A program made the position numbers and the translations under genes. This document shows, piece after piece, positions 1-28,301 of a stretch of 28,301 bases of DNA (the first letter of the stretch is position 1; each line of letters opens with the position of its first letter). The notes beneath the pieces are model-generated. The model searched no databases and was not told the DNA's origin. It saw only the letters and a list, made by a program, of their open reading frames with translations. Source of the stretch: an uncultured Anaerolinea sp. (GTDB lineage: Bacteria; Chloroflexota; Anaerolineae; Anaerolineales; Anaerolineaceae); NCBI GenBank assembly GCA_964461605.1, contig CAYWVP010000001.1, positions 10,878 to 39,178 on the forward strand, read 5' to 3'.

Positions 1-687
1 TCCAAATTATCAAAAACCCGTAGTATAGAGACTCTTGAAATGTTGATTACCGCCCAGGAAACTGAACGACAACGGCTTTCCAGGCAGATGCACGACGGAC
101 CTGCGCAGGCTCTTTCCAACTTCATCGTTCAAGCGGAAATTGCTGCAAAATTATTTGAGATCGATCCTGGCAAAGCGAAGGAAGAACTTGAAAAATTAAA
201 AGCTTCAGCCATGAGCGCGTTTCACAAGATACGGAATTTTGTGACTGAAATCCGGCCAATGATGTTGGATGACCTTGGATTGATCCCGACGTTGCGGAAA
301 CATATCTCATCGGTAAAAGAAAATACCGGAGTAAATGTCACATTATCCGTTAATGGTAGTGAAAAAAAACTGGAACCATACCTGGAAGTGTTTCTATTTC
401 GCACCGTCCAGGAACTGATTGAAAATGCAATCAAACGCAACCAGGATCAAGCCGAGTTGCAGATCGATACCGCCTTAACGCTGGAAAGTTCGAGAATTCT
501 TGTGTCAGTTACGGACAATGGCAAGGACTACTCGTCGGTGGAATTAATGAACGAAGACGGATTGGGCATTAATTTGATCGAGGAGAGAGTTCAGCTACTC
601 GGCGGGTCGTTCAGAATTCAGACCACTGAATTGGCAAGTGTAGAGATTTTATTAAACATTCCGGTGTTACAAACTCCGGTTGAGTAA
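1..687 (+). CDS. Sensor histidine kinase, DegS/NarX-like (HisKA_3 + HATPase_c); 5'-truncated by the window edge
   Basis: Frame is open from base 1 to the ATG at 40, so the gene begins upstream. H-box ERQRLSRQMHDGPAQALSN resembles DegS. The ATPase domain has ENAIKR, DNGKD and GLGINLIEERVQLLGG. Confidence 0.85.
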   Translation, partial: SKLSKTRSIETLEMLITAQETERQRLSRQMHDGPAQALSNFIVQAEIAAKLFEIDPGKAKEELEKLKASAMSAFHKIRNFVTEIRPMMLDDLGLIPTLRKHISSVKENTGVNVTLSVNGSEKKLEPYLEVFLFRTVQELIENAIKRNQDQAELQIDTALTLESSRILVSVTDNGKDYSSVELMNEDGLGINLIEERVQLLGGSFRIQTTELASVEILLNIPVLQTPVE

Positions 688-711
688 TTCCAAAAACTGC
701 AGGAGAGTACA

Positions 712-1881
712 ATGACAAAGACGATAGGAATATTAACCGGCGGTGGTGATGTACCGGGTCTAAATCCGGCGATTAAATCAGTGGCGATGAGCGCATTTGA
801 TGCCGGTTACAAAATGGTCGGAATTCGCAGGGGATGGAGCGGATTACTGCATTACAACCTGGACGAGCCCTCCACGCATGATTACTACGCCAAACAGCTT
901 ACCAAGGATGACGTGCGCACCGTTGACCGATCCGGTGGAACATTTTTGCATACCTCAAGAACGAATCCTCAACGGGTTAAACCGGATGATATCCCTGACT
1001 TCTTGAAAAACTCCAAGCTCGGTAAAAAAATTGATGCTGACGGCACCACGGACTACACCGACCATGTCTTACGTGTTTTGGAACATCTTGGCATCGACGT
1101 ACTCGTTTCAATCGGTGGCGATGACACGCTGAGCTTTTCTGTGCGGTTGAATAAAGAAGGTTTCCCTGTAGTGGGTATCCCCAAGACAATGGATAACGAT
1201 GTGTTTGGAACCGATTATTGCATCGGTTTTTCGACGGCCGTTACCCGCAGTGTTGACTTCATCACGAATATGCGCACCAGTGTCGGCTCGCATGAGCGGA
1301 TCGGTATTGTTGAATTGTTCGGTCGCAACTCTGGTGAAACCAGCCTTATTTCGGCTTACTTAAGCTATGTTGATCGCGCCATCATTTCTGAGGTACCGTT
1401 CGACATCGAGAAACTTACCAATTTCCTGATGGAGGACAAACGCAACAATCCCTCCAATTATTGCATGATGACCATCTCCGAAGGGGCCATTATGGAAGGC
1501 GGTGACATCGTTGAAACAGGAGAAGCGGATGCTTACGGTCACCGGAAGTTGGGTGGGGTTGGTGAACAGACCGCCGCGCTGGTCAAACAGCTTACCGGCC
1601 AAAATGTTATGTACCAGCAGTTGGGATATCTGATGCGTTCTGGCGCACCGGATTCACTCGACCGCATGGTGGCGATGTCTTTTGGCAACCTGGCTGTGCA
1701 ATTGATAAAACGCGGTGAAACCGGAAAACTTGTCGCGTTACACGGCGGCAAATACACGACCGTACCCATCAACATGGTATTAGCCGGCAAAAAGCGTGTG
1801 GATGTTCCCAGTTTCTATGACATTGATTACTACATACCGAAGATCAGGGATTTCATGGGAATCCCGATGTTCTTGAGCTAA
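712..1881 (+). CDS. pfkA: 6-phosphofructokinase (PfkA family), PPi-type signature
   Basis: N-terminal [12 protein letters not shown], plus [21 protein letters not shown] and LGYLMRSG motifs; AGGAGA RBS upstream. Confidence 0.92.
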
Positions 1882-1906
1882 AAGCCTGTTCTAACTATCG
1901 GAAAAT

Positions 1907-2413
1907 ATGGGAAAAAATCCGCAAAAGGTACTGAAAGGGCGCTACCTGGTAGTCCCCCGTTCAATTATTCTGTTAATTGACGGTGAACAGGTTCTCTTAC
2001 AAAAGGCTGCCGAAAATAAAAAAATTTTTCCCGGATACTACAACGGTATCGGCGGGCACATTGAAAGATATGAAGATGTGCTGGCCGGCGCAACCAGGGA
2101 GTTGAAAGAAGAAGCAGGGGTAACCTGCGATGATCTGCACCTGGCTGGAACCATCATGATTGATGTGGAAACGGATACTGGTATTCTGTTATTTGTATTT
2201 ACAGGCAGTAAGATAATCGGCGAATTGATCCCTTCAGAAGAAGGTACATTGCACTGGGTGAGAATAGATCAGCTCAAGCAGATAAAAGTTGTTGACGATA
2301 TTCCTGAGTTGATCGCAAGAGTCTTGGATTTCAACGCTAGCGGAAAAATGTTCTTTGGGAAATATGTTTATGATGAAGAGGGAGAACGGACTGCCAGTTG
2401 GGCTGTTTTATAG
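1907..2413 (+). CDS. NUDIX hydrolase
   Basis: Complete Nudix box G-x5-E-x7-RELKEEAGV (GHIERYEDVLAGATRELKEEAGV). Confidence 0.88.
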   Translation: MGKNPQKVLKGRYLVVPRSIILLIDGEQVLLQKAAENKKIFPGYYNGIGGHIERYEDVLAGATRELKEEAGVTCDDLHLAGTIMIDVETDTGILLFVFTGSKIIGELIPSEEGTLHWVRIDQLKQIKVVDDIPELIARVLDFNASGKMFFGKYVYDEEGERTASWAVL

Positions 2414-2974
2414 GTCAGCCCGCCTCTCGTAAAACACCAGTAAAGTAGATCCATATTTACGCTGATCGAATTCAACCAGCGAATTCAGTTCCAATGATTT
2501 GTACTCGATCGGATGGATTTGCACGATCACCCAGCCATCTTCCGAGAGAAGAGAAATATTCTTATCAACGCGGTCAATGGCGTCAAGCCAGATTTCCTTA
2601 TATTGCGGTGGAGCGATAAAAACATAATCAAAACGCTCTTGCTGCAACGATGTAAGAAATTTCAAAGCGTCAGTATGCAAGACCCGTGCTTTCTCCGAAG
2701 TGCGGGTTTTCAGTAAATTGTTTTTGAGTGTGCTGATCGCTTTTGGATTCAGTTCAAGGAAGAGGCAGGATCTGGCACCACGGCTCAAAGCTTCTATACC
2801 CACGCTTCCTGTCCCACCAAAAAGATCCAGAAATGTTGCGTCTACGATATCAGATGATAGGATGTTGAAAAGGGCTTCTTTCACACGGTCTGTGATCGGC
2901 CTGGTGGAATCACCAGGGACTGGATCAAGCCTGATACCGCGTGCGGAACCGCTGATGATGCGTGGATTGCTCAT
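2408..2974 (-). CDS. rsmD: 16S rRNA m2G966 methyltransferase RsmD family
   Basis: PRIISGSARG, TRPITDRVKEALFNIL, LDLFGGTGSVGIEALSRGA and RKYGST; motif IV reads APPQY instead of DPPY. Confidence 0.88.
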   Translation of the reverse strand: MSNPRIISGSARGIRLDPVPGDSTRPITDRVKEALFNILSSDIVDATFLDLFGGTGSVGIEALSRGARSCLFLELNPKAISTLKNNLLKTRTSEKARVLHTDALKFLTSLQQERFDYVFIAPPQYKEIWLDAIDRVDKNISLLSEDGWVIVQIHPIEYKSLELNSLVEFDQRKYGSTLLVFYERRADL

Positions 2975-3957
2975 TGCTCAATGGTTTCCACTGCCTGCCT
3001 GGCAGCCATAATGTTTGAATGCGGGGCGATAATTGGCAGGACGCAACCAGTTCCGAGGATAAAGCGTGAAGTCCTAGAGCTGGATATGGCTTTTAACGAC
3101 TCACTTCGGACATTTTCCGGCGTTCCATAAGCCAGGGTATCCCATTGGCGTAATCCTCCGCAAACGGCACCGTTAAAAGACTCCGCGGCTATTGAGAGCG
3201 AGGGGTAAGTTTCCTGATCGTGCCAGTTGAGTACTGCAATCCCGCGTTTGGGAACAGCTTGAAAGTAAAGATCTTTGCCGTGAAGATGCGCCACGTTGAA
3301 CCATAACTTTGATGAAGCTTTTAGAATCTCATCGTCAAAAGGGTAGACGAACCGGTTTACTTCATCGAGTGTGAGCAGGGATGCCTGCGCGTGTTGAACG
3401 GCAAAAAAGATACCATCAATGCCAAGTTTCATACATTCATTCACGAATGCAATGGTTGATTTCATGATGATCTCTAGTCCGGCGAGCAGCTCATCAGGAT
3501 GCTGACGCATGTGCACGAGGACATTCTCCTTGCCTGCCAGGTTCTTGGCTTGAGACATCGGGTCAAAGATGGTTTGAATGAAAGGCGTGTCGGTTGGCAA
3601 ACCCTTTTTGATCTTTCTGATGCATTCAAGCTGCCGTGACAGGTAGCCTTCGTTCGGAGATAGACTATTCAATATCTTCCAATCTCCGGGAGATTTTATC
3701 GGGTATTGCGTATAGAAACGCGTTCCCTCTGGATTCCCTTTCCATTCATCGCGGACTCCGTGATCCAGGACGCAGAATGATGAGGCAGGGGTGATTTTTA
3801 CAAAATCAAAATCATATGTCTGCTGAAACAACAATATGGAATCCGACAGCCTGCCGGGATCCTGATCATCGACCGGGAAGTGACGCCAAAGTGCAACAGG
3901 CGGACGATCGATTTCTTTACCGGAAAGAACAGCTTCAAGCCTTTGCCGATGATTCAT
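2971..3957 (-). CDS. UroD/MtaA-like TIM-barrel protein (uroporphyrinogen decarboxylase superfamily), function unknown
   Basis: N-terminal [28 protein letters not shown] and FILGTGCVLP are typical of the superfamily; HemE motifs RQAGR, FSDIL and NLGHG are absent. Confidence 0.78.
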   Translation of the reverse strand: MNHRQRLEAVLSGKEIDRPPVALWRHFPVDDQDPGRLSDSILLFQQTYDFDFVKITPASSFCVLDHGVRDEWKGNPEGTRFYTQYPIKSPGDWKILNSLSPNEGYLSRQLECIRKIKKGLPTDTPFIQTIFDPMSQAKNLAGKENVLVHMRQHPDELLAGLEIIMKSTIAFVNECMKLGIDGIFFAVQHAQASLLTLDEVNRFVYPFDDEILKASSKLWFNVAHLHGKDLYFQAVPKRGIAVLNWHDQETYPSLSIAAESFNGAVCGGLRQWDTLAYGTPENVRSESLKAISSSRTSRFILGTGCVLPIIAPHSNIMAARQAVETIEQ

Positions 3958-4426
3958 GATTATCCTCTGCGTTTGTCATGGGCTGCCGGAAAGTCCATTT
4001 ACGATTCACGAAAAAATTCCAAAGTAAAACAACGAAGATGACGATCGCTAAGGCAATGTTGTGCCCGACAATCGTCGGGGTTAAAATGTCGGGGATCCAC
4101 TTGCCGGCCAGGTTGATCAGTGGTTTTTCGATCAACGCAAATAATGGTGTACGGATAGCCAAACCAGCAACACTCACGAGGGCAAATTGGGTCAACTGTT
4201 TTATCATTGGGACCGATCTGGTTTCAGGATAGGTCCAATAGCGATTCCAAATGAAGTTATTGACGACTGCCAGAGAAAATGAGACGACACTTGCCCCGAT
4301 TGCCGGAACCTTGAGAAGTGTAGCTAATAGGTTGAAAACGCTAAAATCAACAACTGACCCAAGGGTTCCAACGATCGCAAACCTGATAAATTTACCACGT
4401 TCCCTGGGGTCGCTGATGATTTTCAT
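3935..4426 (-). CDS. GtrA-family membrane protein
   Basis: [28 protein letters not shown] and [13 protein letters not shown]; about 4 hydrophobic helices. Confidence 0.88.
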
Positions 4427-5382
4427 TCGTTATTTTTCTTGGTTTTAAAGTAATCAACGGTAGCAGCCAGTCCATCATGAAGAGATGTCCGGGGCGACCA
4501 GCCCAATATGGTTTTCGCGCGGGTAATGTCAGGTTGACGACGTTGGGGATCATCGCCCAGCCTTTTGTCCAGCTTGAATTCGATCCCGGCTGGATTACCA
4601 GTAAATTCATTGATCACTTTGGCGAATTCCAGTATGGAAATCTCCGCCGGGTTACCAATGTTGACCGGTAAATGTTCATCCGACATCAGAAGTTTATAAA
4701 TACCTTCGATCAAATCATCCACGTAACAGAAACTGCGGGTTTGAGAACCGTCACCATAAATGGTTAAAGGTTCATTCTTAAGGGCTTGTTGAATAAAATT
4801 GGGGACAACACGTCCATCATCTATTCTCATACGAGGGCCATAGGTGTTAAAGATCCGCACAATGCGCGTGTCCAAACCGTGGAAGCGATGATAAGCCATC
4901 GTAAGCGCTTCTGCAAAGCGCTTTGCTTCATCGTAAACAGATCTAAAGCCGATCGGGTCAGCGTGCCCCCAATAGGTCTCTTTTTGGGGATGTTCTAGGG
5001 GATCGCCGTAGATTTCACTTGTGGACGCAAGCAGGAAACGGGCATTATTAGCTTTTGCAACGCCAAGTGTATTGTGCGTGCCAAGCGCGCCGGCTTTCAT
5101 GGTCTGGATCGGAAGGCTGGGATAACTGTAAGGTGAGGCAGGGTTGGGGCTGGCTGGAGAAGCAAAATGTAATACCGCATCAACTTTTGACGGAATAAAT
5201 ATGTACTCTGAAACATCATGTTTGATGAACGAAAACTTTTCACTCGTAGCCAGATGAGCAATGTTTTCAGGGCTGCCCGTTACAAAATTATCCATGCCTA
5301 TTACGGAATGGCCATGATCAATCAGATATTCGCATAGATGTGAACCGAGAAAACCAGCAGCACCAGTGATCAGTACTTTCAT
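4423..5382 (-). CDS. UDP-glucuronate decarboxylase (UDP-xylose synthase)-like extended SDR
   Basis: [52 protein letters not shown] and [10 protein letters not shown]. Start moved to the ATG at 5382 (GGAG RBS); the longer track ORF overlaps the upstream gene. Confidence 0.88.
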
Positions 5383-5384
5383 TT

Positions 5385-6950
5385 TTATCTCCAGACAATT
5401 CTTGATATGGAACCATCTCCGGTAACCTGCTTGATGGTTCCGGATGGAATTTCGACCAGCATCATATTTCCTTTTGCGCTGAAGGCCAACCATTGACCCA
5501 TTTCCGTATCTTCAATGGGTGACCAACTGATCAATTGAGGATCCAAACCCTGTAAACCTTCACTCGGGTATAACTTCTTCCGGTTTGAACCATCCCGATC
5601 CATGATATTCAGTGCGTATCGGCTGGTCTCACTTTGATCGGGCAAGATGGCAGAAAGGAACCCGACCAGATAATCCTCCGTATCCGCAGGATTGGACGGA
5701 ATGGGGTAGCAGAACAAGCCGCAACGGGATACCAGAGGGACAACCCTTTTTGAGTCTAACAAAATCGCCGCGAGATCATAATTAGCCGCAGCTTGTTCAC
5801 CATTTTCCATGTTATTGATCACAGTGAACAACACCGAACCTTCTGCTGACCATTGAATACCTGGAACCCATGCCCAGTCAGTTTTTGGCTGATAAGGTGT
5901 GAAATCGATCAAACTCTCCAATTCACCGCTTTTCGTGTCAACAATTCCGATCGAATCTGGTCTGGCGTAAGCCAGCTTGCTCCCATCCGGTGACCATTGG
6001 AAAGTAGAACCCCACCAACCATAAATACCGCCGGAATTGGCGTCGACCAGCACAGTGTCATCGGCTTTCTCGCCGTCGATATCGAAACGATAAATGTGAA
6101 AGTCGTTATTTGCCTGCCAGCCGGGAGCAGTCGCCCGGGGTTCAACCGTTGAGTAAGAAAAGGTACGATTCTTTCCTGGAACCCAATCAGCGTAATGGAC
6201 GACATCACGGATTCCCGTATCGATTAATTTCGGTTCATCTTTAGTAATATCGACGAGCCAAAGGCTATTGATCTTTTCACCGGAAGGGTCTTCAGCTGAT
6301 CGAGAGAATAGAAGCCATTTCCTGTCTAACGAGATAGAGAAAATTCTCCCATCCAGGTCACCGGTTGAAACGATAATCTTCCGGTTACCGGTGTTACCAT
6401 TCATCGTCCATGCATTGGAAGAAGAAATATAAGCGATCACTCCGTCAATCTCAATAGAGGAAAATGGCGATTGCACGCCAATCATCAGGATCTCCGGCTT
6501 TGGGGGTTGGATGATCTCTTCCTTGACGATCGTCCGAGATACTTCCTGACCGTCCTCAAAGAGGATGCGGTAGGTGGATTGCATGCGGCCGTTGACACCT
6601 GGTTGGATAAGCACAGTCTGACCTTCAGAGAGTGATTCGTTCTTGATTGTCTGTTGTTCGAAGGCCAGCACACTTTCAACAATTGAGAATTCTTCGCTCA
6701 CACGTGTGATCACGATCAATTCACCACCGTTTAGAAAAGTGGTTAATGGTGGAGTGATCTTATCAAGTGGTCCGAGTTGAATCTTCTGTTCGCTTAGAAC
6801 CTGGTCCACGGTAACACCCTGATCGGTGCTGACAGAGCTGGAGATGCCTGATTCTGTGAGTGTTACCGAAATTTGCTCTTCTGTGCTGAGGAGAGAGCAT
6901 GCGGTGAGCAGCATAACAAAAATGATGAGAAAAGGGAGGCTCTTCTTCAA
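5385..6950 (-). CDS. Lipoprotein with DUF348-like and G5 domains plus a TolB/PD40-like beta-propeller
   Basis: MKK signal peptide and lipobox LLTAC. G5 segment [25 protein letters not shown]...[15 protein letters not shown]. Propeller-type repeats [19 protein letters not shown] and ISWSP. TTG start. Confidence 0.75.
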
Positions 6951-6977
6951 GGACTTATGACCGTAGTAATTTCATCG

Positions 6978-6985
6978 ATTATAAT
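6978..6985. promoter_or_regulatory. Palindromic ATTATAAT giving a TATAAT -10 hexamer on both strands between divergent genes
   Basis: TATAAT at 6980-6985 (+) and 6983-6978 (-) in the 67-bp AT-rich gap; no good -35 seen. Confidence 0.4.
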
Positions 6986-7017
6986 AATGAACATCTTATT
7001 AACTTGGTAATTATAGC

Positions 7018-7584
7018 ATGACAGAAGAAGCACTCGATAAGAAACCTCTTGACGCTTCAGCGAGAATTGAAGCGTTATTATTCGTTGCGACAACTCCGGT
7101 TTCACCTACCCAATTATCGGATTGTCTTGGAATCGGGCAGGCAGAGGTGGAAAAAATTCTCATCGACCTCAGCAAACAGTATGAGGGGCACGGAATTTCC
7201 ATCCAGCACTATAGTGGTAAGTATCAATTTACCACTTCTGCGGATGAGGCTGACGATGTTGAAAAATTTCTCGGGCTGGAATCAACCGCGAGACTGAGCC
7301 GTGCCGCGATTGAAACGATGGCGATCATCGCCTATCGTCAACCAATCACGCGGCCGGCAGTGGAAGCGATCCGGGGAGTCAGCAGCGATGGTGTAATCAG
7401 AAGCCTGTTGTCGCGGGGGTTGATACAGGAAGTGGGTCGAGCCGAAGGACCGGGTAGACCGATTCTGTTTTCAACGACTGTGGATTTTCTGCAGCACTTT
7501 GGTATGAATTCGCTGGCTCAATTACCGCCTTATGAAGATGATCAGGAAATCGAAAAACCGAAGAACGGACTATTAAAGGATTAA
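7018..7584 (+). CDS. scpB: SMC-ScpAB complex subunit ScpB
   Basis: RIEALLFVA, LSRAAIETMAIIAYRQPITR, IRGVSSDG, GRAEGPGRPILFSTT and FLQHFGMNSLAQLP. Confidence 0.95.
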   Translation: MTEEALDKKPLDASARIEALLFVATTPVSPTQLSDCLGIGQAEVEKILIDLSKQYEGHGISIQHYSGKYQFTTSADEADDVEKFLGLESTARLSRAAIETMAIIAYRQPITRPAVEAIRGVSSDGVIRSLLSRGLIQEVGRAEGPGRPILFSTTVDFLQHFGMNSLAQLPPYEDDQEIEKPKNGLLKD

Positions 7585-7587
7585 TCA

Positions 7588-8340
7588 ATGAGTGAAGAGC
7601 GTGTACAAAAGATTCTGGCACAGGCCGGTTATGGATCAAGGCGGTCGTGCGAGGAGTTAATTGAACAGGGGCGTGTGGTTGTTAATGGCAGCAAAGTCGT
7701 TCTCGGGCAAAAAGCCGATGTGAACAGCGATCAGATCCTTGTTGACGGTAAACCCATACCTAAACCGAAAACACTCAGGTACATTGCCATGTACAAACCC
7801 CGTTTTGTTTTGTGCGACAAGACGGTTGAAGATCAGCGCCGATCTGTTTTCGAAATGGTGGAAAATGGAGATGAACTTGCTGTTGTAGGCCGTCTGGATT
7901 ACGAAAGTGAAGGCTTAGTGCTGCTGACAAATGACGGTTTCATGGTCAACCGATTGACGCACCCGCGTTATCAGCACGAAAAAGAATACCGCGTTCTGGT
8001 TTCCACTCATCCGGATGAAAAGCAATTGGAGATATGGCGCAGAGGTGTTGTTCTAGAAGATGGACATCGCACGCGGCCGGCCAAGGTAAAAATTGATGCC
8101 ACTGCTGGAAAAGGAAGCTGGATTAACATCGTCCTCAAAGAAGGTCACAAACGTCAAATTCGCGAGATGGCAAAAATGACAGGCTTATTTATTGTCAAGC
8201 TAATGCGGGTGCGGATTGGTCCGCTGCGGCTGGGCACACTAAAGCCGGGAGAATTTCGCAGTCTGAATCCGGATGAGGTGATAAAACTTAAAGAACAGGT
8301 GAATGAACCTCCTCGAAAATTTAAAACTGGTGCACGATAG
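7588..8340 (+). CDS. rluB: 23S rRNA pseudouridine synthase, RsuA/RluB family
   Basis: S4 domain ERVQKILAQAGYGSRR, catalytic VGRLDYESEGL, HPRYQHEKEY and EGHKRQIR; sits next to scpB. Confidence 0.85.
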   Translation: MSEERVQKILAQAGYGSRRSCEELIEQGRVVVNGSKVVLGQKADVNSDQILVDGKPIPKPKTLRYIAMYKPRFVLCDKTVEDQRRSVFEMVENGDELAVVGRLDYESEGLVLLTNDGFMVNRLTHPRYQHEKEYRVLVSTHPDEKQLEIWRRGVVLEDGHRTRPAKVKIDATAGKGSWINIVLKEGHKRQIREMAKMTGLFIVKLMRVRIGPLRLGTLKPGEFRSLNPDEVIKLKEQVNEPPRKFKTGAR

Positions 8341-8352
8341 ATGTGCACCAGT
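8326..8352. terminator. Probable bidirectional terminator between convergent rluB and the NERD-like gene
   Basis: Perfect 10-bp stem ACTGGTGCAC / GTGCACCAGT with a 7-nt loop containing the rluB stop codon; T-rich flanks on both strands. Confidence 0.6.
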
Positions 8353-8369
8353 AATTTTTGTAAATCTAT

Positions 8370-9065
8370 CTATTGTGATAATTTCTGATCGATTTGCCTG
8401 GCTAGTTCTTCCGGGAAACTGGTTGGTTTTGCCTTCTTACGAATGAAATCCTTGATCTTGCTTCCTTGAACTGCCGAGGTTTCGGATTCTTCTGCAATCA
8501 GATTTAGATTGCTGTTTGTAAATACCATTAATGCCTCCGGCTTGAACGTCCCAAGATCAATTCCAGCCTTTTGAAAAAATTTACTGGCATCATCGAGCAC
8601 AAATTTCGCTTCTTTTTCCGGATTTCCCAGACCTTCTCCGCCGAAAGTTTTTAGAAAAAAGTTGCCGCCGGTCTGTCTCCAGCGGTTTTTATCTGCATCA
8701 TAGCGGATAGTGCCAGCCTGTTGATAGGGTAGAAGGCAGATCACTCCTGCCGGTCCCACCAGCAGGTGAGAGATGGGGGTTATGTAATGGTACAAGGAAT
8801 ACTTGTCGTCCAAACCTTTTAAGACGGCGTTGAGCCGTTCATCAGGACGCGGAGACTTTCCCCATTTGGACATGTAAAAATTGCCAATCTGGAACAGGAG
8901 AAAACCAACGATCAATGCGCCAAAAGTGTAAGCCAGGTAGGACCCATCTTTATCCCTGAATGAAAACACCATCCCAACACCCAGGATTACGATGCTGAGT
9001 AATGAGGTGATGTTACCGATCCTCCGATTTCGTTTGATTAATTTGTCATTCGAGTAGATTTTCAT
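8370..9065 (-). CDS. Membrane protein with two N-terminal TM helices and a NERD-like domain
   Basis: Two hydrophobic helices, then LKGLDDKYSLYH...SHLLVGPAGV, resembling the NERD core; AAGGA RBS. Confidence 0.65.
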   Translation of the reverse strand: MKIYSNDKLIKRNRRIGNITSLLSIVILGVGMVFSFRDKDGSYLAYTFGALIVGFLLFQIGNFYMSKWGKSPRPDERLNAVLKGLDDKYSLYHYITPISHLLVGPAGVICLLPYQQAGTIRYDADKNRWRQTGGNFFLKTFGGEGLGNPEKEAKFVLDDASKFFQKAGIDLGTFKPEALMVFTNSNLNLIAEESETSAVQGSKIKDFIRKKAKPTSFPEELARQIDQKLSQ

Positions 9066-9077
9066 GCATATATCCTT

Positions 9078-10094
9078 TTAATTGAGCGAAGTTGAGGTCT
9101 CACTGATCCTGGTCTGGATCTCTTTTGTCATCGAACCCATCAGGTCAGAATCAACGGTCTTGCGGGCAAGCTTTACCGCTGACACAAGCGCGCGTGCATC
9201 TGATCTACCGTGGCCAATAAATACCAGGCCGTTTACTCCGAGAAGAAGTGCAGCACCGGCTTCGGAAGGATCCATCAACTTTTTCAGCGCGGTGAAAGCA
9301 GGTTTGATGAACAGGTATCCAACTTTATTTCGCAAACTGGACTGAATGCTTTCCTTCAAGGTATCCGTTATCAGCCTGGCGACTGATTCACTCGACTTTA
9401 GAAAAACATTTCCAGAAAAACCGTCAGTGACGACACAGTTTACGTTTCCGGCAAAAATCTCCTTCGGTTCAACATTTCCAACGAAGTTTAGACCACTTTT
9501 CTCTAATAATGGGAAAGCATCTTTGACCAGCTGATTGCCTTTGTTGGACTCCTCGCCGTTTGATAACAAAGCCACTTTTGGAGATTCCAGATCAAACACT
9601 TTGCCGGCATAAGCGCTTCCCATAACGGCAAATTCCAACAGAAAATCAGGCCGGCAATCCGCATTTGCGCCTGTGTCCATGAAAACGCATCTGCCATTTC
9701 TTACAGGGATCAATGCGGCGAGCGCGGGTCTTGATATTCCGGGTATCTTTCTTAAGGTCATCACGGCGTTGAAATAGGCTGCGCCTGTATTACCCGCAGT
9801 GACGAATGCCTCTGCTTTCCTCTCTTTGACCAGGTTTAATCCGATTGCCATGGAATTGTTGGGCTTTTTCTTGAAGGATTCTACCGGTTTGTCTGTCATC
9901 TCAACGATGTCCGGAGCATCCATAATCTCAATATTTGAAAGATCGATCGAGAGCGATCCGGCTTTTGCCAGAATCAGATCTTTCTTACCTACCAGAATTA
10001 CTTTTTCACCGCTGAGTGCCAGTTGAGCAGCAGCCTGTATTTCGGGAACTGGATGATCATCACTTCCCATGGCGTCCAGCACGATAGACATCAT
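9078..10094 (-). CDS. plsX: Phosphate acyltransferase PlsX
   Basis: IVLDAMGSD, FVTAGNTGA, ISRPAL, DTGANAD, GEESNKG, GNVEPKE, VTDGFSGNVFLK and IGHGRS; AGGAG RBS. Confidence 0.95.
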   Translation of the reverse strand: MMSIVLDAMGSDDHPVPEIQAAAQLALSGEKVILVGKKDLILAKAGSLSIDLSNIEIMDAPDIVEMTDKPVESFKKKPNNSMAIGLNLVKERKAEAFVTAGNTGAAYFNAVMTLRKIPGISRPALAALIPVRNGRCVFMDTGANADCRPDFLLEFAVMGSAYAGKVFDLESPKVALLSNGEESNKGNQLVKDAFPLLEKSGLNFVGNVEPKEIFAGNVNCVVTDGFSGNVFLKSSESVARLITDTLKESIQSSLRNKVGYLFIKPAFTALKKLMDPSEAGAALLLGVNGLVFIGHGRSDARALVSAVKLARKTVDSDLMGSMTKEIQTRISETSTSLN

Positions 10095-10130
10095 TCACAC
10101 TCCTCTTGGAAATTCACAAATTAGTTCTTC

Positions 10131-10158
10131 TTGACAATAAAGGATACGCGATTATAAT
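10131..10158 (+). promoter_or_regulatory. Consensus sigma70 promoter for tRNA-Leu
   Basis: TTGACA (10131-10136), 16 bp, TATAAT (10153-10158), ending 13 nt before the tRNA. Confidence 0.85.
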
Positions 10159-10171
10159 AACCGAGCATTTT

Positions 10172-10253
10172 GCGCTGGTGCTGGAATTGGCAGACAGGCA
10201 TGGTTGAGGGCCATGTGCCGCAAGGCGTGTGGGTTCAACTCCCACCCAGCGCA
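10172..10253 (+). tRNA. tRNA-Leu (anticodon GAG), CCA not encoded
   Basis: Acceptor GCGCTGG/CCAGCGC plus discriminator A; D arm CTG/CAG; anticodon arm CATGG-TTGAGGG-CCATG; long variable arm GCC-GCAA-GGC; T arm GTGGG-TTCAACT-CCCAC. Confidence 0.95.
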
Positions 10254-10259
10254 CAAAGT

Positions 10260-10286
10260 AAGCCGCGGTTCGCGGCTTTTTGTTTT
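10260..10286 (+). terminator. Intrinsic terminator after tRNA-Leu, possibly also serving the convergent polyprenyl synthase
   Basis: AAGCCGCG-GTT-CGCGGCTT followed by TTTGTTTT. Confidence 0.8.
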
Positions 10287-10296
10287 CCTGTTGTTA

Positions 10297-11268
10297 CTAT
10301 TTTTTGCGTTCAATGATATACCTGGCGATTTTAATTAAAGCTTCACGCTCAGGGCAAACCGGAAATTCTGTAAGATTCGCTTCGGCTTTTTGAGCAAAAC
10401 CGGCAGCTACTTCATAAGCGCGTGAGATGGCATCACTACCAGCGGTTGAAGCAACCAGACGTTGAATTTCATCTTCTCCCTGTATACAGTTGCCTGCAAA
10501 GAGATTCGCAACAGAAGGATCGTTGGGATTGGACTCCATGTAATAGATCATGGGGAGCGTGATCAATCCCTGGCGTAGATCACCGCCGACAGGTTTGCCA
10601 ACGGTACTTTCGTCGCCTGTGTAATCGAGAATGTCATCCACAATCTGAAAAGCCATCCCTAATTCGTATCCGAACTTCCGTAAGGATTCCAATTGTCGGC
10701 CGGTTACATTGCTTAGAACGGCAGCACAATGGGTTGAGGTCTCAAAAAGCGAGGCAGTCTTGGCATAAATGCGTCGGTAATAATCCTCAACGTTCGCTAC
10801 ACAACGGCTGGCGAATAGCTGGTCGATCTCCCCATTCACGATTGTCATCAAACAACGCGCAATCAGCCGCATTACTTCGACAGAGTTGGTCTTTGAAGCC
10901 ATGTCAGAAGCGCTGGCAAAGAGGAAATCACCGGTGAGCACTGTAGCGGCGGGCGACCATTTGGAATTCAGGGTGGGTATGCCGCGGCGTAAGAGAGATC
11001 CGTCAATCAAATCATCGTGAACTAGGCTTGCCGTGTGCAGCATCTCAATTGCAGTCGCCAGTTTGACCTGCAGATCCTGGTTGGCGTTTAACATGTTACC
11101 GATCAGGAGGATGATACGAGGGCGAATGCGTTTTCCGCCTGATGAGAGGATCACTGAAACAGCTTTTTTCAGGTCAGGATGGTATTCCTCTGCCTGAGCC
11201 ATCATTAATTCATCGACTTTGTCCAGTTCGATCTGGATATTATGAAGCGTATCTACGGTTGAATCCAA
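10297..11268 (-). CDS. Trans-polyprenyl diphosphate synthase (HepT/IspB-like)
   Basis: GGKRIRP, FARM HDDLID...RRG, SARM FQIVDDILD, and GKPVGGDLRQGLITLP. Confidence 0.9.
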   Translation of the reverse strand: MDSTVDTLHNIQIELDKVDELMMAQAEEYHPDLKKAVSVILSSGGKRIRPRIILLIGNMLNANQDLQVKLATAIEMLHTASLVHDDLIDGSLLRRGIPTLNSKWSPAATVLTGDFLFASASDMASKTNSVEVMRLIARCLMTIVNGEIDQLFASRCVANVEDYYRRIYAKTASLFETSTHCAAVLSNVTGRQLESLRKFGYELGMAFQIVDDILDYTGDESTVGKPVGGDLRQGLITLPMIYYMESNPNDPSVANLFAGNCIQGEDEIQRLVASTAGSDAISRAYEVAAGFAQKAEANLTEFPVCPEREALIKIARYIIERKK

Positions 11269-11272
11269 TTCA

Positions 11273-12055
11273 TTAAGTCCAATTTAAGAGAGTAGAAACG
11301 TTGTTGGTTGTTGCATCAGCCACTTCTGTTATATCACAATGTTGTAAATCCGCGATCGATTGTGCGATCAGAGGGATATATGCAGGTTCATTCCGTTTTC
11401 CACGGTGTAAGCGGGGAGAGAGGAACGGTCCGTCCGTTTCCAGCACGATCCTTGACAGGTCTATTTTACTAAATACTTCGTGCTTTTTGGTGGAGTTTTT
11501 GTAGGTCACTGGTCCACCTGCTCCAAGAAAAAAACCCATTTCGACGGCGTGTTGTGCTTCCATCAGGTTACCCTCAAAGGCGTGAAATATTCCCTTTACA
11601 GGATGATCCTTACTGTTTTCGGCATGTTTTTCAAGTAAGTCAAATAAAAAGCCCAGGCTTTCACGGCTATGGAGGATGACCGGTTTATGGTGGGATCGGG
11701 CAAATTCAAGGAAGATCGCCAATACCTCAATCTGTGATTTGAGATTATCCTGCCTGTGGTACAGATCCAGACCGATTTCACCTATGGCAATTATCTTCGG
11801 GTCTTCGATAAGGTCTTCAAAATGTTGGATTTGGTCCATTGAAAAATGGTCAATATCACCTGGATGAACTCCAATTGCGGCAAAGACCTCAGGAAAGCGG
11901 TTTGCAAGTTGTACTGCTCGTCGGCTGGATTCCAGGGATAAACCAGGTACGATTATTTTTTGCACTCCAACGTCAATTGCACGCTGGATGACCTCAGCAA
12001 CATCGTCCTGGTATGAAGGATAATCCAGGTGGCAATGAGTATCTACGAATTGCAC
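11273..12055 (-). CDS. tatD: TatD-family hydrolase (nuclease)
   Basis: DTHCHL, IGVHP, GEIGLD, ILHSRE, HAF and LETDGP; GTG start 1 nt after the upstream stop. Confidence 0.9.
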   Translation of the reverse strand: MQFVDTHCHLDYPSYQDDVAEVIQRAIDVGVQKIIVPGLSLESSRRAVQLANRFPEVFAAIGVHPGDIDHFSMDQIQHFEDLIEDPKIIAIGEIGLDLYHRQDNLKSQIEVLAIFLEFARSHHKPVILHSRESLGFLFDLLEKHAENSKDHPVKGIFHAFEGNLMEAQHAVEMGFFLGAGGPVTYKNSTKKHEVFSKIDLSRIVLETDGPFLSPRLHRGKRNEPAYIPLIAQSIADLQHCDITEVADATTNNVSTLLNWT

Positions 12056-12056
12056 T

Positions 12057-13478
12057 TCAGTCCAGGCCAGCGATTCTTAACCCGTCCTTCAGGATGGCTG
12101 CCACATTTTCGGGATGTGTGGTTTCGCAATAAACGCGCATGATGGGTTCTGTACCGGAGAACCGGATCAACAGCCAACCGCCATCTTCAAGACAGAATTT
12201 GAAACCATCCGTGGTGTCGAGAGCAGTAACAGCCAGACCACCGATCGTTTTCGGTTTCGCGTTTAAGATCATTTCTTCACGATCTTTGCGATCACCGGAA
12301 AACGGAGTATCAACCCGATCGTAATAATGCGCACCAACTGTGTCGAAGAGCAGTTTCAACAATTCGGACGGTTTTTTATTGAGCTTGACCATAAAATCGA
12401 GCATGTATAGACCTGCCAGGATGCCATCACGTTCGGGCACATTACCCCTGAAGGCATACCCACCCGATTCTTCCCCGCCGATCATTGCATCCGTTTCAAG
12501 CATTTTTGGTGCAACATACTTAAAACCAACGCCGGTCTCATATACCGGGACATCGTAGATCTTGCCAAGTTTTTCGAGCATGCTGGTAGTCGAGAGGGTT
12601 TTTACGATCGGTCCACGCTGCTGGCGGACTTCCAGCAGGTAATAGGCTAACAGCGCGTAAACCTGCAGTTGATTTACAAAAACACCATTTTCGTCTCCAA
12701 CTCCAACCCGGTCAGCATCACCGTCAGTGATCAGCAGGATGTCGCCTTTCAGATCAACAACAGTTTTCAACCCAACATCAATATTTGGTTGGATTGGTTC
12801 AGGTCGTTTCATTTCCGGGAAGATTGGATTGCGCTGATCGTGGATTTCGATTACCTCGGTCTTATCACCTTTAAGCAGGCGCGTAAACCAGCCGGCTCCG
12901 TTTCCCCACATGGCATCAACCACTATTTTTAAACCGGCTTTCCTGATGGGTTCAAGATCGATCAGTTTTTTTATGTGGGAAATATAGTTGGTGGATGCAT
13001 CGAATATCTCAACCAATCCCTGGTCTTGTGCTTCAGCGAATTGGATTCTTTTGGTCTGTTCTTCTGTCGCAGGGATCAAACTTTCAATTTTTTTCAAACC
13101 ATCCGGGGCAATGGCTCCGCCAAATTCATTGCGGACCTTGAATCCATTATCAACGGGAGGATTATGAGAAGCCGTGATGTTAACCGCACCAACAGCTTTT
13201 TTATCCACTACAGCAAAGGCGATCACCGGGGTTGGTGTTGCTTCCATCGTGAGGTAGACCTTCAGTCCATTTCCCGCCAGTACCTCAGCAGCCGCGCGGG
13301 CAAAATTTTCTGATAGGAAGCGTTTGTCATGACCTACGACCACCCATTCTCCCTTTTTTCCAAGGCTTAGCAGGTATTCAGCAAAACCCTGGGTACACCT
13401 GCGGACATTGGCAAAAGTGTAATCCTCAGCGATGGACCCGCGCCAGCCATCTGTACCAAATATTATTGAGTGAGTCAT
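12057..13478 (-). CDS. Phosphoglucomutase/phosphomannomutase family alpha-D-phosphohexomutase
   Basis: FGTDGWRG, phosphoserine loop TASHNP, metal loop DGDADR, sugar loop GEESGG, and RFSGTEP; AGGAG RBS. Confidence 0.93.
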
Positions 13479-13506
13479 ATCAACTCCTGAGATATGGGAT
13501 AAAGAA

Positions 13507-13515
13507 ATTATATCA
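13507..13515 (-). promoter_or_regulatory. Extended -10 promoter for the pgm-tatD-polyprenyl synthase operon
   Basis: TGATATAAT on the minus strand, about 28 nt upstream of the ATG. Confidence 0.65.
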
Positions 13516-13579
13516 GCCTTTGCTGCTTGTTTTTTCAGGTTTGATCCCTGTATTTAACAAACAAGAGAATTTGGTGCTG

Positions 13580-13588
13580 TGGTATTAT
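13580..13588 (+). promoter_or_regulatory. Extended -10 promoter directly upstream of mnmA
   Basis: TGGTATTAT followed by 7 nt and the ATG at 13596. Confidence 0.55.
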
Positions 13589-13595
13589 CCTAAAT

Positions 13596-14705
13596 ATGGC
13601 AGGAATGGTAGACGAAAATAAACCGGCAGCTAATCAACACATCATGGTGGCAATGAGCGGGGGAGTTGATAGTTCAGTTGCCGCAGCCCTCCTTTGCGAG
13701 CAAGGTTACCAGGTTTCAGGAATCATGATGCGTTTGTATAGTACTGATTCTGATGAGGAAAATTTAGACCGGTCTGTGGCATTGGCACGTGAAGTCGCAG
13801 AAAAACTTAACATTTCATTCCAGGTGATCGATTTTCGCCAGGAATTCCAGAAAAGGATAATCAACTACTTTATAGAATCTCACCGTAACGGCAGAACGCC
13901 AAATCCTTGCTTTGTCTGCAATCGACAGATCAAATGGGGATTATTACTTGAGTTTGCTTTGAAGCAAGGAGTAAACTGGCTCGCATCGGGGCATTACGCC
14001 AGAATTACCCGTAACGGCAGGGGGGTGGTTGAATTGCGTAAAGCTGTGGATGCCGGCAAGGATCAGTCTTATGTTTTATCCGGTTTGGATCAGTCCAGTC
14101 TGTCGCACGTGAGGCTACCATTAGGAAATTTGACTAAAGAACAAACACGTGAGATTGCGCGTAGATATAACCTCGGTTTCAGTGAGATCAAGGAATCTCA
14201 AGACTTATGTTTTATTAATGGCATGGGGCAGGAGGAGTTTCTATTGAACCACGCTCCTCAGTTATTCATCCCCGGTGAGATCCGGACCGCGGACGGGCGT
14301 AAGGTAGGTGAGCATAACGGATTGGTCAATTATACGATTGGTCAACGCAAAGGCCTTGGTGCAGGCAACCAGGAGCCGATCTACGTGTTGCAAAAAGACA
14401 TTCAGAATAATTTACTGATTGTCGGAACTCGTTCAGAATTGGGCGTCAAGCAAGTTAGTGTAACTGATGCGAATTGGATAAGCGGTGAAGAGCCACACTT
14501 ACCCGACGAATTTGAGGTAAAAATACGCTATCGTTCCAATCCGAAAATGGCAACGTTGTATAGGAAGAATGATAATGTATATGATATTATTTTCGCTGAA
14601 CCTGTCAGAGATCCAACACCGGGCCAATTTGCGGTCTTCTACAAAGGTGACCAGGTGATCGGCAGTGCTTTATTAAGTGACACTATTTCTGGAGTGAATT
14701 TATGA
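13596..14705 (+). CDS. mnmA: tRNA 2-thiouridylase MnmA
   Basis: PP-loop AMSGGVDSSV, TPNPCFVCN, ASGHYA, KDQSYVL, SQDLCF, YTIGQRKGLG and PTPGQFAVFY. Confidence 0.95.
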   Translation: MAGMVDENKPAANQHIMVAMSGGVDSSVAAALLCEQGYQVSGIMMRLYSTDSDEENLDRSVALAREVAEKLNISFQVIDFRQEFQKRIINYFIESHRNGRTPNPCFVCNRQIKWGLLLEFALKQGVNWLASGHYARITRNGRGVVELRKAVDAGKDQSYVLSGLDQSSLSHVRLPLGNLTKEQTREIARRYNLGFSEIKESQDLCFINGMGQEEFLLNHAPQLFIPGEIRTADGRKVGEHNGLVNYTIGQRKGLGAGNQEPIYVLQKDIQNNLLIVGTRSELGVKQVSVTDANWISGEEPHLPDEFEVKIRYRSNPKMATLYRKNDNVYDIIFAEPVRDPTPGQFAVFYKGDQVIGSALLSDTISGVNL

Positions 14706-14977
14706 CACCAGCCTCTTATTTTCTTGGATTTATTATCGCGTCTATCATCGGATGCGGTTTTCACTTCTGGCACGGCGGCGGATTCAAATGGCTGGTCTTC
14801 TTTAACTTCATCGCCTGGATCGGTTTTTGGTTAGGCCATTTTGTTGGTAACCTGGCTGGAATTCGCTTCCTGGCGCTTGGACCGATCAACTTTGGTCCTG
14901 CATTATTGGGCGCAATTGTTGTTCTGTTTCTAGGGTTTTGGCTGAGCATGTTTAACCAGGAGATGAAAAAGCCATAG
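14702..14977 (+). CDS. Small Gly-rich membrane protein (about 3 TM), distantly GlsB/YeaQ-like
   Basis: Hydrophobic and Gly-rich; ATGA overlap with the mnmA stop. Family resemblance judged by eye only. Confidence 0.65.
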   Translation: MTPASYFLGFIIASIIGCGFHFWHGGGFKWLVFFNFIAWIGFWLGHFVGNLAGIRFLALGPINFGPALLGAIVVLFLGFWLSMFNQEMKKP

Positions 14978-14986
14978 GGCTGATAG

Positions 14987-15874
14987 ATGGAAAACGATCA
15001 TACGAACGCGACGATCACAACAAAAGAAGGTGACCTTGTGCAACTGGTTGGGCTCAGCCACAAGTCATTTATCATCACTTTACAATGTGGTGCAGTTTTT
15101 CATTCACACCGCGGGTTATTGAATCACGATGATCTTATCGGTAAAGTTTGGGGTACTCAGGTATTGAGCCACAACGGAAGTCCCTTTTTTATCCTTCAAC
15201 CATCGTTGACTGATATTCTTCGCCATACTAAACGTACTACGCAGATCATGTATCCCAAGGAGATCGGATACATTCTCTTATACATGGGGATTGGACCCGG
15301 ATCACAAGTGATCGAAGCAGGAACAGGGAGTGGATCATTTACCACCGCGCTGGCGCATGCGGTTGGAGAACGGGGTCGTGTGTTTTCTTATGAGGTAAAG
15401 GAAGCTAACCAGGCGGCAGCCAAGAAGACCCTACAGAAATTGAATTTACAGGATAGAGTTGATTTCAATGTCCGTGATATTTCTGAGGGATTTAATGAGC
15501 AAAACGTGGATGGGGTCTTTCTGGATGTGTCGAATCCATATGATTACCTGCGGCAGGTGCGAGAGGCATTAAAACCAGGCGGACATTTTGGCTGCATCGT
15601 CCCAACGACCAATCAGGTGATGCAGGTGCTGGTCGCTTTACGCCGCAATGATTTTGCGTTTGTGGAAGTTTGTGATGTCTCGGTGCGTTTCTACAAAACG
15701 GAACCGACCCGCTTCAGACCTACGGATCGCATGATTTCTCACACGGGATACCTGATGTTCGCCCGACCTGTAACAATTGAGCGGGGACAGGGAGATTTGA
15801 AACTCCTGCAGGAAATTGGTTTGATCAGCAAGTTGGATAACGAACCAATTGATCTCGATGAGGATTCGGAATGA
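14987..15874 (+). CDS. trmI: tRNA (adenine58-N1)-methyltransferase TrmI (GCD14 family)
   Basis: HSHRGLLNHDDLIG, RTTQIMYPKE, VIEAGTGSG, FLDVSNP, and RPTDRMISHTGYL. Confidence 0.9.
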   Translation: MENDHTNATITTKEGDLVQLVGLSHKSFIITLQCGAVFHSHRGLLNHDDLIGKVWGTQVLSHNGSPFFILQPSLTDILRHTKRTTQIMYPKEIGYILLYMGIGPGSQVIEAGTGSGSFTTALAHAVGERGRVFSYEVKEANQAAAKKTLQKLNLQDRVDFNVRDISEGFNEQNVDGVFLDVSNPYDYLRQVREALKPGGHFGCIVPTTNQVMQVLVALRRNDFAFVEVCDVSVRFYKTEPTRFRPTDRMISHTGYLMFARPVTIERGQGDLKLLQEIGLISKLDNEPIDLDEDSE

Positions 15875-16449
15875 GTGACGCGCACTTTTCACTAGAAACC
15901 AGGATTCACAATGCTTTACGTAAAAATCATCCCGGATTTGATGGGGATATCAGCCCCCGCGTTCCTGCAGCCGTGTTGATCCCATTTGTCCACACAAATG
16001 ATGAGTGGCATTTGCTTTTTACAAAAAGAACCAATGGTGTTGCGACACACCGGGGTGAGATCTCGTTTCCAGGCGGCGCAGCAGAAGATGAAGACAAGGA
16101 CTTGATCCAGACTGCCATCCGCGAAGCGTGTGAAGAGATCGGGTTATGCGAAGAGTCAATTCATGTGATTGGTGTAATGGAGCCAGTCCAGACAGTTTCC
16201 AACTATTGTGTTCTGCCTGTGATCGGCACTGTTAAATGGCCACAGAATCTGAGACTTAACCCGACTGAAGTGGAAAATACGCTTCTTATCCCGGTCAACT
16301 GGTTAAAACAGGATGAAAACTGGTATGTTCAGGATTTTTATTTTGCCCCCGGCCAATCAAAACCGGTATTGCATTACAGGGATTTTGATGGTGAACATCT
16401 ATGGGGAATTACTGCCGGGTTGGCTCAAAAAATTACCTCACTAATATAA
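15871..16449 (+). CDS. CoA pyrophosphatase-type NUDIX hydrolase
   Basis: AAVLIP, LLFTKR...HRGEISFPGG, TAIREACEEIG and LWGITA. Confidence 0.88.
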   Translation: MSDAHFSLETRIHNALRKNHPGFDGDISPRVPAAVLIPFVHTNDEWHLLFTKRTNGVATHRGEISFPGGAAEDEDKDLIQTAIREACEEIGLCEESIHVIGVMEPVQTVSNYCVLPVIGTVKWPQNLRLNPTEVENTLLIPVNWLKQDENWYVQDFYFAPGQSKPVLHYRDFDGEHLWGITAGLAQKITSLI

Positions 16450-16478
16450 AAACGAGCGGAGATTTTCCGCTCGTTTTT
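16448..16478. terminator. Bidirectional intrinsic terminator
   Basis: AAAAACGAGCGGA-GATTT-TCCGCTCGTTTTT between convergent genes. Confidence 0.85.
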
Positions 16479-16496
16479 GTTTTATCAGGGAGGTAA

Positions 16497-17138
16497 CTAA
16501 TCTTCTTCCTCAGCTTCTTTCTTACCCTTCTCGATCACTTCAGGTTCAAGTCCTTCTCCAGCCACAACTACTTCTTCTTCCTCGCCGGCAGGTGAGGTTA
16601 TCAGGATCAGCATTTCGTCTTCAGGCGTGAGTACTTCCACATTAGCGGGGACTACCAGATCCTTCACCAGAATGGAATCGCCGATTTCCTTCAAGACAGA
16701 GATATCGAGGATAAACCTTTCGGGCAGATCTGTGGGCAGCGCTTCAACTTCGACGGAATTCAAACCATCCACCACCACACCGTTGAAGTCCTTCACTGCA
16801 GGCGCGATACCTGTGAACTCAATGTTCACGGCAGTGCGAATCTTTTCAGTCAGCGAAACTGCCTGAAAATCGATATGGATGAACCGGTTCCTTAGATAAT
16901 CACGCTGGCGTTCGCGCACAAGAGAAGCGATCTCTTTACCTTCGAGAGAAACGGTTACAATGCTGGATGAAGTCGCCTGGTTCAGAACACGGGTTGCTTC
17001 TTTGAGGTCCATGATGATGGCAGTGGGTTCAAACTTGTGTCCATAGATCACACCGGGAAGTTTTCCTTCACGCCTTAACACACCAACTTTCTTGCCAATA
17101 GTCGATCTTTTTTCTGCAGAAATTACCATTTTTTCCAT
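16497..17138 (-). CDS. rplY: 50S ribosomal protein L25, long CTC/TL5 type
   Basis: LRREGKLPGVIYG, IHIDFQAV, EVEALPTDLPE, IGDSILVKDL, acidic tail and EPEVIEKGKKE. Confidence 0.95.
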   Translation of the reverse strand: MEKMVISAEKRSTIGKKVGVLRREGKLPGVIYGHKFEPTAIIMDLKEATRVLNQATSSSIVTVSLEGKEIASLVRERQRDYLRNRFIHIDFQAVSLTEKIRTAVNIEFTGIAPAVKDFNGVVVDGLNSVEVEALPTDLPERFILDISVLKEIGDSILVKDLVVPANVEVLTPEDEMLILITSPAGEEEEVVVAGEGLEPEVIEKGKKEAEEED

Positions 17139-17151
17139 TTTATTATCCTTC

Positions 17152-17192
17152 GAGCGCCTCTCACCTGGTTTTATTACCGGTTACCATCGCTC
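17152..17192 (-). promoter_or_regulatory. Structured rplY 5' leader mimicking 5S rRNA loop E (candidate L25 autoregulatory element)
   Basis: mRNA GAGCG-AUGGUA-ACC-GGU-AAUAAA-ACC-A-GGU-GAGAGG-CGCUC: a symmetric 6x6 internal loop matching loop E, directly before the AAGGA SD. Confidence 0.7.
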
Positions 17193-17226
17193 TGATTAAA
17201 TTGTTTTGCCCGAATGGGCGGCTCAT

Positions 17227-17255
17227 ATTATAGGCTGCTAAATGGTTTAGGTCAA
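17227..17255 (-). promoter_or_regulatory. sigma70 promoter of rplY
   Basis: TTGACC (17255-17250), 17 bp, TATAAT (17232-17227); predicted start near 17220. Confidence 0.8.
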
Positions 17256-17284
17256 GGCATGGTTGGTTATGCCTGTATTTTTCT

Positions 17285-18781
17285 CTAGTTTACCCAATTT
17301 AATGTCTTTTCCACTGCTTTCTTCCATTTCGTATAGTACTGATTCCTGAGACCCTCTTCCATCTGAGGGATCCATTCCTTGTCTTTTTCCCAGTTCTGAA
17401 TGAGATCATCAGTATTTTTCCAAAAACCAACAGCCAAACCGGCGGCATAAGCAGCACCAAGAGCAGTGGTTTCAGTGATGCTTGGTCTCACAACCGGTAC
17501 ACCCAGGATGTCAGATTGGAACTGCATCAATAGATCGTTGACAACCATACCACCATCCACTTTCAAGGCGGTTAATCTTGTTTGAGAATCCAGCTGCATG
17601 GCATCCAACACTTCGCGGGTCTGATAGGCGGTGGCTTCAAGGGCAGCACGGGCTATGTGCCCCTTGTTGGCAAAACGTGTAAGGCCGGCAATGATTCCTC
17701 GCGCATCGGATCTCCAATGTGGTGCGAAAAGTCCTGAGAACGCCGGAACAAAGTAGACATCACCGTTGTCCTTTACCGTCCGGGCGAGAGGTTCGATGTC
17801 ACTGGATTTATCGATGATCTGCAGGTTATCACGCAGCCACTGTACCAGCGCTCCAGCCATTGCGATGGAGCCTTCAAGACAATAAACCGCTGGCTCATTT
17901 TGTAATTTGTAACCCACAGTCGTGAGAAGACCATTTTGGCTGAGCACCGGCGAGGATCCAGTATTCAGCAGCATAAAACAACCGGTACCGTAAGTGTTTT
18001 TTGCTTCTCCAGGTTGAAAACAACATTGTCCGAATAACGCCGCCTGCTGGTCACCCAGGTCGCCGGAAATGGGAACCCTGGGCAGTAAAACGGAGGTGTG
18101 TCCGTAAACTTCCGAGCTGGAACAGATCCTTGGTAAGATCGTGGAAGGAATATCGAGTAAATGCATCAATTCCTCATCCCATTTCAGGGATTCCAGGTTC
18201 ATCAACATGGTACGCGAGGCGTTGGTCACGTCGGTAACATGGATTCCTCCCTGAACACCGCCAGTAAGATTCCATATCAACCAAGTATCGATGTTCCCGA
18301 ACAGAATATCTCCTTTTTCTGCCTGCTCCCTCAAGAGCGGATCACTATCCAGTAACCATTTGATCTTTGGACCAGAAAAATATGTGGACAGGGGCAAACC
18401 TGCCTTTTTTTGATAAATCTCACGAGCGCCTCTTTTTTCAAGTGAATTACAGATCTCTGCAGTTCGTGTGTCCTGCCATACGATCGCTTTTCCACAAGGC
18501 AATCCAGTGTAACGATTCCATAGAACAGTGGTCTCCCGTTGATTGGTTATGCCTATGGCAGATATTTCATCGCCCGAAAGACCTGAGATTCGTAGAGAAT
18601 TAATTACAATATCCCGAGTGTTGTTCCAGATTTCCATGGCATCATGTTCAACCAGACCTGGTGCAGGGTAATACTGCTTATGTTCTTTCTGATCAACAGC
18701 CACGATTTCGCCTTTGTGATCAAACACGATGAAACGGGTGCTGGTTGTACCCTGATCAATGGCAGCTACAAAATTTCCCAT
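17285..18781 (-). CDS. glpK: Glycerol kinase
   Basis: [59 protein letters not shown] and VDGG. Start set at ATG 18781 with a GGAGG RBS. Confidence 0.95.
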
Positions 18782-18811
18782 GTTTTCCTCCGCGATCGAA
18801 TCTGTAAAAAA

Positions 18812-18821
18812 ATTATACAAT
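18812..18821. promoter_or_regulatory. Overlapping divergent -10 elements for glpK (TATAAT, minus) and the EEP nuclease (TACAAT, plus)
   Basis: ATTATACAAT lies in the 45-bp intergenic gap. Confidence 0.45.
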
Positions 18822-18826
18822 AAGCC

Positions 18827-20596
18827 ATGTTTAATCTCAGTATGCGCAATACCGCAGTATGGATTACCCCGATGTTGATGACGTGTCTCTTTCTGTCAAG
18901 TTGTGTTGTTGAGAATTCTCCAGTTATGGAGAACGGGACGATCAGCATCCACGATATCCAGGGTTGTTCGCACCGGTCACCCTACCTGGGTCGCAACGTT
19001 GAAGGTGTTACTGGAATCGTAACCAGGAAAAGTGGCAACGGTTTTTATATGCAAACCGACCAGCCAGATGAAAAATCGTGCTCGTCCGAAGCAATTTTCA
19101 TTTTTACGCGTACTTTTCCTGATGTCCGCCCGGGCGATCTGGTAGCGGTGTCCGGGCAAGTCGATGAATTTATGCCAGGAGCAACAGAAGACCGTAACCT
19201 GACCCTCACGCAGTTATCCGATGTCAGTTTTCAGGTTCTTTCGCATGGGAATCCGTTACCGGATGCAGTTGAAATTGGCGGGGCAGGTTTGTCTGTCCCG
19301 GATCTGCATATCGATAATGATGGTTTAACCAAGTTTCAACCTGAAGAAGATGGCATCGATTTTTATGAGAGCCTGGAATCCATGCTGGTGAAAGTCAATT
19401 CCGGGATTGTGGTCAGCCCGAAGAATTACTACAACGAGGTGGTCATCATTCCTGAGGAAATGGTCAACAAGAACCTGGTTTCATCGCAAGGCGCCTTGGT
19501 CCAACAAGCGATAGATCCAAACCCGGAACGAATAATTTTGAACTTGAATAATGAGAATAGTGCAAAGATAAACCTCGGTTCCCGGTTGGAAGAAAGTGTT
19601 ACGGGTATCGTTGATTATGCATATGGTAATTTCAAGCTCAACGTTTTTGGATTGGCACATTTTTCTGAGTCGACCCCGGAAATCGACAGGATTGCCAACA
19701 ATCCCGATTCCCTGACGATTGTCTCCTACAATGTGGAGAACCTCTCATTGTTTGATGGTGAAGCGAAATTTCGCGGGGTGGCTGAGGACATTTCAAGATC
19801 AATGGACAACCCTGAGATCATGATCCTGCACGAAATTATGGATGATTCCGGTGTAGAAGATGATGGTATAGTGACTGCCCAGAAGACACTAACAAGATTG
19901 GTTGATCAAATTGAAGAAATCAGTGGCGTGCATTATTCTTTTATTGACAATCCGCCGATTAACAATCGTGACGGAGGAATTGATGGGGGAAATATCCGTT
20001 CTTGCATCCTATTCAGGGAAGATGCTGGAATTCGCATCGCAGAATCTTCAGGGAATACGACATTGAAGGAGAATCCGACCAGAATTGGACCGGATGAATG
20101 GCCTTTCTCCGTCACGCGTAAACCACTCGTCGTGTTATTCGAATACAAGGGCGAACAATTCCTGACGGTTGCACTGCATTTGACCTCCCGGGGAGCTGAT
20201 TCTCCATTATTTGGAAATGTTCAACCACCCGAGAAGCCTGAAGAGGAGAAACGAAATCAGCAGGCACTTTTCATAAATAACTTCCTGACGGATTTTCACA
20301 AGCGCAGCCCTGAAATCCCCGTTTTTGTTGCTGGTGATCTGAACGATGATCCCTGGTCCGACACACTTTCTATCCTGAGCCGCGGGCTTCTGGTCAACCT
20401 AAATGAATTGATCCCTGAAAACGAAAAGTACTCATTTATCCTGGACGGTAACGCGATTCAACTTGATCACATTCTCGTTTCCTCTGATAACAATTGGAAG
20501 GAATCGTTCCAGATATTGCACCTGAATACCAGTTTGGATACTTCCAAACAAATCAGTGATCACGATGCAGTGATCACTGAGATTACCTTTCCATAA
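18827..20596 (+). CDS. Lipoprotein-anchored extracellular nuclease/phosphoesterase (OB-fold + EEP domain, ExeM/YhcR-like)
   Basis: Lipobox LSSC; IHDIQG...SPYLG...GFYMQ OB region; EEP motifs YNVENL, LHEI, GDLND, LDHIL and SDHD. Start may be the later ATG at 18842. Confidence 0.82.
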
Positions 20597-20604
20597 ACAG
20601 AGTA

Positions 20605-22101
20605 TTACGTTACTGCCAACAACTTCTTGTTCTGGTTGGTAATTGTTCTGAAATGATAACCATAGATCACCAGGGTGATCGCCATGGGGATCTTCCTGAT
20701 ATCATGGCTGAGGGTCCAAAAAAATAGATTCCAATAGTACCGGGCTTCTTTGAAATTTAACCCCATGCGGATGATTGTTCTTAAGAATGCCTGTACCTCG
20801 TTGAATCTAAGGTTAATTCGTTGTTGAACGGGCTGGAATTGTCGTAGGAATGTTTTTATCCTGGGGTATAAAAGTTCGGGTGAATAAATGGATTCCATTA
20901 TCCTGAAGTAACCGTTTTTCAAGGCGTCGGGATGGATCTTAGTGGCGATATTGGTAGTTCCATCCGCGTTATCACCGGACATCTCTCTGATGATGCGACC
21001 TTCACCCATCAATCGCTCGTACAACCGCGTTCCAAAAGGTGCCTGAAGCAAACCCACCATGGCAGTGACGATACCGGATTCTTGAATAAAGGAGATCATC
21101 TGGTCAAATATGTCGGTTGAATCACTATCAAACCCGACGATGAAACCTGCCATTACATGCATACCGTGATTTTGAATGACATTGATATTTCTGATCAGAT
21201 CTCGCTGCGAGTTTTGTTTCTTGTTACATTCCACCAGGCTCGCGGGATTGGGAGTTTCGATACCAATGAACACATCCACAAATCCTGCTTTCGCCATCAG
21301 ATCGAGTAATTCCGGGTCATCCGCCATATTGATGGATGCCTCTGTTGAATAACGAAACCCCGGTTTGTTTTGGTGCCATTCGATCAGCGCAGGAAGGATT
21401 TCCTCTTTGATGTATCTCTTATTACCGATGAAATTGTCGTCGACAAAAAAGACATTTCGACGCCAGCCGGCAGAGTAAAGCTGGTCAAGCTCCGCAATGA
21501 TCTGCGCAACTGTTTTGAGACGGGGAACGTGTCCCAGCAGGGCGGTAACATTGCAGAAATCACAATGAAACGGACATCCGCGTGAAAGTTGTACACTCAT
21601 CGTGTCGTAATCATCCAAATTGATAATGGATAGATCCGGCAATGGTGATTTGCTAATATCGGCATACTCAGAGGATGAATAGACTTTTTTAACTGGACCT
21701 CCATTATCAAGGTCTGCCAGGAAAAGGGGTAATGTGATCTCACCTTCATTTTGTATGAATGTATCGATTTGTGGGAAATCTTCGATTGGACCCGAGAACA
21801 TGGGTCCACCTGCAATAATTGGTTTATTACGGTCCTTGATCCTGGTAATGATTTGATGGACGGATCCTCTTTGAACATCCATTGCGCTGATGAATACCAT
21901 GTCACACCAATCAATGTCACGGTTGGTGAGGGGTTTTATGTTCATGTCCACTAACCGCTTTTCCCAGTGAGCCGGTAACAGGGAGGAAATGGTCATTAAT
22001 CCCAACGGTGGATTGTTGATCTTGCGATTGATAAATTTCAACGCATGTTTGAAACTCCAAAAAGTATCAGGAAACTCAGGATAAACCATAAGAATTCTCA
22101 T
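20605..22101 (-). CDS. Cobalamin-binding radical SAM protein with DUF4070-like C-terminus (HpnP-like architecture)
   Basis: RILMVYPEF, PPLGLMTI, GGP B12-binding region, SRGCPFHCDFC, FFVDDNFIG and AGFIVGFDSD. Start set at 22101 from AAGGA spacing. Confidence 0.85.
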   Translation of the reverse strand: MRILMVYPEFPDTFWSFKHALKFINRKINNPPLGLMTISSLLPAHWEKRLVDMNIKPLTNRDIDWCDMVFISAMDVQRGSVHQIITRIKDRNKPIIAGGPMFSGPIEDFPQIDTFIQNEGEITLPLFLADLDNGGPVKKVYSSSEYADISKSPLPDLSIINLDDYDTMSVQLSRGCPFHCDFCNVTALLGHVPRLKTVAQIIAELDQLYSAGWRRNVFFVDDNFIGNKRYIKEEILPALIEWHQNKPGFRYSTEASINMADDPELLDLMAKAGFVDVFIGIETPNPASLVECNKKQNSQRDLIRNINVIQNHGMHVMAGFIVGFDSDSTDIFDQMISFIQESGIVTAMVGLLQAPFGTRLYERLMGEGRIIREMSGDNADGTTNIATKIHPDALKNGYFRIMESIYSPELLYPRIKTFLRQFQPVQQRINLRFNEVQAFLRTIIRMGLNFKEARYYWNLFFWTLSHDIRKIPMAITLVIYGYHFRTITNQNKKLLAVT

Positions 22102-22237
22102 TATCATGTTCCTTCTTTTGATAGTATAGGTAACTATCCGCAAGGTTCTATGTGACCTACGGGATAGAAAGAGAATAATTTATGAGTACCAGCACATTTG
22201 AGTGTGACTTTGTGGGGATAAATACGAGTGATCAGAA

Positions 22238-22246
22238 TGCTATAAT
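22238..22246 (+). promoter_or_regulatory. Extended -10 promoter of the sensor kinase operon
   Basis: Perfect TGCTATAAT, 8 nt before the ATG at 22255; no SD. Confidence 0.7.
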
Positions 22247-22254
22247 AAATTTCA

Positions 22255-23448
22255 ATGGAAAAGAGCAATAACTCCTCCTTTAATCTGAGTACTGGAACTG
22301 ACCTGGCTTTTGCCCTGTTAGTTTTCATTGCTTTCTTTTCAGCATTCAGCTCTTCTCCGGTAACATCAATATTCTTGATCACACTAATTGTCTTGTTGGG
22401 AATTGCTTATATAACAAATGGAATATACGGTTTCTCTTATGTAAAGAAGAGGAATACCAGGGAAATTAAATTCCTCTATTTTATTAGTCAATTAATTATT
22501 GGCGGCCTGATCATTTATTATGGAAAGGGGGCTGGTTTCTCTACCCTGATCCTCCTTCCCATCGTTGCACATAGCGTGATCTCGCTGGATGAAAACTGGA
22601 CAATGATCGCGAATTTTGGTGTTCTGTTAGCCTACATCGTTTCGGTTTGGGGCTATTCACAGGATCTATTCCAGGTCTGGACAGGTTTTCCAGTGTTTTT
22701 TGCCGGCCAGGTGATCATCCTCATTTTCACGCAGATGGCAGTGAACGAGCAAAAAGCCAGGAGAAAGTTGGAAATCCTGGCAGATGAACTTTCAGAGGCA
22801 AACCGGCATTTAAGTGAATACGCTCAACAAGTGCACGAACTGGCGGTCACGCAGGAAAGAAACCGTTTCGCCCGGGAGATACATGATGGACTGGGTCATT
22901 ATCTGACAACGATCAACATGCAGCTCAATGCTGCCAGCGTATTGATTCAAAGCGACCCGGGTAAAGCTTCAACAATGCTTAATAAAGCAAAAAAATTGAT
23001 TATTGAGGCACTTGACGATGTTCGGGATTCGGTTTCTGCCTTGCGTGAAGAGAACGTGGATATTGAGGATCTACCGCAGAGAATTTCCCACCTGGTTGAA
23101 GGAGCAAGATCACCCAGGTGGGACGTGACGCTGAGCGTGATTGGAGTCCCAATCCAGGCATCACCACCAGTACATCTGACAGTTTATAGAGCTGCGCAGG
23201 AAACCCTGAACAATGCGCAAAAACATTCAAATGCAACTAAAATGCAACTGACTCTGGATTATTCCAGAAAAGACCGATTAATTTTTCTTGCCAGCGACAA
23301 TGGAACTGGTGCAGAGGAGATAAATTCTGGGTATGGTATCCTGGGTTTACAGGAACGGGTCCGGTTGTTGGATGGCAGAATCGCCATTGAAAATTCCCCG
23401 GGGGAGGGTTTTGCGGTAAGAATTGAATTACCAGTGGAAGAAAAATGA
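22255..23448 (+). CDS. Membrane-sensing histidine kinase (about 6 TM, HisKA_3; DesK/LiaS-like)
   Basis: Six hydrophobic helices with short loops; ERNRFAREIHDGLGH, QETLNNAQKHS, DNGTG and GYGILGLQERV. Confidence 0.9.
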   Translation: MEKSNNSSFNLSTGTDLAFALLVFIAFFSAFSSSPVTSIFLITLIVLLGIAYITNGIYGFSYVKKRNTREIKFLYFISQLIIGGLIIYYGKGAGFSTLILLPIVAHSVISLDENWTMIANFGVLLAYIVSVWGYSQDLFQVWTGFPVFFAGQVIILIFTQMAVNEQKARRKLEILADELSEANRHLSEYAQQVHELAVTQERNRFAREIHDGLGHYLTTINMQLNAASVLIQSDPGKASTMLNKAKKLIIEALDDVRDSVSALREENVDIEDLPQRISHLVEGARSPRWDVTLSVIGVPIQASPPVHLTVYRAAQETLNNAQKHSNATKMQLTLDYSRKDRLIFLASDNGTGAEEINSGYGILGLQERVRLLDGRIAIENSPGEGFAVRIELPVEEK

Positions 23449-24101
23449 TAAAAATTCTAATATGTGACGATCAATCACTATTTCGTGAAGCATTGCGTAC
23501 ATTACTGAGCTCATTTGATGAGTTAAACGTTATCGGAGAAGCAGCGAACGGAGAAGAAGCGCTCAGGCAGGCGGTTTCTCTTTCTCCGGATGTTGTGCTG
23601 ATGGATCTGCGTATGCCGATCATGGATGGAGTAGAAGCAACGCGTAGAATATCTCAACTTGGCAAAGGAATTAAAGTGATCGTCCTCACCACCTTTGATG
23701 ATGATGAGACGGTATTTGATGGATTGCGTGCCGGTGCGGTTGGATATTTGTTAAAAGATGTATCTTCTGAAAAACTAATTGAAGCGATTCAAGCAGCTTA
23801 CAATGGTGATTATTTCCTTTTACCTTCAATCACTGCCAAAGTGGTTTCGGAGTTTTCTAAGATCTCCAAGCCGATAAGGAAGCATAAGGATGAAATGATT
23901 CCAGACCCGTTATCACCTCGCGAAATTGAGATCCTGCGCGTCGTGGCTACCGGAGCGAGCAACAAGGAAATTGCTGAACAATTGTTTATATCTGAAGGCA
24001 CTGTAAAGAATCATCTCTCCAGCATTCTTGGTAAGCTCGGAGTGCGGGATCGTATGCAGGCTATTCTAAAGGCAAAAGAACTGGGAATTATCGACATCTA
24101 G
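23445..24101 (+). CDS. NarL/LuxR-family response regulator
   Basis: ILICDDQ, VLMDLRMP, LTTF and YLLKD receiver motifs; LSPREIEIL...GASNKEIA...SEGTVKNH HTH; ATGA overlap with the kinase. Confidence 0.95.
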   Translation: MIKILICDDQSLFREALRTLLSSFDELNVIGEAANGEEALRQAVSLSPDVVLMDLRMPIMDGVEATRRISQLGKGIKVIVLTTFDDDETVFDGLRAGAVGYLLKDVSSEKLIEAIQAAYNGDYFLLPSITAKVVSEFSKISKPIRKHKDEMIPDPLSPREIEILRVVATGASNKEIAEQLFISEGTVKNHLSSILGKLGVRDRMQAILKAKELGIIDI

Positions 24102-24118
24102 AATTGGAAGCACAAACC

Positions 24119-24970
24119 ATGGCAAAAATCATAGAAAAGACACGAAAAGAAGTGTTACTGCAATATGCTCCGTTGGCCGGGGTCATCCTGGTCGTTTCTG
24201 GCTTGTTATTATTGCTGGACCAGCGATTACGGACCAACTGGCTTTCACTATCAATTCCAGCTTTCATCGGTTTGGTGATTTTTGGGTACGGGATCTATAA
24301 AAGAAATCATTGGTGGGTGGTACCAGGGCTGATCATAATTGGTTTGGGTTCAGCTTTGATCACACTGCTGATCCCGACATTAAAAATTGAGATGACCACA
24401 CGTTTGGGATACAGCTTCCTGGCGAATTCACTTGCCTGGTTATTTATTTTCTTCATCATTTGGTTAAAGACCAGGCAGAAAGCCTGGTGGGCGTTATTTG
24501 TTTCGTTCATTTTGGCTTCGCTCACGATAATATTTTTATCGCAACAATTTACCCTGCTCATCTTCGTATTTTATCTTTCTGTAGCCATCGGTGTTGTTTT
24601 CCTTTTATGGGGAGGTTTTTCCGGCCGGATGGCGTTGATCGTTCCGGGTGCGCTGTTAATCGCCACAGGTGCAGGGGTCTATTTCGGCTGGAGCAACCCT
24701 GAAACACCGGGGGGACTGCAGAAGACCGGCATCATGCTGGTCTGGTTTGCATTAGGGTGGGTTTTAATCACCGTCTTTTCCAGGATTATGAATAAACGTT
24801 TCGTTTGGTGGCCGTTGATCCCCGGTGGAATTTTATTGATGGTGGGATCAGGATTATATATTGGAGGTAATCCGGAAAATGCCCTAGGCTTTCTGGGCAA
24901 TACCGGTTCAATTGGCTTGATCCTGGTTGGCGCTTATTTAATTTTTCTAAAATTTGGAATGAAACGGTGA
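24119..24970 (+). CDS. Polytopic membrane protein (about 10 TM) with internal repeats; LiaF-like accessory position
   Basis: Almost entirely hydrophobic with repeated xxPG-xx-LL-xx-G helices. Start set at ATG 24119 (GGAAG upstream); TTG 24104 is an alternative. Confidence 0.75.
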   Translation: MAKIIEKTRKEVLLQYAPLAGVILVVSGLLLLLDQRLRTNWLSLSIPAFIGLVIFGYGIYKRNHWWVVPGLIIIGLGSALITLLIPTLKIEMTTRLGYSFLANSLAWLFIFFIIWLKTRQKAWWALFVSFILASLTIIFLSQQFTLLIFVFYLSVAIGVVFLLWGGFSGRMALIVPGALLIATGAGVYFGWSNPETPGGLQKTGIMLVWFALGWVLITVFSRIMNKRFVWWPLIPGGILLMVGSGLYIGGNPENALGFLGNTGSIGLILVGAYLIFLKFGMKR

Positions 24971-24972
24971 GC

Positions 24973-25833
24973 CTAGAGATCGAGGAGATGGAGTAGTTCA
25001 GAGAGTTTGTCTTCCATCGCTTCTTCTCCTGCCCGAATAATTTCATTTACCCGGTTGAAACCGAACAGGGAAGTAATGTCATCAGGTATTGATGGACTGA
25101 CCATAATATCCGGTGGAAATTCCTGCAGGTTCTTTTCAACCAGGGTACTGGTCATGATCATCTCCACGCGATAAAAATCCTGCACAATTCCCGGTAATGG
25201 CAAAGGGATGTGTTCGTACCGGTGGGAATCGATTGGTGAATCATTATCCTGGTTTCGTTGATGGACTTCAACCGCAAGGATCACCTCAGCCATTGTTCCT
25301 TTCAGATGCTTTACCGGCACGTCATTCAAAACGCCCCCATCCACAAGGCGGTAAGGTCCCATTTCTACCGGCGGGAAAAAACCTGGTACTGCTGTCGTTG
25401 CCATGATGCTATCCAACAGATTACCTTTATCCAGGAGTATTTCTTTTCCGGAGATCAGGTCCACCGCGTTCATGACAAGCGGGATCAGCGCGTCTTCGAT
25501 TTGCGCTGATGGATCGATGTGGTTGGAAAGATATTTTCTGATATTCCTGCCAGCCAGCAAACCTCGCCGGTTCGGCGTGCGGTCCACCAGTTTTAGAATC
25601 TCGCGTTTGTTATTCAAGCGTCTGGCAATACTCTCAATTTCTTCTATCGGTAAACCGATCGCATAAGTTGACGCAATAATTCCACCCATGCTACAGCCGG
25701 ATAGATAAGAAATCTTAATTCCGTTTCTGTTTAATACCTTTAATACACCGATATGGGCCAGACCCCTGGCCCCGCCGCCGCCTAAAGCCAACCCTAATAG
25801 TTTGTGTTGCTTGCCTGATTTTCGATTATTCAC
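24973..25833 (-). CDS. Patatin-like phospholipase
   Basis: Oxyanion loop LGGGGARGLAHIGVL, nucleophile elbow GCSMG, and catalytic DGG. Confidence 0.9.
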   Translation of the reverse strand: MNNRKSGKQHKLLGLALGGGGARGLAHIGVLKVLNRNGIKISYLSGCSMGGIIASTYAIGLPIEEIESIARRLNNKREILKLVDRTPNRRGLLAGRNIRKYLSNHIDPSAQIEDALIPLVMNAVDLISGKEILLDKGNLLDSIMATTAVPGFFPPVEMGPYRLVDGGVLNDVPVKHLKGTMAEVILAVEVHQRNQDNDSPIDSHRYEHIPLPLPGIVQDFYRVEMIMTSTLVEKNLQEFPPDIMVSPSIPDDITSLFGFNRVNEIIRAGEEAMEDKLSELLHLLDL

Positions 25834-25938
25834 GCTACAATTTTACCTGAGAACTATTCATACCTGTTCAATAAGCTTTCTGTCTGATAATATTCATCCT
25901 TGTTCGTTTTTTCGATGGACAGGATCAGGTGAATTGGT

Positions 25939-27798
25939 ATGAAAACTGAAAGAAAAGATATTCGAAATATTGCGATTATTGCGCATGTTGACCACGGTAA
26001 GACAACGCTGGTGGATGGTTTGTTAAAACAGGCGCGCGTTTTCCGCGATAACCAGCAAGTGATCGAAAGGGTAATGGATTCAAATGACCTGGAGCGTGAG
26101 CGTGGCATAACGATCCTGGCAAAAAATACAGCCATTATCATCCCGGATCTGCTTAGTGGTGAAATGGTCAAAATAAATATTGTGGATACACCAGGTCATG
26201 CCGATTTTGGCGGTGAGGTTGAGCGCGTCATGAACATGGTTGATGGTGTGCTGCTGCTCGTAGATGCAGCCGAAGGCCCAATGCCTCAGACCCGGTTTGT
26301 CCTTAAAAAAGCGCTTGAGATGGGTCATCGGGCGATAGTGGTGATCAATAAGATGGACCGCAAGGACGCTGATGCTGAACGCGCGGTAAACCTCACATTT
26401 GATCTGTTTGTGGAATTAGGCGCAAATGATGACCAGGCAGATTTTCCGATCATTTATGCGAACGCGATCACACAACAATCCGGTAACACCCATCAACTGG
26501 AAAGTGACCTCCAACCGCTCTTTAAAGCCATCCTCGACACGATTCCCGCGCCAGTTGTAGATATGGAAGCTCCTTTACAAATTTTGGTGACCAATCTCGG
26601 CTACGATGATTATCGCGGTGTAACCGCTGTCGGTCGTGTGCATTCGGGAGAGATCAAAGCCGGTCAACCAATAGCCCGCATCCAGAAAAACGGGACTGTG
26701 CTGAGTGAAAAAGCACGTTATTTGTACACCTACCAGGGCCTTGAAAAAGTAGAAGTTGATCGCGTTTTGGCTGGCGATATCGTAGCGATAGGTGGTTTGG
26801 AGGGTATTGAGATCGGTGAAACGCTGGCAGATATAAACGAACCAGTGGCATTACCGGTCATTCACGTTGAAGAGCCGACAGTCCGCATGACATTCAGTGT
26901 CAACACATCACCCTTTACCGGCAGGGAGGGGAAGTGGAGCACATCGAGGAAGTTGCGGGAACGCCTTTACGATGAGCTGAAAAATAACGTAGCGTTGCGC
27001 GTAGATGATACCGAAACTCCGGATGCTTTCCTGGTATCGGGTAGGGGAGAACTGCACCTCGCCATCCTCATTGAAACAATGCGCAGAGAAGGATACGAGT
27101 TCCAGGTTTCAAAACCTGAGGCGATCCTCAAGCAGGGTAATGACGGTGAGTTACTTGAGCCTTTCGAAGATCTGCATATTGATACGAGTCCGGAATCAGT
27201 GGGGTCAGTGGTGGAGATGTTGGGCAATCGCAAGGGAAAAATGCTCAATATGCAAAACAATCCGGACAACACAGTACATCTGCAGTATATTGTGCCCACC
27301 AGGGGTTTATTGGGTTTTCGGTACCAGTTCCTCACCATTACGCGCGGCACGGGCATCTTAAATTCATTGTTCCATGGTTATTATCCTTACTCAGGTCCGA
27401 TCACTTCACGATCTTCAAGCTCAGTTGTGGCCTGGGAGACGGGCATCACTTCAACCTTTGGGCTAAAAAATGCAGAAGAGCGGGGAGTCTTGTTCATCGG
27501 TGCGGGTGTGGATGTGTACGAAGGAATGGTAATTGGTGAAACACAACGCCCGGATGATCTTTCTGTAAATGTGTGTAAAAAGAAACATCTAACCAATATG
27601 CGATCATCCAACAAAGACATTGAGATCCGCCTCACGCCACCTCAACAAATGAGTTTGGATCAGGCGATCGAATACCTGGCTGAGGATGAGCTTTTGGAAG
27701 TCACTCCACTGAATTTCCGCATAAGGAAAAAGATTCTCAATACAGAAGAACGTGGAAAACAGACGAAAAAGGCTAAAGAACTTCTCGCTGATGCATAA
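25939..27798 (+). CDS. typA: Ribosome-associated translational GTPase TypA/BipA
   Basis: [61 protein letters not shown] and DELLEVTP. Confidence 0.96.
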
Positions 27799-27826
27799 AT
27801 GGGAACGAATTGAAGATTTCAGGTCA

Positions 27827-27861
27827 AAAACATGAGGAATTTCCAATATTCCTCATGTTTT
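27827..27861 (+). terminator. Terminator-like hairpin after typA
   Basis: Perfect 14-bp inverted repeat AAAACATGAGGAAT / ATTCCTCATGTTTT. Confidence 0.7.
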
Positions 27862-27865
27862 AGTC

Positions 27866-27894
27866 TTGACAGCAGAAATTTATTATGATAAATT
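27866..27894 (+). promoter_or_regulatory. sigma70 promoter upstream of csp
   Basis: TTGACA (27866-27871), 17 bp, TAAATT (27889-27894) with TG at the extended -10 position; predicts a leader of about 140 nt. Confidence 0.65.
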
Positions 27895-27938
27895 TGGATA
27901 TGTAGGATGCAAAGTAGTTCTTGCTGGATGTAATAAGC

Positions 27939-27977
27939 ACAGCCTGAAGCGAAATAGCTCCATGGCTGTTTTTATTT
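27939..27977 (+). terminator. Terminator-like hairpin inside the predicted csp 5' leader
   Basis: ACAGCC-TG-A-AGC-GAAATA-GCT-C-CA-T-GGCTGT followed by TTTTATTT. Confidence 0.5.
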
Positions 27978-28039
27978 GACTGCTCCGACAGAACGAACCA
28001 ATCCGAATATTGTAAGATTTGCTATAGGAGGCAAAAGAA

Positions 28040-28252
28040 ATGTCAGAACGTATCGTCGGTACAGTCAAATGGTTCAACGGAACCAAAGGTTATGGTTTCA
28101 TCTCCCGTGAGGGTGGAGAGGACGTTTTCGTCCACTTCTCTGCTATTCAGGGCGACGGTTATCGCAACCTTGAAGAAGGTCAGAAGGTCGAATTCGCGAT
28201 CGAAAAAGGACCCAAGGGCCTTCAGGCCAGCAACGTGGTCGTAGTTAGCTAG
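28040..28252 (+). CDS. csp: Cold-shock protein (CspA family)
   Basis: GTVKWFN, RNP1 KGYGFI, RNP2 VFVHF and [10 protein letters not shown]; AGGAGG RBS at 28026-28031. Confidence 0.96.
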
Positions 28253-28272
28253 TTACACCCGTATGCACATTC

Positions 28273-28301
28273 AAATCCCGCCGTGATGGCGGGATTTTTT
28301 T
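28273..28301 (+). terminator. Intrinsic terminator of csp
   Basis: AAATCCCGCC-GTGAT-GGCGGGATTT followed by a T run. Confidence 0.9.

Follow-up and report, generated by a model that had tools for sequence, protein, structure and literature searches.

Autogenous control of bL25 has been described in Escherichia coli, where L25 represses the translation of its own mRNA through an element in the rplY 5′ UTR (Aseev, Bylinkina & Boni 2015; PMC4408793). This bears out, for E. coli, the remark in a first-pass annotation of the DNA studied here that L25 autoregulation is known in Gammaproteobacteria. The hairpin of the E. coli L25 leader is unlike loop E of 5S rRNA, according to its discoverers (PMC4408793). 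A 2024 review confines the features of the E. coli-type operator to species with a short bL25, that is, a short one-domain L25 and a weak GAGA Shine-Dalgarno (SD) sequence (PMC10931766), and a 2020 survey of ribosomal leaders reports L25 leaders in Enterobacteria/Gammaproteobacteria only (PMC7247131). Mimicry of rRNA sites is described for the leaders of L20, S15, L4 and S6:S18 (cited in PMC4408793; surveyed in PMC7247131). In full-text searches we found no published loop-E-like rplY leader, in keeping with the novelty that the first-pass annotation had suspected, and no published ribosomal leader in Anaerolineae.

Here we analysed a stretch of 28,301 nucleotides from an uncultured Anaerolinea sp. 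(the window), in which rplY is preceded by a hairpin resembling loop E. Judged from its sequence and predicted fold, the element is a new structural class of an already known kind of regulator. It resembles the L20, S15, L4 and S6:S18 leaders in being an apparent lineage-restricted 5′ UTR mimic, adjoining the ribosome-binding site (RBS), of the rRNA site of a primary or secondary binding protein, and differs from them in that the protein is bL25 and the copied site is 5S loop E.

A search of the whole window at gathering level, and of 16900-17400 at E ≤ 10, returned no match to the E. coli-type leader family RF03131 of Rfam 15 (gathering score 34.1 bits), while the same family model detects the E. 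coli rplY leader, our positive control, at 46.9 bits; no Rfam family covers the element. Conversely, the model that we built from the leaders of relatives (R1, see below) has no match at the E. coli rplY locus. The two leaders share their layout: each is a 5′ UTR hairpin of a monocistronic rplY, placed shortly before the RBS, and each carries a conserved GAGAG-type sequence near it. However, the 26-nt RF03131 hairpin shows no sequence or structure homology to the window leader. Furthermore, E. coli combines a short one-domain L25 with a weak GAGA SD, whereas here a 213-aa two-domain L25 follows the SD AAGGA, or GAGGAAGG in relatives; the window rplY has neither the short L25 nor the GAGA SD of RF03131 members. 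The RT-17 motif (RF03020) matched over its full length but weakly (17.3 bits, E = 1.2); we rejected this match because RT motifs accompany reverse transcriptase genes, because the matches elsewhere in the genome are at chance level only, and because none exceeds the cut-off in control genomes.

The rplY gene and its leader

The rplY gene lies on the minus strand at 16497-17138, with its ATG at 17138, and encodes a two-domain bL25/Ctc protein of 213 aa that scores 129 bits against TIGR00731 (cut-off 73). In Thermus thermophilus TL5, the residues R19, Y29, H85 and D87, together with R10, form what we take to be the conserved solvent-shielded RNA-binding set, which reportedly goes back to the work of Gongadze et al. 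in 2005. The window protein aligns with TL5 over its full length and in both domains (PDB 1FEU, the chain of the TL5-5S rRNA complex, and ribosome entries), and its R22, Y32, H88 and D90 fall in the columns of TL5 R19, Y29, H85 and D87, respectively.

The gene is transcribed alone, as a monocistronic unit. On one side glpK ends at 17285 and on the other lies a convergent Nudix gene on the plus strand. Directly from the sequence we read an intrinsic terminator for rplY at 16448-16474 (minus strand), made up of a 9-bp stem with a U-run behind it, which is absent from the list produced by the pattern scan. This terminator is bidirectional and shared with the Nudix/CoA pyrophosphatase gene (15871-16449), from which it separates rplY. 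A further hairpin, AGGCAUAACCAACCAUGCCU, is found at 17255-17274, right after the glpK stop, where it overlaps the rplY −35 box; in the pattern scan it is terminator-like on the plus strand only. At the extreme end of the window (28001-28301, plus strand), Rfam places the cspA thermoregulator RF01766 with 92 bits against a gathering score of 78, a family described from enterobacterial cspA and matched here in a Chloroflexota metagenome-assembled genome (MAG).

Upstream of rplY, on the minus strand, a sigma-70-type promoter at 17227-17255 has the −35 box TTGACC (17255-17250), a 17-nt spacer and the −10 box TATAAT (17232-17227), matching at 11 of 12 positions, and predicts a transcription start near 17220. 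The leader opens with a 5′-terminal hairpin, GCCC-AUUC-GGGC (17208-17219), which is probably a stabiliser of the mRNA 5′ end, and an A-rich single-stranded linker (17193-17207) joins it to the loop-E-like hairpin at 17152-17192. The latter consists of a P1 stem (GAGCG, 17192-17188, with CGCUC, 17156-17152), a 6x6 internal loop (AUGGUA, 17187-17182, opposite GAGAGG, 17162-17157), a P2 stem (ACC, 17181-17179, with GGU, 17165-17163) and a variable cap (17178-17166). One nucleotide (G) past the hairpin follows the SD AAGGA (17146-17150), 7 nt ahead of the ATG. The minimum-free-energy fold of the 87-nt leader reproduces this structure exactly (−22.2 kcal/mol, z = −2.5; 2 of 200 shuffled sequences are equally stable) and leaves the SD unsequestered by the hairpin. 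The pattern GATGGTA-N(6-36)-GAGAG occurs once in the window, compared with 0.05 occurrences expected by chance. The first-pass annotation had read from the letters the promoter, the small hairpin at the leader start, the 5-bp stem with its AUGGUA/GAGAGG loop and capped stem, and the single nucleotide between hairpin and AAGGA, and all of these are borne out at the positions given above.

In all 20 of the same-genus genomes with an L25 match, a TTGAC-N17/18-TAnAAT promoter occupies the equivalent position. At 6-10 nt past the −10 box, members of the genus have a small hairpin whose stem, compared by eye and without a count, appears to covary (GGCUC/GAGCC, GCCG/CGGU, GCCUCC/GGAGGU). This arrangement fits a transcript starting just before the 5′ hairpin; promoter and 5′ hairpin lie upstream of the motif in all 20 genomes, as they should if the start site does not fall downstream of the loop-E-like hairpin, a point that the first-pass annotation had raised. 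In four public RNA libraries, contigs cover only 16505-17203 within a 1.2-kb stretch; these contigs are directionless and may derive from DNA. One of them, 109 nt long with a single mismatch and likewise of possible DNA origin, runs from 17095 to 17203, across the hairpin and the SD and into the beginning of the coding sequence. The contigs end near 16505, by the rplY terminator, and in the four libraries none covers the promoter or glpK and none extends beyond 17243.

Conservation, covariation and distribution

To compare leaders across species we used the rplY loci of 30 relatives, picked by protein alone. In 29 of the 30, GAGCGA-N-GGUAAC, a variable cap and GUGAGAGGCGCUC stand immediately ahead of the SD, which reads GAAGGA, GAGGAAGG or GGGAGAG at the equivalent position. 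The 29 leaders constitute model R1, and 99 leaders matched and aligned to R1 make up alignment A2. Both P1 and P2 were recovered by RNAalifold run unguided. In A2, 90.8% of the cells are standard-paired, a share that drops to 30-49% once the 3′ partner is displaced by 1-3 columns, double-sided changes occupy 169 cells against 58.7 ± 5.5 in shuffled alignments, and the covariation score was reached by none of 500 shuffles. P1 takes forms such as GAGCG/CGCUC, GAGUG/CACUC, GGAUG/CGUCC, GGAACG/CGUUCC and GGGGCG/CGCCCC, and the first P2 pair at the top of the loop (the equivalent of 79-97) alternates between A-U, G-C and U-A. The cap is 4 nt long at its shortest and holds inserted hairpins of about 40 nt at its longest, unlike loop D of 5S rRNA, which is a simple closing loop, and the distance from hairpin to SD stays at 0-2 nt. 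Like autogenous ribosomal protein leaders in general, the element is therefore a conserved, structured 5′ UTR element with covariation; both comparisons that the first-pass annotation had proposed, of rplY orthologs and of paired positions, came out in its favour, with the motif kept ahead of rplY across most families of Anaerolineales and both stems covarying.

R1 finds exactly one match per genome in 113 of the 150 other Anaerolineales genomes sampled, and thirteen families of the order have the motif in most members. Five families lack it (f3, f4, f13, f14 and f17): R1 has no match in f3, f13, f14 and f17 and a single spurious one in f4. Four of these five still encode a long L25. The f13 representative (L248, G036:C313), which is without the leader motif, seemingly has only a short L25 made of the N-terminal domain, in a 97-aa frame.

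Beyond the order, R1 gave no credible match in 146 genomes of other Anaerolineae orders and no match in 137 other Chloroflexota genomes. The weak matches at L045 (another order) and L243 (family f4) are spurious, as neither adjoins L25. Inspection of 24 rplY loci of other Chloroflexota and of five loci from f3, f4, f13, f14 and f17, with filters off and by eye, revealed no motif. In one Chloroflexota genome outside Anaerolineae (L258), CUGAUGGUAAC occurs about 110 nt upstream of rplY without a GAGAG partner strand, probably by chance. In one genome bin, a second L25 gene at the start of a contig (L249, G029:C620:1-978) carries GGGUGAGAGGCGCUCC, the 3′ portion of the motif, ahead of its SD; the gene is a true duplicate or else stems from a second strain within the bin.

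We also ran the strict pattern GCGARGGTAAC-N(4-32)-GTGAGAGGCGC on a collection with one genome per species, about 185,000 species in all. At least 117 stretches matched, and among the matches listed 116 of 117 lie 9-24 nt upstream of an L25 start. Carriers among these listed matches include Leptolinea sp. HRD-7, Thermanaerothrix solaris and MAGs labelled Anaerolinea, Bellilinea, Longilinea and Brevefilum. The one exception, labelled ‘Lachnospiraceae’ (L093), is a chance match inside a 941-aa open reading frame (ORF), uvrA-like by eye on a partial translation, and a second pattern match in the genome of the window itself (C12:382-418) is likewise due to chance, being within an ORF and without a P1 stem.

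A match labelled ‘Candidatus Latescibacteria’ (L103) would have added a second phylum, and we rejected it as a mis-binned Anaerolineales-like contig. This bin (G455) holds two L25 genes, L103/L282 (C6) and L287 (C7); the one on a 411-kb contig has an Anaerolineales-type leader, and the other, which lacks the motif, is like the L25 genes found in relatives of the bin. No motif was found in 12 relatives of the bin. Because of the second, native-type L25 and these 12 motif-free relatives, the bin appears chimeric. Among the genomes searched, the element is restricted to most of Anaerolineales.

Comparison with loop E of 5S rRNA

The strands CGAUGGUA and GAGAG of the leader are identical to those of E. 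coli loop E in the sequence printed for PDB 1DFU. No 5S rRNA gene (RF00001) was found in the draft genome of the window, which is 81.5% complete, and RF00001 has no match in the window, so that the leader does not score as 5S rRNA. For the comparison with the organism's own 5S rRNA that the first-pass annotation had called for, we therefore turned to four Anaerolineales 5S rRNAs, three from genomes of the same family and one from a further genome of the order. These four share the loop E strands GAUGGUA/GAGAGUA, in the contexts ...C(C/U)GAUGGUACUUGG... and ...CC(U/C)GGGAGAGUA(A/G)G..., and have the canonical bacterial loop E of the E. coli 1DFU fragment.

In overall shape the leader is like 5S loop E with helices IV and V (PDB 1DFU, 1FEU), with a stem, a symmetric purine-rich internal loop, a second stem and a cap, and the bases corresponding to G72, A73, (U74), G75, G76, U77, A78, G98, A99, G100, A101 and G102 are in register. 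It differs in that the sequence of helix IV is uncopied and in that the leader is part of an mRNA. The window leader agrees with 5S at 12 of 14 loop E bases in register, and 11 of these 12 are at least 92% conserved among leaders. Across 98 leaders, the equivalents of G72, A73, G75, G76, A101 and G102 are each at 100%, G100 at 99%, A78 at 98%, A99 at 95%, U77 at 94% and G98 at 92%. The U74 equivalent varies (A 55%, G 33%, U 5%, C 3%), and the U of the window is a minority state. The match that the first-pass annotation had counted, 8 of 8 bases on one strand and 5 of 5 of GAGAG on the other, therefore holds against both E. coli and Anaerolineales 5S, but in its literal 8 of 8 form it is limited to this genome and a few kin, since U74 is unconserved.

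Bacterial loop E comprises seven consecutive non-Watson-Crick pairs, G72.A104, A73.U103, U74.G102, G75.A101, G76.G100, U77.A99 and A78.G98. Read from the sequence, five of the seven combinations are present in the window, namely the in-register U74-G102, G75-A101, G76-G100, U77-A99 and A78-G98 that had been noticed at first reading, and four of seven in the leader consensus, with 72-104 and 73-103 altered in both. At positions 103 and 104 the leaders have invariant G and C where 5S has U103 and A104, which would replace the lower pairs of loop E by A73.G103 and G72-C104; the lower third of loop E is uncopied. The conserved bases indicate that the upper sub-motif (A78.G98, U77.A99, G76.G100), the central G75.A101 and G102 are copied in register. 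The leader loop is best described as a putative partial mimic of loop E, again closed by A.G at both ends, and we infer that the two would be equivalent in three dimensions. At the level of sequence, the element thus shows the likeness to the rRNA site of the encoded protein that is expected of an autogenous ribosomal protein leader.

Family f2 departs from this picture. In its rows of A2 (L217, L224, L234, L236, L237, L244), the equivalents of U77.A99 and A78.G98 become U.U, A-U or G-C, while GA-N-GG/GAGGC is kept. The loss of the top non-canonical pairs in f2 indicates that GA-N-GG/GAGGC, and not the full mimic, is the universal core, and the f2 version of the operator would be either relaxed or re-tuned.

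That f2 loses part of the mimic and yet keeps the element would also be expected if the hairpin were an L25-independent mRNA element, such as a stabiliser, a ribosome standby site or a translational enhancer, whose likeness to loop E is coincidental or that of a generic stable purine-rich loop. Loop-E-like internal loops are common RNA building blocks, and the hairpin leaves the SD free. However, the element occurs once per genome and before rplY only, its invariant bases are those shared with the binding site of the protein encoded downstream, and mere stability does not demand loop bases conserved at 100%. Accordingly, we regard an L25-independent role as unlikely.

Proposed function and significance

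We consider it likely, and with good confidence, that excess bL25 binds the rRNA-mimic hairpin and blocks the access of ribosomes to the rplY mRNA. The autoregulation that the first-pass annotation had read into the leader is supported, as a prediction, by the comparative evidence. Under this hypothesis the leader would be an autoregulatory translational operator of a monocistronic rplY mRNA, with P1 standing in for helix V, the 6x6 loop for the central and upper parts of loop E, and P2 with its cap for helix IV and loop D, and with the loop pairs N74.G102, G75.A101, G76.G100, U77.A99 and A78.G98 reproduced. When bL25 is in excess over free 5S rRNA, its N-terminal domain would bind the mimic; once bound, the protein (23 kDa) would stand in the way of the 30S subunit or trap it, and less rplY mRNA would be translated. 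With the end of the hairpin only 0-2 nt from the SD, bound bL25 would be placed to block or trap the 30S subunit. The sequences show the structure of the element, its conservation and covariation, its place before rplY only and its identity with bases of the lineage's own loop E; the binding by bL25, the direction of regulation and its mode, be it competition or entrapment, are inferred. Studies by Lu and Steitz in 2000 and by Stoldt and colleagues in 1999 are said to have found that L25 reads mainly shape, that of the minor groove of loop E, which is widened, and that of the major groove of helix IV next to it. If recognition is by shape, substitutions in the leaders would be tolerated.

The same mimicry would be seen if binding of bL25 to the hairpin served not repression but activation, stabilisation of the mRNA or, through a holding site, the coupling of L25 to 5S rRNP assembly, and sequence cannot tell the direction of regulation. 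Against this, the validated bL25 leader represses, a hairpin abutting the SD has the usual geometry of an operator acting by competition or entrapment, and to our knowledge the other validated bacterial ribosomal protein leaders all act by repression. Non-repressive binding is, in our judgement, rather less likely still than an L25-independent role.

The least probable reading, which we regard as remote, is that the loop senses something else, such as Mg2+, polyamines, a small molecule or another protein. Loop E of 5S rRNA is stabilised by Mg2+ and binds polyamines (PMC1976436), and the loop bases of the leaders are highly conserved. Known riboswitch aptamers are, however, larger and more complex than this element, which is tied to one gene, whose product binds the copied rRNA site, and which has no match among Rfam riboswitches.

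Autoregulation of bL25 has so far been known only for the short E. coli-type protein, whose operator is unlike 5S rRNA. If our reading is true, the two-domain Ctc-type protein, which is widespread, would have in this element its first described L25 operator. The element would likewise be a textbook example of rRNA mimicry in Chloroflexota; our searches turned up no ribosomal leader described for this phylum. An autoregulatory leader is unsurprising in principle; this one is clean, experimentally tractable and informative on L25 recognition. With about 100 natural variants aligned (A2), the kept and the variable loop E bases are visible side by side, which makes the rules of L25 recognition directly testable. 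The element would also be a new family for Rfam and for annotating the genomes of Anaerolineales, an order abundant in digesters, sediments and wastewater.

We further put forward, tentatively and leaning slightly against it ourselves, the idea that loop E mimicry in rplY leaders arose independently in at least two phyla, Chloroflexota (Anaerolineales) and Bacteroidota (Bacteroidales), and that the Anaerolineales leaders, including those of f2, mark GA-N-GG/GAGG(C) and a flanking helix as the minimal determinant for bL25/Ctc. If true, these leaders would constitute a natural mutational map of the interface between L25 and 5S rRNA, and would explain how long Ctc-type L25 is kept in balance with 5S rRNA.
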